Positions 1 to 46,316 of a stretch of DNA of 46,316 nucleotides are shown here, one piece after another. The notes under the pieces were generated by a model, which saw only the letters and a program-made list of their open reading frames with translations, was not told where the DNA came from and made no database searches. Every line of letters starts with the position of its first letter. Positions within the stretch are counted from its first letter, which is position 1. Origin of the DNA: an uncultured bacterium (GTDB lineage Bacteria; Patescibacteriota; Minisyncoccia; Phycocordibacterales; UBA918). The translations under genes and the position numbers were made by a program. The DNA is taken from the NCBI GenBank assembly GCA_913046815.1, contig CAJWTE010000001.1, positions 1 through 46,316 of the forward strand. Reading direction: 5' to 3'.

Positions 1-328
1 CCGCCCGACAATTGTTTTCTAGATTTTGCTTTCCCGAAAGAAAGCGCCCCGTCTAGAAAATCTAGTTATCGAAATATTGGGACGCTCTAAGTTGGGGGTG
101 TCCAGCGGTGTTCAGATGATTGCATGATCCTGCAAAAAGAATTTGCACCTCATGAACGGGTTGGGCCAAGTGCAGAACTGCGCTTTCAAACGCACTCTTG
201 GCTTATGGTGAGTAGCCGGACGAGGCGGGTTGTTGAGTCGCATGACTGCCTCCTCTCTAGATCTGTACCAGCAGACCTAGTTTCACTATAACTCGTTTAT
301 GTTTTCTTGTTTTTGATAAAAAGTGGAT

Positions 329-367
329 AATCACAAGACCGACAGCACAGCTGTCGGTCTTGTGATT
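329..367 (-). terminator. 18-bp perfect stem-loop next to the orphan tRNA-Val 3' fragment; probably the original tRNA-Val terminator
   Basis: aatcacaagaccgacagc / aca / gctgtcggtcttgtgatt. A T-rich tract follows on the minus strand. Confidence 0.5.
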
Positions 368-387
368 TGTGCGCAATGAGAGACTTG
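367..387. repeat. attL-like core: orphan copy of the tRNA-Val 3' end
   Basis: ttgtgcgcAatgagagacttg matches 5911-5931 (ttgtgcgcGatgagagacttg) at 20/21 positions in direct orientation. Confidence 0.7.
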
Positions 388-763
388 GCGTCCAAATCTA
401 ATTCACTTTGTTCATAAGATTTACCTGCCCGAGAATTTGAATATTTTGCTCTAGGAAAGAAGCAAAATACATACAAATTCTTTTCAAGTCTCTGCGTAAG
501 CAAAATTGTTTGCTTACTCATCATACCCAAATCAAAAACCCGCAAAGCGGGCCTTGATTTGTGCACATAGTAAGACCACGCTTGAACTTTTTGAAAGGGT
601 GGTAAAAGAGCATGATTTACTTCAAGAATGGAATAAGGAAATAAGGGAATTTCTACAACAGGAAAGAAAACAGCCAATAATAAAGGTAACGTATTAGCCG
701 TTATTTTATGCGTCATAGAACAGCATTGATTTAATTGAACTATAGGGGGTAGGAAATGGTAAT

Positions 764-976
764 ATGTCAGGAATGCAACCAGATAAGAAAAAAGACAATC
801 TGACTGACGTAGTTGAACAGGTATCAAAACCAGCGGAAAAACCCGCAACGGTTGGTGATGGGCAGGTTGTATCTGGTGGTGAAGTGGTCACACTTGGTAT
901 TGATGCTGAACTGCAAAAAGATATTGATAAGACCGCCAAAGAAATTGTTAATTTAATCAATAAGAAACGGAAATGA
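764..976 (+). CDS. Hypothetical small protein (70 aa), translationally coupled to the next gene
   Basis: gggggtagg SD-like sequence upstream. The stop overlaps the next start (ATGA at 973-976). No recognisable motif. Confidence 0.45.
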   Translation: MSGMQPDKKKDNLTDVVEQVSKPAEKPATVGDGQVVSGGEVVTLGIDAELQKDIDKTAKEIVNLINKKRK

Positions 977-1698
977 AAATTTTACAGCTGAACACATGGG
1001 GCGGGCGGTTAGGTTCAAAAATCAAAGAAGTTATTAATAGGGAACAGCCAGACATCGTTTGTTTTCAAGAAGCCATAAAGGTTGAGGGCGGAAGTGGTTT
1101 TGTTTTTGATGAATTAAGTGAAATTCAGGAAGATACTGGTTTTGAACATTGTTACTTTTCAGCCAGTTTTGGTTGGAAGTTGATGAAGCGTGAAGCACAA
1201 AGCGGTTTAGCAACTATGAGTAAGTTACCGTTTAGTCACACTGACAATGCTTTTACACGTCTTGAATATATTACTGACTTTGACATTCTTGATACTGACT
1301 ACAACGTGAGAAGCTTACAGCACGTAACCGTTGACTATGACGGTAAACAGGTTCATGTTCTTAATCATCACGGCCATCACGTGCCTAACCATAAAGACGG
1401 TGATGAAGAAACCATGCGCCAGTGTCAGATGATTGTTGACTATCTTGATAAGTTAGATGGTCAAATTGTTTTGTGCGGTGATTTCAACCTAAAACCAGAC
1501 AGTAAATCTTTAGGGCTAATTAACGCTAAATTACTGAATCATGCAAAAGAAAGGGGTGTTTTGACTACCAGAACGCCACTAACACATAAAACAGAAGTTT
1601 GTGATTACATTTTCACCAGTTCAGATATTGAAGTCAAAGATTTTCAGGTACTTGATGACATTGCATCTGACCATAAAGCATTAACTTTAGAGTTTTAG
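973..1698 (+). CDS. Endonuclease/exonuclease/phosphatase (EEP) family metal-dependent hydrolase
   Basis: N-terminal ILQLNTWGG...PDIVCFQE, and C-terminal ...SDHKALTLEF, typical of the EEP fold. Confidence 0.8.
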   Translation: MKILQLNTWGGRLGSKIKEVINREQPDIVCFQEAIKVEGGSGFVFDELSEIQEDTGFEHCYFSASFGWKLMKREAQSGLATMSKLPFSHTDNAFTRLEYITDFDILDTDYNVRSLQHVTVDYDGKQVHVLNHHGHHVPNHKDGDEETMRQCQMIVDYLDKLDGQIVLCGDFNLKPDSKSLGLINAKLLNHAKERGVLTTRTPLTHKTEVCDYIFTSSDIEVKDFQVLDDIASDHKALTLEF

Positions 1699-1699
1699 T

Positions 1700-2356
1700 A
1701 TGGAACACAAAGCAGTCATTGATAAGACAGTAGATTTTGTAAAACAGACCCTTGCAGAAGCAGAAGGTGGTCATGATTGGTGGCACATCTACCGTGTTTG
1801 GAAGAACGCCCAACACATTGCTAAAGCAGAAGGTGATGTTGATGTGTTGGTAGTTGAACTTGGTGCACTATTGCATGACATAGCTGATTCCAAGTTTCAT
1901 GATGGTGATGAAGAAATTGGTCCTAAAACAGCTCGTGATTACCTTACAACTTTAGAACTGCCAGATGATGTGATTGAACATGTAGAAAATATTGTTCGTC
2001 ATATTTCTTTTAAAGGTTCTTTGGAAGGTCAAAAGTGGACATCACCTGAATTATCTGTGGTGCAAGACGCTGACAGGTTAGACGCTATTGGTGCCATTGG
2101 TACCGCTCGCACCTTTAACTATGGTGGCCACAAAGGAAGGGCCTTATATGACCCAAATATTAAGCCAAACTTGGAAATGACCAAGGAAGAATACAAAAAT
2201 AGTACAGCCCCAACCTTGAATCACTTCTATGAAAAGTTGTTGCTGTTGAAAGACCTAATGAATACCAAGGCAGGTAAGGAAATGGCAGAAGGTCGCCACA
2301 AGTTTATGGAACTGTATTTAGAACAGTTCTACGCTGAATGGGAAGGTGAACGGTAA
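1700..2356 (+). CDS. HD-domain phosphohydrolase (YpgQ/YedJ-like)
   Basis: GGHDWWHIYRV..., LLHDIADSKF, VVQDADRLDAIGAIGTARTF. A 1-nt gap separates it from the upstream gene. Confidence 0.8.
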   Translation: MEHKAVIDKTVDFVKQTLAEAEGGHDWWHIYRVWKNAQHIAKAEGDVDVLVVELGALLHDIADSKFHDGDEEIGPKTARDYLTTLELPDDVIEHVENIVRHISFKGSLEGQKWTSPELSVVQDADRLDAIGAIGTARTFNYGGHKGRALYDPNIKPNLEMTKEEYKNSTAPTLNHFYEKLLLLKDLMNTKAGKEMAEGRHKFMELYLEQFYAEWEGER

Positions 2357-2360
2357 ACCT

Positions 2361-2996
2361 TTATTTTTTGGCACTGAACATCTTTAACGAACCATCTTCA
2401 TCAATCACAGCATAATGGTAGTCACTCATGAGTAAGAACGGGGGCTCGCTGTCTTTGTAAGCTAATTTCAGCCGTTCATCTAAATACATCTGCTTAAAGT
2501 GTTCTGAACCCCAATGCGGGACCACGATGGTGTTTGTGAACCGAAAACCCGTGTAATCATCAAGGGTTATACCTTCAGCATCTTCAAGGTAAACAGGAAT
2601 TTTAGGACCCGCAATTATTGAACCAGCACTGGTTCCAATGTATGGCTTACCATTTCGCACTTTTTCAACAATCAAATCAAACGAACCCGTTTCTTGTAGT
2701 TTTTGAAGCAGGTAAATGGTATTACCACCACACATGTAGAGCACATCATACTTATCAAATTCAACTTCAATTTCTTCTTTAGTTTTTCCTGTCACAGTGA
2801 AGCGGTCTACTTGATAACCTTGGTCACGTAGCCCCTTCAGGTCAGCTTGTAGCCAATCATCATCACCTTCAACTTTACCAATTTCAGGTTCTGATGCTGT
2901 ATCAATAAACAAAATTGTTTTGTACCCCTTATCTGATAAACGGTGTTGGTAGATATGGCTTGCCACTGTCGCCACACTTGAAGTAAGAATAATCAT
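2361..2996 (-). CDS. Peptidase S51 (dipeptidase E-like) family protein
   Basis: MCGGNTIYLL, IGTSAGSIIAGP, VPHWGSE: a Ser/His triad context typical of S51. Confidence 0.7.
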   Translation of the reverse strand: MIILTSSVATVASHIYQHRLSDKGYKTILFIDTASEPEIGKVEGDDDWLQADLKGLRDQGYQVDRFTVTGKTKEEIEVEFDKYDVLYMCGGNTIYLLQKLQETGSFDLIVEKVRNGKPYIGTSAGSIIAGPKIPVYLEDAEGITLDDYTGFRFTNTIVVPHWGSEHFKQMYLDERLKLAYKDSEPPFLLMSDYHYAVIDEDGSLKMFSAKK

Positions 2997-3051
2997 TTCG
3001 TCAGTATAGCAAAATCAAGCTAAACAGGTCTATTTTTGGTAAAATAGGGGA

Positions 3052-3933
3052 ATGAATGAACCAATCACTGTAAAGGCGCTTACAGACGCAATGGACACAT
3101 CTGCAAAGATTGCCCAGTCACCTGGTCTGATGACTATTGCTGACCGTCTTTTTGGTTTTAAGTTAAGCGAGTGGAAGGCGCAGGGTGACATTGTAAAAGC
3201 CCAAATGCAACAAGAATACAAAGAAGCCAGTGAAAAGGGGCTTGGCTTTCAATACGTTACTGCCTTTCGTGACAAAGCAAATGTATTGAACACACTTGCT
3301 AAAGCCACAGATTACGTTAAAGAAAACTTTGAACGTGAAATTGAATTTGATGAAGACGTCTTTTGGAACCTGATTGAACATTCCAAAACAATCTCACAAG
3401 AAGAAGTTCAAGATTTAGTTGCAAAGATAATTGCTGGTGAATACAACCAACGGGGAACGTATACAACCCACACCTTACAGGTGCTGAAGTCATTAGGGCG
3501 AGATGAATTAAGCAAGCTTGAAAAGCTTGGTTGTCTGGTGGTCAACACCAACATGATTCCAGTTAACCTGTTTAAGTTAACTGATGGTTATGAAAGTTTT
3601 ATTGAAAGTATTGGAATTAACTTTACTGAATTCCAGACCTTGCAAAGTTTAGGTCTGGTTCATAATAATTCAGCAACAAAAGAAATCAGTAATGATTCAG
3701 GTAAAAAGTTTGCTGTCAGTTACTTTGATAGACAGTTAATATTTGCATCAAATAAGGAAGCTGTTGGAAAAATTCAAATACCAAGCTTTTATCCACTGAC
3801 AGATACTGGTTTGCAACTTCTTCAGCACCTACAACCTTCTGTAAATGAAGCTTACTGTGAATGGTTGAAAGAAAATTACAAAATCGGGAACTATGATTTT
3901 GAAGACGTTATTAACGTTAATTATGCGGGGTAA
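3052..3933 (+). CDS. DUF2806-like protein (phage/Abi-associated family); function unknown
   Basis: The segment LVAKIIAGEYNQRGTYTTHTLQVLKSLGRDELSKLEKLGCLVV resembles the LAGE..PGSFS.RTL..L..L signature of DUF2806, recalled from memory. Confidence 0.45.
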   Translation: MNEPITVKALTDAMDTSAKIAQSPGLMTIADRLFGFKLSEWKAQGDIVKAQMQQEYKEASEKGLGFQYVTAFRDKANVLNTLAKATDYVKENFEREIEFDEDVFWNLIEHSKTISQEEVQDLVAKIIAGEYNQRGTYTTHTLQVLKSLGRDELSKLEKLGCLVVNTNMIPVNLFKLTDGYESFIESIGINFTEFQTLQSLGLVHNNSATKEISNDSGKKFAVSYFDRQLIFASNKEAVGKIQIPSFYPLTDTGLQLLQHLQPSVNEAYCEWLKENYKIGNYDFEDVINVNYAG

Positions 3934-4303
3934 AAAGCGTACAACAGAAGAACAGCACGAACTTTTTGAAGCTATGGAAAGGTATTTAGAAATGGGCTTT
4001 TCAATGAAAAAAGCTTGTGAATTAAGTGATATTCCGTATTCAACCTACCGTGACATTCTGGCTTCTAATGAACGAGTTCGTGCTAAAACCAGGGCACTTC
4101 AGAACTTGGTAAATGTTCAAGCAAGACAAAATATCATCAATAGCATAAGTAAAGGCAACATCAACGATTCCAAGTGGTGGCTGGAACGCATGGACCAAAT
4201 GGAACATTGTACTGACCCTGGTATTGGTGGCCACACTGAATCGTCTACTTCAATAGCAGAAGTGTTGGTTGAAGATTTGTTTAAGGAAACTTCTAAAAGT
4301 TAA
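3923..4303 (+). CDS. Helix-turn-helix protein, small-terminase/RDF-like
   Basis: The internal ATG at 3923 (MRGKKRTTEEQ...) overlaps the upstream stop. HTH segment GFSMKKACELSDIPYSTYRD. A later ...SKWWLERMD resembles the TerS-type N-domain pattern. Confidence 0.45.
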   Translation: MRGKKRTTEEQHELFEAMERYLEMGFSMKKACELSDIPYSTYRDILASNERVRAKTRALQNLVNVQARQNIINSISKGNINDSKWWLERMDQMEHCTDPGIGGHTESSTSIAEVLVEDLFKETSKS

Positions 4304-4305
4304 AT

Positions 4306-5923
4306 ATGAAGATACCTTCTACCCCTGAAGAATTAGTTGAAGCCCTCACACTTGTATCTGAAACCAGTAAAGATGTTGCGCCAGAAGATTTTAGATATGT
4401 TTTGTATGTTCGCAAATCTACTGATGATAAAGACAAACAGGTCCGTTCACTAAAAGACCAGATTGCAGAATGTCGTGAGTTTGCAGAAGACCAGAACATA
4501 AGGGTAGTGAAAATCATTCAGGAATCTGAATCAGCTAAACAACCTGACATCAGGCCAGGGTTTAGAAAGATGCTGGAGGACATCAAGGCAGGTGTATATG
4601 ACGGCATACTTGCTTGGCACCCTGACCGCCTGGCTCGCAACATGAAAGACGCTGGTGAGATTATTGACCTACTTGATAAAGGCATCATCAAGAATCTTAA
4701 ATTCAAAAGTTTCAATTATGAAAATTCATCTGCTGGCAAGATGCACCTTGGTATCACCTTTGTGCTTTCAAAACAGTATTCTGACCATTTAAGTGAAAGT
4801 GTTAGTAGAGGTAACAAACGTAGTGTTGCGGAAGGAAAGTTTTTAAGCACGCCACCACACGGCTATTTTAAGGACCAGGAACAGTTTTTGCGGGCTGATG
4901 GTGATAAATTACATCATCATTAAAAATGCCTTCAGAATGCGACTTGAAGAAAAGACCTTGCAGGCAATAGCTGAATACATTGTTAGTAGTGGTTACAGTA
5001 AGTTGCGAAAAGACGGTACCCGTTACGCACCAAAAATAAATAAACAGACGGTGAAGAAGATAATGTCCAACCCTGTTTATACAGGTGTGCTTTGGTATGG
5101 AAAAAAGAACCCTGTGAATCTTTGTGACCTGTACCCATTTGCACCCATGGTTTCAGTTGAAGAATTCATGAGAATTAACCACCTTACTGAAGCGGGGTTT
5201 GCTGAACTGTCAGGTAGATATGGTGGTAAAGATTCTATTAAGGCGGACCTGATGCGTGACATGGTGATTTGTGATGTCTGTAAAGAATCTATGTCTGCAG
5301 GTATTACACCAAAGAAAACCAAAGATGGTAAAACCAATTATTTTTACTACCGTTGTGATTCACCAGAATGCCCAGTGTATGGAAAGTCCACCCGTGCCAA
5401 AGTGGTTGTTGATTACGTTTGTCACTATCTTGAACAAAAGCCATTTTCATCACGCCAGGCATACACCCACTATGAAAAGGAAATGAAGCGTGTTGCAAAT
5501 GAAAGAATCTTGGAAGCTAAAGGTACTTTGCGTTCACTTAAAGCAAAGTTGAATAACGCCACTGAACGTTATGAAAAAACAAAAATGTTGTTAGTTGATG
5601 GTGATGAAGATATGAAGGAATTCTTCAAAGATGATTTGCGTATGTATGAAAAGCAACGCAAACAAGTTCAGAAAGACATTGCGAAAGTGGAACAAATAAT
5701 TGAAAAGGGGAAGGCCAGCGTTTTGACGTATGAAGAATTCCTTGAACTTATGGAAAAGATGCCTAAAACTATAGCTAAATTAGGTAATATGACTGACTTG
5801 GACTACGTCATCAAAAAAATCTTCTTGAACTTTTCTATTTGTGATAAAAAGGTAATAAAATCAACCCTTAAATCACCCTTTGATAGTTTAGAAACATTGA
5901 ATGTCCCTGGTTGTGCGCGATGA
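4306..5923 (+). pseudogene. Large serine recombinase split into two ORFs (4306..4923 and 4898..5923) by a 1-nt frameshift
   Basis: Resolvase catalytic domain: YVRKSTDDKDKQVRSLKDQ, HPDRLARN. Recombinase and Cys-rich zinc-ribbon region: CDVC...YYRCDSPEC. C-terminal coiled coil. Removing one A from the AAA run at 4906-4908 joins the frames (...ADGDNYIIIKNAF...). Confidence 0.8.
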
Positions 5924-5931
5924 GAGACTTG
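5911..5931. repeat. attR-like core inside the tRNA-Val 3' end
   Basis: Direct repeat of 367-387. It also contains the last codons and stop of the recombinase ORF. Confidence 0.7.
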
Positions 5932-5986
5932 AACTCCCGACCTTCTCGGTGTAAACGAGCTGCTCTACCAACTGAGCTAATCGCGC
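5914..5986 (-). tRNA. tRNA-Val (anticodon TAC), no encoded CCA
   Basis: The reverse complement folds as a 73-nt cloverleaf: acceptor GCGCGAT/ATCGCGC, D arm GCTC-AGTTGGTA-GAGC, anticodon loop TTTACAC, T arm GGGAG-TTCAAGT-CTCTC. Confidence 0.9.
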
Positions 5987-6048
5987 CTATAAATGTAGGG
6001 CACATAGTACTATTTTTTTATTTTTTGGCAATACTGTATATTTCACGT

Positions 6049-6324
6049 ATGCATGAGATACATTGTTATATAAGCGGTTTGGTTCAGATGGTGGCGTATA
6101 GGGCGTATGCACAGGATTCTGCCACTTATTTAGGGATTGCTGGGTGGGTAAGAAACTTGCCAGATGGACGAGTGGAAGTACAAGCTCAGGGCGATAGGGA
6201 AGTGCTTAAAGAATTTATTGAGTATTTAAACGAAGGTTCTTTACTTTCCAAAGTGGAGTCAATAGAGGTAGACTGGGGTACTGCTGGAGAAATATATTCA
6301 GATTTTTCAATTAAGTATGAATGA
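6049..6324 (+). CDS. acyP: Acylphosphatase
   Basis: ISGLVQMVAYRAYAQDSATYLGIAGWVRNLPDGRVEVQAQG matches the acylphosphatase signature. The start was moved to the internal ATG so that it clears the tRNA. Confidence 0.75.
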   Translation: MHEIHCYISGLVQMVAYRAYAQDSATYLGIAGWVRNLPDGRVEVQAQGDREVLKEFIEYLNEGSLLSKVESIEVDWGTAGEIYSDFSIKYE

Positions 6325-7045
6325 AGTAGAAATAATTTTCGAGAACGAAGATTTTTTGGTGATAAACAAACCGGCTGGTTTGTTGGTGCATGAAGACGGG
6401 AATGGCGATGAGACTACTGTCGTGGATTGGTTTTTACAACATTATCCTGATGCAAAAGGAGTGGGTGAACCAAGAATACTCCATGGGAAAGAATTAGAGA
6501 GATCGGGGATAGTGCACCGTTTAGACAAAGATACTTCGGGCATCATGCTGTTGGCACTCAACCAAGATTCATTCGCCAATCTCAAGCAAATATTTCTGGA
6601 CAGAGTAGTAAAGAAAGAGTATCGAGCTATAGTGTATGGAAACATGAAAGACAAGTGGGGGACTATCAATCGCTCAATTGGGCGTAACGCTAAGGACTTT
6701 CGATTGCGTAGTGCTGAACGTGGAGCTAAAGGTACTTTGCGCGAATCTGTTACGGAATGGGAGCAGCTGAAGTGTGGCGAATATCAAGGGGAGAAGTTTG
6801 CTTCACTCAGACTCAGACCAAAGACCGGGCGTATGCATCAGTTGCGTGTACATATGAAAGCGGTAGACCATCCAATAGTAGGGGATAATCTATACGCCGG
6901 AGCTAAGCTCAAACAATCTAACAATCTTGGTATTGAAAGATTAGCTTTACATGCGCATAAGCTACTTTTTGAGCTTAACGGAGAACAATACGATTTCACA
7001 GTGCCTGTACCCAATGATATTGAAGAGGCAGAAAAACTGTTTTAG
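6317..7045 (+). CDS. RluA-family pseudouridine synthase
   Basis: HRLDKDTSG catalytic Asp motif and RMHQLRVH motif. Confidence 0.85.
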   Translation: MNEVEIIFENEDFLVINKPAGLLVHEDGNGDETTVVDWFLQHYPDAKGVGEPRILHGKELERSGIVHRLDKDTSGIMLLALNQDSFANLKQIFLDRVVKKEYRAIVYGNMKDKWGTINRSIGRNAKDFRLRSAERGAKGTLRESVTEWEQLKCGEYQGEKFASLRLRPKTGRMHQLRVHMKAVDHPIVGDNLYAGAKLKQSNNLGIERLALHAHKLLFELNGEQYDFTVPVPNDIEEAEKLF

Positions 7046-7107
7046 TATTGAAAAGGCCCGTACCTTGTGTTAGATTGGGGCACATTTAAAAAACTGAAAA
7101 ACGATTT

Positions 7108-7800
7108 ATGAGTACAAATCTAGCAGGTGTGGCAGTTTCTCCGGTAAATATGGAGGAAAGAAAGAATCTTGGTATTAAAGCCGGTGATACTGTTCGTGTG
7201 CACCAAAAAATTCAAGATAAAGGCAAGACTCGTATCCAGGTGTTTGAAGGACTGGTACTAGCTCGCAAACATGGTAGTGAGCCAGGAGCGACTTTCACTG
7301 TGCGCAAAGTATCTAGTGGTATAGGTGTAGAAAAAATCTACCCACTGTATTCACCAAATATAGATAAGATAGAAATTATTAAGCGTGCTAAAGTACGTCG
7401 AAGCAAGCTTTACTACATCCGGGAGAAAGTCAATCGAGAGATTAAACGTCAGATGCGTCGTATGCACCTGCTGAACCTTTCTACCGAGTCAGAAGCTGAG
7501 GCGGCGACTCGTAAAGAGGCAGAAGCTGCAGAGAAAGCTGCGGCCGAAGCTGCAGAGGAAGTAGTAGTTGATACAGAAACAGAAATTACTCCTGAAACTG
7601 ACGTGGTAGCAGAGAAGGCTGAAGAAGAGATAGCAGAACCTAAAGAGGAAATAGCTACTGAAGAAAAAGATGAAGCTGACGAAGTTAAGGAAGAAGAACA
7701 AACTGAAGCATCTCCAGAAGGAGTAGAAGTAACTAAAGCTAACGAAACAGAAGAAGAGATTGTAGAAGAAATAGAAAAAGAGGAAGGGAAAAAGGAATAG
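7108..7800 (+). CDS. rplS: 50S ribosomal protein L19 with a ~110-aa acidic E/A/K-rich C-terminal extension
   Basis: GDTVRVHQKIQDKGKTRIQVFEGLVLARKHG...FTVRK...GVEKIYPLYSPNIDKIEI is a canonical L19 core. The tail runs from about residue 120. Confidence 0.9.
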   Translation: MSTNLAGVAVSPVNMEERKNLGIKAGDTVRVHQKIQDKGKTRIQVFEGLVLARKHGSEPGATFTVRKVSSGIGVEKIYPLYSPNIDKIEIIKRAKVRRSKLYYIREKVNREIKRQMRRMHLLNLSTESEAEAATRKEAEAAEKAAAEAAEEVVVDTETEITPETDVVAEKAEEEIAEPKEEIATEEKDEADEVKEEEQTEASPEGVEVTKANETEEEIVEEIEKEEGKKE

Positions 7801-7808
7801 CTTCCACG

Positions 7809-7856
7809 ATTCAAGAAAAAGGCCGGGCGCACAGCGCCCGGCCTTTTTCTTGAATC
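7809..7856 (+). terminator. Rho-independent terminator after rplS
   Basis: attcaagaaaaaggccgggcgc-acag-gcgcccggcctttttcttgaat: a GC-rich stem with a U-tract. Confidence 0.7.
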
Positions 7857-7889
7857 GCTCGACACACTAGGGCATAATGACACCCACTT

Positions 7890-7973
7890 GCTCAGGTGGC
7901 GGAATTGGTAGACGCGCATCCTTGAGGGGGATGTGTCCGTATGGACGTGCTGGTTCAACTCCAGTCCTGAGCA
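7890..7973 (+). tRNA. tRNA-Leu (anticodon GAG), long variable arm, no encoded CCA
   Basis: GCTCAGG...GGCGGAATTGGTAGACGCG, anticodon stem-loop CATCC-TTGAGGG-GGATG, variable arm TGTCCGTATGGACG, T arm GCTGG-TTCAACT-CCAGT. Confidence 0.9.
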
Positions 7974-8087
7974 CACTTTTCAAGTTCATTTTTGGTGTCC
8001 TGGTAGTTTTTTGTATTGAAAAAGTGAGTTTTGAGAGTACCATTAGTTTAATGGTTCTTAAGTTCATTCTAGAAATGGGAGGTCAAA

Positions 8088-8789
8088 ATGAAGAGAAGAC
8101 AAGTCTTGACAACGGGTTTGGCTATTTTGGCTTGCCCATATATCTCCAAAGCCAACACGTTACCGAAGTTGGATCTAGTATTGTTGATGGACCGTTCGTC
8201 TAGTCAATATGGATCCAAGATTCACGGAAGCGAGCGAGATCGTTGGCCATACATGATCCAAAAACGCGGTCACATCCTTGGTCTGCAAGACCGATTGGTT
8301 TCTGAAGGTTTGATTACCAACAGGGCTCATGTCCGCCTTATTATTTGGTCTGGGTCGGGGTACAACCAAGAGCTTATTCCCGGTGGCCTGATTGTAAATG
8401 GCATAAAGGATGTTGGGTCACTCGTGGCAGCACTTCAGAATCAAGATGACGACGATGCGTTTGGAGACGGTGACACTGACCATGCTGACATTTTGTATCG
8501 GGTTTTGGACAGGTATCCCAGAATGGCTGATCGGTGGATCATCGACATGTCTACAGATGAACCGCCTCGGTCACCTATTTCTTGCGCTGGTTACAGGGAC
8601 GATATCCAAGACCTATACGGCACGATCAACGGCATCGCTTTTGATCTGGCTGGAAAAGGTGAAGTCGAGGCTGGTCTCAGGGAGTGTGTGAAGTCCAGAG
8701 ATGGTTTTACCGTCAGTGGCCACAATGAAGCCACTTATGTCACGGCTTTGACTTGGAAACTTGCGACAGAGATCGGCGTTGGTGTTTGA
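8088..8789 (+). CDS. DUF1194 (vWA-like) protein with a Tat-type signal
   Basis: MKRRQVLTTGLAILA signal, LDLVLLMDRSSS, IIDMSTDEP, INGIAF, and ...WKLATEI, as in DUF1194. GGGAGG SD 8 nt upstream. Confidence 0.65.
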   Translation: MKRRQVLTTGLAILACPYISKANTLPKLDLVLLMDRSSSQYGSKIHGSERDRWPYMIQKRGHILGLQDRLVSEGLITNRAHVRLIIWSGSGYNQELIPGGLIVNGIKDVGSLVAALQNQDDDDAFGDGDTDHADILYRVLDRYPRMADRWIIDMSTDEPPRSPISCAGYRDDIQDLYGTINGIAFDLAGKGEVEAGLRECVKSRDGFTVSGHNEATYVTALTWKLATEIGVGV

Positions 8790-8799
8790 GGAGAATGGA

Positions 8800-8824
8800 A
8801 AAGGCGGCGCCCTGCGCCGCCTTT
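8800..8824 (+). terminator. Rho-independent terminator
   Basis: aaaggcggcgc-cct-gcgccgccttt. Confidence 0.6.
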
Positions 8825-8850
8825 GATGCGTCTAGGGTATACTCTATATT

Positions 8851-9285
8851 ATGTCGGTTATAAGAGATCAGTCATACGGAGTAGTTCCTGTTTATAGAGA
8901 GGGTGGTGAGAATAAGTTTCTTTTAATACATCAGATTAGTCATCGTGGAGACAAATTTTGGAGCTTTCCAAAAGGACATGGTGAAGGGACTGAGAGCGGG
9001 AGACAGACCGCCCTTAGGGAACTAGAAGAAGAAACTAGCCTATCAGCGGAGCTAGAGTCAAATATTCATTTCGATATTCATTACACTTTTAAGCACGAAG
9101 GTGTACAAATAAACAAAACAGTGACTTATTATTTGGGTTATATAGCTAGCAAAGAGTACAAGATTACCCAACCTCAGGAAATAGCAGAAATTCGCTTCTG
9201 TACCTTTGAAGAGGCAGAACAATTACTTTCACACAAAAATTCACGTTATGTACTTAGGCAAGCTGTTGAATTTTTGACAGATTAA
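8851..9285 (+). CDS. Nudix hydrolase
   Basis: Canonical Nudix box GHGEGTESGRQTALRELEEETSL. Confidence 0.8.
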   Translation: MSVIRDQSYGVVPVYREGGENKFLLIHQISHRGDKFWSFPKGHGEGTESGRQTALRELEEETSLSAELESNIHFDIHYTFKHEGVQINKTVTYYLGYIASKEYKITQPQEIAEIRFCTFEEAEQLLSHKNSRYVLRQAVEFLTD

Positions 9286-9311
9286 CTCTACTACTAGGGT
9301 ATTATTAAAAA

Positions 9312-11693
9312 ATGAGGAGGGGAGTTTTATTACTCTTGTTTCTTTTGCCAGTATTGGTTTGTGCAAAAGAAACAATCATCTACCAAAACAATTTTTCTAG
9401 TGACCCTGACTGGGTAACCGACGACTCGTCTAATATGTATTGGTCAGCCAATGATGAGGCGCTTTTTATTAACTCATACAACAGTGCTTTAGCTAGCTCG
9501 ACTCCTAATAGGTACTTTTATACCGATGTAGATTTTGACCCCAAAGAAAGTTTTAAGCTCACATGGAGACAGAAGTTGTTAGAAACTGATAGAGGGACGC
9601 TCACGTTTGGCTTGTATATGCCCGATCTTATTGCGTCCAATAGAACTTTTAGTTCGCTTCCAAGGATAGAGAGTCGCAGTATTTTTAAGTTGGCATTGAC
9701 TACTCCAAGGTCGTATGACTTCACCGTCATCCGTGATCGAGATGGCAAGAAGTATCCGGGCAACTTTGGCGGTTCCGGCTTGGATTCATACATATTAGCT
9801 ACCAGCACATGGTACTCAATGTCGCTAGAGTTTGATGCAGAGGAAGACAAAGTGAGAGGCAGTGCTGTAGATGAAAGTACAGGGGAGGCTTTTTTTGAGA
9901 TAGAGAATGAGGCAGATGTGGCAAAAAATTATTATTTCCGTCCCGAAATGACCAAGCTCGGTGTCTCACTCTATCCTGCTGGTCTAGAAAGAGGTTGGCT
10001 AGCCAATGAGCCTGACGGTTATTCCAAGTACTTAGTGGATGATGTGAAGTTGGTTAGCGGCAAGTCAGATCCGGCTCCTCCACTTGACCCGTTGTTAGAA
10101 CAATACATTCCGACTTTCTATTTCCATCCTGAAGAAGATTACTTTCCGATGAATATTGAGGCTTTTGTAGAAAGTAGTAGCTTGTGGGACGGTGACACAT
10201 TGCTCAAAGTATATGATGATAGTGATCCAGTGAAAGTGGCAGATATAAATAAGTCTGATTCTGAGGGCTGGCACTTGTCTTTCTCCAGTCCAAACACTCC
10301 CAGAGCGATAGATCTCGCAAAAGGAAAGGAAAAGTACGACTCACTCGTTGCTAGTGGTAAAGCGGTGAATACAGTGTATGCAAGGAAAATGGAAGACGGA
10401 TACAAAGATGAAGACGGAACGCAGCACGACTTCGTCGTGCTGCAATACTGGCTCTTCTACGCCATGAACAATTGGGCTGAGCATGGTGGTTTCAACAACC
10501 ACGAAGGAGACTGGGAGAGTGTCTTTGTCTTTTTGGACAAAGATACTCTCAAGCCGGAGTACGTTGCTTTCTCCGCTCATCACAATGATGGGTTTAACGA
10601 AATTTATAATCCATTTCAGTATGAATCTGTTCGGCGAAAATGGGATGATGAAAAGTTGACTGTGAATAACAATAGTGTGGCCGGTTATGTGGCGCTGGGG
10701 TCGCATGCTATGTATGGGGAAAGACTGGACAGAAGAATATTCACAGGCAAGCAATATAACCAGGATAAATTAGGTATGACTGAAGTAGGAAGTATGTCTT
10801 TCTCAAGTTTAGATTCAATACAGATAAATAACTTCTCAGGTAGATGGGGAATAGAAAAGATAAACAGTATTTTAACGGGGGAGTCTGCTCCAAAAGGACC
10901 TCAATTTTTGAACGTTAGTGGGCATCTTCGCTATAGTGAGCCGGTAAAGTGGGCTGGTATCGACCAGGTGCGCGAAAGGGATCTAGGCACGGCTACGACT
11001 ACCTTCAACTTCCTAGAGCAAAGAGTGAAATTTAAATTCAAAGATTTGCTTCCGGGTGGACATACTCTCAGGGTAGAGCCACATAATGAGAAAGTGACAT
11101 TTGGCACCGTCCCAGAGAGGTTCGACTTCTTGGGTGGTTTTTGGGATTTCACCTCTAGCCTCAGTGATGGTTCTTTCAGTACTCAAGTTACCTTAGACTA
11201 CGACCCCGACGAAGTGGTGGCTATGGGAGGTAGGGAGGATTTGTTGCAGGTATTGTACTTCAATGAAGCTACCGGTCTGTGGGAGGTGTTAGAGACAGTT
11301 GTCGATGAAGTGACTAAGACGGTTACTTTCAATACCGACCACTTCTCTAGCTATGCCATCGGCTTTCAGTCACCTAGTAATCTTTCCAGCGGTAGTAGTC
11401 TACCGATTAAGACAGTCGCGAATGATTTAGAGACCGATACCAACTCTTGGTCTGGTATCTATCAGACCATTCATCAAAGTGGTCTTGGCGATGAAAGGAA
11501 GACGGAACTATTAGCCTATCTGCGTCTGGCAGAAAAAATGGCAAATAAAAGAAGGAGCAACACCACCAGCATTGCCAAGCAAATGATGCAAAAGGTAGTG
11601 GACGTGTACGGCTATCGCTACGACTTCACCTTAATATTAGAAGCTTTGGAGAGCAGTATAGAAATAAAGAGAGTGGATGACGAGATAGGTTAG
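9312..11693 (+). CDS. Secreted 793-aa protein with a Vps62/DUF946-like central domain
   Basis: N-terminal signal peptide. PTFYFHPEEDYFPMNIEAFV and VVLQYWLFYAMNNW...HEGDWESVFVFL resemble Vps62-family motifs. Confidence 0.5.
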   Translation: MRRGVLLLLFLLPVLVCAKETIIYQNNFSSDPDWVTDDSSNMYWSANDEALFINSYNSALASSTPNRYFYTDVDFDPKESFKLTWRQKLLETDRGTLTFGLYMPDLIASNRTFSSLPRIESRSIFKLALTTPRSYDFTVIRDRDGKKYPGNFGGSGLDSYILATSTWYSMSLEFDAEEDKVRGSAVDESTGEAFFEIENEADVAKNYYFRPEMTKLGVSLYPAGLERGWLANEPDGYSKYLVDDVKLVSGKSDPAPPLDPLLEQYIPTFYFHPEEDYFPMNIEAFVESSSLWDGDTLLKVYDDSDPVKVADINKSDSEGWHLSFSSPNTPRAIDLAKGKEKYDSLVASGKAVNTVYARKMEDGYKDEDGTQHDFVVLQYWLFYAMNNWAEHGGFNNHEGDWESVFVFLDKDTLKPEYVAFSAHHNDGFNEIYNPFQYESVRRKWDDEKLTVNNNSVAGYVALGSHAMYGERLDRRIFTGKQYNQDKLGMTEVGSMSFSSLDSIQINNFSGRWGIEKINSILTGESAPKGPQFLNVSGHLRYSEPVKWAGIDQVRERDLGTATTTFNFLEQRVKFKFKDLLPGGHTLRVEPHNEKVTFGTVPERFDFLGGFWDFTSSLSDGSFSTQVTLDYDPDEVVAMGGREDLLQVLYFNEATGLWEVLETVVDEVTKTVTFNTDHFSSYAIGFQSPSNLSSGSSLPIKTVANDLETDTNSWSGIYQTIHQSGLGDERKTELLAYLRLAEKMANKRRSNTTSIAKQMMQKVVDVYGYRYDFTLILEALESSIEIKRVDDEIG

Positions 11694-12008
11694 GAGTAGT
11701 AGGGCCGACCAGACCACTACCTTTTCTTTTTTAAAGATCAAATATACCCAAGCTGCTAGGAGTGCGTAATAGCTGGTGCTAAAGAAGAAACTTTCTGTTA
11801 TAAAAGTTGATGTTAGGAAGTATGGATAAGACATACCGGTGATGTAAGAGATTCCGGTTAGGAAGTAAGTATATTCACCTAGTAGTGAATAGAGTCCAAA
11901 AATATATGTAGCTCCTGTAAAGTAGGCAGCAAACACCACTCCCCAAAAGAACCTAGTCTGATACCAAGGAATGTGTGCGGGGAGTAATCGTTGCGGATTT
12001 ACTTTCAT
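11637..12008 (-). CDS. Hypothetical multi-pass membrane protein
   Basis: Three to four hydrophobic, aromatic-rich segments. Its 3' end overlaps the convergent gene by 57 nt, so the exact end is uncertain. Confidence 0.4.
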   Translation of the reverse strand: MKVNPQRLLPAHIPWYQTRFFWGVVFAAYFTGATYIFGLYSLLGEYTYFLTGISYITGMSYPYFLTSTFITESFFFSTSYYALLAAWVYLIFKKEKVVVWSALLLLTYLVIHSLYFYTALQSF

Positions 12009-12121
12009 AAATACATTCTACTAACCGATCTGGCTATCAATTCATACTTATAAACACTCACATACTCCAATCGAATGGACCATTTGACAGACAAAAAAGT
12101 TACGTAAGTCATTCATATATC

Positions 12122-12186
12122 CTCCCCGAGGTTAAACCTCGGGGAGAGAGTAAAAAGAATTAGTGAGATAACTCACCAATTCTTTT
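12122..12186 (-). terminator. Two tandem hairpin terminators downstream of the tRNA-His locus
   Basis: ctccccgagg-ttaaa-cctcggggag, and aaaaagaattagtgag-ataa-ctcaccaattcttttt (U-tract on the minus strand). Confidence 0.5.
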
Positions 12187-12328
12187 TATTTCGAACAGAA
12201 GCCAGTCTTAGCTCTTGCAGATCATTTTACACACTGGGCAAAATGGCATCCAATGCATGAAGCCAGTCAGCAACACTGCTAGGCCAGTGAGAGATTCAAA
12301 CTCTGGCCATGAGCTGTTTAGCATCAGG

Positions 12329-12435
12329 GGAAATGGGGTCAGACACCATTAAATCTAAAAAGGTGTGGTGTAATAATCTTACATTAAAACACCCCAAAAA
12401 GGGAATGTTTTGATTTGTTGATGGGGCGACTACCG
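12329..12435. repeat. Left copy of the ~108-bp direct repeat (tRNA-His 3' end plus trailer)
   Basis: Aligns with 13769-13876 at a 1440-nt offset, with 3 substitutions and 1 indel. It ends in tggggcgactaccg, a diverged copy of the tRNA-His 3' 14 nt. Confidence 0.85.
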
Positions 12436-12540
12436 ACCCTCGGGTGGAACCAATTGGAAGAGTTGTGTCTTGAATGGTTAAGCGACGCAAGGGTTTGTTT
12501 CGGGTGATAGGGCAGAAAGTGGTTCCACTGGGCCGGTAGG

Positions 12541-12578
12541 GAAAAGAAAAAGCCACCCGCCCAATAAGGGAGGATGGC
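12541..12578 (-). terminator. Terminator of the GC-rich cassette
   Basis: On the minus strand, GCCAUCC-13 nt-GGGUGGC is followed by UUUUUCUUUUC, 23 nt after the exonuclease stop. Confidence 0.5.
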
Positions 12579-12600
12579 AGTTGTGCAAGCCGATTGTTCT

Positions 12601-13155
12601 TCAGGAAATCTTCAGACCATCCTGAATCATCTTGGCGAAGGCCCCGGCGTTGCCCCGAGTGTCTTCGAGGGCGTCGTGGGTGTGCGCTTCGGTTCGGAAC
12701 TCTTCCCACGCATCACGGCTTCCGTAGAGGCCGAGCGACAGGCACGGAATATTTCGTCCAGCATAGCCAAACGGATTCTTGCTGCGATAGCGGTGGAAGT
12801 AGGTGTGGACGAAGCCCCAGTCGAACGCCAGATTGTCGGCGACGAAAATCGGCTTCGATGCTCCGTTGTCGTCCAGAGTGATTCGGATGAAGTGCTGAAG
12901 CTTCTGCATCGCAATTACCGGTTTGAGCAGGTCGTCTCGTTGCATCCAAAGCTCCGGAGTGAACCCCAGGTCACGCTGGAGGAAATCCAGTGTGTCGGGG
13001 TCATGTTGGTCCGTCGAGAAGGCCAGGTTGCAGGACATACCCTGCAGTACTGTACCGTCAGCCAGGACGGGCACCGTCGCCATCTGATACATGTTGTGGA
13101 TTGCGAACGCCGGACCGGTGGTCTCAGTGTCCGTCACAAAGTAGACTTTTGACAT
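12601..13155 (-). CDS. DEDDh-type 3'-5' exonuclease (DnaQ/DexA-like)
   Basis: Exo I FVTDTETTG, Exo II FVADNLAFDWGF, Exo III HTHDALEDT. The start is set at the ATG at 13155, preceded by GGAAGGAG. Confidence 0.8.
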   Translation of the reverse strand: MSKVYFVTDTETTGPAFAIHNMYQMATVPVLADGTVLQGMSCNLAFSTDQHDPDTLDFLQRDLGFTPELWMQRDDLLKPVIAMQKLQHFIRITLDDNGASKPIFVADNLAFDWGFVHTYFHRYRSKNPFGYAGRNIPCLSLGLYGSRDAWEEFRTEAHTHDALEDTRGNAGAFAKMIQDGLKIS

Positions 13156-13156
13156 C

Positions 13157-13543
13157 TCATTCTCCTTCCGTTTCGTTACGATAGCTGGCTTTGTAGCCGA
13201 GGTTGGCAAGTTCAAGCTCAACCGAAAGACTTACGAGTACCCCTTCGTTCCAGTCGAGGAGCCTTCGGCAGCCGTCATGGATGAGCTCAGTTCGTTGCTG
13301 GTGATTCTTCACACGTTCAGGGAAATTGTGAGCCCTGAAGTGAACGTTGATGTCGGGGGCATTGATGTCCTCTTCATCGCCAGCCTGAAGCCTGACAATC
13401 ACTTCTTTTTCAGTGACACCACCTTCGTGACGAGGCGCACCTTCAACGTTAAGGTGTGGGGCGGCAAGTCGTGGCAACGCTTCAGCGAGAACGAGGGCAA
13501 ACAGCCGATTTTCCTTTGAATAAGTGAGTATTGCAGTGGGCAC
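13157..13543 (-). CDS. 128-aa protein with N-terminal Met-Pro; possibly tautomerase-superfamily-like
   Basis: GTG start with AGGAG 7 nt upstream. A duplicated beta-alpha-beta-like pattern (MPTAILTYS..., ...DINVHFRAHNF...). The TGA stop lies 1 nt before the exonuclease ATG. Confidence 0.5.
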   Translation of the reverse strand: MPTAILTYSKENRLFALVLAEALPRLAAPHLNVEGAPRHEGGVTEKEVIVRLQAGDEEDINAPDINVHFRAHNFPERVKNHQQRTELIHDGCRRLLDWNEGVLVSLSVELELANLGYKASYRNETEGE

Positions 13544-13768
13544 GTTTCATCTCCTGTAAAGGTTCTTTGTACTGGTTTCGACTCGAACAATGCCACAAAT
13601 ACTTCCTTTATTCAATACTTTTTGGTACTGTGGCTCTTGAACTAGTAAACAAACAGAAGAAAGGTCTTTGATATGACAGTGGGAGTAGACCACGAATACA
13701 TACCAGAAAATGCAGTCAAGGGTGACACACCAGGCCCACGGCCAGATGTACGCACCACCTACTGCGAA

Positions 13769-13876
13769 GGAAATGGGGTCAGACACCATTAAATCTAAAA
13801 AGGTGTGGTGTAATAATCTTACATCAAAACACCCCGAAAAGGGGAATGTTTTGATTTGTTGATGGGGCGGCTACCG
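13769..13876. repeat. Right copy of the ~108-bp direct repeat, overlapping the intact tRNA-His 3' end
   Basis: See 12329-12435. This copy keeps the better CCCC-gaaaa-GGGG trailer hairpin. Confidence 0.85.
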
Positions 13877-13938
13877 GGAATCGAACCCGAATTTCCGGTA
13901 CCACAAACCGGCGTAATGACCGTTATACAATAGCCGCC
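13863..13938 (-). tRNA. tRNA-His (anticodon GTG) with encoded G-1 and CCA
   Basis: The reverse complement is G-1 + GCGGCTA...CCGGT-TTGTGGT-ACCGG...TCGGG-TTCGATT-CCCGG-TAGCCGC-C-CCA. The G-1:C73 pair is the His identity element. Confidence 0.9.
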
Positions 13939-14052
13939 ATTTTTGGAGGGGTGTGGCCGGAGGCCGCACCCCTAGTGGCCAAAACTATACCTAGTTTTAA
14001 CAGGAAAGTAAATGACCTATAATAACGACATTAATATAAACAACAATTCAGT

Positions 14053-14445
14053 ATGAAAAATTTTGTGGATGAGTTCAAAGCCTTTGCCATGAAGGGTAAT
14101 GTGATGGACTTAGCTGTAGCGGTAGTTATTGGCGCCGCTTTCGGCAAAATCGTTTCTTCTTTAGTGGACAATCTGGTTACGCCTCTGATCGGACTGTTCT
14201 TGGGAGGTGTCGACTTTACCGGACTCCGCTACACAGTAGGTGAGGCAGTGTTTACCTACGGAGCTTTTATACAGGCGGTAATTGATTTTCTCATCATTGC
14301 TTTTGTCGTATTCTTGGTGGTTAAGGCCATGAATAGGGCTTCTGGCTTGGTGGTAGATAATGAGGAAGATGAAGAAAAGCCCGCCGAACCTCCGGAAGAG
14401 ATAACCTTATTGCGAGAGATTCGCGATAGTCTGCGACAGTCCTAA
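14053..14445 (+). CDS. mscL: Large-conductance mechanosensitive channel
   Basis: [40 protein letters not shown] is the canonical MscL N-terminus. Confidence 0.9.
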
Positions 14446-14471
14446 GAATGTATGCACTAAATCAATGATTA

Positions 14472-14511
14472 AAATCGCCACGCAATTACGTCCGTAATTG
14501 CGTGGCGATTT
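14472..14511 (+). terminator. Terminator after mscL
   Basis: aaatcgccacgcaattac-gtccg-gtaattgcgtggcgattt, an 18-bp stem. Confidence 0.65.
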
Positions 14512-14537
14512 CCTCTCTGGTGTATAATTGGCACAAT

Positions 14538-14630
14538 ATGTTGGACAAAGATACTAGAAAAATAGTCGCCCTCCTTTGTTTAGCTGCCGGGGCGGGAATT
14601 GGTTTTTATTTGGCTAAATTTTTTTTATAA
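14538..14630 (+). CDS. Possible leaderless 30-aa membrane peptide
   Basis: TATAAT at 14523-14528 lies 9 nt before the ATG. The product MLDKDTRKIVALLCLAAGAGIGFYLAKFFL contains one TM helix. Confidence 0.25.
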   Translation: MLDKDTRKIVALLCLAAGAGIGFYLAKFFL

Positions 14631-15102
14631 AATTGATTGCAAAACTTTTTGGCTATTTTGTAAATATGGTCAAAGTTGTAAAAGTGATTTCTAACAAACT
14701 CATGCTTGGGGTTATCCACAGGTTGAAAGTAAATAAGATTTTTCCTAAGACAGAAAAAGTCTTATTTTTAGCCTTTCTGTGTGAAGGGCGGGCTTACAGC
14801 CCGCCCTTCATGTTAGTTTGCTAGAAGTTTGGCTCGGGAGTACCATGAGGTTAGCACTCGAAGACAAACTCCATCGGGTGTCTTGGGTAGGAAGACACAT
14901 GTTCAGTGTCATGTTGGAGGACATGGCAGTGTGTTTAGCTCCCTCAAATCTTCTACAGAAATAACTGTGATTGACTGGCTCTCTTAGCCCGAGACCGTCG
15001 AGACAATTTCACCACCAATTATTTTTGTATGAGATTGCGACCAAGTGTCGCTTGGATGCACATTGTAACTAAAAGCTTATTACCAACTTATAATTTTTCT
15101 GT

Positions 15103-16416
15103 ATGGAAATCGAAAAGATTCGCAAGCGCGATGGTTCGATCCAAGCTTTTACGCTGGACAAAATCACCAACGCTGTTGAAAAAGCTCTACGCAAAACTGA
15201 AACTGGCACTCGAGAGGATGCCGAAAATATTGCTGTCCGTGTAAACGAAAAGACGGTCGCTATGTGTGTTCAAGCGGCAGCCGCAGAACCTGGTGCACCG
15301 GGCGCTGATAAATGTGTTGACGGGTATCCGGCAGTAGAAGAAATACAAGACATTGTAGAGCAAGTTCTGATGGAGATGGACTTTTTTGATGCCGCGAAAG
15401 AATATATTCTATATAGAAACGAAAGAAAGAAACTCCGCGCCCGCGACATATTCCACAAGCGTACCAATCTAAAGCCGTACGAGTACCCAGAACTAGCAGA
15501 GTATGTAGATGCTATTCGTCACTCTTACTGGATTCATACTGAGTTTAATTACACCAGTGATATTCACGATTATAAAGTAAATATTACAGATGCAGAGCGA
15601 ACGGCTATCAAGAATACCATGCTCGCCATTGCGCAGATTGAAGTAGCAGTAAAGACTTTCTGGGGCAACTTGTACAACAAAATGCCAAAACCAGAGATCG
15701 GCGCAGTCGGCTTTACCTTTGCAGAAAGTGAGGTTCGACACATGGACGCTTACTCTCATTTGCTGGAGATTCTTGGTTTAAATGACGAATTCACCACTCT
15801 TACAGAGGTGCCTGTAATACAAGAAAGAATTACTTATCTAGAAAAGGTGATAAATCTTTCCAAAACAGACGAAGACAGAGAGTACTCTCAAGCAGTGCTC
15901 CTGTTCTCTCTTTTTGTGGAGCATGTATCTTTGTTTTCTCAATTCCTGATAATGATGTCCTTTAACAAGCATAAAAACTTATTCAAAGGTATCAGCAATG
16001 CCGTTGAAGCCACATCCAAGGAAGAACAAATTCATGGGATGTTCGGTATCGATCTAATTAATATTATCAAGAAAGAAAACCCCGCCTGGTTCGATGATGA
16101 GCATAAAGCATTGGTAGAAGACATGTGCAATGAAGCATATGAAGCTGAAGCAAAGATTGTGGATTGGATATTTACCGACGGAGAAATGGAGTTCTTACCG
16201 AAGGCTGTAGTACTTGAATTTATTAAGTCTCGTCTCAACAACTCACTCAAGAGTATCGGTTTGGATCCAGTGTTTGAACTAGACCAAGACTTGGTGGAAC
16301 AAACGGACTGGTTCGATGATGAAGTGATTGCTACCAAGCACGTAGACTTCTTCGACAAACGTTCTATTAATTACAACAAACGCAGTGGCAGTGTTACGAG
16401 TGCTGACCTGTTTTAA
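15103..16416 (+). CDS. nrdB: Ribonucleotide reductase beta (radical-generating) subunit with an N-terminal ATP-cone
   Basis: ATP-cone: IRKRDGSIQAFTLDKITNAVEKAL...VEEIQDIVEQVLME...AKEYILYRNERKKLR. Ferritin-like ligand motifs: AQIEVAV, ESEVRHMDAY, FVEHV, KEEQIHG. Confidence 0.85.
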   Translation: MEIEKIRKRDGSIQAFTLDKITNAVEKALRKTETGTREDAENIAVRVNEKTVAMCVQAAAAEPGAPGADKCVDGYPAVEEIQDIVEQVLMEMDFFDAAKEYILYRNERKKLRARDIFHKRTNLKPYEYPELAEYVDAIRHSYWIHTEFNYTSDIHDYKVNITDAERTAIKNTMLAIAQIEVAVKTFWGNLYNKMPKPEIGAVGFTFAESEVRHMDAYSHLLEILGLNDEFTTLTEVPVIQERITYLEKVINLSKTDEDREYSQAVLLFSLFVEHVSLFSQFLIMMSFNKHKNLFKGISNAVEATSKEEQIHGMFGIDLINIIKKENPAWFDDEHKALVEDMCNEAYEAEAKIVDWIFTDGEMEFLPKAVVLEFIKSRLNNSLKSIGLDPVFELDQDLVEQTDWFDDEVIATKHVDFFDKRSINYNKRSGSVTSADLF

Positions 16417-16427
16417 TCTGATAAATT

Positions 16428-18116
16428 ATGACCAATAGACAAGAACCGTGGTACTGGCTGAATGATAATAGTCGCGCTTTTTTAGCAAGGGGCTATTTAG
16501 GCGAAGGGCAAACAGCAGAAGAGAGAATAAGAGTTATCGGTGAGAGAGCAGAGAAAATTCTTAAAAAAGAAGGATTTGCTGATAAGTTTTATGAGTATAT
16601 GTCCAAGGGTTGGATCTCTTTAGCTTCACCAGTATGGGCTAACTTCGGTATAGATAGAGGCTTGCCCATTTCGTGCTTTGGCTCTTACTTACCTGACAAT
16701 ATGCCGGGTATTCTTTATACCCATGCAGAAGTTGGAATGATGAGCAAATATGGCGGAGGCACTTCAGCTTTTTTTGGTGACTTACGTCCACGTGGGGCAG
16801 AGATTTCTATGAACGGAAATTCATCTGGTCCAGTTCACTTCATGCAGCTGTTTGAAACTATGGTAGATGTGGTAAGTCAGGGTAGAGTTCGGCGAGGTAG
16901 TTTCAGCCCGTATTTACCTATTGAACATCCGGACATTCTCGACTTTTTGGAAATAGGTACCGAAGGTAATCCTATACAGACACTTACTCATGGCGTTACG
17001 GTCACCAATAAATGGCTCCAAGAAATGGTAGATGGTGATGATAGCAAGAGAGCTATCTGGGCGAAAGTGATTCAACGTCGTGGAGAGATGGGCTATCCAT
17101 ATATCCTTTTTGTAGACAATGCCAACGACCAAAAGCCGGAAGTGTATAAAGATAAGAAACTTGACATTGTTGCCAGTAATCTATGCAGTGAGATTATGTT
17201 GCCAAGTAAGGAAGACTGGTCTTTTGTGTGTTGTCTGTCTTCCATTAACGTTCTTTTTTATGACGATTGGAAGGACACTGATTTGGTAGAAACAATGACG
17301 TATTTCTTGGACGCGGTAATGAGTGAGTTTATAGAGAAGTTAGAAGCAATGCGTGATTCAGAAGAAAAAGATAAACAGGAAGCCTTTCATTTTATGAAAC
17401 GGGCATATAATTTTGCCGTCGAAAATCGAGCACTTGGTTTAGGGGTTTTGGGGTATCACTCACTACTTCAGTCTAAGAAGTTGCCTTTCGCAAGTACGGA
17501 AGCAAATCAATTGAATGAGACAGTGTTCAAACTTATGCAAGAACGTTCTTACTCTGCAAGCAAAAAAATGGCTGATGAATACGGAGAACCAGAAGTGCTT
17601 AAAGGCTACGGTCGCCGCAACACCACCACTATGTCAGTAGCTCCTACAACCTCGTCAGCTTTTATTCTTGGACAGGTATCGCAAGGTATTGAGCCGGTAT
17701 GGAGTAATTGTTACGTAAAAGACGTAGCCAAGATGAAAGTTACGATCAAAAACCCTTTCTTGTTGGGACTTCTTAAAGAAAAAGGAAAAGATGAGAAGGA
17801 GATATGGAGCAGTATTCGTGATAACGATGGTTCAGTACAACATCTAGATTTTTTAAGTGATGATGAGAAAGCGGTTTTTCGTACTTTTGCTGAAATAGAA
17901 CAGGCCGAGGTGATTCAACAAGCAATAGACCGTCAGAAATATATTGACCAAGGGCAATCTCTTAATGTAATGGTTGCGCCAGATACGCCTGTTAAAGATA
18001 TCAATCAGCTATACTTACAAGCTTGGAAGGGTGGAGTCAAGGCTCTTTATTACCAACATAGTATGAATGCTGCGCAACAGCTCACTAGACAAAAATTATC
18101 TCAAAAGGACAACTAA
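16428..18116 (+). CDS. nrdA: Ribonucleotide reductase alpha subunit, short form without an ATP-cone
   Basis: SNLCSEI active-site loop and ALYYQHS tyrosine pair. No ATP-cone at the N-terminus. Confidence 0.85.
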   Translation: MTNRQEPWYWLNDNSRAFLARGYLGEGQTAEERIRVIGERAEKILKKEGFADKFYEYMSKGWISLASPVWANFGIDRGLPISCFGSYLPDNMPGILYTHAEVGMMSKYGGGTSAFFGDLRPRGAEISMNGNSSGPVHFMQLFETMVDVVSQGRVRRGSFSPYLPIEHPDILDFLEIGTEGNPIQTLTHGVTVTNKWLQEMVDGDDSKRAIWAKVIQRRGEMGYPYILFVDNANDQKPEVYKDKKLDIVASNLCSEIMLPSKEDWSFVCCLSSINVLFYDDWKDTDLVETMTYFLDAVMSEFIEKLEAMRDSEEKDKQEAFHFMKRAYNFAVENRALGLGVLGYHSLLQSKKLPFASTEANQLNETVFKLMQERSYSASKKMADEYGEPEVLKGYGRRNTTTMSVAPTTSSAFILGQVSQGIEPVWSNCYVKDVAKMKVTIKNPFLLGLLKEKGKDEKEIWSSIRDNDGSVQHLDFLSDDEKAVFRTFAEIEQAEVIQQAIDRQKYIDQGQSLNVMVAPDTPVKDINQLYLQAWKGGVKALYYQHSMNAAQQLTRQKLSQKDN

Positions 18117-18129
18117 CTTATTGAATAAC

Positions 18130-18522
18130 ATGAATTTATCTACCAATATAAAAGACCAAATTCTAAATGCTGAAGCCAAAGCACTGGCCACTACAGGAGT
18201 TGACGGACTGAATGTGGTACCGGTTTCGGTAGTGTTTGTGGAAGATGATCACATCTTGTTTTGTGACTTCTTTATGTCCAAGACAGTAGAGAACATAAAA
18301 GAGAACACCGAGATTTCATTATGTGCTTGGAGTGGCTTACAAGGTGTTCAAGTGAAGGGTAGAGCTGAGTACCTAACTACTGGTTCCCTTTATGAAGAGA
18401 TGCAAAAAGCTATGACTGAAAAGTTTCCGGAGCGTACCTTGAAAGGGGTACTCAAAATTGCACCGCAGGTTGTGTATGATGTTTCGGCTGGCTCTCTAGG
18501 AAAAAAGCTTTCAGGAGACTAA
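18130..18522 (+). CDS. Pyridoxamine 5'-phosphate oxidase-like FMN-binding split-barrel protein
   Basis: LATTGVDGLNVVPVSVVFVEDDHILFCDFFMSKTVENIKEN pattern. Start placed at the internal ATG at 18130. Confidence 0.55.
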   Translation: MNLSTNIKDQILNAEAKALATTGVDGLNVVPVSVVFVEDDHILFCDFFMSKTVENIKENTEISLCAWSGLQGVQVKGRAEYLTTGSLYEEMQKAMTEKFPERTLKGVLKIAPQVVYDVSAGSLGKKLSGD

Positions 18523-18548
18523 ATTTCTTAATCTGTTATTATTTACAC

Positions 18549-19475
18549 ATGATCAGAGGTTCGCTGAAGATTTTGTTGTTGCTAGCACTGCTTATTGGCG
18601 TAGTGTTTTGGTTAGATTTAGCCAAACTACCGTGTGATATCCCAATAACTTATCGGCTGGGTGTGGTGGACGAGCGATTCAACTTGGAGAGAAGTGAGAT
18701 CAAAAATATAGTGGAAGAAGCAACTGCTGTCTGGGAGGATGCAATCGGTGCCGATTTATTTGTCTACGACGATTCAGGCGAATTGGTCATTAACTTTATT
18801 TTTGACGAACGTCAACAAACCGTCGTGTCGGGCGAAAATATTAAAGATAAACTTGATGAATCCGAGCAAATAAATGAATCTTTTCAAACCACTTACGAAC
18901 AACTTTTAGAGAAATACAATTCTTTATTAGAGTTATATAATATTCGACTAGGAAATTTTGAAAAAGCTCGTGATGCTTATTCTAAAGAGGTAGAGAGGTA
19001 CAACGCAGCAGGGGGTGCTCCGCCTGACGTGTATGAAGACTTGGACAAAGAAAGAGATAGGTTAGACAAAGAAGCTGACAGTCTGAATGAAGAGTCACAG
19101 ACTCTTAATGAATTAGTTAAGAGACTCAACTCTCTTAGTGATAAAGGTAATAAATTGATAGAGATTTATAATCAAAACGTAAATAAATACAACGGTGTAT
19201 TTGGTGAGTCTAGCGAGTTTACTCAAGGTGACTATCAGTCTGGTGTAATAAATATTTATTCTTTCATAGATGACTGGGAGCTGCGCACAGTACTTGCCCA
19301 CGAACTAGGGCACGCATTGTCACTGAACCATGTAGAGAATAACCAATCAATCATGTACTACCTGATAGGAGACCAACCCAGTTCCACTAGCTTATCTGCA
19401 GAGGATACAAATGAGTATCATAACGTGTGCGTAGAAGGTCAGGAGTGGTGGTATAAATTTGTTACTTGGTTATAA
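18549..19475 (+). CDS. Membrane-anchored matrixin-like zinc metalloprotease (M10) with a coiled-coil insert
   Basis: HELGHALSLNH zinc motif followed by the SIMYY Met-turn. N-terminal TM segment. Confidence 0.7.
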   Translation: MIRGSLKILLLLALLIGVVFWLDLAKLPCDIPITYRLGVVDERFNLERSEIKNIVEEATAVWEDAIGADLFVYDDSGELVINFIFDERQQTVVSGENIKDKLDESEQINESFQTTYEQLLEKYNSLLELYNIRLGNFEKARDAYSKEVERYNAAGGAPPDVYEDLDKERDRLDKEADSLNEESQTLNELVKRLNSLSDKGNKLIEIYNQNVNKYNGVFGESSEFTQGDYQSGVINIYSFIDDWELRTVLAHELGHALSLNHVENNQSIMYYLIGDQPSSTSLSAEDTNEYHNVCVEGQEWWYKFVTWL

Positions 19476-19502
19476 TTGTTTAATAAAGTTAATATTTACA
19501 AT

Positions 19503-20294
19503 ATGAACGCAGAATCTATTTGGAATAGTGACAGTATAAAAAAACTATTAGCGCTGGGGTTGGTGATGGTCGTAGTGTCATTGGGTGCTTATACCTACTA
19601 CACATTGAAACAAGCAAATTACATGATGCGCGGCCCTGTGACCATCAATGTGGCTGGTGAAGGTGAGGCGATTGCCAAACCAGACATAGGCACGTTTTCT
19701 TTCAGTGTAAACACCGAAGCGACGGATGCAGCGACAGCTTCTAGTGATAACGCGGAATTTATGAACGCGATTCTTGAGTACTTAATGGAGAGTGGTGTGG
19801 TTGAGTCAGATATAGAGACGACCGGCTACAATCTTGCGCCGACATACTCGTACACAGAAGTGCCTTGCTCAGGATTCGGATATTGTCCAGGTGGTGAGAG
19901 GGTCCAGGACGGTTTTGCTGTTTATCAGAGTGTGGTTGTTAAGGTACGAGATACAGAAAACGCCGGTAAATTAATTTCTGGCGTAGGTGAAAAAGGCGCT
20001 ACCAATATAAGCGGTCTCAGCTTTACTGTAGATGACCCCAGTTCGTTAGAGGCAGATGCTAAAGCAGACGCAATTAAAGATGCAAAGGCAAAAGCAAAGA
20101 TTTTGGCTGAAAGCTTAGGTATGAGGTTAGGCAAGATAGTTTCATTCTATGAAAACGAAGGTCATGGTTATGATTCATATTCCTATTCCGAAGCTAGAGC
20201 TATGACCATGGACTCAGTAGAGTTCGTACCAGACATATCAACTGGTGAGGAGACTGTTCGCGCTAATGTGAATATTATTTTTGAGTTGAAGTAA
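19503..20294 (+). CDS. SIMPL/DUF541 family periplasmic protein
   Basis: PDIGTFSFSV..., VVVKVRD, ISGLSFTVDD, AIKDAKAKAKILAESLGMRLGKIVS. Confidence 0.7.
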   Translation: MNAESIWNSDSIKKLLALGLVMVVVSLGAYTYYTLKQANYMMRGPVTINVAGEGEAIAKPDIGTFSFSVNTEATDAATASSDNAEFMNAILEYLMESGVVESDIETTGYNLAPTYSYTEVPCSGFGYCPGGERVQDGFAVYQSVVVKVRDTENAGKLISGVGEKGATNISGLSFTVDDPSSLEADAKADAIKDAKAKAKILAESLGMRLGKIVSFYENEGHGYDSYSYSEARAMTMDSVEFVPDISTGEETVRANVNIIFELK

Positions 20295-20306
20295 TATATT
20301 AGAGTG

Positions 20307-20349
20307 AAAAAAGTAAAGGGCAGGCCTTGGGCCTGCCCTTTACTTTTTT
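20307..20349 (+). terminator. Terminator
   Basis: aaaaaagtaaagggcaggcc-tt-ggcctgccctttactttttt. Confidence 0.65.
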
Positions 20350-20417
20350 CTAAAAAAGAGTATCGTTATATATAAGGAGGCCCGAGAGGGCTTTTTAAAT
20401 TGGATAATTTCTATAAT

Positions 20418-20597
20418 ATGAGTCGATTTATAAAATACTTGAAGGATATAAAAGGCGAAATGAGGCATGTGAAATGGCCTTCAGTTAAACAGGCTAGTAT
20501 TTACTCCACTTTAGTTATTGGAGTTTCTGCTCTGGTTGCCTTATTTATAGCTGCTTTTGACTATGTCTTTACCAATCTACTAAACTTAACTATCTAA
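20418..20597 (+). CDS. secE: Preprotein translocase subunit SecE
   Basis: EMRHVKWPS motif plus a single C-terminal TM segment, immediately upstream of nusG. Confidence 0.75.
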   Translation: MSRFIKYLKDIKGEMRHVKWPSVKQASIYSTLVIGVSALVALFIAAFDYVFTNLLNLTI

Positions 20598-20598
20598 C

Positions 20599-21144
20599 AT
20601 GGCTAAGCAACAGGGAACCGGCGAGCGGCAGTGGTACGCCATTCATACTTATTCTGGTTATGAAAATGCGGTAGCTAGAAACTTGCGCCAAAGAATAGAT
20701 TCATTGGGCATGAACGACAAGATTTTTGATGTGGTGGTACCGACAGAAAAGAAAATACGAGTCAAAGGAGGGAAGAGGGTAACCGAAGAAGAGAAAGTGT
20801 ACCCGGGTTATGTATTGGTAGAAATGGTAGTGGATGATGAATCATGGTATGTGGTACGAAACACACCAAGAGTAACTGGTTTTGTTGGCAGTGGTACACA
20901 GCCAGTACCCCTAACTGAAGACGAATTGAACGCACTCATGAAGCGTATGAAAGATGACACTCCTAAGCATAAAGTAGATCTGTCTATTGATGATTTAGTA
21001 ACGATTGTGGACGGTCCTTTCAAAGAGTTAGAAGGCAAGGTAGGAGAGGTAGACGAAGAGCATGGTAAGGTAAAAGTTTTAGTGAGTATGTTTGGAAGGG
21101 AGACTCCCGTTGAGTTAGATTTCCTCCAGGTTAAAAAGGTATAA
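20599..21144 (+). CDS. nusG: Transcription termination/antitermination factor NusG
   Basis: WYAIHTYSGYENAV, VYPGYVLVEM, and a KOW motif (VTIVDGPFKELEGKV). Confidence 0.9.
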   Translation: MAKQQGTGERQWYAIHTYSGYENAVARNLRQRIDSLGMNDKIFDVVVPTEKKIRVKGGKRVTEEEKVYPGYVLVEMVVDDESWYVVRNTPRVTGFVGSGTQPVPLTEDELNALMKRMKDDTPKHKVDLSIDDLVTIVDGPFKELEGKVGEVDEEHGKVKVLVSMFGRETPVELDFLQVKKV

Positions 21145-21150
21145 ATCGGC

Positions 21151-21237
21151 GAAATCCTTGCGCTTCAAGGAAATTGTTCGTCACGGTATGTCCATATACC
21201 GCTCGCTCACAACTTCCTCTCCAGCACTACGGATTTC
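21151..21237 (+). repeat. Extended imperfect hairpin (family member D) after nusG
   Basis: Outer stem gaaatcc/ggatttc. Apical stem cggtat/ataccg flanked by tca...ctc. The 5' arm resembles the arm of element A at 45752-45868. Confidence 0.45.
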
Positions 21238-21475
21238 ATCCAATTTCTATCTTTTTAAAGTTCTGAAGAAAAACAAAAACCTTCCATTCGAATGGAAGTT
21301 TTAGGTTTAGACTCCTTGTATTTCATCTGATTTTGAAAGTTTAGTAATTGAAAAAATACAAACCTACGTCATCGGATGACCCGGGTTTGTTTTATTGTTG
21401 CCAAAATCGTGAATTTTATGTAGGATGGCGACGCTGTTACATTGCTTCTAAATAATGTAATTTCTCAAAAAGAAG

Positions 21476-21901
21476 ATGGCAAAAGAAATAATCAAACAAG
21501 TAAAAGTACAGGCTGAAGGAGGAAAGGCTACGCCAGCACCACCACTTGGTCCAGTACTAGGACAAGCCGGTATTAATATCGGTGAGTTTGTAAACCAATT
21601 CAACGAGCAGACTCGTGAACGTATGGGCGAAGTAGTGCCGGTAGTTATTACCGTGTACGACGATCGTTCGTTCGACTTTGTCTGCAAAACTACTCCAGCT
21701 TCAAGACTTATCTTGAAAGCAATTGGTCAGAAAAAGGGTTCTGGCAAGAATTTAGTATCTAAGTGTGGCGATATCACCAAGGCTCAGATAAAAGAAATCG
21801 CCGAAGCCAAGATGGTTGACTTAAATGCCAATGACATAGAACAAGCAATGAAAATCATTGAGGGTACTTGCAAAAGCATGGGTGTCCACGTGAAAGAGTA
21901 A
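21476..21901 (+). CDS. rplK: 50S ribosomal protein L11
   Basis: KVQAEGGKATPAPPLGPVLGQAGINIGEFVNQFN is the canonical L11 N-terminus. Confidence 0.9.
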   Translation: MAKEIIKQVKVQAEGGKATPAPPLGPVLGQAGINIGEFVNQFNEQTRERMGEVVPVVITVYDDRSFDFVCKTTPASRLILKAIGQKKGSGKNLVSKCGDITKAQIKEIAEAKMVDLNANDIEQAMKIIEGTCKSMGVHVKE

Positions 21902-21936
21902 GTCCAAAATAACCTCATCTGCTTTGTCAGACTACG

Positions 21937-21980
21937 AAAAAATCCCCTTACTGGGCACTTGCCCCACTCGGGGATTTTTT
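21937..21980 (+). terminator. Terminator-like hairpin (family member C) after rplK
   Basis: aaaaaatcccc / ttact-gggc-actt-gccc-cactc / ggggatttttt. Confidence 0.55.
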
Positions 21981-22134
21981 CTTGCCTTCCTCGCATCTAA
22001 AGTCATTTTAGAATTACTCCCATCTGACTATTTTCACAAACAAAAACCTTTCGGTTCACCGAAAGGTTTTTGTTTTGTGCATTTGTGGTACGTTGTAGCT
22101 AGATAAGTTCAAATTGTAACTGGAGGTGTCAACG

Positions 22135-22659
22135 ATGAATTTATTAGTTCGAGAAGATATTCTTAAATGCGCTCAGCGAGCTTTTAGAAGAGAACTAACG
22201 GGTGAAAATTTCTTTCTGCAAACTGGGGTTGCGGTTGCTTGGCAACCCCACGAGAATGGCGACCGTGTCCTATTTGTGCAGGGGATTAAAGGTGGCTGGT
22301 TTTGTCCAAAAGGAGGTTTTGAACCACAAGACAATAACTCGGCAGTAGCTACCGCTTTGCGTGAACTGGAAGAAGAGACCTGTCTATCAAATGGTTACGC
22401 AAAGCCAAAATACATTGGCTCTCGACGCAATCGTAAACACAATCCGGACAAGTATCCTCCTAATGAGGTAGGCAAACATTTGCATTTTGTGGAAGTTAGA
22501 TTCCACAAAAAGACAGATGTCTGTCCGCGCGTTGGTCATGGTGTGCACGACGTTATTTTTGTTGATAACAAAGTTGCTTTTAACAGGTTGTCTATGAGTG
22601 ATGCACGCCGTCGATCCGCTAACTTGGCATTGAAAACGGTTGGAATCAACTGGATCTGA
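22135..22659 (+). CDS. Nudix-fold protein with a partly degenerate Nudix box
   Basis: GGFEPQDNNSAVATALRELEEETCL. GGAGG lies 8 nt before the ATG at 22135. Confidence 0.55.
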   Translation: MNLLVREDILKCAQRAFRRELTGENFFLQTGVAVAWQPHENGDRVLFVQGIKGGWFCPKGGFEPQDNNSAVATALRELEEETCLSNGYAKPKYIGSRRNRKHNPDKYPPNEVGKHLHFVEVRFHKKTDVCPRVGHGVHDVIFVDNKVAFNRLSMSDARRRSANLALKTVGINWI

Positions 22660-22683
22660 GTTTAGCGCGGAATAGTAAAAAGA

Positions 22684-22705
22684 AACGACCCCTCACGGGG
22701 TCGTT
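22684..22705. terminator. Hairpin between convergent genes
   Basis: aacgacccc-tcac-ggggtcgtt. Confidence 0.5.
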
Positions 22706-22711
22706 AATGCG

Positions 22712-23209
22712 TTAGGTCTTCCGCATATAAGTTACATGACGGTAACGGAGTCCCTCATGAGACTCCTCATAAGGAGTCTCATGAGGGACAAATTCACTTT
22801 TGTATTCAGGAAAGAAGCTGTCGGCTTCAGAGTCGCTTGCGTCTATTTCTGTAAGATGCAGTTTGTCTGTAATAGGTAAGGCTTCCTTATAAATTGACGC
22901 ACCACCGAAAATAAATATTTCTTCTGCATTTACTGCACCAGCTTCCTCTAAGGCTTCCTCTAGTGAAGTCACCACTATACAACCGGGTGCTTCGTAGTCA
23001 GCGTTTTTAGTTATTACAATGTTGGTGCGGTTGGGGAGAGGTCGGCCAATCGATTCATACGTATTTCTCCCCATTATTATTGGGTGACCGGTCGTAAGTT
23101 CCTTCACTCTTTTTAAGTCTGCTGGTATCCGCCAGATAAGCTCATTTTTCTTACCAAGTTCAAGGTTTTGTCCTACAGCTGCTATTGCACTGATGGTTGG
23201 TTTTTGCAT
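22712..23209 (-). CDS. folA: Dihydrofolate reductase
   Basis: ISAIAAVGQN...IWRIPADLKRVKELTTGHPIIMGRNTYESIGRPLPNRTNIV. Start placed at the internal ATG at 23209. Confidence 0.85.
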   Translation of the reverse strand: MQKPTISAIAAVGQNLELGKKNELIWRIPADLKRVKELTTGHPIIMGRNTYESIGRPLPNRTNIVITKNADYEAPGCIVVTSLEEALEEAGAVNAEEIFIFGGASIYKEALPITDKLHLTEIDASDSEADSFFPEYKSEFVPHETPYEESHEGLRYRHVTYMRKT

Positions 23210-23282
23210 GATGCGATTATGACATAAAGCTCGGTATCTGTCTTTTGTCTTATCATTCACTGAGCTGATATAATGGCAGCAT

Positions 23283-23957
23283 ATGGCACGCTACGAAGTT
23301 GAAGTTAAAAGTCTATTGGGAGAAGAAGAAAAAGCGAATGCTCTTAAGGTGCAGATGTGTGAGCTTGACCCAGCTTGCGCTTGCGTAGCCACCAACAAAC
23401 AGTTAAATCACTACTTTAAGGGCGGTGATATTGATAAATTGTTCGAAAAGACTGGCCACCTTTTTTCGACAGAAGAGAATGAGCGATTTAAGACAATCGT
23501 TGACAAAGGAGAAGATTTTTCTGTCCGCACACGTCAGAAGGACGACGAAGTGTTGCTGGTGGTAAAAGCTTCAATGGATGAAGGTACCAGCGAAAACACT
23601 GTGAAGCGGATGGAGTTTGAGGAGTCAGTTAATATTTCACTCGATGAACTAGATCAGCTAGTGATTGATTCGGGGTATGAGTATCAGGCCAAGTGGTCAC
23701 GCGAAAGGGAAGAGTACAGCTACAAAGGCGCTAATGTGTGTCTCGATAAAAATGCCGGTTATGGATTTTTGGCGGAGTTTGAAAAGATTGTGGACGATGA
23801 AAGTATGATTGACCAAGTGCGAGAGGAAATTGACCAATTAATGACAGAACTCGGGGTAGAGGAATTGTCTCAGGAAAGACTAGCTCGTATGTTCGATTTC
23901 TATAATGAGAACTGGCCAGAGTACTATGGTACCAATAAAACTTTCTGGATCAAATAA
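23283..23957 (+). CDS. CYTH-domain protein (CyaB-like class IV cyclase / triphosphatase family)
   Basis: N-terminal EVEVK (ExExK), SVRTRQ, MEFEE, VCLDKNAGYGFLAEFE. Confidence 0.65.
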   Translation: MARYEVEVKSLLGEEEKANALKVQMCELDPACACVATNKQLNHYFKGGDIDKLFEKTGHLFSTEENERFKTIVDKGEDFSVRTRQKDDEVLLVVKASMDEGTSENTVKRMEFEESVNISLDELDQLVIDSGYEYQAKWSREREEYSYKGANVCLDKNAGYGFLAEFEKIVDDESMIDQVREEIDQLMTELGVEELSQERLARMFDFYNENWPEYYGTNKTFWIK

Positions 23958-23959
23958 TT

Positions 23960-24556
23960 ATGAAGATTTTATTATTAGATGCGGATGGAGTGGTACTAAA
24001 GAAAGACGGGTATTTTAGTGAAAGGTATGCTCGTGAACACGGTGTCCCGATAGAAGATATAGTACCTTTTTTTAAAGGTCCCTATTTAGAATGCCAGTCA
24101 GGGACAAAGGACTTGAAGCAGGAACTGAAACCTTTTTTAGAGAAATGGGGTTGGAAGGGTTCAATGGATGAGTTTTTAGATTATTGGTTTGAGGATGTGG
24201 AAATTAAACATGATATTTACGGTGTGATTAAGTATTGCAAAGAAAATAGTATTGTATGTTACTTGGCTTCCAACAATGAACATTATAGAGCCCGTAAAAT
24301 AGAAGAAACACTAGATGGTATGTTGGAGGGATTTTTCTTTGCGTCAGATTTGAAATTAAAAAAAAGTGATTCTAAATATTTTGAGTTGATCCAAGAAAAA
24401 CTCGGAATACCAGCTAACGAAATAGCTTTTGTAGACAACGACGAAAAAAATATTGAAGCTGCTAAAGAGCTTGGTATTGAAGCCAGACTAGTTAGTGATG
24501 GAGTATGGAATGAACTTTTAGGAATTGAGTTTAATAAGGGGTTTAAATTGATATAA
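23960..24556 (+). CDS. HAD-superfamily hydrolase
   Basis: ILLLDADGVV (DxDG motif I) and FVDNDEKN (motif IV). Confidence 0.7.
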   Translation: MKILLLDADGVVLKKDGYFSERYAREHGVPIEDIVPFFKGPYLECQSGTKDLKQELKPFLEKWGWKGSMDEFLDYWFEDVEIKHDIYGVIKYCKENSIVCYLASNNEHYRARKIEETLDGMLEGFFFASDLKLKKSDSKYFELIQEKLGIPANEIAFVDNDEKNIEAAKELGIEARLVSDGVWNELLGIEFNKGFKLI

Positions 24557-24563
24557 TTAAGCT

Positions 24564-25151
24564 ATGTTTCTATCTGACAAAGACATTCATGCGGCGGTAA
24601 AAAATGGAGAAATCATTCTCGAACCTTTTGATCCCAAGCGACTACAGCCAGCTACCTATGACATTCGTCTCGGTAACACTTTCATAGTTACCGACGCTCA
24701 CTCTACTCAAGCTATTGATCCGGCTAAAGGAGTATTTCCCACAACTCAGACGGTGGAAGTGAAAGACGGAGAAGAGTTTGTTTTGCATCCGGGTGTTAGT
24801 ATACTCGGCTACTCTAAAGAAAAATTTGGCTCTGAAAACTACCTTATAGAGGTAAACGGGAAGTCTTCATTGGCCCGTATCGGTCTTATCGTGCACAACT
24901 CTGCCAGTATTGTTAACCCTGGCCACTACTTAAATATTGCTTTAGAACTGTGTAATTTAAACAACGTGCCGATAGTATTGCGTCCTGGTATGGAGATAGC
25001 TCAACTTACATTTTCTACACTAAGCTCCCATACCAAGAAGAGTTACAAGCAAACCGGTCGCTACCACAAGAACAATTTCCTTGGTTATGTGCCTCCTAAG
25101 ACCGGCCCATTGTCACGCAAGAAGACAGTTACTAGTAAGAAGAAAAAATAA
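24564..25151 (+). CDS. dcd: dCTP deaminase with a basic C-terminal tail
   Basis: LSDKDI...LQPATYDIRLGN, GKSSLARIGL. Confidence 0.85.
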   Translation: MFLSDKDIHAAVKNGEIILEPFDPKRLQPATYDIRLGNTFIVTDAHSTQAIDPAKGVFPTTQTVEVKDGEEFVLHPGVSILGYSKEKFGSENYLIEVNGKSSLARIGLIVHNSASIVNPGHYLNIALELCNLNNVPIVLRPGMEIAQLTFSTLSSHTKKSYKQTGRYHKNNFLGYVPPKTGPLSRKKTVTSKKKK

Positions 25152-25152
25152 T

Positions 25153-26139
25153 ATGGAAAAGAAACACCCTGAATATCAATATTTGGACTTAATGCAGCGG
25201 TTGTTAGATAAAGGTGATCGACAGGCAGACGCTGATACTGGAGACGTTACGTACAGTTTGTTTGGCGAACAGATACGTTTCGACTTAAATCAGGGTTTGC
25301 CGCTTCTTACCACCAAGAAAGTATTTTGGAAAGGGGTTCTCCACGAATTGTTTTGGTTCTTGTCCGGACAAACCAATATCAAATATTTGGTGGACAACGG
25401 CGTTCATATTTGGGACGATTATCCTTTTCGTATTTATAATGACAAACGCGAAGCGGAAGGGTGGCCTGATATAAGCAAAGATGAGTTCGTGGAAAAGATT
25501 GCAAGTGACCAAGAATATGCCAATCAGCACGGTGAGCTACCTCATATCTATGGTGAGATGTGGAGGAATTGGCCACGTAAAGACGGTGGCGGAGTAGATC
25601 AGTTGCAGTGGGTTGTAGATGAAGTAAAGAAAGATCCAAGTTGTCACAATGCGATTGTGACCAGCTGGAACCCGGAGTATCTATATGCGATGGCTAAGCC
25701 CGGTGAAGCCTGTCGATTTCCAATTTGTCACAACATGTACCAGGTAAATATCAAAGACGGCAAGCTGTGTCTCCAGCTTTATCAACGGTCGGCGGACATT
25801 TTCTTAGGCGTACCTTTCAATATCGCCAGCTACGCGTTGCTGGTCGAGGTATTGGCCAAAATTACCGGATATGAACCAGGTGAGTTCGTGCATACTTTTG
25901 GCGATGTGCATATATACGAAAACCATATAGAACAAGCTAAAGAACAATTGTCACGCAAGCCACTACCTTTCCCTAAAGTGACTATCAGTGATGAAGCAAA
26001 ATCACTAGAAACTTTCAGACCAGAACATGTAACTTTAGCAAACTACGAGTCACATCCACCAATCAAGGCTGAGTTGGCAGTAGTGGGTGGTTTTAACAAA
26101 AAAATTCACGAGACTCCAGCAGAGGAAGAAGGTGTATAA
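25153..26139 (+). CDS. thyA: Thymidylate synthase (ThyA, long form with an insert)
   Basis: YLDLMQRLL, LTTKKVFWKGVLHELFWFLSG, FPICHNMYQ, YQRSADIFLGVPFNIASYALL. Confidence 0.9.
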   Translation: MEKKHPEYQYLDLMQRLLDKGDRQADADTGDVTYSLFGEQIRFDLNQGLPLLTTKKVFWKGVLHELFWFLSGQTNIKYLVDNGVHIWDDYPFRIYNDKREAEGWPDISKDEFVEKIASDQEYANQHGELPHIYGEMWRNWPRKDGGGVDQLQWVVDEVKKDPSCHNAIVTSWNPEYLYAMAKPGEACRFPICHNMYQVNIKDGKLCLQLYQRSADIFLGVPFNIASYALLVEVLAKITGYEPGEFVHTFGDVHIYENHIEQAKEQLSRKPLPFPKVTISDEAKSLETFRPEHVTLANYESHPPIKAELAVVGGFNKKIHETPAEEEGV

Positions 26140-26218
26140 TAATTAAAACTTAAATTGCCTATGATCTAATTGAGTTCACAATTTTGTACAACTGATTAAC
26201 AATACTAACAGCTTTACC

Positions 26219-27487
26219 ATGAGTGAATACAATTACATCAAACAACAAGACGAAGATATTTATAACGCCATCATGGGCGAGGAGGAGCGTGAGGCTAATG
26301 GTCTTGAGCTTATTCCGAGTGAGAACTATGTATCGAGAGCCGTTCGCGAAGCGAACGGCTCTATATTGACTAACAAATACTCAGAAGGTTATCCGGGCAA
26401 ACGCTACTACGGCGGACAAGAGTTTACTGACGCAGTGGAGAAGGTGGCGATAGACAGGGCTTGTCAACTTTTTGGTTGTAAATATGCCAATGTGCAACCC
26501 TTATCTGGTGCACCTGCTAATGTCGCCATGTATTTTGCTCTTATGGAGCCGGGAGACACTGTACTTGGCATGCATCTCGAGCATGGTGGACACCTTACTC
26601 ACGGACATCCGACTACCAGCATCAACAAAGTCTTCAACTTTGTTCGATATAAAATGAAGGATGTCGATACCGGTGAAATTGACTACGAAGAATTACGAAA
26701 AGTAGCATTAGAACATAAACCAAAGATTATCCTAGCGGGTTTCTCAGCTTATTCGCGAGAACTAGACTATGAAAAGTTCGTCGAGATAGCGAGAGAAGTG
26801 GGTGCTTATACCGTGGCGGATATGGCGCACATCGCTGGACTTATCGCTGGTGGGGTAGCGAAGAATCCTTTTGATGCCGGCTTTGATGTTATTACCACCA
26901 CGACTCACAAGACTCTCCGAGGTCCACGTGGAGGAATGGTACTGGTACGAGAAGATGAAGAATTGGCTAAGAAGATAAATAAGTCTGTCTTCCCAGGGCT
27001 ACAAGGTGGTCCACACATGAACAACATCGCCGCCAAGGCAATTGCTTTTGGTGAGGCACTACAACCGTCTTTCAAGACCTATTCAAAACAAGTCTTGAAG
27101 AATGCCAAAGCCATGGAAGAAGTATTCAAGGACGCCGATATCCGCTTGCTTGGCGGGGGGACTGACAACCACTTACTACTAGCCGATGTCTTTGGTTCAA
27201 TGGGTATTACCGGACAAGAAGCCGAGGTAGTATTGGATGAAGTTGGTATTACCCTGAACAAAAACATGATTGCCGACGAGTCACGTACAGCCATGGATCC
27301 TTCCGGCATACGCTTTGGTACACCGGCAATAACTACTCGTGGCATGAAGGAGGAGGAAGCGGCAAAAGTGGCAGAGATAATGATAGATACACTGAAGAAC
27401 AAAGACGACCAAGCCAAGAAAGATGCCAATCGCGATGCAATTAAGGAACTTTGCCAGCAGTTTCCTATTCCAGAGAGTTTTGTTTAG
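26219..27487 (+). CDS. glyA: Serine hydroxymethyltransferase
   Basis: LELIPSENY, YSEGYPGKRYYGG, TTTTHKTLRGPRGG. Confidence 0.95.
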   Translation: MSEYNYIKQQDEDIYNAIMGEEEREANGLELIPSENYVSRAVREANGSILTNKYSEGYPGKRYYGGQEFTDAVEKVAIDRACQLFGCKYANVQPLSGAPANVAMYFALMEPGDTVLGMHLEHGGHLTHGHPTTSINKVFNFVRYKMKDVDTGEIDYEELRKVALEHKPKIILAGFSAYSRELDYEKFVEIAREVGAYTVADMAHIAGLIAGGVAKNPFDAGFDVITTTTHKTLRGPRGGMVLVREDEELAKKINKSVFPGLQGGPHMNNIAAKAIAFGEALQPSFKTYSKQVLKNAKAMEEVFKDADIRLLGGGTDNHLLLADVFGSMGITGQEAEVVLDEVGITLNKNMIADESRTAMDPSGIRFGTPAITTRGMKEEEAAKVAEIMIDTLKNKDDQAKKDANRDAIKELCQQFPIPESFV

Positions 27488-27567
27488 TGGTTGAAAATTT
27501 TGATTTGTAAAGATAAAGACCCAGCGCTACGACGTTGGGTTTTATTTATTCAATATTGAACACACAT

Positions 27568-27622
27568 CCCCACTATGCCAGTTAACCGTCATAATTTATG
27601 ACGGTTAACTGGCATAGTGGGG
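27568..27622. repeat. 55-nt perfect palindrome (25-bp arms)
   Basis: ccccactatgccagttaaccgtcat-aattt-atgacggttaactggcatagtgggg. No flanking U-tract on either strand. Confidence 0.8.
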
Positions 27623-27685
27623 GGAGAGTGCTGCAAATGTTAGGTTGCAGTTTGAGAGATTTGTTCTATATTGTATTTAGTTAGT

Positions 27686-27790
27686 TTCGCCCCGCTCCCG
27701 GGGGCGATAATCGGCGGCCGCCCTCCTATGTTCAAGATTTACAGCGGCCGCCGACCCAATCATTACGCAGTTTTATCTGCGTATTATTTT
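27686..27790 (+). promoter_or_regulatory. GC-rich three-hairpin block ending in a terminator-like hairpin, upstream of the DUF2914 gene (candidate sRNA or leader)
   Basis: cgccccg/cgggggcg; tcggcggccgc-22 nt-gcggccgccga; tacgcag-ttttat-ctgcgta followed by ttattttt. Confidence 0.3.
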
Positions 27791-27822
27791 TGCTTTATCT
27801 ATCCATTCTGTACAATAGGTCT

Positions 27823-28935
27823 ATGCAACATCTGCTACTGAAGTTAAAGAACAAACTCAATCAAACACCTGGGTTTCATTTCGTGATGAGACATTGGCTC
27901 ACAGTGGCTTTTTTACTCGGCTTTGTTGTTGACAGTATAACTCTCAACAGAGTCGATCAAATTTTTGACAACTTAGTACTACTTACTTATGTAATCTTGG
28001 CGACGGCGGCCTTGCTTCTTTTATACGCTGGTGTATCAGAGAAGTTGGGAGAGAAGCGGAGTCCAATAGCACGAAAGTATATGCCACTGGTTATTCAGTA
28101 TGCTTTTGGTGGTCTGTTGTCGGGAATGTTGATATTTTATGGCCGCAGCGGGGCTCTGGTGGAGAGTTGGCCTTTTCTGGCCGCCATTCTCTTGGCTATC
28201 TATTATAACGAAACGATTATTGACAGGAGTAATCGTCTCATTTATAACTTGACCATCTTTTTTGTTGGTCTATTTTCATACGTTGTGTTAGTGATACCGG
28301 TCCTTACTGGGCACATGGGAGCCGGTGTATTTGTGGTGAGTGGAGTATTGGCAGTGGCACTTATGTATGGCTTTTTGAAAATGTTATACAAAATCATTCC
28401 TCATTTTTTGACTATGCAAATGCGCTCGATAGTCTTCATGTTAGGAATTGTGTATGTGAGTTTCAACTTTCTATATTTCAGCAACATGATTCCACCTATA
28501 CCACTGTCTTTGAAAGAGGTTGGTATTTACCACTCGGTCACTAAAGTAGCTGACGGTGTCTACCGACTTAGTTACGAAGAAGGACAATGGTGGCAGTTGT
28601 TTAGGAAGTCAGACAAAGTCTTTCATCCTGATGAAAGTGGCCAAGTGTATTGTTATGCGAGAGTATTTGCTCCTACCAAATTGGAAACCGATATAGAACA
28701 TCACTGGGAGTACTTTAATGAGGAAGAAAAAAAATGGCAAACGTACGATCGCTTAAGCTACAGTATTGCTGGGGGTCGCGACCAAGGGTATCGTGGTTAT
28801 ACGTATATTGAAAATTATTTCCAGGGCAAATGGCGGTGTAGCGTAGAGACCAGAAGAGGTCAGGTGTTAGGACGGGAGGTATTTTCCATAGACAGTAGTG
28901 AAGGACCAGGTACGATAGTTAATCGTTTTGAGTAG
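27823..28935 (+). CDS. Multi-pass membrane protein with a DUF2914-like C-terminal domain
   Basis: About 6-7 TM segments, then a soluble C-terminus with GGRDQGYRGYTYIENYFQGKWRCSVETRRGQVLGREVFSI. Confidence 0.5.
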   Translation: MQHLLLKLKNKLNQTPGFHFVMRHWLTVAFLLGFVVDSITLNRVDQIFDNLVLLTYVILATAALLLLYAGVSEKLGEKRSPIARKYMPLVIQYAFGGLLSGMLIFYGRSGALVESWPFLAAILLAIYYNETIIDRSNRLIYNLTIFFVGLFSYVVLVIPVLTGHMGAGVFVVSGVLAVALMYGFLKMLYKIIPHFLTMQMRSIVFMLGIVYVSFNFLYFSNMIPPIPLSLKEVGIYHSVTKVADGVYRLSYEEGQWWQLFRKSDKVFHPDESGQVYCYARVFAPTKLETDIEHHWEYFNEEEKKWQTYDRLSYSIAGGRDQGYRGYTYIENYFQGKWRCSVETRRGQVLGREVFSIDSSEGPGTIVNRFE

Positions 28936-29104
28936 GTCTTAATACCATAGGATAACCCTATGGAAGTTGCTTTTTTTATAAAATGTGTTATTGTCACGAA
29001 CAAGTTCGCAATGGGCGAACTGTTTTTGAACCAATGGGGGTAAAAATAAGTGCAATACGGAATGAAAAGCAAACCGTTCACCCGCAGTGCTACCAAAAAG
29101 TACT

Positions 29105-29302
29105 GCAAAGGAATGCGCGGCCGGTCTCAAGGTCCCCGCGACCAAGCGACCACGCACCGGAAGGTAGAGGTGGTTGAAAAAACCAAGGGGCAACGACCCC
29201 GTATAAGGACGATCCTCGTCCCCACATGAGGCAAAGAGCAGGGCGGCGCAACGGCGCCTCCCCGCACACCCGCAACGCACGTCGCTAAGACGGGCGTTTT
29301 TT
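29105..29302 (+). promoter_or_regulatory. GC-rich multi-hairpin leader ending in an intrinsic terminator 26 nt before the argS start
   Basis: Hairpins: ACCAC..ACC-GGAA-GGU..GUGGU, GGGG-caacga-CCCC, GGACGA-tcc-TCGTCC, GGCGC-aacg-GCGCC. Terminator: cgcacgtc-gctaa-gacgggcg + tttttt at 29276-29302. Confidence 0.35.
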
Positions 29303-29327
29303 GTTGCTTTTTGGTATAGTAGCCACA

Positions 29328-31013
29328 ATGAAAGACACGCTGAAAAATGTTGTCAACAATGCGCTAAAGAGCCTGGAGCTGCCCGTGGAAGACTTTGTAA
29401 TTGAGCATCCGGCTCTTATGTCACATGGGGACTATGCTACCAACGTAGCTTTAGTAGTTGCTAAAGAAGTTGGTCAGAATCCGCGTGAATTGGCCGAAAA
29501 GATAATGAAAGAAGTGGTTTTGCAGGATCTTCCGGAAATCAACCAAGTTTCCATTGCCGGTCCTGGCTTTATCAACTTCACCCTCAGTCGTACTTTCTTT
29601 ACCAAGCAAATCAAGCTGATTAATACCATTGATGGTGAATGGGGGAAGAATGGCGCTTATTTAGGGAAGAAAGTATTGGTGGAGTACACCGACCCTAATC
29701 CATTTAAGGAGTTTCATATCGGTCACATGTTTACCAATATTGTAGGTGAGAGCCTATCTCGCTTATTTGTTATGGCCGGAGCAGATGTGAAGCGTCTTAA
29801 CTATCAAGGTGATGTGGGTATGCATGTTGCTTCAGCGATATGGGGAATGCAGCAAATGGGGCTAACGGCAGATAGTCAGTTTGGTCCCCGTGAGTTGGGG
29901 GAGGCATATGCTAAGGGTGCAACGGCGGCTAAGAACAATGAATCAGCCAAGCAAGATATAACGACCTTGAATAAAAAAATTTACGATCGGTCTGATGAGG
30001 CAGTCAATCAACTGTATGATAAAGGCCGAGCGGTTTCATTGGAATATTTTGAGGATATGTACGCTATCTTAGGTACTAAATTTGACCATTACTTTTTTGA
30101 GAGTGAGGCCGGTCCCAAGGGGCAAGATTTAGTTTTGGCGCATCCTGAAGTATTTGTAGATAGCGATGGTGCTAAGATATTTCCCGGTGAGCAACATGGT
30201 CTACACACTAGAGTATTTATAAACCGTGAAGGGTTGCCCACTTACGAAGCTAAAGAGTTGGCGTTGGCCGAAATGAAAGAAGACGAGTGTGGCACCCACG
30301 ACTTGTCTGTCGTTTCTACCGCCAACGAAATTAATGAGTATTTCAAAGTGCTTTTGAAAGCAATGAGTCTGATTCATCCTGATTTAGCCCAGAAGACTGA
30401 GCATATCGGACACGGTATGGTGCGATTAACTTCTGGCAAGATGTCGTCACGCACTGGTGATGTAATTCCGGCGCGGGACTTTATCGATAGTATCAAACTC
30501 GTCGCTTTAAATAAGGTAGAGGAATCAGGCAGGGAAGTGGATGAGCAAACAGCAAAAATGGTCGCAATGGGTGCTATCAAGTATGAAACTCTCAGAGGCA
30601 GCATTTTCCAGGATTCAGTGTTTGACGAAGGAAACGCACTATCTTTTGAAGGCAACTCTGGTCCGTATTTGCAGTATACCTATGCTCGAATTCAGTCAGT
30701 AAAAGAAAAGGCTGAGAAGGAGGGTGTCGCTACTGGTTTAGAAGTGATACCAAAGGATATTTATGATGTAGAAAGAGTCTTGTACCGTTTCCCAGAAGTA
30801 GTGGAAGAAGCCCTTGTAGATAGATCACCCCACAAAGTCGCAGTGTTTCTCACTGAGCTTGCCAGTGAGTTTAATGCTTTTTATTCTCATGAGAAGATAG
30901 CAGATGTTGGGGATGAATTGGCTTCATACAAACTAGCTCTTTCTGATGCAGTAGCCGAGACCTTAAAAACTGGTCTGTGGATACTTGGCATCGACGCCCC
31001 GGAAAGAATGTAG
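29328..31013 (+). CDS. argS: Arginyl-tRNA synthetase
   Basis: SHGDYATNVAL, VEYTDPNPFKEFHIGH (HIGH), GKMSSRTG (KMSK). Confidence 0.9.
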   Translation: MKDTLKNVVNNALKSLELPVEDFVIEHPALMSHGDYATNVALVVAKEVGQNPRELAEKIMKEVVLQDLPEINQVSIAGPGFINFTLSRTFFTKQIKLINTIDGEWGKNGAYLGKKVLVEYTDPNPFKEFHIGHMFTNIVGESLSRLFVMAGADVKRLNYQGDVGMHVASAIWGMQQMGLTADSQFGPRELGEAYAKGATAAKNNESAKQDITTLNKKIYDRSDEAVNQLYDKGRAVSLEYFEDMYAILGTKFDHYFFESEAGPKGQDLVLAHPEVFVDSDGAKIFPGEQHGLHTRVFINREGLPTYEAKELALAEMKEDECGTHDLSVVSTANEINEYFKVLLKAMSLIHPDLAQKTEHIGHGMVRLTSGKMSSRTGDVIPARDFIDSIKLVALNKVEESGREVDEQTAKMVAMGAIKYETLRGSIFQDSVFDEGNALSFEGNSGPYLQYTYARIQSVKEKAEKEGVATGLEVIPKDIYDVERVLYRFPEVVEEALVDRSPHKVAVFLTELASEFNAFYSHEKIADVGDELASYKLALSDAVAETLKTGLWILGIDAPERM

Positions 31014-31080
31014 GTCGGTTTGTAAATTCACCTATTTTGACTTAGTATGCTTATACGTGTCTGATATACACGTATTTATT

Positions 31081-34000
31081 ATGTCTGATATACATAACCA
31101 TAATATGACAAACAAAAATAAAGAAACAGTGTTAGAAGCTAAAAATGACGAGCAGAAGTCAGAAGTAGCTTTACGCGAAGAGGCGATGCTCACCTTTTGG
31201 AAAGAGCATGATATTTTTAATAAATCAGTAGAAAAGGAAGCGCCTAACGGCGGTTTTGTTTTTTATGATGGCCCTCCATTTGCTACCGGTTTACCTCATT
31301 ACGGTCATATTCTCGCTAGTACCATCAAAGACGCAATCCCGCGTTTTTGGACTATGAATGGCTATCGCGTGGAGCGCAAATGGGGCTGGGATTGTCATGG
31401 ATTGCCTCTAGAAAACTTGATTGAGAAGCGACTTGGCTTAGCCACAAAAAGAGATATTGAGGAATATGGGGTAAAAAATTTCAATGAAGCTGCACGCAGT
31501 ACGGTAATGGAATATGCTGATGACTGGAAGCAAATAATTCCGCGTATGGGACGTTGGGCGGATATGAACAGCGACTACAAGACAATGGATAGTACCTACA
31601 CCGAGAGTGTATGGTGGGTATTTAAGTCTTTGCATGACAAAGGTTTGGTATACGAAGGCTTCAAATCTATGCACTTGTGTCCACGTTGTGGTACGACCCT
31701 TTCAAACTTCGAGGTCAACCAAGGTTACCAAGATATAAAAGATATCGCTGTAACAGTGAAGCTGCCTTTGCTAGATGAGCAAGGAGAAAAGACAGACACA
31801 TCACTCTTAGTCTGGACCACCACTCCATGGACACTACCCGGTAACATGGCTGCAGCAGTGCATAACGATCACGACTATGTCAAAGTAACGGTCGGTGTCG
31901 AGGATATGTCCGGTACTTATATATTGGCCAAGGACAGATTGAGTCAGTTGGGTACAGATGAGTACGAAGTGGTTGAAGAGATAAAGGGATCTTTGTTAGT
32001 AGGTTTGCGTTACGAGCCACCATTCTCTTACTTCCAAGACCGAGACTTTGAAAATAAAAAGAACGCCTGGAAGGTTTACCATGCCGACTACGTTGAGTTG
32101 GGAGAAGAAGGTACAGGAGCCGTACACTTGGCTCCTGCCTATGGTGACGAAGACATGGAATTGGCAAAAGAACAGGGAATACCGCTAGTGCACCATGTTG
32201 ACGAGAGTGGACGTTTCAGGGATTTTGTGACTGACTTTGCTGGGCAACTAGTTAAGCCAAAGGATGACGATGAAGCTGGTATTTTGCACTTGGATACTGA
32301 TATTGAGATTGTTAAAGCTCTTAAGGAAAGTGGCAAGCTGCTGCGCAAAGAAAATATCACCCATAGTTACCCTCATTGTTGGCGTTGTGACACCCCGCTT
32401 CTAAATTATGCAACTACCTCTTGGTTTGTGCGAGTGACTGACATCAAAGACGAGTTGGTGGCTGAGAATAATAAAATCCATTGGGTACCAGAACATGTCG
32501 GCAAAAATCGTTTTGGTAAATGGTTGGAAGGAGCTAGAGACTGGGCTGTTAGTCGCCAGCGTTACTGGGGAGCCCCTTTGCCAATCTGGCGTAATCCCGA
32601 GACTAAAGAGCATAAAGTTTTCGGTTCTTTGGACGAACTGAAGCAGTATATACCCAACAGTGACAACCGGTATCTGGTCATGCGACATGGTGAAAGTGAA
32701 AAGAACGTAGCTCAGATAGTCACGGATGACTACGACGCACCATATCCACTTACTGAACAAGGTAGGGAGACTGTCAGAAAGTCAGCTAGGAATCTAAAAG
32801 GAAAAATTGACTTAATTATTACCTCACCGGTTTTGCGAGCCAAAGAAACAGCTGGTTTGGTGGCGGAAGAAGTCGGTCTGAGTAGTGACCAAGTAGTAGT
32901 AGATGAAAGGATTCGTGAGACAAATCATGGTGAATATGAAGGTAAGCCACTGGTTGAGTATCAAAAAGCTTATCCAAGCGGTTTGTCAAAGTTTGTAGAC
33001 AGGCCGGAAGGAGGAGAGAGCTGGTCAGACATTAGGAAACGAATGGGTGAGTTTCTCTACTCACTAGAGAAAGACTATCAAAACAAAAACGTTTTGATTA
33101 TTTCTCATGGTGATCCTTTGTCACTCTTGAATTTTGTGGCTATGGGTTCAAGTAATGAATATATTGTTAGAGAATGGAATGCGCTGTATCCGGAAGAGAA
33201 AGGGGTTGCTAAAGAACTCCAGTTCACACCTCTGCCACACAATGACGACTATGTACTCGACTTTCATCGACCATATATTGATGAGGTTGAGTTGTATGAA
33301 GATGAGGTAAGGCTGGAACGGGTACTAGACGTGTTTGACTGTTGGTTTGAGAGTGGGTCTATGCCTTATGGTCAGCACCACTACCCGTTTGAGAATGAGA
33401 AAGAGTTTGAAAAGAATCTTTTTCCAGCCAACTTTATCGCAGAGGGACTTGATCAGACTCGAGGTTGGTTCTATTCGCTCATTGTGCTCAGTACGGCGTT
33501 ATTCGGCAAGTCGTCCTACCAGAATGTAATAGTGAACGGCCTTATTATGGCTGAGGATGGCAAGAAACTTAGTAAGAAACTACAGAACTACTCTGAGCCA
33601 ACAAAGTTTGCCAACGAAGTGGGAGCAGATTCCATACGTCATTACCTTTTATCATCTTCCATCGTACGCGGGGAAGACCTAAATTTCTCCGATCAGGCTG
33701 TACGGGAGTTACAACGCAAGAACATCGGTCGCTTACACAATGTTCTACAAATGTATCAGATGTACGTTGGTAGCATCGAACCGCACAATGCTTCAGACAA
33801 GATATTGGATCGTTGGATACTAAGCCGACTCGGAGAACTGATAGCCGAGTCTACTACCGGTTACAAAAATTATGAACTAGATAAAGCTACTAGACCGATA
33901 ACAGATTTTATTGATGATCTTTCTGTTTGGTACTTGCGTCGTAGTCGTGACCGCTTGAAAGGTACTGATACTGATGACAAGGAATTGGCAGTAGCTACTT

Positions 34001-34632
34001 TGGGCTATGTGCTGAAGAATTTGGCTTTAGTAATGGCTCCGGTGATGCCATTTTATTCAGAATATCTATGGCAGGAGATTAGAAGAGATGAAGATGTGCA
34101 GAGTGTTCATTTGGCGAGTTGGCCAGAGGGTGAAAAGACAGATGAAGAGTTGATAGAAAACATGAAAGTACTACGAGAGCTAGTCACGTCAGCTTTAGAG
34201 GTTCGTGCCAAGGCCAATATCAAAGTTCGTCAACCACTAGCAACGTTATTCCTCAAGGAGGATGCGATAGTCTCACAGGAAGCCGAGCTGGCCGCACTTG
34301 TACTAGAAGAAGTTAATGTTAAAAAGCTACAGCAAAATGCTTCAATGGTAGAGGATGTTTCCTTAGATATCAATATTACTCCGGAACTAAAAACGGAAGG
34401 GGATGTGCGCGAATTAATTCGCGCGGTACAAGATATGCGCAAGGAATCTGGCTTGAAGGCTGATGATAATATCAAATTGGTCATAGCAACCGACGAAGTC
34501 GGACAAAAGACAGTGGATGCTCATATGGACATGCTGGCTCACGTGGTAGGAGCAGAGACTGTTTCTTACGGAGAAGTCTCCGATGGAAGAGAAGTAACAA
34601 TAGGAGACACTATTTACAAAATTTCCTTTTAG
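31081..34632 (+). CDS. ileS: Isoleucyl-tRNA synthetase (eukaryote-like type 2) with an inserted histidine-phosphatase domain
   Basis: PPFATGLPHYGHIL (HIGH), WDCHGLP, KLSKKL (KMSKS variant), DVFDCWFESGSMPYG. The start is uncertain (31081 or 31105). Confidence 0.9.
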   Translation: MSDIHNHNMTNKNKETVLEAKNDEQKSEVALREEAMLTFWKEHDIFNKSVEKEAPNGGFVFYDGPPFATGLPHYGHILASTIKDAIPRFWTMNGYRVERKWGWDCHGLPLENLIEKRLGLATKRDIEEYGVKNFNEAARSTVMEYADDWKQIIPRMGRWADMNSDYKTMDSTYTESVWWVFKSLHDKGLVYEGFKSMHLCPRCGTTLSNFEVNQGYQDIKDIAVTVKLPLLDEQGEKTDTSLLVWTTTPWTLPGNMAAAVHNDHDYVKVTVGVEDMSGTYILAKDRLSQLGTDEYEVVEEIKGSLLVGLRYEPPFSYFQDRDFENKKNAWKVYHADYVELGEEGTGAVHLAPAYGDEDMELAKEQGIPLVHHVDESGRFRDFVTDFAGQLVKPKDDDEAGILHLDTDIEIVKALKESGKLLRKENITHSYPHCWRCDTPLLNYATTSWFVRVTDIKDELVAENNKIHWVPEHVGKNRFGKWLEGARDWAVSRQRYWGAPLPIWRNPETKEHKVFGSLDELKQYIPNSDNRYLVMRHGESEKNVAQIVTDDYDAPYPLTEQGRETVRKSARNLKGKIDLIITSPVLRAKETAGLVAEEVGLSSDQVVVDERIRETNHGEYEGKPLVEYQKAYPSGLSKFVDRPEGGESWSDIRKRMGEFLYSLEKDYQNKNVLIISHGDPLSLLNFVAMGSSNEYIVREWNALYPEEKGVAKELQFTPLPHNDDYVLDFHRPYIDEVELYEDEVRLERVLDVFDCWFESGSMPYGQHHYPFENEKEFEKNLFPANFIAEGLDQTRGWFYSLIVLSTALFGKSSYQNVIVNGLIMAEDGKKLSKKLQNYSEPTKFANEVGADSIRHYLLSSSIVRGEDLNFSDQAVRELQRKNIGRLHNVLQMYQMYVGSIEPHNASDKILDRWILSRLGELIAESTTGYKNYELDKATRPITDFIDDLSVWYLRRSRDRLKGTDTDDKELAVATLGYVLKNLALVMAPVMPFYSEYLWQEIRRDEDVQSVHLASWPEGEKTDEELIENMKVLRELVTSALEVRAKANIKVRQPLATLFLKEDAIVSQEAELAALVLEEVNVKKLQQNASMVEDVSLDINITPELKTEGDVRELIRAVQDMRKESGLKADDNIKLVIATDEVGQKTVDAHMDMLAHVVGAETVSYGEVSDGREVTIGDTIYKISF

Positions 34633-34635
34633 ATC

Positions 34636-35202
34636 ATGAGCTACAAAACATACACAACAAACGCGTTGGTATGTGGTAGCTTTGCTAATAACACTTCGGA
34701 CAAATATTTTCTTCTTCTCACTGAGTCGGCAGGAATGATTATGGCCACTGCTCGTAGTGTAAGGGAAGAAAAAAGCAAACAACGCTTTGCTTTGCAAGAT
34801 TTTTCTTTGATTAAAGTGTCCTTGGTTCAAGGTAAGACTGGTTGGAGAATTGGCAGTGTGGAAGCTAGTCGCAACTATTATCTTGAAGCTAGTACTCGAG
34901 ATTCTAGAGTAGTGGTTACAGAAGCGGTTCGCTTACTGAGGAGATTATTGCAAGGTGAGGAGGTAGACAGTACGGTCTTTGTTGAGACCACCACCGCTCT
35001 AGATATTATGGTGACAAAAGACAGTTCTATCAAAAATCTAATTGATATATTTACCTTGCGAGTATTGTATCGACTCGGCTATGTAGCTCATAGTGAGGTG
35101 GTTGAATTGTGGTTGAATGATGATTCATACATAAGCGCACCACCTTTAAGCAAAGCAGCTAGAAAGGTCATAGACAAAGGTTTGAATGCCAGTCACTTAT
35201 AA
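34636..35202 (+). CDS. recO: RecO-like recombination mediator (short, no zinc finger)
   Basis: N-terminal OB-fold pattern (ALVCGS...DKYFLLLTESAGMIMATARSVR..K.....LQDFSLIKV) and FTLRVLYRLGY. Confidence 0.55.
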   Translation: MSYKTYTTNALVCGSFANNTSDKYFLLLTESAGMIMATARSVREEKSKQRFALQDFSLIKVSLVQGKTGWRIGSVEASRNYYLEASTRDSRVVVTEAVRLLRRLLQGEEVDSTVFVETTTALDIMVTKDSSIKNLIDIFTLRVLYRLGYVAHSEVVELWLNDDSYISAPPLSKAARKVIDKGLNASHL

Positions 35203-35219
35203 GCTGTTATAATTCATGT

Positions 35220-37136
35220 ATGTCTGAGATTGGAAAACAAGAAAAGTTGGAAGATGTAAAAAACCGTCTTTACGAAAGGGGGGCGAAACAAACAGAACGT
35301 ATTAGACAAATATTGCCCAACGAGGAGAAAAAAGTGCCAAGTGAATGGATCAATCCACCTTCACCCAAACCCCAGTCAACATTTGTCGCAAAAGAAGATC
35401 AACAGACTAATTTTGAAACAGATATGCCAAAAAGTCGGAAGAAAAAGTATCGAATAAAAATATTATTGGCCGGATTATTATTTTTTGTTGTTGCCTTGCT
35501 GGTTTCGTCCGCACTTTTGTTTCTTGGTAACAATGTTATTTCTGGTGACAATATTGATCTCAGTGTCAGTGGACCATTCACTATCGGTGGAGGGGAAGAG
35601 ATGTTAATACAAATTGGTATACAAAATTCCAATCGGGTGCCAATAGAGTCGGCTACATTAATAGTAGAGTATCCAAGAGGCACCAAATCTGCTGACGAAG
35701 AAAACAGAGATTTATTTATTGAACGTACCCCTTTGTCCAAGATAGATGTAGGCGAAAGCATAAGTGTACCCCAGTCAGCTATTGTTTATGGTGAAGAAAA
35801 CACCGAACAAATCATAAAAGTCTCAATTGAGTACCGTGTAGAAGGTTCCAATGCACTGTTCTTTAAAGAGGTTGATGCACTGCGCTATAAAATCAGTTCA
35901 GCGCCAGTAGTAGCTATGGTAGAAGCAGTCGATAGGGTATCAGTCGGTCAAGAGGCCACGGTTATTGTAAAGGTGGCGTCTAATTCCGGTGAAACAGTTA
36001 GAAATATCTTGGTGAGAGCTGATTATCCTAATCAGTGGGATTTCACCGCAGCGTCACCTGATACTTATGCTGGAAATAACGTGTGGTTGATTGATAGTCT
36101 GGAACCGGAAGAAGTTTATGAGATAGAAGTCACAGGACTAGTAGTGGGGCATGTGAGCGAGGAAGCCAACATGTTGTTTGAGGTAGGGGTACCTGATAGC
36201 GATGATGATACGCGCATAGGTTCTATTTTTAGTAGCGCAGAAGTTGTCTGGGAAGTAGAGAGCTCGTTTTTAGAAGTGTCACTTGATATCGACGCAGATT
36301 CAAACGGTATCAAGGTCGTCGAAAGCGAAGAGTCAGTGAGTGGGCAGATAGTCTTACAAAACAACTCAAACGATACAGTTTATGATATGGAAGTGACCTT
36401 AAATCTTGGAGGCAGCGCTTTTTCTGACACTTCTGTTTACAGCACCGATGGTTTCTTTGATTCTAATACCAACTCAATAGTGTGGGGTAGTGCCTCTGAT
36501 AGTGGTTTACGTGAGTTTGAGCCGGGTGACAAGGCCAGGTTCAGCTTCTCGCTTTTGCCGAACGAAGCTGTCACTGTTACTCCCGAGATTACTCTAGCAG
36601 TAGACGTAAAAGCTAAGAGAGTTAGTGACTCCCGTGTCCCAGAGAGTCTCCGTTCAGAGGCTAGTGGCAAGATAAGGGTATCTGGTTATCCGGACATACT
36701 GGCAGAGGCAAGTCATTCTTCTGGTCCTTTGCCTCCCAGGGTAGGTCTTGAGACTGTTTATCGTATCTCTTTTATGATTGATAATCGTTACAATAACTTG
36801 GATGATGCTGTAGTGGTGGCTGTTCTGCCGCAAAATATAACATGGCAAGACATAACCGGTGGAGTTGGTAATTTTTCATACAACCCATCAGATCGTGTAG
36901 TCACGTGGAATGCAGGAGACGTACGTAGTGGGCAGAGACCCATTGGTACTTTTGATATTGCGTTACTGCCAAGCTCTTCTAATATTGGTGACACACCAAT
37001 ACTGGTACGCGAACAAAGACTGAAGGCCGACGATGGATTTACCGGCACTGTAGTTAGAGCTTTAAACTCATTTATAACCGCAGAACTTTCTACCGAAACT
37101 GGCGAAGAGTCCGGGAATGGGCGTGTTGTAGAATAA
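35220..37136 (+). CDS. Hypothetical membrane-anchored protein with a large beta-rich ectodomain
   Basis: A basic N-terminus, one TM segment (ILLAGLLFFVVALLVSSALLFL), then a ~530-aa repetitive beta-strand-like sequence. Confidence 0.5.
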   Translation: MSEIGKQEKLEDVKNRLYERGAKQTERIRQILPNEEKKVPSEWINPPSPKPQSTFVAKEDQQTNFETDMPKSRKKKYRIKILLAGLLFFVVALLVSSALLFLGNNVISGDNIDLSVSGPFTIGGGEEMLIQIGIQNSNRVPIESATLIVEYPRGTKSADEENRDLFIERTPLSKIDVGESISVPQSAIVYGEENTEQIIKVSIEYRVEGSNALFFKEVDALRYKISSAPVVAMVEAVDRVSVGQEATVIVKVASNSGETVRNILVRADYPNQWDFTAASPDTYAGNNVWLIDSLEPEEVYEIEVTGLVVGHVSEEANMLFEVGVPDSDDDTRIGSIFSSAEVVWEVESSFLEVSLDIDADSNGIKVVESEESVSGQIVLQNNSNDTVYDMEVTLNLGGSAFSDTSVYSTDGFFDSNTNSIVWGSASDSGLREFEPGDKARFSFSLLPNEAVTVTPEITLAVDVKAKRVSDSRVPESLRSEASGKIRVSGYPDILAEASHSSGPLPPRVGLETVYRISFMIDNRYNNLDDAVVVAVLPQNITWQDITGGVGNFSYNPSDRVVTWNAGDVRSGQRPIGTFDIALLPSSSNIGDTPILVREQRLKADDGFTGTVVRALNSFITAELSTETGEESGNGRVVE

Positions 37137-37159
37137 GCTTGCTGTGCTAGAGTAGTTTC

Positions 37160-38551
37160 ATGTTCGATAATGCTAATAAGCTAGAAAAAATTACTTCACT
37201 GGCCAAAAGGCGAGGTTTTGTCTTTTCTGGCAGTGATATTTACGGTGGTTTTGTCGGGTCTTATGACTACGGCCCATATGGAGTGGAGCTTGCGAATAAC
37301 ATCAAGAAGACTTGGTGGAAAAGAATAGTGAATGAAGAGGTCAATATCGTAGGTCTAGACTCGGCCATTGTGACTCATCCCAAAGTTTGGGAAGCATCGG
37401 GGCATGTAGACGGATTTTCTGACCCTCTGGTGGAGTGTAAGGAGTGTAATACTCGTTCAAGGGCAGACCATCTTTTGGAAGAGATTGGAGTTGAGGCGGA
37501 CGAAAAAATGTCCGTTGTGGATTTGAACGCGCTTTTTAGTAAAAATAAAGGTGATATTAAATGTCCTAAGTGTGGTCAGTCGAACTTTGGTCAAGTATCC
37601 AATTTCAATCTTTTAGTAAAGACCAACCTAGGCAATTTCTCTGATGACTGGGCAGGAGAGCCGGCTTATTTGCGTGGAGAAACTTGTCAGGGTATTTATA
37701 TAAACTTTAAGAACGTACTCGATACGACCAGAGTGAAGGTTCCTTTTGGAATCGCTCAAATAGGCAAAGCTTTTCGCAACGAAATTGCTCCCCGCCAGTA
37801 CATTTTCCGCAAACGCGAGTTTGAACAAATGGAGATGCAGATGTTTGTAACTCCAGAGAGTGAGATGGATACTTATGAAGACTGGAAGAAGAAGCGTTGG
37901 CAGTTTTATTTAGACTTAGGTTTCAAAGAAGAGAACATCCGCTGGCAAAATCATAAGAACTTAGTGTTTTATGCAAGAGCAGCTACTGATATAGAGTATA
38001 ATTTTCCATTTGGTTTTAAGGAACTTGAAGGAGTGCACGCTCGAGGCGATTACGACCTAACGGCTCACCAAGAAGCGACAGGAGTCTCTCTGGAGTACCT
38101 AGATCCGACCACCAACGAGAAGTATATCCCACATGTTGTAGAAGCTTCTGTCGGCGTAGATCGAACTTTCTTGGCTGTTCTAACAGAGTTTTATGATGAA
38201 GATGAGTTGGGAGGTGAGACTCGCACAGTGATGCGTTTTCCGCGCGAGTTGGCACCAATTAAAGTGGCAGTCTTTCCGCTCTTGCGCAACAAACCAGAGT
38301 TGGTAGAGAAGGCCAAGGAAGTATTTACAATAGTTTCCAAGCACATGCGGGCCGAGTTTGATGACAATGGCAACGTCGGCAAACGCTATCGCCGCCAAGA
38401 TGAAATCGGTACACCTCACTGCGTGACTATCGACTTTGACACTTTAGGCGAAAACCCCGAACACCTGGACACTGTCACTGTTCGTGACCGTGACACCGGT
38501 GAACAGGAGAGGGTAAAGATTGAAGGGTTGGTAGAGTATTTGCAAGGTTAG
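37160..38551 (+). CDS. glyQS: Glycyl-tRNA synthetase (alpha2 type)
   Basis: RRGFVFSGSDIYGG, LRGETCQGIY, GKAFRNEIAPR, GVDR, RYRRQDEIGTP. Confidence 0.9.
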   Translation: MFDNANKLEKITSLAKRRGFVFSGSDIYGGFVGSYDYGPYGVELANNIKKTWWKRIVNEEVNIVGLDSAIVTHPKVWEASGHVDGFSDPLVECKECNTRSRADHLLEEIGVEADEKMSVVDLNALFSKNKGDIKCPKCGQSNFGQVSNFNLLVKTNLGNFSDDWAGEPAYLRGETCQGIYINFKNVLDTTRVKVPFGIAQIGKAFRNEIAPRQYIFRKREFEQMEMQMFVTPESEMDTYEDWKKKRWQFYLDLGFKEENIRWQNHKNLVFYARAATDIEYNFPFGFKELEGVHARGDYDLTAHQEATGVSLEYLDPTTNEKYIPHVVEASVGVDRTFLAVLTEFYDEDELGGETRTVMRFPRELAPIKVAVFPLLRNKPELVEKAKEVFTIVSKHMRAEFDDNGNVGKRYRRQDEIGTPHCVTIDFDTLGENPEHLDTVTVRDRDTGEQERVKIEGLVEYLQG

Positions 38552-38684
38552 AAGCAAGCCAGAAAAGCATTCTAAAAACACGAATCAAGTTCTCTACTCA
38601 GACTCTATCAAGTCTTCCGTAAGGTTTTCATAACGCTTTTCTGGCTTGCTTAGTGTTCCAATAAAACGTAAAGTATTAACTACC

Positions 38685-40118
38685 ATGACAGACAAGCAAG
38701 CTTGTTATATCACCACTACACTTCCGTATGTGAACGCAAAACCACATATTGGTTTTGCTGCAGAAATTACTCGAGCGGATACCTTTGCGCGTTATCAGAA
38801 ACTTATGGGAAAAGTGGTATTTTTTAATACCGGCACTGATGAACACGGACAAAAAATTTATGACAATGCTGTTGAGGCAGGTCAAACACCACAAGAATAT
38901 GTGGACAAATTTGCTGCGGAATTCAAAGGTCTTATTCCTGCGCTTGGTATTAGTGAGGACATACATTTTATTCGTACTACTGATGCCCATCACAAAGAAG
39001 CAGCTCAAGAAATGTGGAGGCGTTGTAATAATAATGGTGATATATATAAGGCAACACAAACGATCAGATATTGTGTTGGGTGTGAACTAGAAAAAACAGA
39101 TTCAGAGTTGGAAGAGGGGAAGTGCCCACTGCATCCTAATAAAGACCTCGAGGTGCGCGAAGAGGAGAATTATTTCTTCCGATTTTCTAAGTATCAAGAA
39201 CCTCTACTTGAGTTATATAGAGAGAAATCCAACTTCGTGATTCCTGCTTTTCGTCAAAAAGAGATACAGTTATTTGTCGAGGACGGACTCCAAGACTTCT
39301 CAGTGTCTCGTCTCAAATCGAAAATGCCATGGGGAGTACCTGTGCCGAACGACGACGACCATGTAATGTTTGTTTGGTTTGATGCATTAACTAACTACAT
39401 ATCCACGACCGGCTGGCCGGAAGAGGAGAACTTTGGTGGGTGGTGGCCAGGTATACAATTCGCTGGCAAGGATAATTTAAGACAACAAACAGCTATCTGG
39501 CAAGCGATGCTCATGTCTGCAAATTTACCAACATCTCAAACGGTTATGATTGGCGGTTTTATAAATAGCGGGGGACAGAAGATGAGTAAAAGCCTCGGTA
39601 ACGTTATTGATCCATTTGAAGTGAAAGAACGCTACGGTTTGGAGGCTATGCGTTATTTCCTTCTTCGGCACGTACATCCATTTGAGGACACAGATGTTAC
39701 TTGGGAAAAAATGGACGAGTGGTACACAGCTAACTTAGTCAATGGTCTTGGTAACTTGACGGCACGTATTATGAAAATGGCTGAGACGCATCTCGACAAA
39801 CCAATAGAGAAGCCGGGGAGAATCGAATTTCCAACTGAATACACAAATGCCCTAGATGAATTTAACTTTCAAGGTGCTTGTGACCATATCTGGAGAAGAG
39901 TAGGGGAACTGGACGAGAAAATCACCACTACTGAACCTTTCAAACTAGTCAAAGAAGATCCAGAGAAAGCCAAGGAAATTATCAAGGAATTGGCAGAAGA
40001 GCTTTATTTTACCGCCAGACTCTTGTACCCAATCATGCCCCAGACCAACAAAGTAATAAAAGAGGCAGTTCTAGAAAACAAAAAACCCGCCAATCTCTTC
40101 AACCGCCTACCAGAATAA
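38685..40118 (+). CDS. metG: Methionyl-tRNA synthetase (short form)
   Basis: YITTTLPYVNAKPHIGFA, VWFDALTNY, KMSKSLGN. Confidence 0.9.
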   Translation: MTDKQACYITTTLPYVNAKPHIGFAAEITRADTFARYQKLMGKVVFFNTGTDEHGQKIYDNAVEAGQTPQEYVDKFAAEFKGLIPALGISEDIHFIRTTDAHHKEAAQEMWRRCNNNGDIYKATQTIRYCVGCELEKTDSELEEGKCPLHPNKDLEVREEENYFFRFSKYQEPLLELYREKSNFVIPAFRQKEIQLFVEDGLQDFSVSRLKSKMPWGVPVPNDDDHVMFVWFDALTNYISTTGWPEEENFGGWWPGIQFAGKDNLRQQTAIWQAMLMSANLPTSQTVMIGGFINSGGQKMSKSLGNVIDPFEVKERYGLEAMRYFLLRHVHPFEDTDVTWEKMDEWYTANLVNGLGNLTARIMKMAETHLDKPIEKPGRIEFPTEYTNALDEFNFQGACDHIWRRVGELDEKITTTEPFKLVKEDPEKAKEIIKELAEELYFTARLLYPIMPQTNKVIKEAVLENKKPANLFNRLPE

Positions 40119-40158
40119 TTAAATCACAAAAGCTATGAACACGCCTAACAAAACAAAC

Positions 40159-40188
40159 CAAAAACCTTCGATTGATCGAAGGTTTTTG
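40159..40188. terminator. Bidirectional terminator between metG and the TrpR-like gene
   Basis: caaaaaccttcgat-tg-atcgaaggtttttg. Confidence 0.65.
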
Positions 40189-40611
40189 CTACCTTGTTTT
40201 GTTTCTTCGGTACTCTTCCGAGGCGTGAGTCTGCCCATAGTGGGGCAAAGCACCCCCGAGATGGAGAATGGAATCTATGGTCTCTAATAGTTCCAGGTAA
40301 CCTTTCTTTTGTTTTCTTATTGCTGTAAGTAATAGGTCATACTTACCATCATCTAACTTACTTTTATATATTTTTAGAGTTGATGAACTTAATTTTAAGA
40401 CCTCAGTCACACGGTAAGTTGATTGGCCGTGCGCTAACATCAATATTGCTGAAAGGCGCTTCGCGAGCATGATTTTTTCTTCTTCTCCAAGAAGAGTTGA
40501 AAGAAAATCTTCAGACTGTTGCTTATTCAGTCTCCCGACAGTTTCGTTTAGCTGAGAAAAAAGTTTCTGCAAATCCTTCTTTTTAAGAGTTGTTTTAGAT
40601 ACATGAACCAT
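40189..40611 (-). CDS. TrpR/YerC-like helix-turn-helix protein
   Basis: EEEKIMLAKRLSAILMLAHGQSTYRVTEVLKLSSSTL resembles the Trp-repressor-related YerC/YecD fold. Confidence 0.55.
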   Translation of the reverse strand: MVHVSKTTLKKKDLQKLFSQLNETVGRLNKQQSEDFLSTLLGEEEKIMLAKRLSAILMLAHGQSTYRVTEVLKLSSSTLKIYKSKLDDGKYDLLLTAIRKQKKGYLELLETIDSILHLGGALPHYGQTHASEEYRRNKTR

Positions 40612-40621
40612 ACAAAAAGGA

Positions 40622-40657
40622 TAACATTTTCCTTCGATTAATCGAAGGAAAATGTTA
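40622..40657. promoter_or_regulatory. 36-nt perfect palindrome 11 nt upstream of the TrpR-like start
   Basis: taacattttccttcgatt|aatcgaaggaaaatgtta. Its core shares 17/18 nt with the terminator core at 40165-40182. Confidence 0.6.
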
Positions 40658-40683
40658 CTGAGAGTTTGTGTGCAGTACTTAAT

Positions 40684-40715
40684 CTACGTAGGTATCTACG
40701 TAGATACCTACGTAG
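40684..40715. promoter_or_regulatory. 32-nt perfect palindrome (three CTACGTAG units); candidate operator of the AbrB-like operon
   Basis: ctacgtag-gtat-ctacgtag-atac-ctacgtag, 25 nt upstream of the ATG at 40741. Confidence 0.55.
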
Positions 40716-40740
40716 GTTAAAAATGTGATACACTTTAAAT

Positions 40741-40917
40741 ATGGAGAAGAGAACCATTTCTAACGAGAGAGTGCGCAAACTCTCTAAAGTAGCCGGCACC
40801 AGCTATGGCGTGACTCTGCCCATTGAGTTTGTGCGTGAACTGGGCTGGCAAGAGCATCAAAAATTAACAGTAACTTTAAAAGGCAACACTATGATAATTA
40901 AAGACTGGGAGAAGTAG
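40741..40917 (+). CDS. AbrB/MazE/SpoVT-type DNA-binding protein (58 aa; below the ORF-track cutoff)
   Basis: MEKRTISNERVRKLSKVAGTSYGVTLPIEFVRELGWQEHQKLTVTLKGNTMIIKDWEK, a swapped-hairpin barrel signature. The stop lies 1 nt before the next ATG. Confidence 0.6.
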   Translation: MEKRTISNERVRKLSKVAGTSYGVTLPIEFVRELGWQEHQKLTVTLKGNTMIIKDWEK

Positions 40918-40918
40918 T

Positions 40919-41488
40919 ATGAATGCGATTATTGTTCACGGGAAGCCGGGTAAGGAAGAATATTATTCTGATGAACATCCTTCTTCTAGTAACTTCGCTT
41001 GGATTCCTTGGTTGCAGAAACAACTTATAATTCATGATATTAAGGCTGATACTCCGGAAATGCCGCATGCATATGAACCGAACTATAAGGTATGGTGTAC
41101 TGAGTTTGAACGCTTTGATATAAATGACGAAACAATTTTGGTTGGTCATAGTTGCGGCGGAGGTTTTTTGGTTCGTTGGCTTTCAGAACACAAAGATGTT
41201 CAGGTAAACAAAGTGGTATTGGTATCGCCTTGGGTTGACCCGGACAAAGAAAATAAATACGATTTTTTTAGAGACTTTGAGATTGACTCAGAGTTTGCCA
41301 AGCGAGCCAGTGATGTGGTCGCTTATACGAGTGATAACGATTTTGAACATTGCAAGAAAAGCTTGGAGATTTTGAAGGATAATGTGCCAGAAATACGCGT
41401 TGTCACATTTGAGAATTATGGACACTTTATACCTGCTCACATGGGGCGGGACGACTTTCCTGAGCTACTGGAAGAAATAATTAAGTAA
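40919..41488 (+). CDS. YdeN/RBBP9-family alpha/beta serine hydrolase
   Basis: IIVHG..., nucleophile elbow GHSCGG, SDND, and GHF near the C-terminus. Confidence 0.65.
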   Translation: MNAIIVHGKPGKEEYYSDEHPSSSNFAWIPWLQKQLIIHDIKADTPEMPHAYEPNYKVWCTEFERFDINDETILVGHSCGGGFLVRWLSEHKDVQVNKVVLVSPWVDPDKENKYDFFRDFEIDSEFAKRASDVVAYTSDNDFEHCKKSLEILKDNVPEIRVVTFENYGHFIPAHMGRDDFPELLEEIIK

Positions 41489-41491
41489 GAT

Positions 41492-41740
41492 ATGCAAAGT
41501 GTTGAGGATATTTTGAAGAGGAATGCGCGGGTGGAGATGGATAAGGCCTGGGAAGTGAGTCGAACGAGGCGGGCTACCATTGCTTTTTTGACCTATCTCA
41601 CCGCCGCCACTTTCTTGAAAATAATCGGTAACGACGCACCATTTCTGAATGCACTGGTGCCGTTTGGCGGTTACTTATTCTCGACTCTTTCACTTCCGCT
41701 GGTCAGAGATTGGTGGATAGATAAATATGACAGAAAATAA
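41492..41740 (+). CDS. Small two-TM membrane protein
   Basis: Two hydrophobic segments. It is tightly packed between the two hydrolase genes and overlaps the next gene by 14 nt. Confidence 0.4.
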   Translation: MQSVEDILKRNARVEMDKAWEVSRTRRATIAFLTYLTAATFLKIIGNDAPFLNALVPFGGYLFSTLSLPLVRDWWIDKYDRK

Positions 41741-42341
41741 AAAGGGACAAGTTTTGTTTATACATGGGGGTGATAGTTTTATCGCCAAAGAGGAATATTA
41801 TCAGTTTTTGCGTAGCAGAGAAGTAAATCCGTATGAAGAAAAGCCAGAAAAATGGCGTGACAATCTGGCTACCAACCTAGAAAAAGCAGGCCTTGAATAT
41901 TTGTTTGTCTCTATGCCTGATAAGTGGAATGCCGATTATACTGCCTGGTCTATTTGGTTTGAGAAGTATCTTCCATACTTGGACGAGTCACCAAACATCT
42001 TCATTGGTCATTCATTGGGGGCATCGTTCCTTTTAAAATACTTAACAAAGAATAAGTTGGAGGTGGCAGTTGCTCAGCTACATCTAGTAGCGCCAGCGGT
42101 AGGGTTTGTAGAGACGGAAGGATTGGGTGAATTTGCTTCTAATGAGTCCGACTTTGCTTTGTTGTTAGGGCAAGTAGGAGAAATACATATCTATCACTCC
42201 ACCGATGATGAGATTGTAGATTACCAAGACAGTACAGAATTAGTGAAAGTTTTACCGCAAGCACAGTTGCATACTTTCACCGACCGAGGACATTTCTTAG
42301 CGCCAGAGTTTCCAGAGATCGAAACAGAGATATTAAAATAA
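41727..42341 (+). CDS. Second YdeN/RBBP9-like alpha/beta hydrolase (paralog)
   Basis: VLFIHGG, GHSLGA, HSTDDEIV, DRGHF. Confidence 0.6.
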   Translation: MTENKKGQVLFIHGGDSFIAKEEYYQFLRSREVNPYEEKPEKWRDNLATNLEKAGLEYLFVSMPDKWNADYTAWSIWFEKYLPYLDESPNIFIGHSLGASFLLKYLTKNKLEVAVAQLHLVAPAVGFVETEGLGEFASNESDFALLLGQVGEIHIYHSTDDEIVDYQDSTELVKVLPQAQLHTFTDRGHFLAPEFPEIETEILK

Positions 42342-42342
42342 T

Positions 42343-43179
42343 ATGAGTTATCGCTATATAGACACACATGCGCATTTGAATATTTCTGCCTTTTCGGAGG
42401 ATGTGGACGAGGTGGTATCTAAGTGTGGCGAGGAAGAAGTGGCTGTAATAAATATCGGCACCAAGGAAAGCACGAGCCAGCGAGCTGTAGAATTGGCTGA
42501 ACAACAAGACAATTTATATGCCATTGTCGGTCTACACCCTATCCAGACTACGTCCAAGTATCACAGTCACGAAGAAATAGGTGAGGGAAGTAAACCATTT
42601 AAGTCACAGGGTGAGAAGTTTAATTCGAATTTCTATCGCCAGTTAGCTAAGAGCGAAAAAGTGGTGGGAATAGGAGAGTGTGGTTTTGACTATTTCCATA
42701 ATGACTCTGGCACTAGAGAAGAGCAAGAGGAGGCTTTTGTAGCTCAAATAGAGCTAGCCAATGAGCTTGGGCTACCTCTCATGATACATACCAGAAGTAG
42801 TAAAGACGGCAAGCTTGATGCTTATGAAGATGTTTACCAAGTATTAAAGAGCTACGCCAAAGTGCCGGGTAACATACATTTCTACGCTGGTACCTATGAG
42901 CAAGCGAAGAAGTTTTTTGAGCTTGGCTTCACCGTGTCTTTTACCGGCGTCATTACTTTTGCGTCTGAGTATGAAGAGGTGGTAGAGCAAGTGCCGCTCG
43001 ATATGATACACGCCGAAACTGACTGTCCTTACGTAGCGCCGGTGCCACACCGAGGAAAAATGGGAGAACCATGGATGGTAAAGGAAGTATATAAAAAAAT
43101 CGCCGCGATACGCAGCGAAGATGAAGAACGGGTGCGGGAACAACTATTGGCTAATGCAATGCGTCACTACTCTTTGTAG
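42343..43179 (+). CDS. tatD: TatD-family metal-dependent hydrolase/DNase
   Basis: YIDTHAHLN, GECGFDY, PLMIHTR, ETDCPYVAP. Confidence 0.85.
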   Translation: MSYRYIDTHAHLNISAFSEDVDEVVSKCGEEEVAVINIGTKESTSQRAVELAEQQDNLYAIVGLHPIQTTSKYHSHEEIGEGSKPFKSQGEKFNSNFYRQLAKSEKVVGIGECGFDYFHNDSGTREEQEEAFVAQIELANELGLPLMIHTRSSKDGKLDAYEDVYQVLKSYAKVPGNIHFYAGTYEQAKKFFELGFTVSFTGVITFASEYEEVVEQVPLDMIHAETDCPYVAPVPHRGKMGEPWMVKEVYKKIAAIRSEDEERVREQLLANAMRHYSL

Positions 43180-43183
43180 TGTT

Positions 43184-43213
43184 CTGGTGGCGCGCCCTTG
43201 GGCGCGCCACCAG
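43184..43213. terminator. GC-rich hairpin between convergent genes
   Basis: ctggtggcgcgcc-cttg-ggcgcgccaccag. Confidence 0.6.
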
Positions 43214-43216
43214 CCG

Positions 43217-43657
43217 TCAAAACCCGACCATTTTTCTGGCGTTCAAAACGGCAACGTGCAAGTCTGTGGAGTAAAGATTGTTGCTGGTCATAGCGTAGAC
43301 CCGCAATTTTTTCTCCGTCTCTGTATACCAGTTGACCGTATTTTGGTTTTTAACAATAAAGACAATTGGCAGATTCTGAGTCGTCATAAGGCCAACCCCT
43401 CTCATATGACAGAGTAGGGTGTGATGAGCGACTGGATCGGCGTATTCTTGCATGATCAGGCAGTCGTACTCGCCTGCCTTAGCCTTGGAAATATTTGCCA
43501 ACTCGGCTGAGACTGCTGGGTTGAGAAACTGCGGGAGAGCCCCGTTTTTCTGGTGCTTCTTCAGAGCCTTGCACTGTAGAACACTTACATGGTGCCCTTC
43601 CAACAGCTTGGTGATTTTGTCTTCTTCTTGGTTGGGCTTGCAGTACAGAAAGTGCAT
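43217..43657 (-). CDS. Hypothetical protein (146 aa)
   Basis: A clean ORF in a gap between terminators. No motif recognised. Confidence 0.4.
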   Translation of the reverse strand: MHFLYCKPNQEEDKITKLLEGHHVSVLQCKALKKHQKNGALPQFLNPAVSAELANISKAKAGEYDCLIMQEYADPVAHHTLLCHMRGVGLMTTQNLPIVFIVKNQNTVNWYTETEKKLRVYAMTSNNLYSTDLHVAVLNARKMVGF

Positions 43658-43760
43658 CTCAAATTCCCCTTTTGTTTTTTGTTCGATTGTACTATCTCAC
43701 TACTAAAAATAACACGGCACTGATAGTATCGCCAAATCTCCCAGCAGCTATATTTAGCGT

Positions 43761-44666
43761 TTAATCAAAAATATTTATCAGGTATTGGTCAATGGTCCGT
43801 TGGTCGAGATCATAAAAGTGTAAGTCATTATCATTCAGATATTCAGCCAGCTCAGTGCCCACAAAGCGCCAATGCCACGGTTCATATACGTAGAAGGTGT
43901 TGTTTTTGGGGTAGGAGAGCACAAAACCATATCGATAAGCGTTGTGTGACAGCCACTGATATTCATCAGTTTCAGCGAAGGACAGGTAGGGACCGGCTGT
44001 TTTTGCATCGCTTATATCCAAAGTGGTACCAAGTTGATGTTCCGAGTATCCTTGGTCGGCCGAGAAAGTGTTGGCGCCAGACCCGTAGGTTTGGGTATAA
44101 GAACCTTTCAGGTCGGCTTGTTGATCGAAGGAGCGATAAGCGGATATAACTTTTAGATCCAAACCATCATCTTGTGCCTCTTCCAACAAATCTTCTAAGA
44201 AAGGCAGGGCACTAACGTGAAAGTACTGCTCGCTTCGACCGGGCAAGATGTATTCGTCAGAAATTTTTTGTAAACGGGAAGGAATATAGTTTTCGTTGAG
44301 AAAGTACACTTTGGAGTATTTTTGCAGTAGTTCTTCATCAGTCTTGGATAGTTTGTCCAAATCATAAACGGTGTTTATCACTTGCCGGTATTCTTCTTCG
44401 AAGTCGTCGTTTTGACGCTTGGCTTCTCGATAACTGTTTTCCATTTCAGCTAGAGAATTTTGTACGGTAGCTAGCTCAGATTCCAATCCGACTATGGTGT
44501 TTAGTGAGTTATTATCTAGCTCAGAGTATGCTTGACGAAGGGTTGATAGATCTTTTTGTAGTATGAAGCTTCGATATCCTAAGAACCCAGCCACTAACAT
44601 CACAGCTATCACAGCTATTAGAAAGGCAGCAAAAAGCTTAGTATTATTTTTAATTTTTTCTGTCAT
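43761..44666 (-). CDS. VanY/M15B-family D-alanyl-D-alanine carboxypeptidase, membrane-anchored with a coiled coil
   Basis: VISAYRSFDQQ, SEHQLGTTLDI, YGFVLSYP, EPWHWRFVG. Confidence 0.75.
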   Translation of the reverse strand: MTEKIKNNTKLFAAFLIAVIAVMLVAGFLGYRSFILQKDLSTLRQAYSELDNNSLNTIVGLESELATVQNSLAEMENSYREAKRQNDDFEEEYRQVINTVYDLDKLSKTDEELLQKYSKVYFLNENYIPSRLQKISDEYILPGRSEQYFHVSALPFLEDLLEEAQDDGLDLKVISAYRSFDQQADLKGSYTQTYGSGANTFSADQGYSEHQLGTTLDISDAKTAGPYLSFAETDEYQWLSHNAYRYGFVLSYPKNNTFYVYEPWHWRFVGTELAEYLNDNDLHFYDLDQRTIDQYLINIFD

Positions 44667-44754
44667 ATTTGCTATTGTAGCATTTACCTGCCTATTGAAA
44701 GTAACCAGTATTCATGGTACTTTAGGCGCGCTTATTAGTAATTCTGAAAAATCA

Positions 44755-45297
44755 ATGTCAGAAGAAAAAGTGCCAGCGACTGAGGTAAGTGAAGTAACTA
44801 TGGACGCAGAAGAGCGTTTTAGTTACGAGCTAGCCTTCCACGTACTTCCAACAGTTGCTGAAGGGGAAGTAGCTCAAGTCTTTGCTAGTATCAAAGACAT
44901 AATCACCACCGGAGGAGGTGAGATTTTTGACGAAGAAGAAGCTAAGCGTTTTGACTTGGCTTACGAGATCGTCAAACCCTTAGAAGGTAAAAATCGTCGT
45001 TTCTCTAGCGCCTACTTTGGTTGGGTTCGTTTTAAGTCTGAATCAAGTCAGGTGTTGGACATAATGAAAGAAGTAGATGCGCATAGTCAAATATTACGTT
45101 CGTTATTAGTACGACTTACAGCCAAGGAGGAAGCCAATCCTTTTCGTTTCCACGAGGCTTTAGATCTTTCTAAAGTTAGGAATATAGAAGTTCCGGTAGA
45201 AGCAGAAGCTGTACTAGAGCTGAAAACTGAGAAAGAAGAAGATACGCCTGTTGACGAGGATAAAATTGATGAAGCTTTAGAGAAAAGTGACGTCTAA
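44755..45297 (+). CDS. rpsF: 30S ribosomal protein S6 with N- and acidic C-terminal extensions
   Basis: YELAFHVLP..., GGEIFDEEEAKRFDLAYEI, GWVRFK. It heads the rpsF-ssb-rpsR order. The start (44755 or 44800) is uncertain. Confidence 0.65.
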   Translation: MSEEKVPATEVSEVTMDAEERFSYELAFHVLPTVAEGEVAQVFASIKDIITTGGGEIFDEEEAKRFDLAYEIVKPLEGKNRRFSSAYFGWVRFKSESSQVLDIMKEVDAHSQILRSLLVRLTAKEEANPFRFHEALDLSKVRNIEVPVEAEAVLELKTEKEEDTPVDEDKIDEALEKSDV

Positions 45298-45314
45298 TAG
45301 TGTAAAATATAGTC

Positions 45315-45752
45315 ATGAATATAAACAAAGCCATGGTCTACGGAAATCTTACTAGAGATCCGGAGATGAAATCTTTACCAAGTGGTACACAGGTGTGTTC
45401 TTTCTCACTTGCTACCAACCGTGTCTATAACGACCGTGACGGCAATCGCCAAGAACAAGCTGACTATCACAATATAGTAGTTTTTGGCAAGCAAGCAGAA
45501 AATAGTGCCAAGTACCTGAATAAAGGTAGTAGTGCATACGTAGAAGGACGAATGCAGACTCGCTCTTGGGAAAAAGATGGTCAGAAACACTATCGTACAG
45601 AGGTGGTCGCTGATAGAGTCCAGTTTGGCCCTAAGAGTAGCGGGGGAGGAGCACCAGCTAATAATACTGGAGAAGACAAGTCAAAAGATGAAGCTCCAGC
45701 ACCTGTGGACTATCCGGAAGAGGAAATCAATCCCGAAGACATCCCATTCTAG
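45315..45752 (+). CDS. ssb: Single-stranded DNA-binding protein
   Basis: MNINKAMVYGNLTRDPE OB-fold and the C-terminal acidic tip ...EDIPF. Confidence 0.9.
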   Translation: MNINKAMVYGNLTRDPEMKSLPSGTQVCSFSLATNRVYNDRDGNRQEQADYHNIVVFGKQAENSAKYLNKGSSAYVEGRMQTRSWEKDGQKHYRTEVVADRVQFGPKSSGGGAPANNTGEDKSKDEAPAPVDYPEEEINPEDIPF

Positions 45753-45868
45753 CGCAGTAAATTACTCGCTGGCGGCGTTGCAGTTCAAAAAATTATTTTC
45801 ACTGGACTACCATGTCCCACTCAAATAATTTTTCTTCTGCGCCTTGTCAGCCAGCAATTTCCAAGCGC
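45752..45868 (+). repeat. Extended imperfect hairpin (family member A) after ssb; core hairpin at 45788-45833
   Basis: Core: aaaaattattt / tcact-ggac-taccat-gtcc-cactc / aaataattttt. Outer pairings: gcgc/gcgc, aaatt/aattt, gctggc/gccagc, gcag/ctgc. Confidence 0.55.
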
Positions 45869-45983
45869 TAGAACCTTGGGACATCCTGATACTTAAAAAT
45901 AAGAGCCAGAAATTTTTAGACGCCAGAACATTAGACAGTTCTGATACTTAAAAACAAATACTTGTAATTAAAACTTATTAACC

Positions 45984-46181
45984 ATGTCAGAAGAAAAAAC
46001 AACACAAACAATAAACCATATTGATTATAAAGACATCAATCGTATCAAAAATCATTTGAACCCACATTCACGTATGCATTCTCGCAAACGTACTCATATG
46101 AACGCGAAAGAACAACGACAGTTCGCGCGAGCTACTAAGAGGGCTAGGTTTATGGCTCTTGTGCCATACGTATCACACTAA
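45984..46181 (+). CDS. rpsR: 30S ribosomal protein S18
   Basis: IDYKDINRIKNHL...KEQRQFARATKRARFMALVPY. Confidence 0.85.
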   Translation: MSEEKTTQTINHIDYKDINRIKNHLNPHSRMHSRKRTHMNAKEQRQFARATKRARFMALVPYVSH

Positions 46182-46221
46182 AATCAACAAATATAACCAA
46201 TCTACTGCGTTGTCGTTCGGT

Positions 46222-46264
46222 AAAATAATACTCACTGGACTTTGTGTCCCATTCGTATTATTTT
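46222..46264 (+). terminator. Terminator-like hairpin (family member B) after rpsR
   Basis: aaaataatac / tcact-ggac-tttgt-gtcc-cattc / gtattatttt. Confidence 0.55.
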
Positions 46265-46316
46265 CCTCCGACGCTTTGTATCTTGGACATCTTGTTGATT
46301 TTAGAAATCAAAGCAA

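Follow-up and report, generated by a model that had tools for sequence, protein, structure and literature searches.

A 5,352-bp segment at about 559-5916 of the window (the whole 46,316-nt stretch of DNA analyzed here) is, with a probability of roughly 80%, an integrative mini-element whose own large serine recombinase (LSR) placed it at the 3' end of a tRNA-Val gene through attP x attB recombination. Its attP would lie inside the LSR gene, and an older unit at 363-554 would be a separate insertion. An earlier note on this DNA had suspected a CPR-like host, and an assignment to the Patescibacteria is supported.

The LSR gene (4306-5923, plus strand) is broken by a 1-nt insertion into two reading frames, 4306-4923 with the Pfam Resolvase domain (90 bits) and 4898-5923 with the Recombinase domain (40 bits). 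The scores for PF00239 (87 to 90 bits) and PF07508 (39 to 40 bits; cut-off, 21.1) bear out the earlier identification of the enzyme as a large serine recombinase. Of the three domains proposed for it, only the zinc ribbon stayed below threshold (PF13408, E 0.034, 15 bits; cut-off, 25.3), and the CxxC...CxxxxC cysteines are present; most members of the family carry PF13408, and the homologue P0045 matches it with 32 bits. The R-K-S catalytic motif is invariant in an alignment of 35 sequences, the window protein reading YVRKST. More than 2,500 LSR homologues were found, the best being intact proteins of ~540 aa with a Zn-ribbon domain. Alignment with L004 and L005 located the insertion (AAA for AA) at ~4908-4910. 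The same split occurs in L001/L003 and in L002, and since it is common to three assemblies, we consider the frameshift real; the LSRs P0001, P0002, and P0045 are intact. Being frameshifted, the window copy is probably fixed and no longer mobile. No tyrosine integrase was found among the ORFs and Pfam matches of positions 1-9000.

The 21-mer direct repeat on which the earlier note had built its interpretation is real and nonrandom. TTGTGCGCAATGAGAGACTTG (367-387) and TTGTGCGCGATGAGAGACTTG (5911-5931) have the same orientation and are identical at 20 of 21 positions. With up to 3 mismatches allowed, the 46-kb window contained exactly two matches, and none of 100 shuffles gave any. As had been claimed, an intact tRNA-Val(TAC) on the minus strand (5913-5986; ARAGORN; Rfam tRNA, 67 bits) has the right copy as its 3' part. 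The left copy is indeed an orphan tRNA fragment, now directly adjoined by T0, the original tRNA-Val terminator hairpin (329-367, minus strand), which has perfect 18-bp arms (329-346/350-367) and a 3-nt loop. The LSR gene abuts the tRNA and its ORF ends inside the right repeat, at 5923, as had also been seen; however, the antisense of the tRNA-Val 3' end provides its last three codons (C-A-R) plus the stop, not the last four. After conceptual removal of the LSR element, the repeat extends to 25 nt (363-387 versus 555-564 plus 5917-5931; 24/25 identical). Two insertions together make up the segment between the copies of the 21/25-nt repeat.

We placed the left end of the LSR element at 559-564 because of a displaced LSR tail, a circular relative with an uninterrupted gene, and a 5-bp motif shift at the att sites. 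The displaced 3' end of the LSR gene (560-697, plus strand) encodes a conserved ~43-aa tail that closes with CAHSKTTLELFERVVKEHDLLQEWNKEIREFLQQERKQPIIKVTY and a stop codon, and the peptide from 566-694 shows homology (blastp E 2e-7) to the tail at the C-terminus of the uninterrupted 577-aa LSR P0045. P0045 is encoded on the L086 contig (4,929 nt, without a tRNA, with a 30-nt terminal overlap), which we read as a circular attP form, the k-1 terminal overlap being the sole sign of its circularity. The LSR ORF is uninterrupted in the circular-form L086 and interrupted when integrated. Nine loci have a tail fragment at the left end of the element, in the strand of the LSR; elements of ~2.8-8.5 kb with such a tail include those of L004, L005, L006, L007, L009, L016, L031, and L037. 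Speaking against this model, the LSR of L004 lies 630 bp from the tRNA-Val and reads through an attP-like junction. Judged from sequence, the LSR gene appears to cross attP, and integration would cut off the ~43-aa tail and leave it at attL.

The two junctions have just TTGTGC in common. The attL core (559-564, plus strand) has the B arm on its left and the P' arm on its right (565-587, with a YGAAC box at 582-587, 17 nt from the core). The identical attR core (5911-5916, plus strand) lies at the discriminator end of the tRNA-Val, which forms the B' arm and whose T-loop box TTGAAC (5929-5934) is 12 nt from the core. Six attL/attR pairs had a common stretch of 4 to 7 nt at the CCA/discriminator end, and the family seldom shows long repeats of the tRNA end. 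In all six, the YGAAC T-loop box stood at 17/12 nt or 15/10 nt from the core, 5 bp farther out in P' than in B', a comparison that covered the P' and B' arms only, with L009 counted by hand; the P and B arms of these pairs showed no clear motif. In the LI integrase, the ZD motif lies 5 bp closer to the center in the attB half-site than in that of attP (PMC3783163), and the YGAAC shift matches this published LSR attP/attB signature. Since the shared core is only 6 nt long, we infer the exact crossover dinucleotide. Because the crossover would take place at the discriminator end, the tRNA needs no regeneration by the element, contrary to what the earlier note had assumed.

The left 21-mer appears to be the 3' end of a separate, undescribed, and older unit of ~190 nt that mimics a tRNA 3' end. 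This unit, X2, reads on the minus strand. Its segment "a" (363-387) is the orphan tRNA-Val 3' part, spanning the mid-T-loop to the discriminator plus 7 nt and containing the left 21-mer. Its body (388-554), which was aligned with the Val units of L094, L096, L145, and L100, comprises a core (388-482), a T-loop/T-stem 3' strand copied in sense orientation (483-496), a small hairpin that is conserved (496-517), a degenerate mimic of the acceptor strand (518-528), and a hairpin with a T-run, T1 (534-555). The fold of X2 on the tRNA-sense strand has a z value of -4.6. At the gathering threshold, Rfam matched only tRNAs in the window and not the unit, and E-value scans of the units in L004, L094, L097, and L101 gave no match. 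At other loci, the older terminator likewise follows an orphan fragment.

These observations bear on two alternative readings of the repeat. The earlier note had proposed an element at 388-5931 with the 21-mer as the attL/attR core, inserted in the T-loop with regeneration of the tRNA 3' end. The repeat is genuine, with the geometry known from classical tRNA-integrating islands, but we regard this model as scarcely tenable. Homology between the window and the sister element of L004 begins at GTGCACATAGTAAGACC (window 561) and not at 388, and L005 carries the LSR, in a sister element at the same tRNA-Val, without any repeat of the tRNA end. A locus of this kind is what the earlier note itself had said would speak against its model, and we ruled out the 21-mer as an att site. 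Two LSR-free sites, L224 and L090, also have orphan-plus-unit structures like that of the window, and units follow 50 of the 315 tRNA genes examined. The junction is put at 559-564 by the LSR tail, by the circular relative, and by the 5-bp shift alike. The second alternative, that a conventional tyrosine-integrase island once lost its interior by deletion and left 363-554 as its eroded attL end, is in our view unlikely, if less so. Its orphan ends in the T-loop, which in the sublocation classes reportedly drawn up by Williams in 2002 is the classical crossover position of tyrosine integrases in tRNA genes, and the tandem arrays in which units are present resemble successive integrations. An eroded end would, however, fit poorly with a constant short size (median, 191 nt), with conserved cores, hairpins, and terminators, with internal complements of the local tRNA end that exceed all shuffles in 26/47 units, with ~93% identity between copies at different tRNAs of one genome, and with neighboring intervals in which no integrase genes were found.

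We also considered that the LSR and its neighbors are not mobile but have descended vertically as a domesticated or decaying locus in which cargo differences reflect local gene turnover. In line with this, the LSR stands at the same locus in three related genomes, the window copy is frameshifted, and no excision product, circular junction, or empty site was seen for the exact species. We nevertheless consider vertical descent very improbable. Most syntenic relatives lack the LSR, and the search for an empty site that had been suggested was successful in relatives (RluA, 60 to 67% identical): L224 retains full synteny and a tRNA-Val identical in sequence to that of the window, and L119 has tRNA-Arg and tRNA-Val 61 nt apart, in both cases without an LSR. 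The sister elements of L004 and L005 occupy the same site but differ in cargo. Genes of the element are 80 to 91% identical between hosts, compared to 28 to 61% for flanking host genes; ribosomal protein L19 (81 to 88%) is as conserved as the element genes, and the divergence argument therefore rests on the other flanking genes. Finally, a circular family member exists, and 54 of the 69 testable relatives, which cover 23 tRNA species and many lineages, have their LSR directly beside a convergent tRNA.

Within the integrated mini-element, all genes except one lie on the plus strand. The backbone would consist of the LSR tail remnant, a 70-aa ORF, a TerS-like helix-turn-helix (HTH) protein, and the LSR. 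The 70-aa ORF (764-976; KKDNLTD motif) had no family match in Pfam, PHROGs, or NCBIfam; it is 63 to 66% identical in L004 and L005, and in the circular L086 the gene next after the LSR encodes its homologue. The HTH protein (3923-4303, 126 aa; phrog_4102, terminase small subunit, E 8e-7) is always encoded just upstream of the LSR and is 79 to 87% identical in L004 and L005, while its 150-aa homologue in L086 matches phrog_2538. We regard it as a candidate directionality factor or regulator. Profile searches upheld the earlier annotation of this gene and of the cargo, namely, an endonuclease/exonuclease/phosphatase (EEP) protein (973-1698; PF03372, E 4.5e-19), a YedJ-like HD phosphohydrolase (1700-2356; PF01966, E 2e-13; NF007515, E 5.5e-30, under the curated cut-off; 91% identical to the L004 copy), a Peptidase_S51-family protein (2361-2996, minus strand; PF03575, E 6.9e-29), and a DUF2806 protein (3052-3933; PF10987, E 1.5e-16; 80% identical in the L004 element). 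No replication or structural genes were found in the element with PHROGs, Pfam, and NCBIfam. The suggestion of a satellite-like or cargo-only element holds for the second part: the element is small and carries only cargo, but the weak match of the HTH protein is the sole one pointing to a phage satellite. A PICI- or P4-like satellite was rejected, as apart from this match these searches turned up no genes for replication, packaging redirection, or capsid remodeling, and the LSR family is rare in IMG/VR (2 matches at ≥37% identity).

To our knowledge, phage-type large serine integrases target protein-coding or intergenic sites and not tRNA ends. The A118/LI, Bxb1, phiC31, and SPbeta SprA integrases share with the window LSR the order Resolvase, Recombinase, Zn ribbon and a short common core, and phage-type enzymes also have a small DNA-binding partner gene beside the integrase. 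They differ in that their attP is not known to lie inside the integrase ORF, and the family described here resides on 3-8.5-kb elements without phage genes. In SCCmec, Ccr large serine recombinases insert at the 3' end of rlmH, and the filamentous phage phiRSM uses a small, resolvase-size serine recombinase to target tRNA-Ser. In the former, too, a conserved housekeeping gene receives a small nonreplicative cargo element at its 3' end, and the latter likewise uses a tRNA 3' end, but the LSR lineage and the host phylum differ from those of the window, and we know of no ORF-spanning attP in either. In the Myxococcus phage Mx8 (IntP/IntX), attP is located inside the integrase gene and the target is a tRNA. 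SSV1-type archaeal integrases, which are covered in a review (PMC8371274), have the same arrangement. As in the window, tRNA integration alters or splits the integrase in these systems; they are, however, tyrosine recombinases with long tRNA-derived cores, whereas here a serine recombinase exchanges a ~43-aa tail over a core of 4 to 7 nt. The LSR element therefore resembles them in layout without being a member. The 5-bp shift of a half-site motif between attP and attB is a further trait in common with phage-type serine integrases (PMC3783163). Classical tRNA islands also use the tRNA 3' region as attB and have the integrase gene next to the tRNA, but we rejected this class: no tyrosine integrase was found within positions 1-9000, the L005 sister element lacks the repeat, no long repeat is made by the LSR, and the crossover is at the discriminator/CCA end.

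The ~190-nt units recall tRNA-like structures (the tRNA-like domain of tmRNA, viral TLS) in that their closing helix copies the acceptor and T stems of a tRNA, but they carry a structured insert in the T-loop position and have no Rfam match. Like MITEs/PATEs, they are short, noncoding, multicopy, and structured in their cores, yet they have no transposase and no target-site duplication of normal size. Their peculiarity is that the target-matching segments vary by copy while the scaffold is conserved. That they form a new class of noncoding mobile or structured element is a tentative and still doubtful idea. Such a class would combine a conserved scaffold with three interleaved segments that always match the local tRNA 3' end, which could mean a tRNA-minihelix-mimic RNA processed by tRNA maturation enzymes or templated or guided retargeting.

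For the LSR element, we propose the following course of events. Its own LSR would have catalyzed attP x attB recombination between the tRNA-Val and the terminator of the older unit, attB being the extreme 3' end of the tRNA gene. Crossover inside TTGTGC, which is antisense to the last acceptor base plus the discriminator and to the two bases that follow, would leave the tRNA intact. The acceptor and T-arm of the tRNA would act as the B' half-site, in which the zinc-ribbon domain probably reads the T-loop box. Integration would swap the ~43-aa C-terminal tail for three tRNA-encoded residues (CAR-stop), and the frameshift would have come later in this genome. The LSR family of Patescibacteria may read what all tRNA genes share, namely, the CCA/discriminator end and the T-loop box. 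If so, this would let the LSR hop among at least 23 tRNA species. The exchange of its tail on integration may also serve it as a built-in switch of directionality or stability.

The 21-mer repeat that the earlier note had taken for attL and attR was confirmed by pattern search, shuffles, ARAGORN, and Rfam. Its two copies, at 367-387 and 5911-5931, are in direct orientation and identical at 20 of 21 positions, and no third copy was found elsewhere in the window with up to 3 mismatches allowed (matches in 100 shuffles, 0). On the right, the repeat forms the 3' portion of an intact tRNA-Val(TAC) gene on the minus strand (5913-5986; ARAGORN; 67 bits in Rfam); on the left, it is an orphan fragment adjoining a perfect 18-bp hairpin at 329-367. 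The identification of the enzyme as a large serine recombinase (LSR) and of tRNA-Val as its target also proved right: the LSR gene lies in two pieces, 4306-4923 (Resolvase, 90 bits) and 4898-5923 (Recombinase, 40 bits), and its stop codon falls inside the tRNA-Val gene.

We compared this region with related loci. Sister LSRs in loci L004 and L005 (81% and 77% identical, respectively) are both intact and occupy the same tRNA-Arg-to-tRNA-Val locus with other cargo. Neither locus harbors a copy of its own tRNA-Val 3' end (up to 9 mismatches per 30 nt allowed), which counts against the 21-mer as an att site. Furthermore, homology between the window and L004 begins at GTGCACATAGTAAGACC (window 561) and not at 388. 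The stretch starting at 561 encodes ..CAHSKTTLELFERVVKEHDLLQEWNKEIREFLQQERKQPIIKVTY-stop, a peptide with homology to the tail at the C terminus of P0045, a 577-aa LSR (E = 2e-7). The contig encoding P0045, L086, is 4,929 nt long, has a 30-nt terminal overlap (k-1, which fits a circle), and contains no tRNA. It shows the same backbone in its gene order, namely, an HTH gene, the LSR with its tail, and a small KKDNLTD ORF, and we read it as the excised attP form. Tail fragments on the LSR strand were present at the left ends of ~2.8- to 8.5-kb elements in L004, L005, L006, L007, L009, L016, L031, and L037, while a tail HMM detected no tails outside this closer subfamily except for a weak match in L052. 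Taken together, the displaced tails and the uninterrupted LSR of L086 indicate that attP lies within the LSR ORF. Integration would hence replace the LSR tail by a few residues encoded in the tRNA (in the window, CAR-stop).

A separate observation was made at L004 8870-9545. There the LSR P0001, which is intact, continues across a junction resembling attP (GGTGC followed by GCCATGTGGGACGACGTTAGAAC) that encodes ..TTLERF-stop. P0001 and tRNA-Val are separated by 630 bp containing two small ORFs on the minus strand, and the read-through may be what is left of a tandem or second element.

The core shared by attL and attR measures only 4 to 7 nt: TTGTGC in the window (attL, 559-564; attR, 5911-5916), TGGTGC in L007, GTGGGC in L006, and TGGCGG in L009. 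It corresponds to the antisense of CCA or pseudo-CCA, the discriminator, and the first acceptor bases, a position that makes regeneration of the tRNA unnecessary. The distance from the core to a YGAAC box, the antisense of the T-loop GTTCRA, is 17 (or 15) nt in the element-side P' arm (box at 582-587 in the window) and 12 (or 10) nt in the tRNA-side B' arm (box at 5929-5934). The resulting shift of 5 bp was constant in 6 of 6 attL/attR pairs (L009 counted by hand). The same 5-bp shift between attP and attB is found in LI integrase, whose zinc-ribbon-domain motif occupies bp 16 to 24 of the half-site in attP and bp 11 to 19 in attB (Rutherford et al., PMC3783163). By analogy with the half-site numbering of LI integrase, crossover would take place at or beside the last core bases.

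Given the start of the L004 homology, the displaced LSR tail, the circular relative, and the 5-bp shift, the 21-mer is neither attL/attR nor the boundary of the element. The earlier interpretation is therefore partly supported, being right as to enzyme and tRNA but wrong as to boundaries and att core. We propose instead, with a probability of about 0.8, an LSR element of 5,352 bp (559-5916) inserted at the tRNA-Val end, the 21-mer being part of a separate unit.

After repair, the LSR retrieved more than 2,500 homologues, among which intact ~540-aa proteins of Patescibacteria rank first. Scanning species-representative genomes with the family alignment gave 599 matching stretches, 597 of which encode an LSR relative, and 80 loci were kept. 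In 54 of the 69 loci with enough downstream sequence, a convergent tRNA gene has its 3' end next to, or overlapping with, that of the LSR gene, and 23 different tRNA species are found at such sites. Among the 15 loci without an abutting tRNA, 7 carry distant homologues from other phyla. Long direct repeats at the target are not expected for serine recombinases, and such repeats of the tRNA end were mostly absent upstream of the LSR in the 50 LSR loci searched. Both its domains and the logic of its att sites mark the enzyme as a genuine LSR. A scan of IMG/VR yielded only two moderately related matches, suggesting that the family is not mainly one of phage integrases.

Alignment with L004 and L005 revealed a 1-nt insertion in the window LSR (AAA instead of AA, at ~4908-4910). 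The same sequence, including the split LSR, is present in GCA_002708195.1 (contig PAMK01000008.1; L001/L003) and in Tara scaffold L002. Since the insertion is common to three assemblies, the LSR is most likely a pseudogene and the element fixed. The cargo ORFs are intact. In L225, the closest relative by RluA (76% identical), the LSR has a different C terminus (..KNVSGVR-stop) overlapping its own tRNA-Val (L225 1-1230), and an extra 202-aa gene lies between tRNA-Val and the acylphosphatase gene.

The empty tRNA-Val site that the earlier note suggested looking for in relatives exists in L224 (RluA 67% identical), which shows complete synteny, a tRNA-Val identical to that of the window, and no LSR; the site reads terminator-GCCGATC-TGTGC-GCGATGAG. 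Most of the 80 metagenomic relatives likewise harbor tRNA-Arg and tRNA-Val without an LSR, separated by as little as 61 nt (L119). No integrase was found in the tRNA-Arg-to-tRNA-Val intervals of these LSR-free relatives, the larger gaps being filled by ordinary host genes. Between the window and L004, the element genes are highly similar (HD, 91%; HTH, 87%; LSR, 79 to 85%; DUF2806, 80% identical), with a lower value for the small 70-aa ORF (66%). The flanking host genes are 28 to 61% identical, with the exception of ribosomal protein L19 (81%).

The earlier annotation of the gene set as EEP, HD, Peptidase_S51, DUF2806, and TerS-like HTH holds, and replication and structural genes, which it had stated to be missing from the window element, were not found in the elements. 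The window cargo consists of nucleotide hydrolases and a peptidase, that of L004 of a deaminase and a NUDIX protein, and that of L005 of a methyltransferase and an HTH/M78 protein. L086 (1-4929) carries an AriA/OLD-like ATPase (PADLOC AriA, E = 8e-24) with a 188-aa partner, from which it appears that some LSR mini-elements ferry defence-like cargo. PADLOC gave no matches to anti-phage defence in the window cargo, the L086 ATPase being the only AriA/OLD-like protein.

Removing the LSR element in silico extended the repeat to 25 nt (24 of 25 identical), flanking 388-554. The left 21-mer thus belongs to a ~190-nt trailing unit (363-554), which reads, in tRNA-sense order, tRNA-Val, a hairpin with a T-run (T1), a degenerate mimic of the acceptor 5' strand, a small conserved hairpin, the complement of the T-stem 3' strand and T-loop, a core, an orphan tRNA copy from mid T-loop to discriminator, and the old terminator (329-367). 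In the Patescibacteria loci examined, trailing units follow 50 of 315 tRNA genes (e.g., L004 2326-2534 and 3640-3865, L005 2400-3080, L007 4560-5620, L070 2070-3650, and L224 8370-8580), and they occur at LSR-free sites as well. They span ~130 to 370 nt; measured from the end of the tRNA to the end of the orphan, the median is 191 nt. Within one genome, units at different tRNAs have near-identical terminators, hairpins, and cores (~93% for Arg versus Val in L004), and in every case the three segments derived from a tRNA match the one at that site. In 26 of 47 non-redundant units (three inside other tRNAs left out), the internal complement of the orphan beat all 40 shuffles. The window unit can be aligned with the Val units of L094, L096, L145, and L100, and its fold on the tRNA-sense strand has a z score of -4.6. 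A 7-sequence consensus fold keeps the closing stem and inner hairpins, with compensatory changes in 15 of 38 pairs.

As to what these units are, a retroviral-type primer-binding site was dropped because the complement lacks CCA, and tmRNA because ARAGORN found none and the topology differs. Descent from an LSR P' arm was likewise abandoned, there being no sequence similarity. Rfam gave no family for the unit in a gathering scan of the window or in two E-value scans over units, and the 21 matches of the type-A core motif GACAACCTGTACTGA in viral contigs were all chance matches in coding DNA. Trailing units, which at present are mis-annotated as ORFs, may represent a new non-coding element. As the LSR element was inserted between the tRNA and T1, the trailing unit is the older of the two. 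At L001 8598-9017 (window 297-716, minus strand), gene callers set a 139-aa ORF over hairpin, orphan fragment, and trailing unit, which is almost certainly spurious. Repeated 5'-part fragments of tRNA-Arg(TCT), differing in kind from the 3' orphans, occur on the 5' side of that gene (L140 9000-9060 and L090 600-690).

The nearest named relatives of the flanking RluA are from Paceibacterota and Kaiserbacteria, indicating that the host is a Patescibacterium. The left flank absent from the window is seen in the L001-L003 assemblies and comprises RuvX, a tRNA-binding protein, VTT, a PilM operon, tRNA-Arg(TCT), ~430 nt, and the hairpin with the orphan. The window start (1-24; L001 8278-8325) falls within a perfect inverted repeat whose arms measure ~22 nt (GAAAACAATTGTCGGGCGGCC..GGCCGCCCGACAATTGTTTTC) and which is situated between tRNA-Arg and the terminator of tRNA-Val; the contig probably breaks at this point as an effect of assembly. 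Small ORFs in 1-328 showed no conservation in L004 or L224. Further downstream, ribosomal protein L19 (7108-7800) has a ~100-aa C-terminal extension rich in Glu, Ala, and Lys. The stretch 12250-13500, which could be another inserted segment, has 52 to 57% G+C versus 40 to 45% nearby, adjoins tRNA-His (13863-13937), and contains ORFs without Pfam matches.

SSV1-type and Mx8-type systems resemble the LSR element in having attP inside the integrase gene and a tRNA target, but they use tyrosine recombinases, whereas the window element uses a serine recombinase. In the literature covered (full text, incomplete coverage), we found no tRNA-end-targeting LSRs in Patescibacteria, no ORF-spanning LSR attP, and no trailing units, although an earlier description may exist elsewhere. 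A preprint on Charybdis elements is unrelated.

Large serine integrases are highly valued for genome engineering; the targets known for them are, to our knowledge, genes or intergenic sites. An attB at the invariant 3' end of a tRNA gene and an attP embedded in their own ORF would be new behaviour for them, in a natural family that is large (at least 597 stretches in species-representative genomes and more than 2,500 proteins). The 5-bp-shifted T-loop box leads to testable rules for half-site recognition, and the tail exchange offers a possible design for a self-regulating integrase. Trailing units, touching about one-sixth of the tRNA genes in the loci examined, constitute an unexplained second element. 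Mobile elements are, as far as we know, poorly charted in Patescibacteria, and the LSR, an HTH protein, a small ORF, and 1 to 5 cargo genes, some of them defence-like, would make up a simple vehicle that moves genes between their reduced genomes.

What the first reader, a model, noticed from the sequence alone, without database searches (positions are those of the whole stretch)
12329..13876. Recombinase-less GC-rich islet at tRNA-His between ~108-bp direct repeats
Positions 12329-12435 and 13769-13876 are direct repeats at an exact 1440-nt offset, differing by 3 substitutions and 1 indel.
- The right copy contains the last 14 nt of an intact tRNA-His(GTG) (13863-13938, minus strand) plus about 94 nt of its trailer, which includes two hairpins.
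- The left copy carries a mutated orphan tRNA 3' end (tggggcgActaccg) and a weakened trailer hairpin.

Between the repeats lies a block (about 12440-13560) that is visibly much more GC-rich than the rest of the window. By eye it is high-50s percent GC against about 40% for the flanks. It encodes its own SD-led two-gene operon and its own terminator (12541-12578).

No integrase, transposase or inverted repeats are present. The repeat is also far longer than a normal att core because it extends into the tRNA trailer. This suggests one of three origins: a decayed island, a cassette mobilised in trans, or acquisition by homologous recombination through a captured tRNA-trailer segment. The compositional jump points to recent transfer from a high-GC donor.
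Basis: partly seen in the sequence, partly recalled or inferred. Interest (0 to 1): 0.75.

Follow-up and report, generated by a model that had tools for sequence, protein, structure and literature searches.

The report
Truncated recombinase-less cassette at tRNA-His
The GC-rich islet is a cut-down copy of a small mobile gene cassette that carries no recombinase, from a family that stacks in head-to-tail arrays behind the tRNA-His gene of ultra-small Patescibacteria; this array system does not seem to have been described.

Summary
In detail: two 107/108-nt direct repeats (3 substitutions, 1 indel), an intact tRNA-His, and a block at 53-55% GC against 42%. Three independent assemblies match it exactly.

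**What the islet is.** It is a truncated copy of a ~2.4-kb four-gene cassette. A 97%-identical copy elsewhere (L012) continues past the right junction into an intact gene. The window keeps only 32 codons of that gene.

**The cassette end.** It ends in a 116-nt conserved arm (12424-12541) whose last bases copy the tRNA-His acceptor 3' strand. I found 65 such arms in 20 contigs:
- Arms are always co-oriented within a contig.
- Median spacing is 1.1 kb.
- Seven loci begin at tRNA-His.
- I recognised no integrase in the array contigs I examined.

**The junctions.** The left repeat is an ordinary attR-type junction. The right junction lies exactly at the outer end of a solo terminus of a Patescibacterial IS200-like (Y1) insertion sequence. 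A secondary event therefore created the second trailer copy.

**Cargo.** A tautomerase-fold protein and a DEDDh exonuclease related to CBASS-associated Exo.

Partly right. The "high-GC donor" idea is not supported. The recombinase that moves these cassettes is still unknown.

The parts
13863..13937 (-). Intact tRNA-His(GTG) with encoded CCA. It anchors the insertion site.
   Evidence: ARAGORN; Rfam tRNA model at 57.4 bits. The mscL and RNR genes lie next to tRNA-His in the window, L006, L106 and L109 alike.
13769..13876 (-). Right direct repeat: the last 14 nt of tRNA-His plus its native 94-nt trailer, which holds a terminator-like hairpin, a second hairpin and the insertion-sequence terminus.
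13769..13790 (-). Solo terminus of the Patescibacterial IS200-like (Y1) insertion sequence, aatggtgtCTGACCCCATttcc. Its outer end is exactly the repeat/islet junction at 13768|13769.
   Evidence: Motif search gives 2 matches in the window against 0.03 expected. The same motif flanks the Y1 gene copies in 11 loci as inverted termini ending ...CCCCATTTC(C).
13673..13768 (+). 5' fragment (32 codons, MTVGVDHEYIPENAVKGDTPGPRPDVRTTYCE) of a third cassette gene, 'exo2', cut off by the junction.
   Evidence: L012 carries the intact 195-aa gene. Its 97% identity to the window stops at 13769. Exo2 has weak DEDDh matches (PADLOC 1.4e-4, KapD 0.017).
13157..13543 (-). geneA: a 128-aa protein with a tautomerase-superfamily fold and a retained N-terminal Pro.
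   Evidence: No Pfam, NCBIfam, PADLOC or PHROG match. Only 6 homologues in 5.8 billion proteins. AlphaFold pLDDT 79.8, pTM 0.75, beta-alpha-beta twice. Foldseek top hits are CHMI, cis-CaaD, MIF and 4-OT at E 1e-4, TM 0.5-0.6.
12601..13155 (-). exo1: a 184-aa DEDDh exonuclease related to the CBASS-associated Exo (Cap18) clade.
   Evidence: PADLOC PDLC00753 'Effector/Exonuclease' at 4e-22. The family profile hits PDB 7t2s '3'-5' exonuclease' at 3.5e-16 and RNase T at about 1e-5 to 1e-6. Residues D9, E11, D107, H160 and D165 are invariant.
12541..12578 (-). Terminator-like hairpin plus U-run of the geneA-exo1 operon.
   Evidence: Fold energy -19.9 kcal/mol, z = -2.55.
12424..12541 (-). Cassette 3' arm ('t2'): a conserved block of about 116 nt, CCTACCGG CCCAGTGGAACC ... 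GGTTCCACCCGAGGGTCGGTAGTCGCCC, ending in a copy of the tRNA-His acceptor 3' strand.
   Evidence: 90-94% identical copies in L018. 26 distinct copies aligned. nhmmer finds 65 t1/t2 arms in 20 contigs. Shared cassettes end 0 to -2 nt from ...GTCGCCC.
12329..12435 (-). Left direct repeat: the cassette's own core (cggtagTcgcccca) joined to a second copy of the tRNA trailer. This is an attR-type junction.
   Evidence: The T/C difference matches the cassette consensus (T), not the host tRNA (C).
12329..12350 (-). Second solo copy of the insertion-sequence terminus. Its outer end is the outer boundary of the left repeat (12328|12329).

Best explanation
The islet is a truncated member of a family of small (0.5-5 kb) gene cassettes that carry no recombinase. 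In Saccharibacteria and other Patescibacteria these cassettes accumulate head-to-tail directly downstream of tRNA-His.

**Cassette layout.** A complete cassette starts right after the motif ...GTCGCCC, carries 1-4 genes on either strand, and ends in a conserved arm. The arm is either 't2' (about 116 nt) or 't1' (about 75-100 nt), and its last bases repeat the tRNA-His acceptor 3' strand.

**How it gets in (inferred).** A recombinase encoded elsewhere joins the cassette's core to the tRNA-His 3' end, or to the core of the previous cassette. The tRNA stays intact and a new landing site is created, so arrays grow.

**In this window.**
- The cassette originally had four genes: a 134-aa gene and exo2 on one strand, geneA and exo1 on the other.
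- The left repeat (t2 arm, core, trailer) is the normal distal junction.
- The right junction is secondary. It cuts exo2 at codon 32 and lies exactly at the outer end of a solo IS200-like (Y1) insertion-sequence terminus that closes the tRNA trailer.

**Most likely history (inferred).** A 1440-nt segment (the exo2 5' stub, geneA, exo1, t2 arm, core, trailer and insertion-sequence end) came from a closely related strain that carried the full cassette. It entered an unoccupied tRNA-His locus at the identical insertion-sequence end. The join was made either by the Y1 transposase or by homologous recombination through the trailer.

**Cargo (inferred).** A DEDDh exonuclease of the CBASS-Exo type plus a tautomerase-fold protein. 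They probably act on small nucleotide or metabolite substrates rather than on cassette movement.
For: **The islet is a cut-down cassette**
- L012 matches window 12433-13769 at 97% over 1337 nt, then continues into an intact 195-aa gene and a 134-aa gene. The right junction is therefore a truncation point.
- The L012 left end matches the cassette 5' arms seen after other cores.

**The arm marks cassette boundaries**
- The t2 arm is conserved at about 90% among cassettes with unrelated cargo.
- 65 arms occur in 20 contigs. Every contig is strand-uniform, and median spacing is 1122 nt.
- tRNA-His lies directly upstream, in the same orientation, in the window, L006, L019, L103, L104, L106 and L109.
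- In L103 and L104 the cassette starts immediately after ...GTCGCCC of the tRNA.
- Cassettes shared between different contexts stop 0 to -2 nt from the core end.

**Where the crossover fell**
The orphan core carries the cassette's T and the tRNA keeps the host's C. That places the crossover 3' of that base.

**No local recombinase**
None was recognised in the array contigs examined. The basis is precomputed Pfam lists, two Pfam scans, a motif screen and reading the remaining ORFs of 170 aa or more.

**The insertion-sequence terminus**
- It has 2 matches against 0.03 expected.
- The same motif forms the inverted termini flanking the Y1 gene copies in 11 loci, ending ...CCCCATTTC(C).
- Both repeat boundaries fall at that end.

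**Real DNA**
Three assemblies are 100% identical across the structure.

**Cargo**
plus bioRxiv 10.1101/2025.03.04.641389.
Against: - No recombinase has been linked to the t1/t2 arms, so the integration step is inferred from anatomy alone.
- The recombinase screen was partial. Most array ORFs were read by eye, not run against Pfam.
- No empty site (tRNA-His with one trailer) and no full-cassette allele was recovered for this species, so the order of events is a reconstruction.
- The t2 arm shows no compensatory base changes, so it gives no clue whether the substrate is double- or single-stranded.
- No Y1 gene lies in the 46-kb window.
- In L006 a trailer-like unit also follows the tRNA and each of two cassettes. 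Trailer duplication may therefore be a regular product of the system, not a one-off secondary event.
- The metagenome contigs were retrieved with a t2 pattern, which biases what was seen.
Confidence: 0.7

Rival explanations
1. The second trailer copy arose by homologous or homology-facilitated illegitimate recombination alone, with no Y1 transposase. A linear or circular fragment from a related strain, ending in core plus trailer, recombined through the 108-nt homology. The other end joined by chance at the end of the trailer. This rival concerns only the right-junction step.
For: - The repeats are long (108 nt) and 96-97% identical, enough for RecA-type recombination.
- No Y1 gene lies in the window (one search finds only the two solo termini).
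- The 3 substitutions and 1 indel fit divergence between a donor and a recipient strain.
Against: - Both repeat boundaries coincide to the base with the outer end of an insertion-sequence terminus (...CCCCATTTCC|). A random illegitimate join would not be expected to do that.
- Stuttered partial termini beside Y1 copies elsewhere hint at repeated joining at this end.
Confidence: 0.3
2. The IS200-like Y1 (HUH) transposase moves all the cassettes. On this view the t1/t2 arms and the tRNA-His 3' end are its single-strand substrates, and the arrays are peel-and-paste insertions 3' of GTCGCCC.
For: - The Y1_Tnp gene is the only DNA-joining enzyme recognised in the arrays, in 6 of 17 metagenome contigs.
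- Insertions are strictly orientation-specific, with no target duplication and sharp boundaries after a short motif.
- Most cassette starts begin with a hairpin.
- The cores contain GTAG or CGTC, the tags of REP repeats (short repeated hairpin elements) that are linked to Y1-type transposases (PMC3733652).
Against: - The Y1 gene has its own, different inverted termini (AATGGTGGCTGACCCCATTTCC) and moves as a 722-nt unit on its own.
- Genomic regions with Y1 copies have no t1/t2 arms or cores.
- The arm hairpin shows no covariation.
- Arms carry a degenerate copy of the tRNA T-arm plus acceptor, which is typical of attP sites used by tyrosine integrases.
Confidence: 0.12
3. The islet is a classical tRNA-borne genomic island that once carried its own integrase and has decayed to a two-gene remnant.
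For: - It has an orphan tRNA 3' end, a compositional jump and a truncated gene at one edge.
- A degraded serine recombinase lies elsewhere in the window.
Against: - The near-identical fuller copy (L012) runs from a cassette 5' arm to the t2 arm in about 2.4 kb and has no integrase.
- About 45 neighbouring cassettes are equally small, and none showed a recognisable recombinase.
- The serine recombinase abuts tRNA-Val, not tRNA-His.
Confidence: 0.08
4. This is a native, vertically inherited operon next to tRNA-His with a local tandem duplication of the trailer, or an assembly artefact.
For: geneA also lies by tRNA-His next to mscL and RNR in L006, with identity (65%) similar to that of the flanking MscL (61%).
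Against: - 97% nucleotide identity to L012 with a different flank.
- GC and tetranucleotide z-scores of about 5.
- The t2 arm is shared with unrelated cassettes.
- exo1 appears with other partners and in other contexts.
- Three assemblies agree exactly.
Confidence: 0.04

Closest known systems
Tycheposon islands of Prochlorococcus: successive integrations at tRNA genes (bioRxiv 10.1101/2020.12.28.424599)
   Same: - Variable islands form behind a tRNA gene in streamlined genomes.
- New elements push older ones further in.
- Neighbouring elements are separated by partial tRNA copies.
- Cargo is adaptive or defence-type.
   Different: - Tycheposons are 10-20 kb and encode their own tyrosine or large serine recombinase, and often replication genes.
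- Here the units are 0.5-5 kb and carry only cargo, with no recombinase recognised in any of them.
- Each unit has a conserved arm of about 116 nt or about 75-100 nt.
CIMEs (cis-mobilizable elements) and tandem accretion at att sites of ICEs/IMEs (reviewed in PMC5704250)
   Same: Elements are bounded by att-type sites, lack recombination genes, and are presumed to be moved by an integrase supplied in trans. They build up in tandem at one site.
   Different: - CIMEs are deletion derivatives of specific ICEs, and a cognate ICE is usually identifiable.
- Here no parent element is seen.
- The cassettes form a large, diverse family with two conserved arm types in many genomes.
Integron gene cassettes and CALIN arrays (from my own knowledge, not tested against literature here)
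   Same: - Co-oriented arrays of small promoter-poor or self-contained cassettes.
- Each cassette ends in a recombination element of 60-140 nt with an imperfect inverted repeat.
- Small paired ORFs that look like toxin-antitoxin genes (by size only) are common cargo.
- The cassettes themselves carry no recombinase.
   Different: - There is no attC signature (R''/R' RYYYAAC...GTTRRRY).
- No intI or attI lies beside the array.
- The anchor is a tRNA gene whose 3' end is copied by every cassette.
- Genes lie on both strands with their own promoters and terminators.
- No covariation supports a folded site.
IS200/IS605-family insertion sequences and REP-associated Y1 transposases (RAYT/REP systems; PMC3733652)
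   Same: The repeat ends carry a solo terminus of a Y1_Tnp insertion sequence. Solo and stuttered termini are scattered like REP repeats (short repeated hairpin elements). The join at the exact terminus suggests HUH-type cleavage.
   Different: - The islet holds no transposase gene.
- The two termini are direct, not inverted.
- The mobilised DNA is a fragment of another element.
CBASS-associated Exo / Cap18 DEDDh nucleases (bioRxiv 10.1101/2025.03.04.641389; PDB 7t2s)
   Same: exo1 matches the PADLOC CBASS exonuclease model (4e-22) and PDB 7t2s (3.5e-16), and keeps all the DEDDh catalytic residues.
   Different: - No CD-NTase or other CBASS gene lies nearby.
- Partners vary: a tautomerase-fold protein, a His_Phos_1 phosphatase, or none.
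- The substrate is untested.

Membership tests
tRNA-targeting integrative element (integrase-mediated island) | Direct repeat of the tRNA 3' end at the distal junction, with the tRNA left intact | tested here: met
   The orphan core cggtagTcgcccca lies at 12422-12435 and tRNA-His is intact.
tRNA-targeting integrative element (integrase-mediated island) | Element encodes its own integrase | tested here: not met
   None in the islet, in L012 or in the array contigs examined. The array screen was partial.
Integron cassette / CALIN | attC site with R''/R' core (RYYYAAC...GTTRRRY) and a folded bottom strand | tested here: not met
   The arm ends ...GGTCGGTAGTCGCCC with no GTTRRRY. Its only inverted repeat is 8 bp, with 0 compensatory pairs. 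No attC covariance model was available.
Integron cassette / CALIN | intI plus attI next to the first cassette | tested here: not met
   The first cassette abuts tRNA-His. Upstream lie mscL and RNR.
CIME (cis-mobilizable element) | Bounded by att sites with no recombination or transfer genes | tested here: met
   Cassettes run from core to core and hold cargo only.
CIME (cis-mobilizable element) | Derived from, and mobilised by, an identifiable cognate ICE or IME | not testable with these tools
   No whole genomes of array carriers could be screened. No parent element was seen in about 200 kb of array contigs.
IS200/IS605 (Y1 HUH) element | Y1_Tnp gene between the family's inverted termini | tested here: not met
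   The window has two direct solo termini and no Y1 gene. Complete insertion sequences are seen in L098-L100, L107, L108, L113 and L115-L120.
IS200/IS605 (Y1 HUH) element | Junction exactly at the insertion-sequence terminus | tested here: met
   ...CTGACCCCATTTCC| lies at 13769 and at 12329. The same end is seen in 11 loci.
Tycheposon | Site-specific recombinase, with or without a replication module, in each element | tested here: not met
   See the integrase rows above.
CBASS-associated Exo (Cap18) clade, for exo1 | DEDDh catalytic residues and a match to the family model | tested here: met
CBASS-associated Exo (Cap18) clade, for exo1 | Encoded in a CBASS operon with a CD-NTase | tested here: not met
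   No such neighbour appears in the window or in any related locus.
CBASS-associated Exo (Cap18) clade, for exo1 | Selective cleavage of 2'-5' linkages | not testable with these tools
   This is a biochemical property.
Tautomerase superfamily, for geneA | Beta-alpha-beta fold with an N-terminal Pro | tested here: met
   The model shows beta-alpha-beta twice. Foldseek hits CHMI, cis-CaaD and MIF at TM 0.5-0.6. The N-terminal sequence MPTAIL is conserved in 6 of 7 homologues (the seventh lacks the first 8 residues). The match is moderate only.

The most novel reading that the evidence does not exclude
Patescibacteria may possess an undescribed cassette-capture system. Arrays are anchored at tRNA-His and resemble integrons. 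They hold small cassettes without recombinases, each ending in a conserved arm that regenerates the tRNA-His acceptor end as the next landing site. An as yet unidentified trans-acting recombinase would drive it. The window's islet would be a cassette fragment moved a second time through an IS200-like terminus.
Probability: 0.4. Interest if true: 0.8.

Novelty: new variant of a known kind. Interest (0 to 1): 0.68.

Why it matters
Patescibacteria have tiny genomes, and how they gain and shuffle accessory genes is poorly understood.

A single hotspot behind tRNA-His would give a concrete, testable route for their gene flux. It collects many small self-contained cassettes: transporters, acetyltransferases, kinases, small paired ORFs that look like toxin-antitoxin genes, a reverse transcriptase and nucleases.

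It would also be a new example of cassette logic outside integrons. The conserved arms are a ready search handle for mining such arrays and for finding the recombinase.

The cargo exonuclease, related to CBASS Exo but found without CBASS, may be of interest for nucleotide-signal degradation.

Tried and rejected
- **Rfam.** Gathering and E-value scans of the islet found only the tRNA.
- **Viral contigs.** Scans for the arm and for the trailer gave 0 hits.
- **Folded arm.** An attC-like or RNA structure for t2 was rejected as unsupported, with 0 compensatory pairs.
- **Coding remnant.** The t2 arm as a leftover coding sequence was rejected because of stop codons in many copies and no clear third-position (period-3) pattern of variation.
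- **Y1 acting on the arms.** I first suspected the Y1 transposase used t1/t2 as its ends. I downgraded this when its own termini were found and Y1-rich regions lacked the arms.
- **High-GC donor.** Distant exo homologues in Verrucomicrobiota, Anaeromyxobacter and Pyrinomonadaceae are 30-38% identical and sit beside kdsA, CTP synthase and kdsC. They are not donors.
- **Empty site.** None was recovered for this species. All three other assemblies carry the islet, and the nearest relatives (L106, L109) have other trailers.
- **Recombinase screens.** A regex screen for tyrosine or serine recombinases in array ORFs found nothing, but it is weak. I did not run Pfam on every array ORF. The ORFs of 170 aa or more were read by eye.
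- **exo2.** The profile comparison to the exo1 family was not significant.
- **tRNA-Val island.** No tRNA-fragment repeat was found for it.
Full report
**1. The observation**

They differ by 3 substitutions and 1 indel. tRNA-His(GTG) lies on the minus strand at 13863-13937. Its last 14 nt plus a 94-nt trailer form the right repeat.

The left repeat carries cggtagTcgcccca, against cggtagCcgcccca in the tRNA. Its first hairpin is weaker.

The block between the repeats has 52.7% GC, and its two genes 54.9%, against 42.1% for the rest of the window. That is z = 4.9, with a tetranucleotide z of 5.2.

The window matches contig PAMK01000008.1 of a marine MAG, GCA_002708195.1. Its proteins are also listed from Tara Oceans data. 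Two further assemblies are 100% identical across both repeats and junctions (ENA ERZ908593 from Tara run ERR599159, and JGI 3300020447). A chimeric misassembly is therefore very unlikely.

**2. The cargo**

Two genes lie on the minus strand, both after Shine-Dalgarno (ribosome-binding) sequences, and a hairpin plus U-run follows them.

*exo1 (12601-13155)*
- It is a DEDDh exonuclease.
- It matches the PADLOC CBASS 'Effector/Exonuclease' model at 4e-22.
- Its family profile hits PDB 7t2s at 3.5e-16 and RNase T weakly.
- The catalytic D, E, D, H and D residues are invariant.
- A recent preprint shows that CBASS-associated Exo enzymes cleave 2'-5'-linked dinucleotide intermediates (10.1101/2025.03.04.641389).

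*geneA (13157-13543)*
- It has no family match and only six homologues in 5.8 billion proteins.
- Its model (pLDDT 79.8) has a duplicated beta-alpha-beta fold.
- The model matches CHMI, cis-CaaD and MIF tautomerases at TM 0.5-0.6, and the N-terminal Pro is retained.

*Relatives*
- Close relatives of exo1 (48-99% identity) occur only in Saccharibacteria or Patescibacteria MAGs and unbinned contigs.
- Homologues at 30-38% in other phyla sit among housekeeping genes.
- exo1 appears with different partners: geneA, a His_Phos_1 phosphatase, a 217-aa protein, or alone.

No high-GC donor is indicated. The cassette copies elsewhere have 47-54% GC.

**3. The islet is a truncated cassette**

A Logan contig, L012, matches window 12433-13769 at 97% over 1337 nt. 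It then continues with different sequence. That sequence is an intact 195-aa gene, transcribed divergently from geneA, followed by a 134-aa gene.

The window keeps only the first 32 codons of the 195-aa gene (13673-13768). They are cut exactly at the inner edge of the right repeat. The gene, exo2, has weak DEDDh matches.

The L012 left end matches the 5' arms that follow cores elsewhere (...GATTTTTCTAGTGTCTGGTGGACTTAGTGGAAC). The complete unit is therefore about 2.4 kb with four genes and no recombinase.

**4. A conserved arm and arrays behind tRNA-His**

The stretch between the exo1 terminator and the left repeat (12424-12541) recurs at 90-94% identity twice in a Saccharibacteria MAG contig, L018, where it flanks an unrelated MFS gene. 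It ends exactly in GGTAGTCGCCC, the tRNA-His acceptor 3' strand.

L018 holds at least six such ends in one orientation, 0.8-1.4 kb apart. They fall into two arm types, t1 and t2.

An exact-pattern scan of JGI metagenomes returned 17 contigs. With profile HMMs of both arms I counted:
- 65 arms in 20 contigs.
- Every contig strand-uniform.
- Median spacing 1122 nt, range 474-5375.

tRNA-His lies directly upstream in the same orientation in L103, L104, L106 and L109, as it does in the window, L006 and L019. In L103 and L104 a cassette starts immediately after ...GTCGCCC of the tRNA.

Cassettes shared between different contexts lose similarity 0 to -2 nt from the core end. Examples are L098/L107 (94% over 2380 nt), L107/L113, L018/L112 and L103/L109. 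The unit of exchange therefore runs from core to core.

The cargo is diverse. It includes an MFS transporter, GNAT-ASCH, kinase-like and hydrolase-like proteins, small ORF pairs of 86-110 aa, and a reverse transcriptase. Several of these labels come from reading the sequences only.

Upstream of tRNA-His, mscL and RNR are conserved.

**5. What moves the cassettes**

I recognised no tyrosine or serine recombinase in the array contigs I examined. This screen was partial. The only DNA-joining enzyme seen is a 224-aa Y1_Tnp protein, in 6 of 17 contigs.

That protein belongs to a very large Patescibacterial family. It has its own inverted termini, AATGGTGGCTGACCCCATTTCC, and travels as a unit of about 722 nt. 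Y1-rich regions elsewhere have no t1/t2 arms. I therefore regard it as a separate insertion sequence living in the arrays.

The arms contain a degenerate copy of the tRNA T-arm plus acceptor. They also carry repeated GTGGAAC motifs around the core. Both features fit an attP-like site for a recombinase acting in trans.

There is no covariation for a folded site, and the arm is not coding. The enzyme is unknown, and this is the main gap.

**6. The two junctions in the window**

*Left junction.* The order t2 arm, core, trailer is what integration at the tRNA 3' end predicts. The core keeps the cassette's T and the tRNA keeps the host's C. The crossover therefore lay in or after CGCCC.

*Right junction.* This one is not canonical. 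The tRNA is followed by its own CCA and trailer, not by a cassette 5' arm, and then by a gene stump.

The last 22 nt of each repeat (aatggtgtCTGACCCCATttcc) are a solo Y1 insertion-sequence terminus. It has 2 matches against 0.03 expected. Both repeat boundaries coincide with the terminus end seen in 11 other loci.

The simplest history is that a 1440-nt segment from a close relative with the full cassette entered an unoccupied locus at that terminus. The segment runs from the exo2 stump through geneA, exo1, the t2 arm, the core and the trailer to the terminus.

Whether the Y1 enzyme or plain homologous recombination made the join cannot be settled here. I weight them about equally, with a slight lean to Y1 because of the exact boundary.

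One caveat applies. In L006 a trailer-like unit follows the tRNA and each of two cassettes. Trailer duplication may therefore be a more regular outcome than I assume.

**7. Comparison with known systems, and verdict**

| Known system | What matches | What does not |
|---|---|---|
| Tycheposon islands | Growth behind a tRNA gene, partial tRNA copies between units | Those elements encode their own recombinase |
| CIMEs | No recombination genes, att-type boundaries | No parent element is seen here |
| Integron cassettes | Array logic | Tested defining features are not met (no attC core, no intI or attI) |

I could not find a description of tRNA-His-anchored cassette arrays in Patescibacteria. The library searched is limited, so this is not proof of novelty.

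I rate the finding as a new variant of a known kind. The window feature itself is a decayed cassette, and the family behind it is the interesting part.

Noticed in passing
window 3052-5986: A small island-like block lies beside tRNA-Val(tac) (5913-5986, minus strand). It holds a DUF2806 protein, a 136-aa ORF and a large serine recombinase split into two ORFs: Resolvase at 4306-4923 and Recombinase at 4898-5923. The recombinase 3' end overlaps the tRNA. No tRNA-fragment repeat was found.
   Followed up: partly
L098-L100, L107, L108, L113, L115-L120 (e.g. L119 9961-10740): A Patescibacterial IS200-like insertion sequence of about 722 nt. It encodes a 224-aa Y1_Tnp protein between inverted termini AATGGTGGCTGACCCCATTTCC, often with stuttered partial copies of the terminus. 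The protein has more than 7,800 homologues at E <= 0.001, and the named ones among the best hits are all from Patescibacteria.
   Followed up: yes
L119 10001-18203; L120 6349-14551: Two co-oriented Y1 insertion-sequence copies bracket a seven-gene cluster, like a composite transposon. The cluster holds GNAT, RNHCP, radical SAM/SPASM, MR_MLE, M20 peptidase, ATP-grasp and racemase genes. The same 525-kb contig carries at least five Y1 copies within 45 kb.
   Followed up: no
L006 7711-7910, 9026-9227, 10504-10600; L019 8938-9105; L106 3832-; L099 after 4135; L110 after 1035: A recurring unit follows tRNA-His or a t2 core. It consists of a terminator hairpin, an inverted copy of the tRNA-His 3' end interrupted by a bulged hairpin, about 80 nt of spacer, and a direct copy of the tRNA 3' end. 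It could form a long hairpin and offers a second landing core. Its role is unexplained.
   Followed up: partly
L108 5845-6798; L118 2367-4254: A reverse transcriptase gene (YxDD motif) lies beside a truncated Y1 copy inside an array. In a Y1-rich region, a bAvd gene lies near an RVT_1 gene, a pairing that suggests a diversity-generating retroelement.
   Followed up: no
window 12009-12328: A 320-nt stretch without ORFs lies between the left repeat and the 123-aa membrane-protein gene. It has two strong hairpins (12151-12188 and about 12124-12150). It may be bidirectional terminators or the remains of older cassettes.
   Followed up: no
window 14472-14511: A perfect 19+19-nt palindrome (AAATCGCCACGCAATTACG / CGTAATTGCGTGGCGATTT) lies just after mscL.
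   Followed up: no
window 15103-16416: The ribonucleotide reductase small-subunit protein (437 aa) carries an N-terminal ATP-cone, according to the precomputed Pfam list for the same gene in L121.
   Followed up: no
L018 6883-9306: An 807-aa protein with an NPPY motif sits immediately upstream of the cassette array in the Saccharibacteria MAG. It may be an N6-adenine methyltransferase or restriction enzyme, but it has no Pfam match. No tRNA-His is found on that contig.
   Followed up: no

Follow-up and report, generated by a model that had tools for sequence, protein, structure and literature searches.

A stop-codon-anchored family of long imperfect hairpins in marine Patescibacteria, probably a dispersed palindromic repeat

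Four hairpins beside housekeeping genes and the family to which they belong

The window analysed here is the whole stretch of 46,316 nucleotides, part of a genome of 606 kb in 61 contigs with 42% G+C. Gene calls and Pfam matches place four hairpins, designated copies A to D, in two gene clusters with the orders secE-nusG-D-rplK-C-NUDIX and ssb-A-rpsR-B. The four are one family, and folding with flanking sequence included shows that each is only the inner section of an imperfect hairpin of about 124-128 nt (Table 1). The inner sections themselves had been described correctly. The stretch from 21937 to 21980 in copy C reads aaaaaatcccc/TTACT/GGGC/actt/GCCC/CACTC/ggggatttttt, exactly the architecture given for it, and copies A and B carry other, fully complementary stems around TCACT-GGAC...GTCC-CA(C/T)TC. 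The 5x5 internal loop is present in the copies for which it was reported, but the apical bubble conserved across the family is a 3x3 UCA/CUC.

Table 1. Full-length hairpins, stop codons lying in their 5' arms, and terminator-type hairpins in the window.
Feature	Position	Strand	Description
Copy D, full hairpin	21131..21258	+	About 128 nt, degenerate; from folding
nusG stop codon TAA	21142..21144	+	Within copy D 5' arm; ORF 20599-21144 matches Pfam NusG/KOW
Terminator-like hairpin aaaaaccttccattcgaatggaagtttt	21275..21303	.	About 15 nt past copy D; from a terminator scan of both strands
Copy C, full hairpin	21896..22019	+	124 nt; model core 21922-21995; from folding
rplK stop codon TAA	21899..21901	+	Within copy C 5' arm; ORF 21476-21901 matches Pfam Ribosomal_L11
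Canonical A-tract/GC-stem/T-tract terminator	22040..22074	.	After copy C; from sequence
Copy A, full hairpin	45747..45874	+	128 nt; core 45773-45848; R1 88.6 bits; from folding
ssb stop codon TAG	45750..45752	+	Within copy A 5' arm; ORF 45315-45752 matches Pfam SSB
Copy B, full hairpin	46178..46304	+	127 nt; core 46205-46280; R1 92.1 bits; from folding
rpsR stop codon TAA	46179..46181	+	Within copy B 5' arm; ORF 45984-46181 matches Pfam Ribosomal_S18

Two covariance models were used to define the family, R1, built from four copies, and R2, built from 43 copies. Copy C scores 85 bits against R1 and 78 bits against R2, and in its fold the final three coding bases of rplK are also paired. Copy D has the apex TCA-CGGTAT..ATACCG-CTC, and its 5' arm begins 11 nt ahead of the nusG stop codon. 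Its position and architecture agree with the membership first proposed for it, but against R2 it reaches only 9.6 bits, through the inner hairpin alone (21169-21218). It is counted as a decayed member because its position, length, and apex type fit, and because the site after nusG is strongly filled in other genomes.

A covariance-model scan of this genome and its relatives had been suggested as a check, with a lack of further copies as the refuting outcome; it found six more copies here and hundreds in relatives. R1 matches ten places in the genome, six of them beyond its four-copy input, and R2 finds ten strong copies and a weak one, copy K, with the degenerate copy D counted besides. A strict pattern for the apex occurs only four times in the whole 606 kb. 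The other copies in the genome lie after rpsL, after rpsG (with copy K in tandem behind it), after atpE, after atpG, after a NUDIX-like gene on contig C47, and before rplC, immediately following the short reading frame, probably the 3' end of rpsJ, with which that contig begins. One further copy, copy E, lies within the tmRNA gene. A search of the whole window against Rfam 15 at the gathering threshold returned only two tRNAs, and nothing overlapped copies A-D at permissive thresholds, so a known RNA family was rejected as an identification.

Among same-genus genomes, R1 finds matches in 33 of 36, with 1-49 each, and 55 copies are counted in G018; the range among congeners is therefore 0 to 55, counts that are lower bounds because all of these genomes are metagenome bins. 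Outside the genus, 14 of 149 genomes of the order have matches, five of them with 7-15 copies, related genomes being non-independent samples. In length and in their relation to the stop codon, copies from the other genera match those within the genus. The repeat thus occurs in a single genus of marine Patescibacteria of the Paceibacteria type and is patchy in other families of the order.

The window itself ends 12 nt past copy B, and several further copies lie within a few hundred bases of contig ends. A practical point is that these hairpin repeats break assemblies.

Anatomy and anchoring at stop codons

The anatomy of the hairpin was read from 88 copies, 43 from about 30 genomes and 45 from G018. 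Proceeding from base to tip, the first layer is an outermost stem of about 6-10 bp that is different in every copy, and the second is a semi-conserved stem of an A-run with a T-run. The third consists of short helices parted by conserved bubbles, UC x UC and then CUUCGUUG opposite CGCCUCGUA, and the fourth is a variable stem of 10-12 bp, A-rich on its 5' side and U-rich on its 3' side. Beyond the apical bubble the apex is a helix of 4-6 bp that comes in two types, GGAC/GUCC or CGUAC/GUACG. The lower bubbles are pyrimidine-rich and conserved, and the conserved unit comes to about 105 nt. The ends are the most variable part of the element and the middle is the conserved part. RNAalifold independently predicts the same architecture, outermost helix included.

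The length of the hairpin is nearly fixed. The stem runs a constant 25-26 nt past the model core on each side, compared with 0-2 nt when 3' flanks are swapped between copies. Total hairpin length over the 88 copies has its mode at 124-126 nt and is independent of the position of the stop codon (r = 0.03). No conserved bases or direct repeats were found just outside the hairpin in these copies.

The outer arms are site-specific. In copy C, GAGTAAGTCCAAAAT is paired with ATTTTAGAATTACTC; in copy A, TTCTAGCGC with GCGCTAGAA; and in copy B, CTAAAATCAACAA with TTGTTGATTTTAG. Near-identical cores at different loci of G018 bear unrelated outer arms, each self-complementary. The outermost 6-15 bp differ from site to site yet remain complementary, and they are often an inverted copy of the native final codons of the neighbouring gene. 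The 3' arm of the copy on contig C47 repeats, inverted and without a mismatch over 18 nt, the last 15 coding bases together with the TAG, and at the site after rpsG, compared in four genomes, the 3' arm follows the stop codon as it changes between TAA and TAG. The coding ends are native (SSB ends ...DIPF, GyrB ...NLDI, and NusG ...KKV, for example), and therefore the 3' arm is the side made complementary to the gene.

The stop codon of the upstream gene is the anchor for most copies. Among the 88, a long ORF ends in an arm on the same strand only, in the 5' arm, for 62 copies; on the opposite strand only, at the mirror position, for one; on both strands for eight; and on neither for 17, which are mostly second copies of tandems. 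Two registers are seen. In the first, the stop codon lies 25-29 nt before the core, at the base of the hairpin; in the second it lies 15-17 nt before the core, the TAA overlaps the A-run, and the last nine or so coding bases form the outer 5' arm. The hairpin base is accordingly on the stop codon or about 9 nt beyond it. The stem spans the stop codon in 53 of 69 copies and extends into coding sequence in 40, by 6-15 nt in 23. The stop codons at the copies are TAA in 48, TAG in 20, and TGA in one, compared with genome-wide shares of 51%, 36%, and 12%.

Copies sit upstream of any terminator or next gene and are almost always co-oriented with the upstream gene. Those genes include the ones for S18, SSB, GyrB, SecY, NusG, S7, S9, S12, L10, L11, and L28, as well as ATP synthase, GroEL, RpoD, GreA, and others, and are usually highly expressed housekeeping genes. 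The position claimed for the hairpins at the outset, directly after housekeeping genes, thus holds for the larger family. The same genes (ssb, gyrB, atpE, rpsG, nusG, and secY) bear copies across genera and families of the order.

In nearly all copies AAAA precedes the inner stem (5' side) and TTTT(T/C)CTT follows it (3' side). These flanks, together with the placement of all copies after stop codons, would suit intrinsic terminators or attenuators, in which the inner A-run/stem/T-run hairpin stops or pauses RNA polymerase after abundant genes. Such a role is nonetheless extremely unlikely. Copies B, C, and D each have a further, separate hairpin of terminator type 15-50 nt downstream, a GC-rich one for B and one of A-tract/stem/T-tract form for C and D, and relatives without copy B use a plain terminator at that site. 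Many copies separate neighbouring genes of essential operons (rpsL-rpsG, atpE-atpF, atpG-atpD, and ssb-rpsR). The stem is broken by a bubble of 3x3 to 5x5, and the terminator scan misses the family hairpin of copies C and D. An intrinsic terminator has an uninterrupted GC-rich stem with a U-tract at the end of a transcription unit, and this candidate was rejected because of the bubbles, the operon-internal copies, and the separate terminators. The original prediction had likewise held that these are not generic terminators.

Pairing, turnover, and the origin of the arms

The folding of copies A-D is far better than that of dinucleotide shuffles (z = -4.4 to -5.7, with none of 200 shuffles as good). 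Over the 43 copies, 95.3% of the cells in the stems are paired and double changes are found at 19 of 20 pairs; none of 500 shuffles attains this level of pairing and covariation, and slid registers leave 43-51% paired. The family is therefore a genuine covarying one with conserved bubbles, as had been claimed from four copies. Of 856 stem cells, 803 are Watson-Crick, 13 are G·U, and 19 are A·C, so that G·U is no commoner than A·C. Watson-Crick pairing reaches about 97% at the outermost variable positions, and A·C exceeds G·U by 10 to 1 at variable outer positions. A stem selected as RNA normally tolerates G·U far above A·C, and no such preponderance is found in the stems here. The antisense strand, moreover, has the more stable fold in all 43 copies, with a mean difference of 12 kcal/mol, because the conserved mismatches on the sense strand are C·A and pyrimidine·pyrimidine. 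This bias resides mostly at a few conserved positions and so represents few independent events.

Judged from these sequence patterns, the covariation is real, yet maintenance of a palindrome at the DNA level would fit it better than classic selection on RNA, while an additional RNA-level role of the hairpin is possible. The compensatory stems had been offered as the hallmark of a selected RNA structure; the pair types and the better antisense fold do not bear out that step, nor do the range of copy numbers, the filled and empty sites described below, and the copy inside tmRNA.

The strand bias could also mean that the antisense is the working strand, an antisense RNA or single-stranded DNA that folds near-continuously by means of G·U and G·A pairs and is either copied or acts in that form. 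The consistent gain in folding energy, the nature of the sense-strand mismatches, the ratio of A·C to G·U in the outer arms, and the tmRNA copy, which is expressed in antisense polarity, all point in that direction. The idea is highly improbable even so, since no promoter or gene is known to make the antisense strand, the bias lies mostly at inherited, conserved positions, and the inner variable stems show A·C and G·U about equally.

Comparison of orthologous sites shows that occupancy differs between genomes. The ssb-rpsR spacer is filled in this genome (G000) and in G023, G022, and G021, with different stems in each, and is a bare 27 nt in G064. After rpsR, a copy occurs only in this genome; four relatives have a plain GC-rich terminator directly past the stop codon, and the overlap with contig C21 shows that this GC-rich terminator persists here, about 45 nt beyond copy B. 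After rplK, copies are present in both G000 and its closest relative, G023, with unrelated stems and L11 proteins 96% identical; the terminator behind them is kept, near-identical in the two genomes, while the element ahead of it is not. Twenty-two of the sites occupied in G018 have an orthologue here, and three of these are occupied here too. Empty orthologous sites are short plain spacers, such as the 12 nt between atpD and atpC in this genome.

Copy E provides an example outside protein-coding genes. It is an insertion of 126-130 nt between pseudoknot 1 and the resume codon of the tmRNA, antisense to the tmRNA. The tmRNA gene measures 523 nt in this genome. Of the 29 relatives from which it was recovered, nearly all have a gene of 380-399 nt, and two have longer ones. 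Taken together, these sequence comparisons indicate that the hairpin is an element added to and lost from sites, rather than a conserved operator of particular operons. Insertion into pre-existing hairpins was rejected, the empty orthologous sites being short spacers without palindromes. Gradual outward growth of a palindrome was set aside as well, as a poor fit to a constant length that is independent of stop-codon position.

A cis-acting, selected RNA module is the explanation that the original prediction would favor: a functional 3'-UTR or intercistronic hairpin with pyrimidine-rich bubbles, recruited repeatedly to highly expressed genes, with docking of an RNA-binding protein or RNase, stabilization of mRNA, or coupling of termination at the stop codon to the next cistron as candidate roles. 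The bubble sequence is conserved across genera while the stems vary, copies are nearly always oriented like the mRNA, the base of the hairpin falls on the stop codon, the same housekeeping genes bear copies in different families of the order, and the total length is fixed. Against these observations must be set the lack of a G·U excess in the stems and the better antisense fold of every copy. Congeners carry anywhere from none to 55 copies, at most orthologous sites one of the two genomes compared lacks a copy, and minimal spacers work without the element. One copy is antisense inside tmRNA, and none matches Rfam. We regard such a module as unlikely.

A DNA-level site would account for complementarity that is Watson-Crick only and equal for both strands, for the fixed length, and for the association with highly transcribed genes. 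Here an extruded hairpin or cruciform, or a site for a dimeric protein, would serve replication, chromosome organisation, or supercoiling at highly transcribed loci. The bubbles, however, are asymmetric and the orientation follows the gene, neither of which a symmetric DNA site needs, and presence among orthologous sites is sporadic. This makes the proposal very unlikely.

The hairpins are, in our judgment, probably a lineage-specific, non-coding, dispersed palindromic DNA repeat of about 126 bp, similar in kind to REP, BIME, ERIC, and MITE sequences, that is gained and lost at many sites. At the DNA level, one arm would serve as the template for the other through fold-back or template-switch copying, which would both create and mend their complementarity. 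Since one of the arms is often coding, the only versions to survive would be those with the coding arm intact, and it would be the non-coding 3' arm that is rewritten. Once transcribed, the element would fold on itself in the mRNA (or tmRNA) with the insert looped out, which would keep the stop codon beside the next start codon, the terminator, or the resume region of the tmRNA. A looped-out insert would explain the tolerance of copies inside rpsL-rpsG, the atp operon, and tmRNA. Any benefit to the host, for example a barrier to 3' exonucleases or REP-like segmental stability of mRNA, would be secondary, though it is possible.

Several observations weigh against a dispersed repeat. The family yielded neither a transposase nor a parent element, nor any target duplication or conserved motif in the flanks, and no autonomous insertion sequence with the same ends was seen among the 88 copies and their flanks. 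Nor was polymorphism found within the population: public contigs that encode identical L11 and S18 proteins match the window at 100% identity, with no filled or empty variants, identical contigs also occur in Tara Oceans samples, and two metagenome scans gave no empty alleles at the tmRNA site or the rpsR site. The recurrence at the same genes across genera, the fixed length, and the conserved bubbles could reflect a selected function. Template switching alone leaves the constant length unexplained, and a dispersed repeat gives no account of the better antisense fold.

One candidate for a mobilising enzyme was evaluated. The genome has a distant RAYT-like Y1 transposase gene (G000:C22:33-698), which scores 45.7 bits on model NF047646, below the cutoff of 80. 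The gene is bounded by its own palindrome of 28-30 bp, which is present at six or more loci, and it and 19 relatives from the genus are each flanked by their own other short palindrome. No strong match to R1 was found beside the 20 RAYT-like genes. The possibility that the hairpin is a REP mobilised by this transposase was rejected on these grounds, together with the occurrence of RAYT-like genes in five of five genomes of the order with the family and in three of five without it. Within the genus, genomes with a RAYT-like gene tend to have more copies, a trend that is weak given their kinship.

A dispersed repeat of this kind might spread by a previously undescribed process of hairpin-templated insertion, a more specific scheme that we put forward as speculation of low probability. 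A copy of the unit of about 105 nt would be placed at the 3' end of a gene under heavy transcription, and its 3' arm would be completed by fold-back synthesis on the coding end of the target, up to a fixed length. The insert would then stitch itself shut in RNA, with the stop codon kept beside the next start codon or terminator. The same principle might apply to other hairpin repeats at stop codons in these genomes.

CPR bacteria have among the smallest and most streamlined genomes known. In this one, a hairpin repeat that sits in essential operons and in tmRNA takes up well over 1 kb, and in a congener it takes up about 7 kb. If the arms are truly derived from coding sequence, the family is a natural and many-times-replicated case of template-directed hairpin creation, in which "covariation" arises without selection at the RNA level; this would be a caveat for covariation-based discovery of RNA motifs. 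Should the hairpin instead serve the mRNA (in its stability, processing, or coupling), an uncultured phylum would have in it a general device for gene expression.

Comparison with known systems

In size and habit the family comes nearest to ERIC/IRU sequences, imperfect palindromes of about 127 bp in transcribed intergenic regions of enterobacteria and vibrios. The present family resembles them in its near-equal size, its long imperfect hairpin, and its lack of coding capacity, and also in lying between operon genes or after genes, in being co-transcribed with its neighbour, and in varying in copy number among relatives. An imperfect palindrome of this length, in transcribed intergenic regions and with variable presence, describes both, and the resemblance is one of size and habit only. 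In the present family the ends vary from copy to copy, no duplication of the target was found, the element is anchored on the stop codon with an outer arm complementary to the coding end, and the hosts are Patescibacteria. ERIC/IRU sequences are cited among stem-loop repeat families in PMC2267715.

Similarities to the MITE families Correia/NEMIS, RUP, and BOX lie in small size, non-autonomy, formation of a hairpin in mRNA, and insertion near genes. A MITE carries terminal inverted repeats that its copies share, is bordered by direct target-site duplications, and has a related insertion sequence of full length. The hairpins described here lack conserved terminal inverted repeats and target-site duplications, and their outermost 6-10 bp differ from copy to copy.

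Like REP, BIME, and REPIN sequences with their RAYT (Y1/HUH) transposases (PMC3116915, PMC3337134, PMC3733652), the family consists of high-copy extragenic palindromes found after genes and within operons. REPs are 20-40 bp long, have a conserved head such as GTAG (GTAG/CGTC), flank their own RAYT gene, and have been proposed to act in mRNA stability. The present unit of about 126 nt is too long for such a short palindrome, and other palindromes, rather than this repeat, flank the RAYT-like genes. REPIN ends are conserved and the middle is variable; in the present family the reverse is true.

Template switching is documented to produce or restore a perfect hairpin stem at once, along with multi-base "compensatory" changes (PMC8794818), and template-switch (quasipalindrome) mutation has been described as a source of hairpin stems (PMC7202029). 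It accounts both for the multi-base, Watson-Crick-perfect changes and for the inverted copies of nearby sequence in the outer arms. It is, however, a mutational process and not an element, and it gives no account of spread to new loci or of constant length. In the literature we found no paper that links Patescibacteria or CPR bacteria with REP, MITE, or hairpin repeats. As far as is known to us, three features of the family are new: its fixed length, a site-specific outer arm written from the coding end, and "covariation" that is free of wobble pairs.

Hairpin-family copies on contig C47 and in the tmRNA gene

A further copy of the hairpin family, undetected by the first covariance model, built from four copies, was found with the second model (R2, built from 43 copies) on another contig of the source genome, G000. 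The 3' arm of this copy repeats, inverted and without a mismatch, the 18 nt that end a NUDIX-like gene: the last 15 coding bases and the TAG. Copy E is inserted in the G000 tmRNA gene, in the interval that separates pseudoknot 1 from the resume codon, in an orientation antisense to the tmRNA. This tmRNA, whose tag peptide is ANKSVPSPYANAFGFAPAFA, is 523 nt long; nearly all of the tmRNAs recovered from relatives in the genus measure 380-399 nt. A second genus member has a 488-nt tmRNA (L253, G014:C16:2742-3229); its insert, near the 3' part of the tmRNA, is a palindrome of about 94 nt, GGACTTGCGCGCTGAG...CTCAGCGCGTAAGTTC, unlike copy E.

Locations of features in G000
Feature	Location	Remark
Hairpin-family copy	C47:~590-715	R2, 63 bits
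tmRNA gene (locus L002)	C43:875-1397	minus strand
Second hairpin, nusG-rplK spacer	window 21360-21392	
Promoter-like site, nusG-rplK spacer	window 21398-21426	
RAYT-like Y1 transposase gene	C22:33-698	NF047646, 45.7 bits, below cutoff
28-30-bp palindrome, positions listed	C4:1028, C9:12324, C19:6190, C22:711, C33:4346	

Surroundings of rplK and rpsR

Window stretches 21304-21475 and 22126-22659 were considered around rplK. In the 330-nt spacer between nusG and rplK, copy D is accompanied by a hairpin resembling a terminator, another hairpin, and a promoter-like site; nusG and rplK may therefore be separate transcription units in G000. The gene after rplK (22126-22659) is a NUDIX gene, not rplA. 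The site 3' of rplK in the relatives G021, G034, and G016 (L043, L045, and L048) holds another repeat family, in which the initial 10-12 nt past the stop are an inverted copy of the final rplK codons; the stop codon is therefore placed in or beside the loop of a perfect hairpin. The repeat unit is tandemly duplicated in L048, copied coding end included.

The window end (46282-46316) overlaps the end of G000 contig C21. The joined order is rpsR, copy B, about 45 nt, a bidirectional GC-rich terminator, and a convergent gene; the assembly broke directly past copy B. Between copy A and rpsR, within the ssb-rpsR spacer, a 14-nt direct repeat, ctgatacttaaaaa, occurs at 45886-45899 and 45941-45954, spaced 55 nt; it could be promoter-like, or a leftover of another repeat.

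A RAYT-like transposase and its palindrome

Beside the RAYT-like gene of G000 is a perfect palindrome of 28-30 bp, AACTGTTGGACATC[C/G]GATGTCCAACAGTT, found again at at least six loci. The flanking palindrome differs gene by gene at 19 other RAYT-like loci in the genus. Because the C22 gene has its own recurring palindrome, the two are a REP/RAYT-type system distinct from the hairpin family.

What the first reader, a model, noticed from the sequence alone, without database searches (positions are those of the whole stretch)
32650..33245. Apparently intact histidine-phosphatase (PGM-like) domain inserted inside isoleucyl-tRNA synthetase
Type-2 IleRS sequences normally run ...PIW...G(S/T)..EL...DLHR..ID...DVFDCWFESGS with only a short linker. 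Here about 190 aa (roughly residues 530-720, counted from the ATG at 31081) are inserted between ...FGSLDELKQYIPNSDN and DDYVLDFHRPYIDE.

The insert carries every catalytic signature of histidine-phosphatase superfamily branch 1:
- LVMRHGESEKN (Arg-His nucleophile)
- SPVLRAKETA (second Arg)
- RETNHGEYEG (Glu donor)
- IISHGDPL (second His)

The IleRS motifs on both sides are in frame and intact, so this is a domain insertion and not a fusion of neighbouring genes. I know of no described aaRS with an embedded phosphatase domain. It could act on nucleotide by-products (Ap4A or pppGpp-type), on phosphorylated tRNA ends, or on an inhibitor.
Basis: partly seen in the sequence, partly recalled or inferred. 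Interest (0 to 1): 0.75.

Follow-up and report, generated by a model that had tools for sequence, protein, structure and literature searches.

The report
Phosphatase domain nested inside isoleucyl-tRNA synthetase
This candidate-phyla-radiation bacterium, like a large group of its relatives, carries an apparently active histidine-phosphatase domain inside its essential isoleucyl-tRNA synthetase, and in other relatives the same phosphatase is a separate gene directly upstream of that synthetase gene, which points to an undescribed partner enzyme for tRNA-Ile charging.

Summary

- **The gene.** One ORF (31081-34632, 1183 aa) encodes an intact type-2 IleRS. About 200 residues (aa 524-724, nt 32650-33252) replace a linker that is 6 aa long in yeast and human IleRS.
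- **The insert.** It scores E=6e-34 against Pfam His_Phos_1. The catalytic set R535/H536, R586, E613 and H676 is present.
- **Distribution.** All 120 best homologue clusters (62-78% identity, independent assemblies, named Paceibacterota/Patescibacteria where named) share the architecture. In 102 embedded copies from 50%-identity representatives, both Arg and the nucleophilic His are kept in 102/102.
- **Free-standing form.** A ~190-aa phosphatase of the same family lies immediately upstream of an insert-free ileS in 10 of 10 loci examined. The surrounding gene order (argS, ileS, recO) matches the window.
- **Other nested forms.** Other relatives carry the domain at three or more further IleRS sites, or as 2-4 copies.

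My best reading is a small-molecule-type phosphomonoesterase that is a dedicated IleRS partner, either nested or operon-encoded. Its substrate is unknown. No paper describing it was found.

Verdict: a new variant of a known kind, interest about 0.7.

The parts
31081..34632 (+). ileS gene: 1183-aa type-2 isoleucyl-tRNA synthetase with a nested phosphatase domain (stop codon included)
   Evidence: ORF list. TIGR00392 scores 875.8 bits against a 621.4 cut-off. Identical over its full length to public protein P0001. AF2 model: mean pLDDT 84, pTM 0.72. The best Foldseek hits are IleRS2 structures 8c8v and 8wnd.
31081..32649 (+). IleRS N-terminal part (aa 1-523): first half of the Rossmann fold, CP1 editing domain, CP2, and the first half of the CP3 hairpin
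   Evidence: Pfam tRNA-synt_1 covers aa 36-524. This part aligns to yeast IleRS residues 13-490. Mean identity to 119 homologues is 0.79.
31297..31308 (+). HIGH signature motif (HYGH, aa 73-76)
   Evidence: Translation check. H73, G75 and H76 are invariant in alignment A1.
31813..31845 (+). Editing-domain motif WTTTPWTLPGN (aa 245-255). The companion motif GTGAVHLAPAYGDED lies at nt 32110-32154.
   Evidence: Translation check. The residues are invariant in A1. That these are the class Ia editing-site motifs is from my own knowledge.
32650..33252 (+). The whole insertion relative to canonical IleRS (aa 524-724): a short N-linker, the phosphatase domain, and the conserved C-linker TPLPHNDDY
   Evidence: The gap in the alignments to yeast and human IleRS lies between query residues 522 and 725, and also against insert-free relatives. 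The spacing from PxW to RHG is 34 residues in 77 of 77 homologues in which the landmarks could be located.
32665..33225 (+). Histidine-phosphatase (His_Phos_1) domain core, N529-F715. It equals the full length of the free-standing relatives.
   Evidence: Pfam PF00300, E=5.8e-34. AF2 model of the insert alone: pLDDT 91, pTM 0.88. Foldseek TM about 0.7 to GpgP, PspA, PhoE and CobC. Aligns end to end with the 190-aa free-standing proteins.
32683..32691 (+). RHG motif: R535 and the nucleophilic H536
   Evidence: Translation check. Invariant in A1. R and H are kept in 102/102 embedded copies and 47/47 copies without detectable IleRS flanks.
32836..32838 (+). R586, the second phosphate-binding arginine (motif SPVLR)
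   Evidence: Kept in 102/102 embedded copies. Invariant in A1.
32917..32919 (+). E613, the putative general acid (motif RETNHG)
   Evidence: E in 98 and D in 4 of 102 embedded copies. Invariant in A1. It aligns with the acid position of PspA and PhoE.
33106..33108 (+). H676, the second catalytic histidine (motif ISHG)
   Evidence: Kept in 101/102 embedded copies. Invariant in A1.
33253..34629 (+). IleRS C-terminal part (aa 725-1183): second half of the CP3 hairpin, second half of the Rossmann fold, KMSKS loop, anticodon-binding domain and type-2 C-terminal domain
   Evidence: Pfam Anticodon_1 at aa 910-1053 and DUF5915 at aa 1091-1182. Aligns to yeast IleRS from residue 497 onward.
33565..33579 (+). 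KMSKS-type motif (KLSKK, aa 829-833)
   Evidence: Translation check. K829, S831 and K832 are invariant in A1.
29301..31013 (+). argS (arginyl-tRNA synthetase), the upstream syntenic neighbour. No free-standing phosphatase gene lies between it and ileS here (67-nt gap).
   Evidence: Pfam Arg_tRNA_synt_N, tRNA-synt_1d and DALR_1. The same gene order is seen in loci L001-L017.
34636..35202 (+). recO-like gene, the downstream syntenic neighbour
   Evidence: Pfam RecO_N. Conserved downstream of ileS in both operon-type and nested-type loci.

Best explanation
**What it is.** The window encodes a bifunctional enzyme. It is a working type-2 IleRS whose CP3 hairpin carries a complete, catalytically competent histidine phosphatase. 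That hairpin is a CxxC...CxxC zinc knuckle in relatives and lies just before the second half of the Rossmann fold. The phosphatase belongs to the short, capped, small-molecule type (like PhoE, PspA, GpgP and CobC).

**Why I call it a partner of IleRS.** The phosphatase is not a random passenger. It belongs to a Parcubacteria-specific family that is always tied to IleRS in one of three forms:
- a separate gene abutting the start of ileS;
- a domain nested in IleRS, as here;
- several nested copies.

In the loci where it could be judged, each ileS had the phosphatase either upstream or nested, not both. I therefore read it as a dedicated IleRS accessory subunit.

**Proposed mechanism.**
- Shown: IleRS retains all the motifs needed to charge tRNA-Ile. 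The phosphatase retains the R-H...R...E...H machinery for a phospho-histidine mechanism.
- Inferred: the phosphatase is held on, or made in fixed proportion with, IleRS. It hydrolyses a phosphomonoester on a small ligand connected with the IleRS reaction, most plausibly a nucleotide-type by-product or a competitor or inhibitor of the synthetic site.
- Unknown: the substrate.

**How it arose (inferred).** By relocation between the upstream gene position and permissive surface loops of IleRS. This happened at least twice.
For: **The domain is real and looks catalytically competent.**
- Pfam and NCBIfam hits.
- AF2 pLDDT is above 90 across the domain, both in the full-length model and in the model of the insert alone.
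- The nearest solved folds are all small-molecule phosphatases or mutases.
- Catalytic residues are invariant in 119 close homologues and in 102 embedded copies from 50%-identity clusters. Yet the domain as a whole is the fastest-evolving part of the protein: 0.44 mean identity, against 0.79 and 0.60 for the IleRS halves.

**IleRS is intact.** TIGR00392 scores above its cut-off, and the HIGH, KMSKS-type and editing motifs are present.

**It is not an artefact.** The architecture is found in all 120 best clusters, from independent sources, and in named Kaiserbacteria and Paceibacterota genomes.

**Evidence for a partnership with IleRS.**
- 10 of 10 free-standing family members examined lie 4 nt overlapping to 20 nt upstream of ileS, with one at 118 nt. 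The eight downstream ileS genes that could be read in full (946-1011 aa) have no insert; two others are cut by contig ends. The argS-ileS-recO gene order matches the window.
- The nested-type loci L001-L004 and the window have no upstream phosphatase gene.
- The linked ileS genes fall into three divergent lineages that are 33-45% identical to one another.
- Phosphatase identity and IleRS identity are uncorrelated among seven operon loci (Spearman 0.08), while adjacency is kept.
- Nested copies occur at four or more sites and as tandem arrays, and every copy keeps the catalytic residues.
- Every multidomain protein among the 150 best representatives is an IleRS.
- No simple N-terminal fusion was seen, although the upstream stop and the ileS start are only 1-3 nt apart in five loci.
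- Linker lengths are fixed.
Against: - **No activity or substrate has been measured.** Nothing here shows that the phosphatase touches any IleRS ligand.
- **No distances.** I could not obtain model coordinates, so the distance and orientation between the H536 pocket and the synthetic site, editing site or tRNA-binding site are unknown.
- **Insertion sites argue against channelling.** They are scattered: CP2/CP3, the alpha3-beta4 loop (which by Rossmann topology should face away from the active site), and the anticodon-binding domain. That fits 'any permissive loop will do' better than precise substrate channelling.
- **A neutral route exists.** Because the free-standing gene sits next to ileS, local rearrangement alone could explain why IleRS is always the host.
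- **Synteny is a weak argument here.** Housekeeping gene order in these small genomes is conserved for many functionally unrelated genes.
- **A metabolic explanation is open.** Jaffe et al. 2020 (PMC7304191) report that phosphoglycerate mutase appears to be missing in several Parcubacteria clades. The best NCBIfam hit of the insert is an archaeal short dPGM model, although far below its cut-off. A purely metabolic role is therefore not excluded.
Confidence: 0.55

Rival explanations
1. Hitch-hiking housekeeping enzyme. The phosphatase does an unrelated metabolic job. It could be the phosphoglycerate mutase that seems to be missing in some Parcubacteria, or a general sugar-phosphate, phosphoserine or nucleotide phosphatase. 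Under this reading it is linked to ileS only because the two genes have long shared a conserved housekeeping operon. Local rearrangements then dropped it into loops of the neighbouring gene that tolerate insertions.
For: - The best NCBIfam hit is dPGM_arch (110 bits), and the monomeric S. pombe PGM 1fzt is among the top folds.
- PGM is reported absent from several shallow Parcubacteria clades (PMC7304191).
- The insertion sites are scattered rather than focused on one functional surface.
- The same IleRS loops also accept other domains: a GNAT and a REP-associated tyrosine-transposase-like domain in P0185.
- The surrounding gene order is generally conserved.
Against: - All curated functional models score far below their cut-offs: dPGM_arch 110 against 225, pgm_1 28.5 against 81.7, CobC 74 against 163, PspA 64 against 350.
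- The stretch after RHGESxxN lacks the FTGW.D-type motif of dPGMs. This is read from the sequence; the motif itself is from my own knowledge.
- The domain evolves much faster than IleRS (about 38-42% against 70-75% identity in L001-L004), which is unusual for a central glycolytic enzyme.
- Arrays of 2-4 copies are hard to explain for a glycolytic step.
- Adjacency is kept across three IleRS lineages despite discordant phosphatase and IleRS similarity.
- No other fusion partner and no simple N-terminal fusion was seen.
Confidence: 0.25
2. Macromolecule-directed repair phosphatase. Under this reading the domain removes a phosphate from IleRS itself (for example from the serine of the KLSKK motif after attack by a HipA-like toxin kinase). 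Alternatively it removes a phosphate from a 2'/3'-phosphorylated or pyrophosphorylated tRNA-Ile 3' end, and so restores charging.
For: - The link to IleRS is strict.
- Fast sequence turnover with a fixed catalytic core, together with copy-number expansion, resembles a conflict-driven module.
- S831 of KLSKK is invariant.
- From my own knowledge: HipA and HipT phosphorylate the KMSKS-region serine of GltX and TrpS; toxSAS enzymes pyrophosphorylate tRNA CCA ends; and some members of this superfamily (SixA, PGAM5, Sts-1) are protein phosphatases.
Against: - No protein phosphatase of the superfamily appears among the 50 best fold matches.
- SixA scores 35 bits against a 74.5 cut-off.
- The domain keeps a roughly 40-residue cap (aa 608-647), as in small-molecule enzymes.
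- No PADLOC defence model matches.
- The gene is core and syntenic rather than patchy.
- No kinase or toxin gene was seen beside it in 17 loci.
Confidence: 0.1
3. Sensor or structural module. Under this reading the domain binds a phosphorylated metabolite and tunes IleRS allosterically, or it merely replaces the lost zinc knuckle as a structural brace. Catalysis would be irrelevant.
For: - In the window's lineage the four zinc-knuckle cysteines flanking the site are gone.
- The linkers are short and of fixed length, so movements of the domain could be transmitted to the Rossmann fold.
Against: - The full catalytic set, including the general acid, is kept in 98-102 of 102 copies, which binding alone would not require.
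- Many insert-bearing IleRS still have the CxxC...CxxC knuckle, so the domain is not a replacement for it.
- Free-standing orthologues, which cannot act as an in-chain brace, are equally conserved.
Confidence: 0.05
4. Assembly or annotation artefact: a chimeric contig, or a frameshift that hides two genes.
For: None found. Read-level data were not available.
Against: - There is one open frame with no stop codon.
- The identical protein is seen on 4 contigs.
- The same architecture occurs in 120 of 120 best clusters and in about 100 of the 150 representatives, from many projects.
- The junction residues N529, P719 and N721 are invariant.
Confidence: 0.01

Closest known systems
Type-2 (eukaryote/archaeon-like) isoleucyl-tRNA synthetase, e.g. 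Priestia megaterium IleRS2 (PDB 8C8U/8C8V) and yeast IleRS (8WND)
   Same: The whole IleRS body is shared: HIGH and KMSKS-type motifs, CP1 editing domain, anticodon-binding domain and the type-2 C-terminal domain (PF19302). phmmer gives E=6e-213 to yeast IleRS, and Foldseek gives E=1.5e-70 to 8c8v.
   Different: About 200 extra residues form an independent enzyme domain where these structures have a linker of about 6 residues. The window's lineage has also lost the zinc-knuckle cysteines that flank that linker in related IleRS.
Short small-molecule histidine phosphatases of branch 1: PhoE (1H2E), phosphoserine phosphatase PspA (4IJ5), glucosyl-3-phosphoglycerate phosphatase GpgP (4PZ9), alpha-ribazole phosphatase CobC
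   Same: The fold (TM about 0.7), the size (about 190-210 aa), the cap sub-domain and the catalytic residues R-H, R, E and H are shared.
   Different: Identity is only 20-28%. The insert is below every curated NCBIfam cut-off. It is nested in, or operon-linked to, an aaRS. The region after RHGESxxN is unlike these families. The substrate is unknown.
NCBIfam NF040702, 'isoleucine--tRNA ligase, N-acetyltransferase domain-containing'
   Same: It is a curated precedent for an IleRS that carries an extra enzyme domain. One relative found here (P0185) has both a histidine phosphatase and a GNAT domain inside IleRS.
   Different: The window protein has no GNAT domain and scores 308 bits against a 1999-bit cut-off. 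The inserted enzyme is from a different superfamily.
CP1 editing domain of class Ia synthetases (a nested hydrolytic domain)
   Same: It is a hydrolase domain inserted into the connective-peptide region of the Rossmann fold and inherited as part of the synthetase. It is cited as the textbook nested domain of aaRS (PMC13114784).
   Different: CP1 is universal in IleRS, ValRS and LeuRS and acts on mischarged tRNA. The phosphatase insert is clade-specific, comes from an unrelated superfamily, also exists as a separate gene, and has no known substrate.
Mycobacterium tuberculosis Rv2228c-type bifunctional RNase H / acid phosphatase (NCBIfam NF005567)
   Same: It is a branch-1 histidine phosphatase joined to a nucleic-acid enzyme, and it is the second-best NCBIfam hit of the insert (96.5 bits).
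   Different: It is an end-to-end fusion, not a nested one. The partner is RNase H. The score is far below the 326-bit cut-off.

Membership tests
Histidine phosphatase superfamily, branch 1 (Pfam PF00300) | Profile match above the curated gathering score | tested here: met
   117.9 bits for the insert alone and 113 bits within the full protein, against a gathering score of 21.7.
Histidine phosphatase superfamily, branch 1 (Pfam PF00300) | RHG motif with the nucleophilic His, two further phosphate-pocket residues (Arg, His) and an acidic proton donor | tested here: met
   R535-H536-G537, R586, H676 and E613 are present. They are invariant in 119 homologues, and each is kept in 98-102 of 102 embedded copies. 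They align with the catalytic positions of PspA and PhoE.
Histidine phosphatase superfamily, branch 1 (Pfam PF00300) | The alpha/beta fold of the superfamily | tested here: met
   AF2 model with pLDDT 91 and pTM 0.88. Foldseek E=7e-13, TM 0.69-0.74 to 4pz9, 4ij5 and 1h2e.
Histidine phosphatase superfamily, branch 1 (Pfam PF00300) | Phosphatase or mutase activity through a phospho-histidine intermediate | not testable with these tools
   This needs an enzyme assay with an H536A control.
Cofactor-dependent phosphoglycerate mutase (dPGM) | Score above the curated equivalog or subfamily cut-offs | tested here: not met
   dPGM_arch NF038349: 110.4 bits against 225. pgm_1 TIGR01258: 28.5 against 81.7. 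All GpmA/GpmB models are far below their cut-offs. The free-standing relatives are also below.
Cofactor-dependent phosphoglycerate mutase (dPGM) | dPGM-specific substrate-binding motif after the RHG loop (RHGxSxWNxxNxFTGWxD) | tested here: not met
   The sequence reads RHGESEKNVAQIVTDDYDAPYPL, with no FTGW.D. The motif is recalled from my own knowledge and not taken from a tool, so this is weak evidence.
Protein/phospho-histidine phosphatases of the superfamily (SixA, Sts, PGAM5) | Sequence or fold closest to these members | tested here: not met
   SixA TIGR00249 scores 35.3 bits against 74.5 and covers only the first 70 residues. None of these proteins is among the 50 best Foldseek matches.
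Isoleucyl-tRNA synthetase, type 2 | ileS equivalog model above its cut-off | tested here: met
   TIGR00392 scores 875.8 bits against 621.4, in two stretches split by the insert.
Isoleucyl-tRNA synthetase, type 2 | Class I signature motifs and the CP1 editing motifs | tested here: met
   HYGH 73-76, KLSKK 829-833, WTTTPWTLPGN 245-255 and GTGAVHLAPAYGDED 344-358 are present and conserved in A1.
Isoleucyl-tRNA synthetase, type 2 | Type-2 C-terminal organisation, and closer to IleRS2/eukaryotic IleRS than to IleRS1 | tested here: met
   PF19302 scores 65.9 bits. phmmer gives E=6e-213 to yeast IleRS and 8e-200 to P. megaterium IleRS2, against 7e-92 and 9e-85 to IleRS1 structures.
Isoleucyl-tRNA synthetase, type 2 | Isoleucylation of tRNA-Ile | not testable with these tools
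   Inferred only from the intact motifs. No second ileS was seen in the 46-kb window.
NCBIfam NF040702 (IleRS with GNAT domain) and mupirocin-resistance IleRS MupA/MupB | Score above the curated cut-off | tested here: not met
   NF040702 scores 307.8 against 1999, MupA 680 against 1900 and MupB 683 against 1900. Pfam finds no acetyltransferase domain.
Known anti-phage defence systems (PADLOC-DB) | Match to any defence-system protein model | tested here: not met
   No hits for the insert, the whole protein or two free-standing relatives at E<=0.01.

The most novel reading that the evidence does not exclude
Parcubacteria may possess a previously unknown accessory enzyme for isoleucylation. This would be an IleRS-dedicated histidine phosphatase, nested or operon-encoded, that must remove a phosphate before or during tRNA-Ile charging. 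The phosphate could sit on tRNA-Ile, on IleRS itself, or on a synthetic-site ligand or inhibitor. If so, there is an extra chemical step or a built-in antidote in aminoacylation that has no counterpart in model organisms.
Probability: 0.3. Interest if true: 0.9.

Novelty: new variant of a known kind. Interest (0 to 1): 0.7.

Why it matters
Aminoacyl-tRNA synthetases are among the best-studied enzymes. Their nested domains (CP1 editing, zinc knuckles) are textbook cases of functional coupling.

Here a second, unrelated hydrolase is nested in the catalytic region of IleRS. Three findings raise its significance:
- it is conserved across a very large uncultivated bacterial clade;
- in relatives it is replaced by a separate gene abutting the start of ileS;
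- it has been re-inserted at several sites and amplified to as many as four copies.

This pattern implies selection for keeping a phosphatase physically or stoichiometrically tied to IleRS. Working out the substrate could have three kinds of pay-off:
- It could reveal a new quality-control, repair or resistance step in translation.
- If the metabolic rival is right instead, it could fill the reported phosphoglycerate-mutase gap in Parcubacteria metabolism (PMC7304191).
- It offers a natural example of genes moving between an operon arrangement and a nested-domain arrangement.

There is also a practical warning. These proteins are currently annotated simply as isoleucine--tRNA ligase or 'class I tRNA ligase family protein', and some free-standing phosphatases are mislabelled as isoleucyl-tRNA synthetase.

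Tried and rejected
**Artefact (chimeric contig or frameshift).** Rejected. There is one open frame, and the same architecture appears in 120 of 120 best clusters and about 100 of 150 representatives from many sources.

**Membership in a named phosphatase or mutase family** (dPGM, CobC, PspA, SixA, GpmB, acid phosphatase). Rejected. All scores are far below the curated cut-offs.

**Defence-system component.** No PADLOC hit.

**Placing the phosphatase pocket relative to the IleRS active sites.** Not possible. Structure prediction returned confidence values and secondary structure but no coordinates, and nothing was written to /data. The full-length Foldseek search returned only IleRS, ValRS and LeuRS.

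**Taxonomic survey through genome contigs.** The taxonomic range therefore rests on source names.

**Literature.** Seven full-text searches and five papers read yielded no description of an IleRS-phosphatase architecture or of a phosphatase-ileS operon.

**Testing the 'missing PGM' rival.** I could not check whole genomes for a canonical PGM. Only about 10 kb around a given gene can be fetched.

**Phylogeny.** Only a neighbour-joining tree without support values was made. The number and direction of operon/nested transitions is therefore provisional.

**Rfam on the window.** It gave only two tRNAs and nothing related to ileS.


Full report
**1. Checking the observation**

The + strand carries one uninterrupted ORF, 30985..34632. 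Starting from the ATG at 31081 it encodes 1183 aa. This is identical over its full length to a public protein annotated as 'isoleucine--tRNA ligase [bacterium]', which was seen on four contigs, the longest of 46,316 bp (P0001).

The IleRS part:
- NCBIfam's ileS equivalog model is passed (TIGR00392, 875.8 bits against 621.4), but in two stretches.
- Pfam shows tRNA-synt_1 split into two stretches, plus Anticodon_1 and the type-2 C-terminal domain DUF5915.

The insert: between the two tRNA-synt_1 halves Pfam finds His_Phos_1 at aa 532-691 (E=1.8e-32).

The size of the insertion: in phmmer alignments to solved yeast and human IleRS, query residue 522 pairs with chain residue 490, and query 725 with chain 497 (yeast) or 496 (human). 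So about 200 residues replace about six.

**2. Not an artefact, and under selection**

All 120 best homologue clusters (62-78% identity) carry PF00300 together with the IleRS domains. They come from NCBI, JGI, ENA, Logan and Tara. Where named, they are called Paceibacterota, Pacebacteria or Patescibacteria, with one assigned to 'Azotimanducaceae'. A scan of species-representative genomes found the same nested gene in two Kaiserbacteria MAGs, one Paceibacterota MAG and one MAG labelled Saccharibacteria.

In an alignment of 119 of these proteins, the invariant residues inside the insert are N529, R535, H536, N542, T558, G561, S582, R586, E613, E646, R654 and H676. That set includes the full catalytic set of branch-1 histidine phosphatases.

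The insert is nevertheless the most divergent part of the protein. Its mean identity to the window sequence is 0.44, against 0.79 for the N-terminal IleRS part and 0.60 for the C-terminal part.

An exhaustive HMMER search with the insert against 1.84 billion 50%-identity representatives gave 33 hits below 1e-30. Of the best 150, about 100 have IleRS sequence on one or both sides. In 102 embedded domain copies:
- R535, H536 and R586 are kept in 102/102;
- H676 is kept in 101/102;
- the acid position is E in 98 and D in 4.

The junctions are also constrained. The spacing from PxW to RHG is 34 residues in 77 of 77 close homologues in which the landmarks could be located, and the C-side linker TPLPHND is conserved.

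**3. What kind of phosphatase**

No curated NCBIfam functional model is reached:

| Model | Score (bits) | Cut-off (bits) |
|---|---|---|
| dPGM_arch | 110 | 225 |
| RNase H/acid phosphatase | 96 | 326 |
| CobC | 74 | 163 |
| PspA | 64 | 350 |
| SixA | 35 | 74.5 |

The same holds for the free-standing relatives.

An AF2 model of the insert, built with 104 free-standing relatives as its alignment, is confident (pLDDT 91, pTM 0.88). Its best PDB fold matches are all small-molecule enzymes of about 200 aa, at TM about 0.7 and 20-28% identity. They include GpgP Rv2419c, PspA, a riboflavin-pathway phosphatase, PhoE, CobC, TIGAR and the monomeric S. pombe PGM. No SixA, Sts or PGAM5-type protein phosphatase is in the top 50.

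The domain keeps a roughly 40-residue cap between the third strand and the long helix.

I therefore assign it as a capped, small-molecule-type phosphomonoesterase (or mutase) from an unnamed subfamily.

**4. Where it sits in IleRS**

Insert-free relatives have CxxC, then 8-13 residues, then HRPxxD...CxxC at this place. Many insert-bearing IleRS keep both cysteine pairs on either side of the phosphatase, but the window's lineage has lost them. The site is therefore the tip of a zinc-knuckle hairpin.

Two lines of inference place this hairpin in the protein:
- P. megaterium IleRS2 aligns up to residue 477 before the site, while its second Rossmann half is given as residues 513-632 (PMC10485003).
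- Yeast IleRS is described as having a CP core, CP1, CP2 and CP3 (PMC11685878).

From these I place the site in the last connective peptide (CP3), just before helix alpha3. This is an inference.

In the full-length AF2 model (pLDDT 84, pTM 0.72) the region 510-730 has pLDDT above 90. No coordinates were returned, so I could not measure how the phosphatase pocket faces the synthetic or editing sites.

**5. The key new finding: the same phosphatase is the gene next to ileS in relatives**

The representative search also returned complete proteins of 190-204 aa. A profile of six of them finds at least 120 further clusters of 184-232 aa that carry only PF00300. One is named from 'Parcubacteria bacterium DG_74_3', and JGI even labels a few of them 'isoleucyl-tRNA synthetase'.

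I looked up the genomic place of ten of them. In all ten, the gene immediately downstream on the same strand is ileS.
- The gaps are -4, 1, 1, 1, 1, 2, 3, 10, 20 and 118 nt.
- Eight of the downstream ileS genes could be read in full. They are insert-free, at 946-1011 aa.
- The other two are cut by contig ends.

The neighbourhood is the same as in the window: argS, (phosphatase), ileS, recO, a DUF11/CLIPPER-like protein, then a class II aaRS.

Conversely, the nested-type loci L001-L004 and the window have no upstream phosphatase gene. In every locus where it could be judged, the phosphatase was either upstream or nested, not both.

**6. Depth and dynamics of the association**

The ileS genes that have an upstream phosphatase belong to three divergent lineages, which are 33-45% identical to each other:
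- one with GVHH and EMHKSKG motifs;
- one with GIHH and KMSKS;
- one with HYGH, like the window.

In a neighbour-joining tree of IleRS cores, two operon-type sequences (L007, L009) fall inside a GxHH clade that is otherwise insert-bearing. The window belongs to a separate HYGH clade that is insert-bearing. That implies at least two switches between the operon and nested states. The tree is crude and has no support values.

Among seven operon loci, phosphatase identity and IleRS identity are uncorrelated (Spearman 0.08). For example, L005 against L007 is 63% for the phosphatase and 45% for IleRS, whereas L005 against L012 is 40% and 63%. So the two partners have partly separate histories while staying adjacent. 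With n=7 this is only suggestive.

Some IleRS carry the domain elsewhere. Positions below are in window numbering and approximate to about 10 aa:
- near aa 453-463;
- near aa 765-781 (the alpha3-beta4 loop);
- near aa 895-904 (the start of the anticodon-binding domain);
- as 2-4 copies in one protein.

Every copy keeps the catalytic residues.

Every multidomain protein among the 150 best hits is an IleRS. No simple N-terminal fusion was seen, although the upstream stop and the ileS start are 1-3 nt apart in five loci.

**7. Interpretation**

Shown:
- a real, inherited, nested domain;
- intact IleRS motifs;
- an intact and strongly conserved phosphatase catalytic core;
- strict genomic linkage of this phosphatase family to ileS, in operon or nested form.

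Inferred: the phosphatase is a dedicated partner of IleRS and acts on a small phosphomonoester connected with the IleRS reaction.

The strongest arguments for functional coupling:
- the either/or pattern of upstream and nested copies;
- its persistence across three IleRS lineages;
- the repeated re-insertion and amplification.

The strongest arguments against:
- The insertion sites are scattered. One of them should, by Rossmann topology, face away from the active site. This fits 'any permissive loop' better than substrate channelling.
- Proximity of the source gene could by itself explain why IleRS is always the host.
- Other domains (a GNAT, and a REP-associated tyrosine-transposase-like domain) also occur inside IleRS in one relative.

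The main rival is an unrelated housekeeping enzyme. One concrete candidate is the phosphoglycerate mutase that Jaffe et al. found missing in several shallow Parcubacteria clades (PMC7304191). Points against that rival:
- the scores are far below cut-off;
- the dPGM motif after the RHG loop is absent;
- the domain evolves fast (about 40% identity where the IleRS N-terminal part is 70-75%);
- multi-copy arrays exist.

A protein- or tRNA-directed repair phosphatase is possible but not favoured by the fold comparison. No defence-system model matches.

**8. Novelty**

Full-text searches found nothing. The term pairs tried were:
- IleRS with histidine phosphatase or phosphoglycerate mutase;
- aaRS with Patescibacteria or domain insertion;
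- IleRS with acetyltransferase domain or CPR;
- histidine phosphatase with Patescibacteria.

Three relevant papers contain no mention of a phosphatase:
- a 2026 preprint that annotated the domain architecture of 96,219 IleRS sequences from GTDB;
- the 2023 IleRS2 structure paper;
- a 2026 survey of domain insertions.

The nearest curated precedent is NCBIfam NF040702, an IleRS with a GNAT domain. The sequences themselves are public but are annotated only as IleRS or 'class I tRNA ligase family protein'.

I rate this as a new variant of a known kind, with interest about 0.7. The architecture, its distribution and the operon/nested duality are solid. The function is open.

Noticed in passing
loci L005-L014 (ileS at e.g. 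L005:6590-9460, L007:6591-9440): The insert-free IleRS that follow a free-standing phosphatase gene have GVHH or GIHH in place of the HxGH signature motif. This is the swapped GXHH motif that Brkic et al. 2023 (PMC10485003) link to mupirocin hyper-resistance in IleRS2. One lineage also has EMHKSKG instead of KMSKS. The window's IleRS has the canonical HYGH.
   Followed up: partly
protein P0185 (50%-identity representative, 1066 aa; not in the window): One relative's IleRS carries three foreign domains in frame. A REP-associated tyrosine-transposase-like domain lies inside the editing-domain region (aa 326-472; NF047646 at 81.3 bits against an 80-bit cut-off). A histidine phosphatase sits at the usual site. 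A GNAT acetyltransferase lies near aa 935-1063. IleRS of these bacteria seems unusually tolerant of nested domains.
   Followed up: partly
window 32581-32619 and 33286-33324: The two CxxC pairs of the zinc knuckle that flank the insertion site in relatives have been replaced in the window's lineage by PIWRNPETKEHKV and VELYEDEVRLERV. The hairpin that carries the phosphatase probably no longer binds zinc.
   Followed up: yes
window 28936-29300: There is a 365-nt intergenic stretch upstream of argS with G+C of 0.54-0.56, against about 0.43 around it. It folds better than shuffled controls on both strands (z -4.2 and -3.7). It has no Rfam match (only a spurious miRNA hit nearby at E=0.07), and ARAGORN finds no tmRNA. 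It may be a divergent structured RNA gene.
   Followed up: partly
window 29301-40118: Four aminoacyl-tRNA synthetase genes lie within 11 kb on one strand: argS, ileS, a class II synthetase (tRNA-synt_2b plus HGTP_anticodon) and metS. They are interrupted only by recO and a DUF11 surface-type protein. The order is conserved in relatives (L001, L003).
   Followed up: partly
window 30985-31081: The ileS reading frame is open from a TTG at 30985, which would overlap the end of argS (31013). The ATG at 31081 matches the deposited 1183-aa protein and the N-termini of homologues, so it is the likely start.
   Followed up: yes
window 7890-7974: ARAGORN calls a tRNA-Leu(GAG) here. The Rfam tRNA model did not report it at the gathering threshold. 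It overlaps mechanically listed ORFs on both strands.
   Followed up: no
locus L015 (477-1091 and 1210-2565): The free-standing phosphatase most similar to the window's insert (P0144) sits 118 nt upstream of an HYGH-type ileS that is 60% identical to the window's. The contig ends before the insertion site, so it is unknown whether that IleRS also carries a nested copy.
   Followed up: partly
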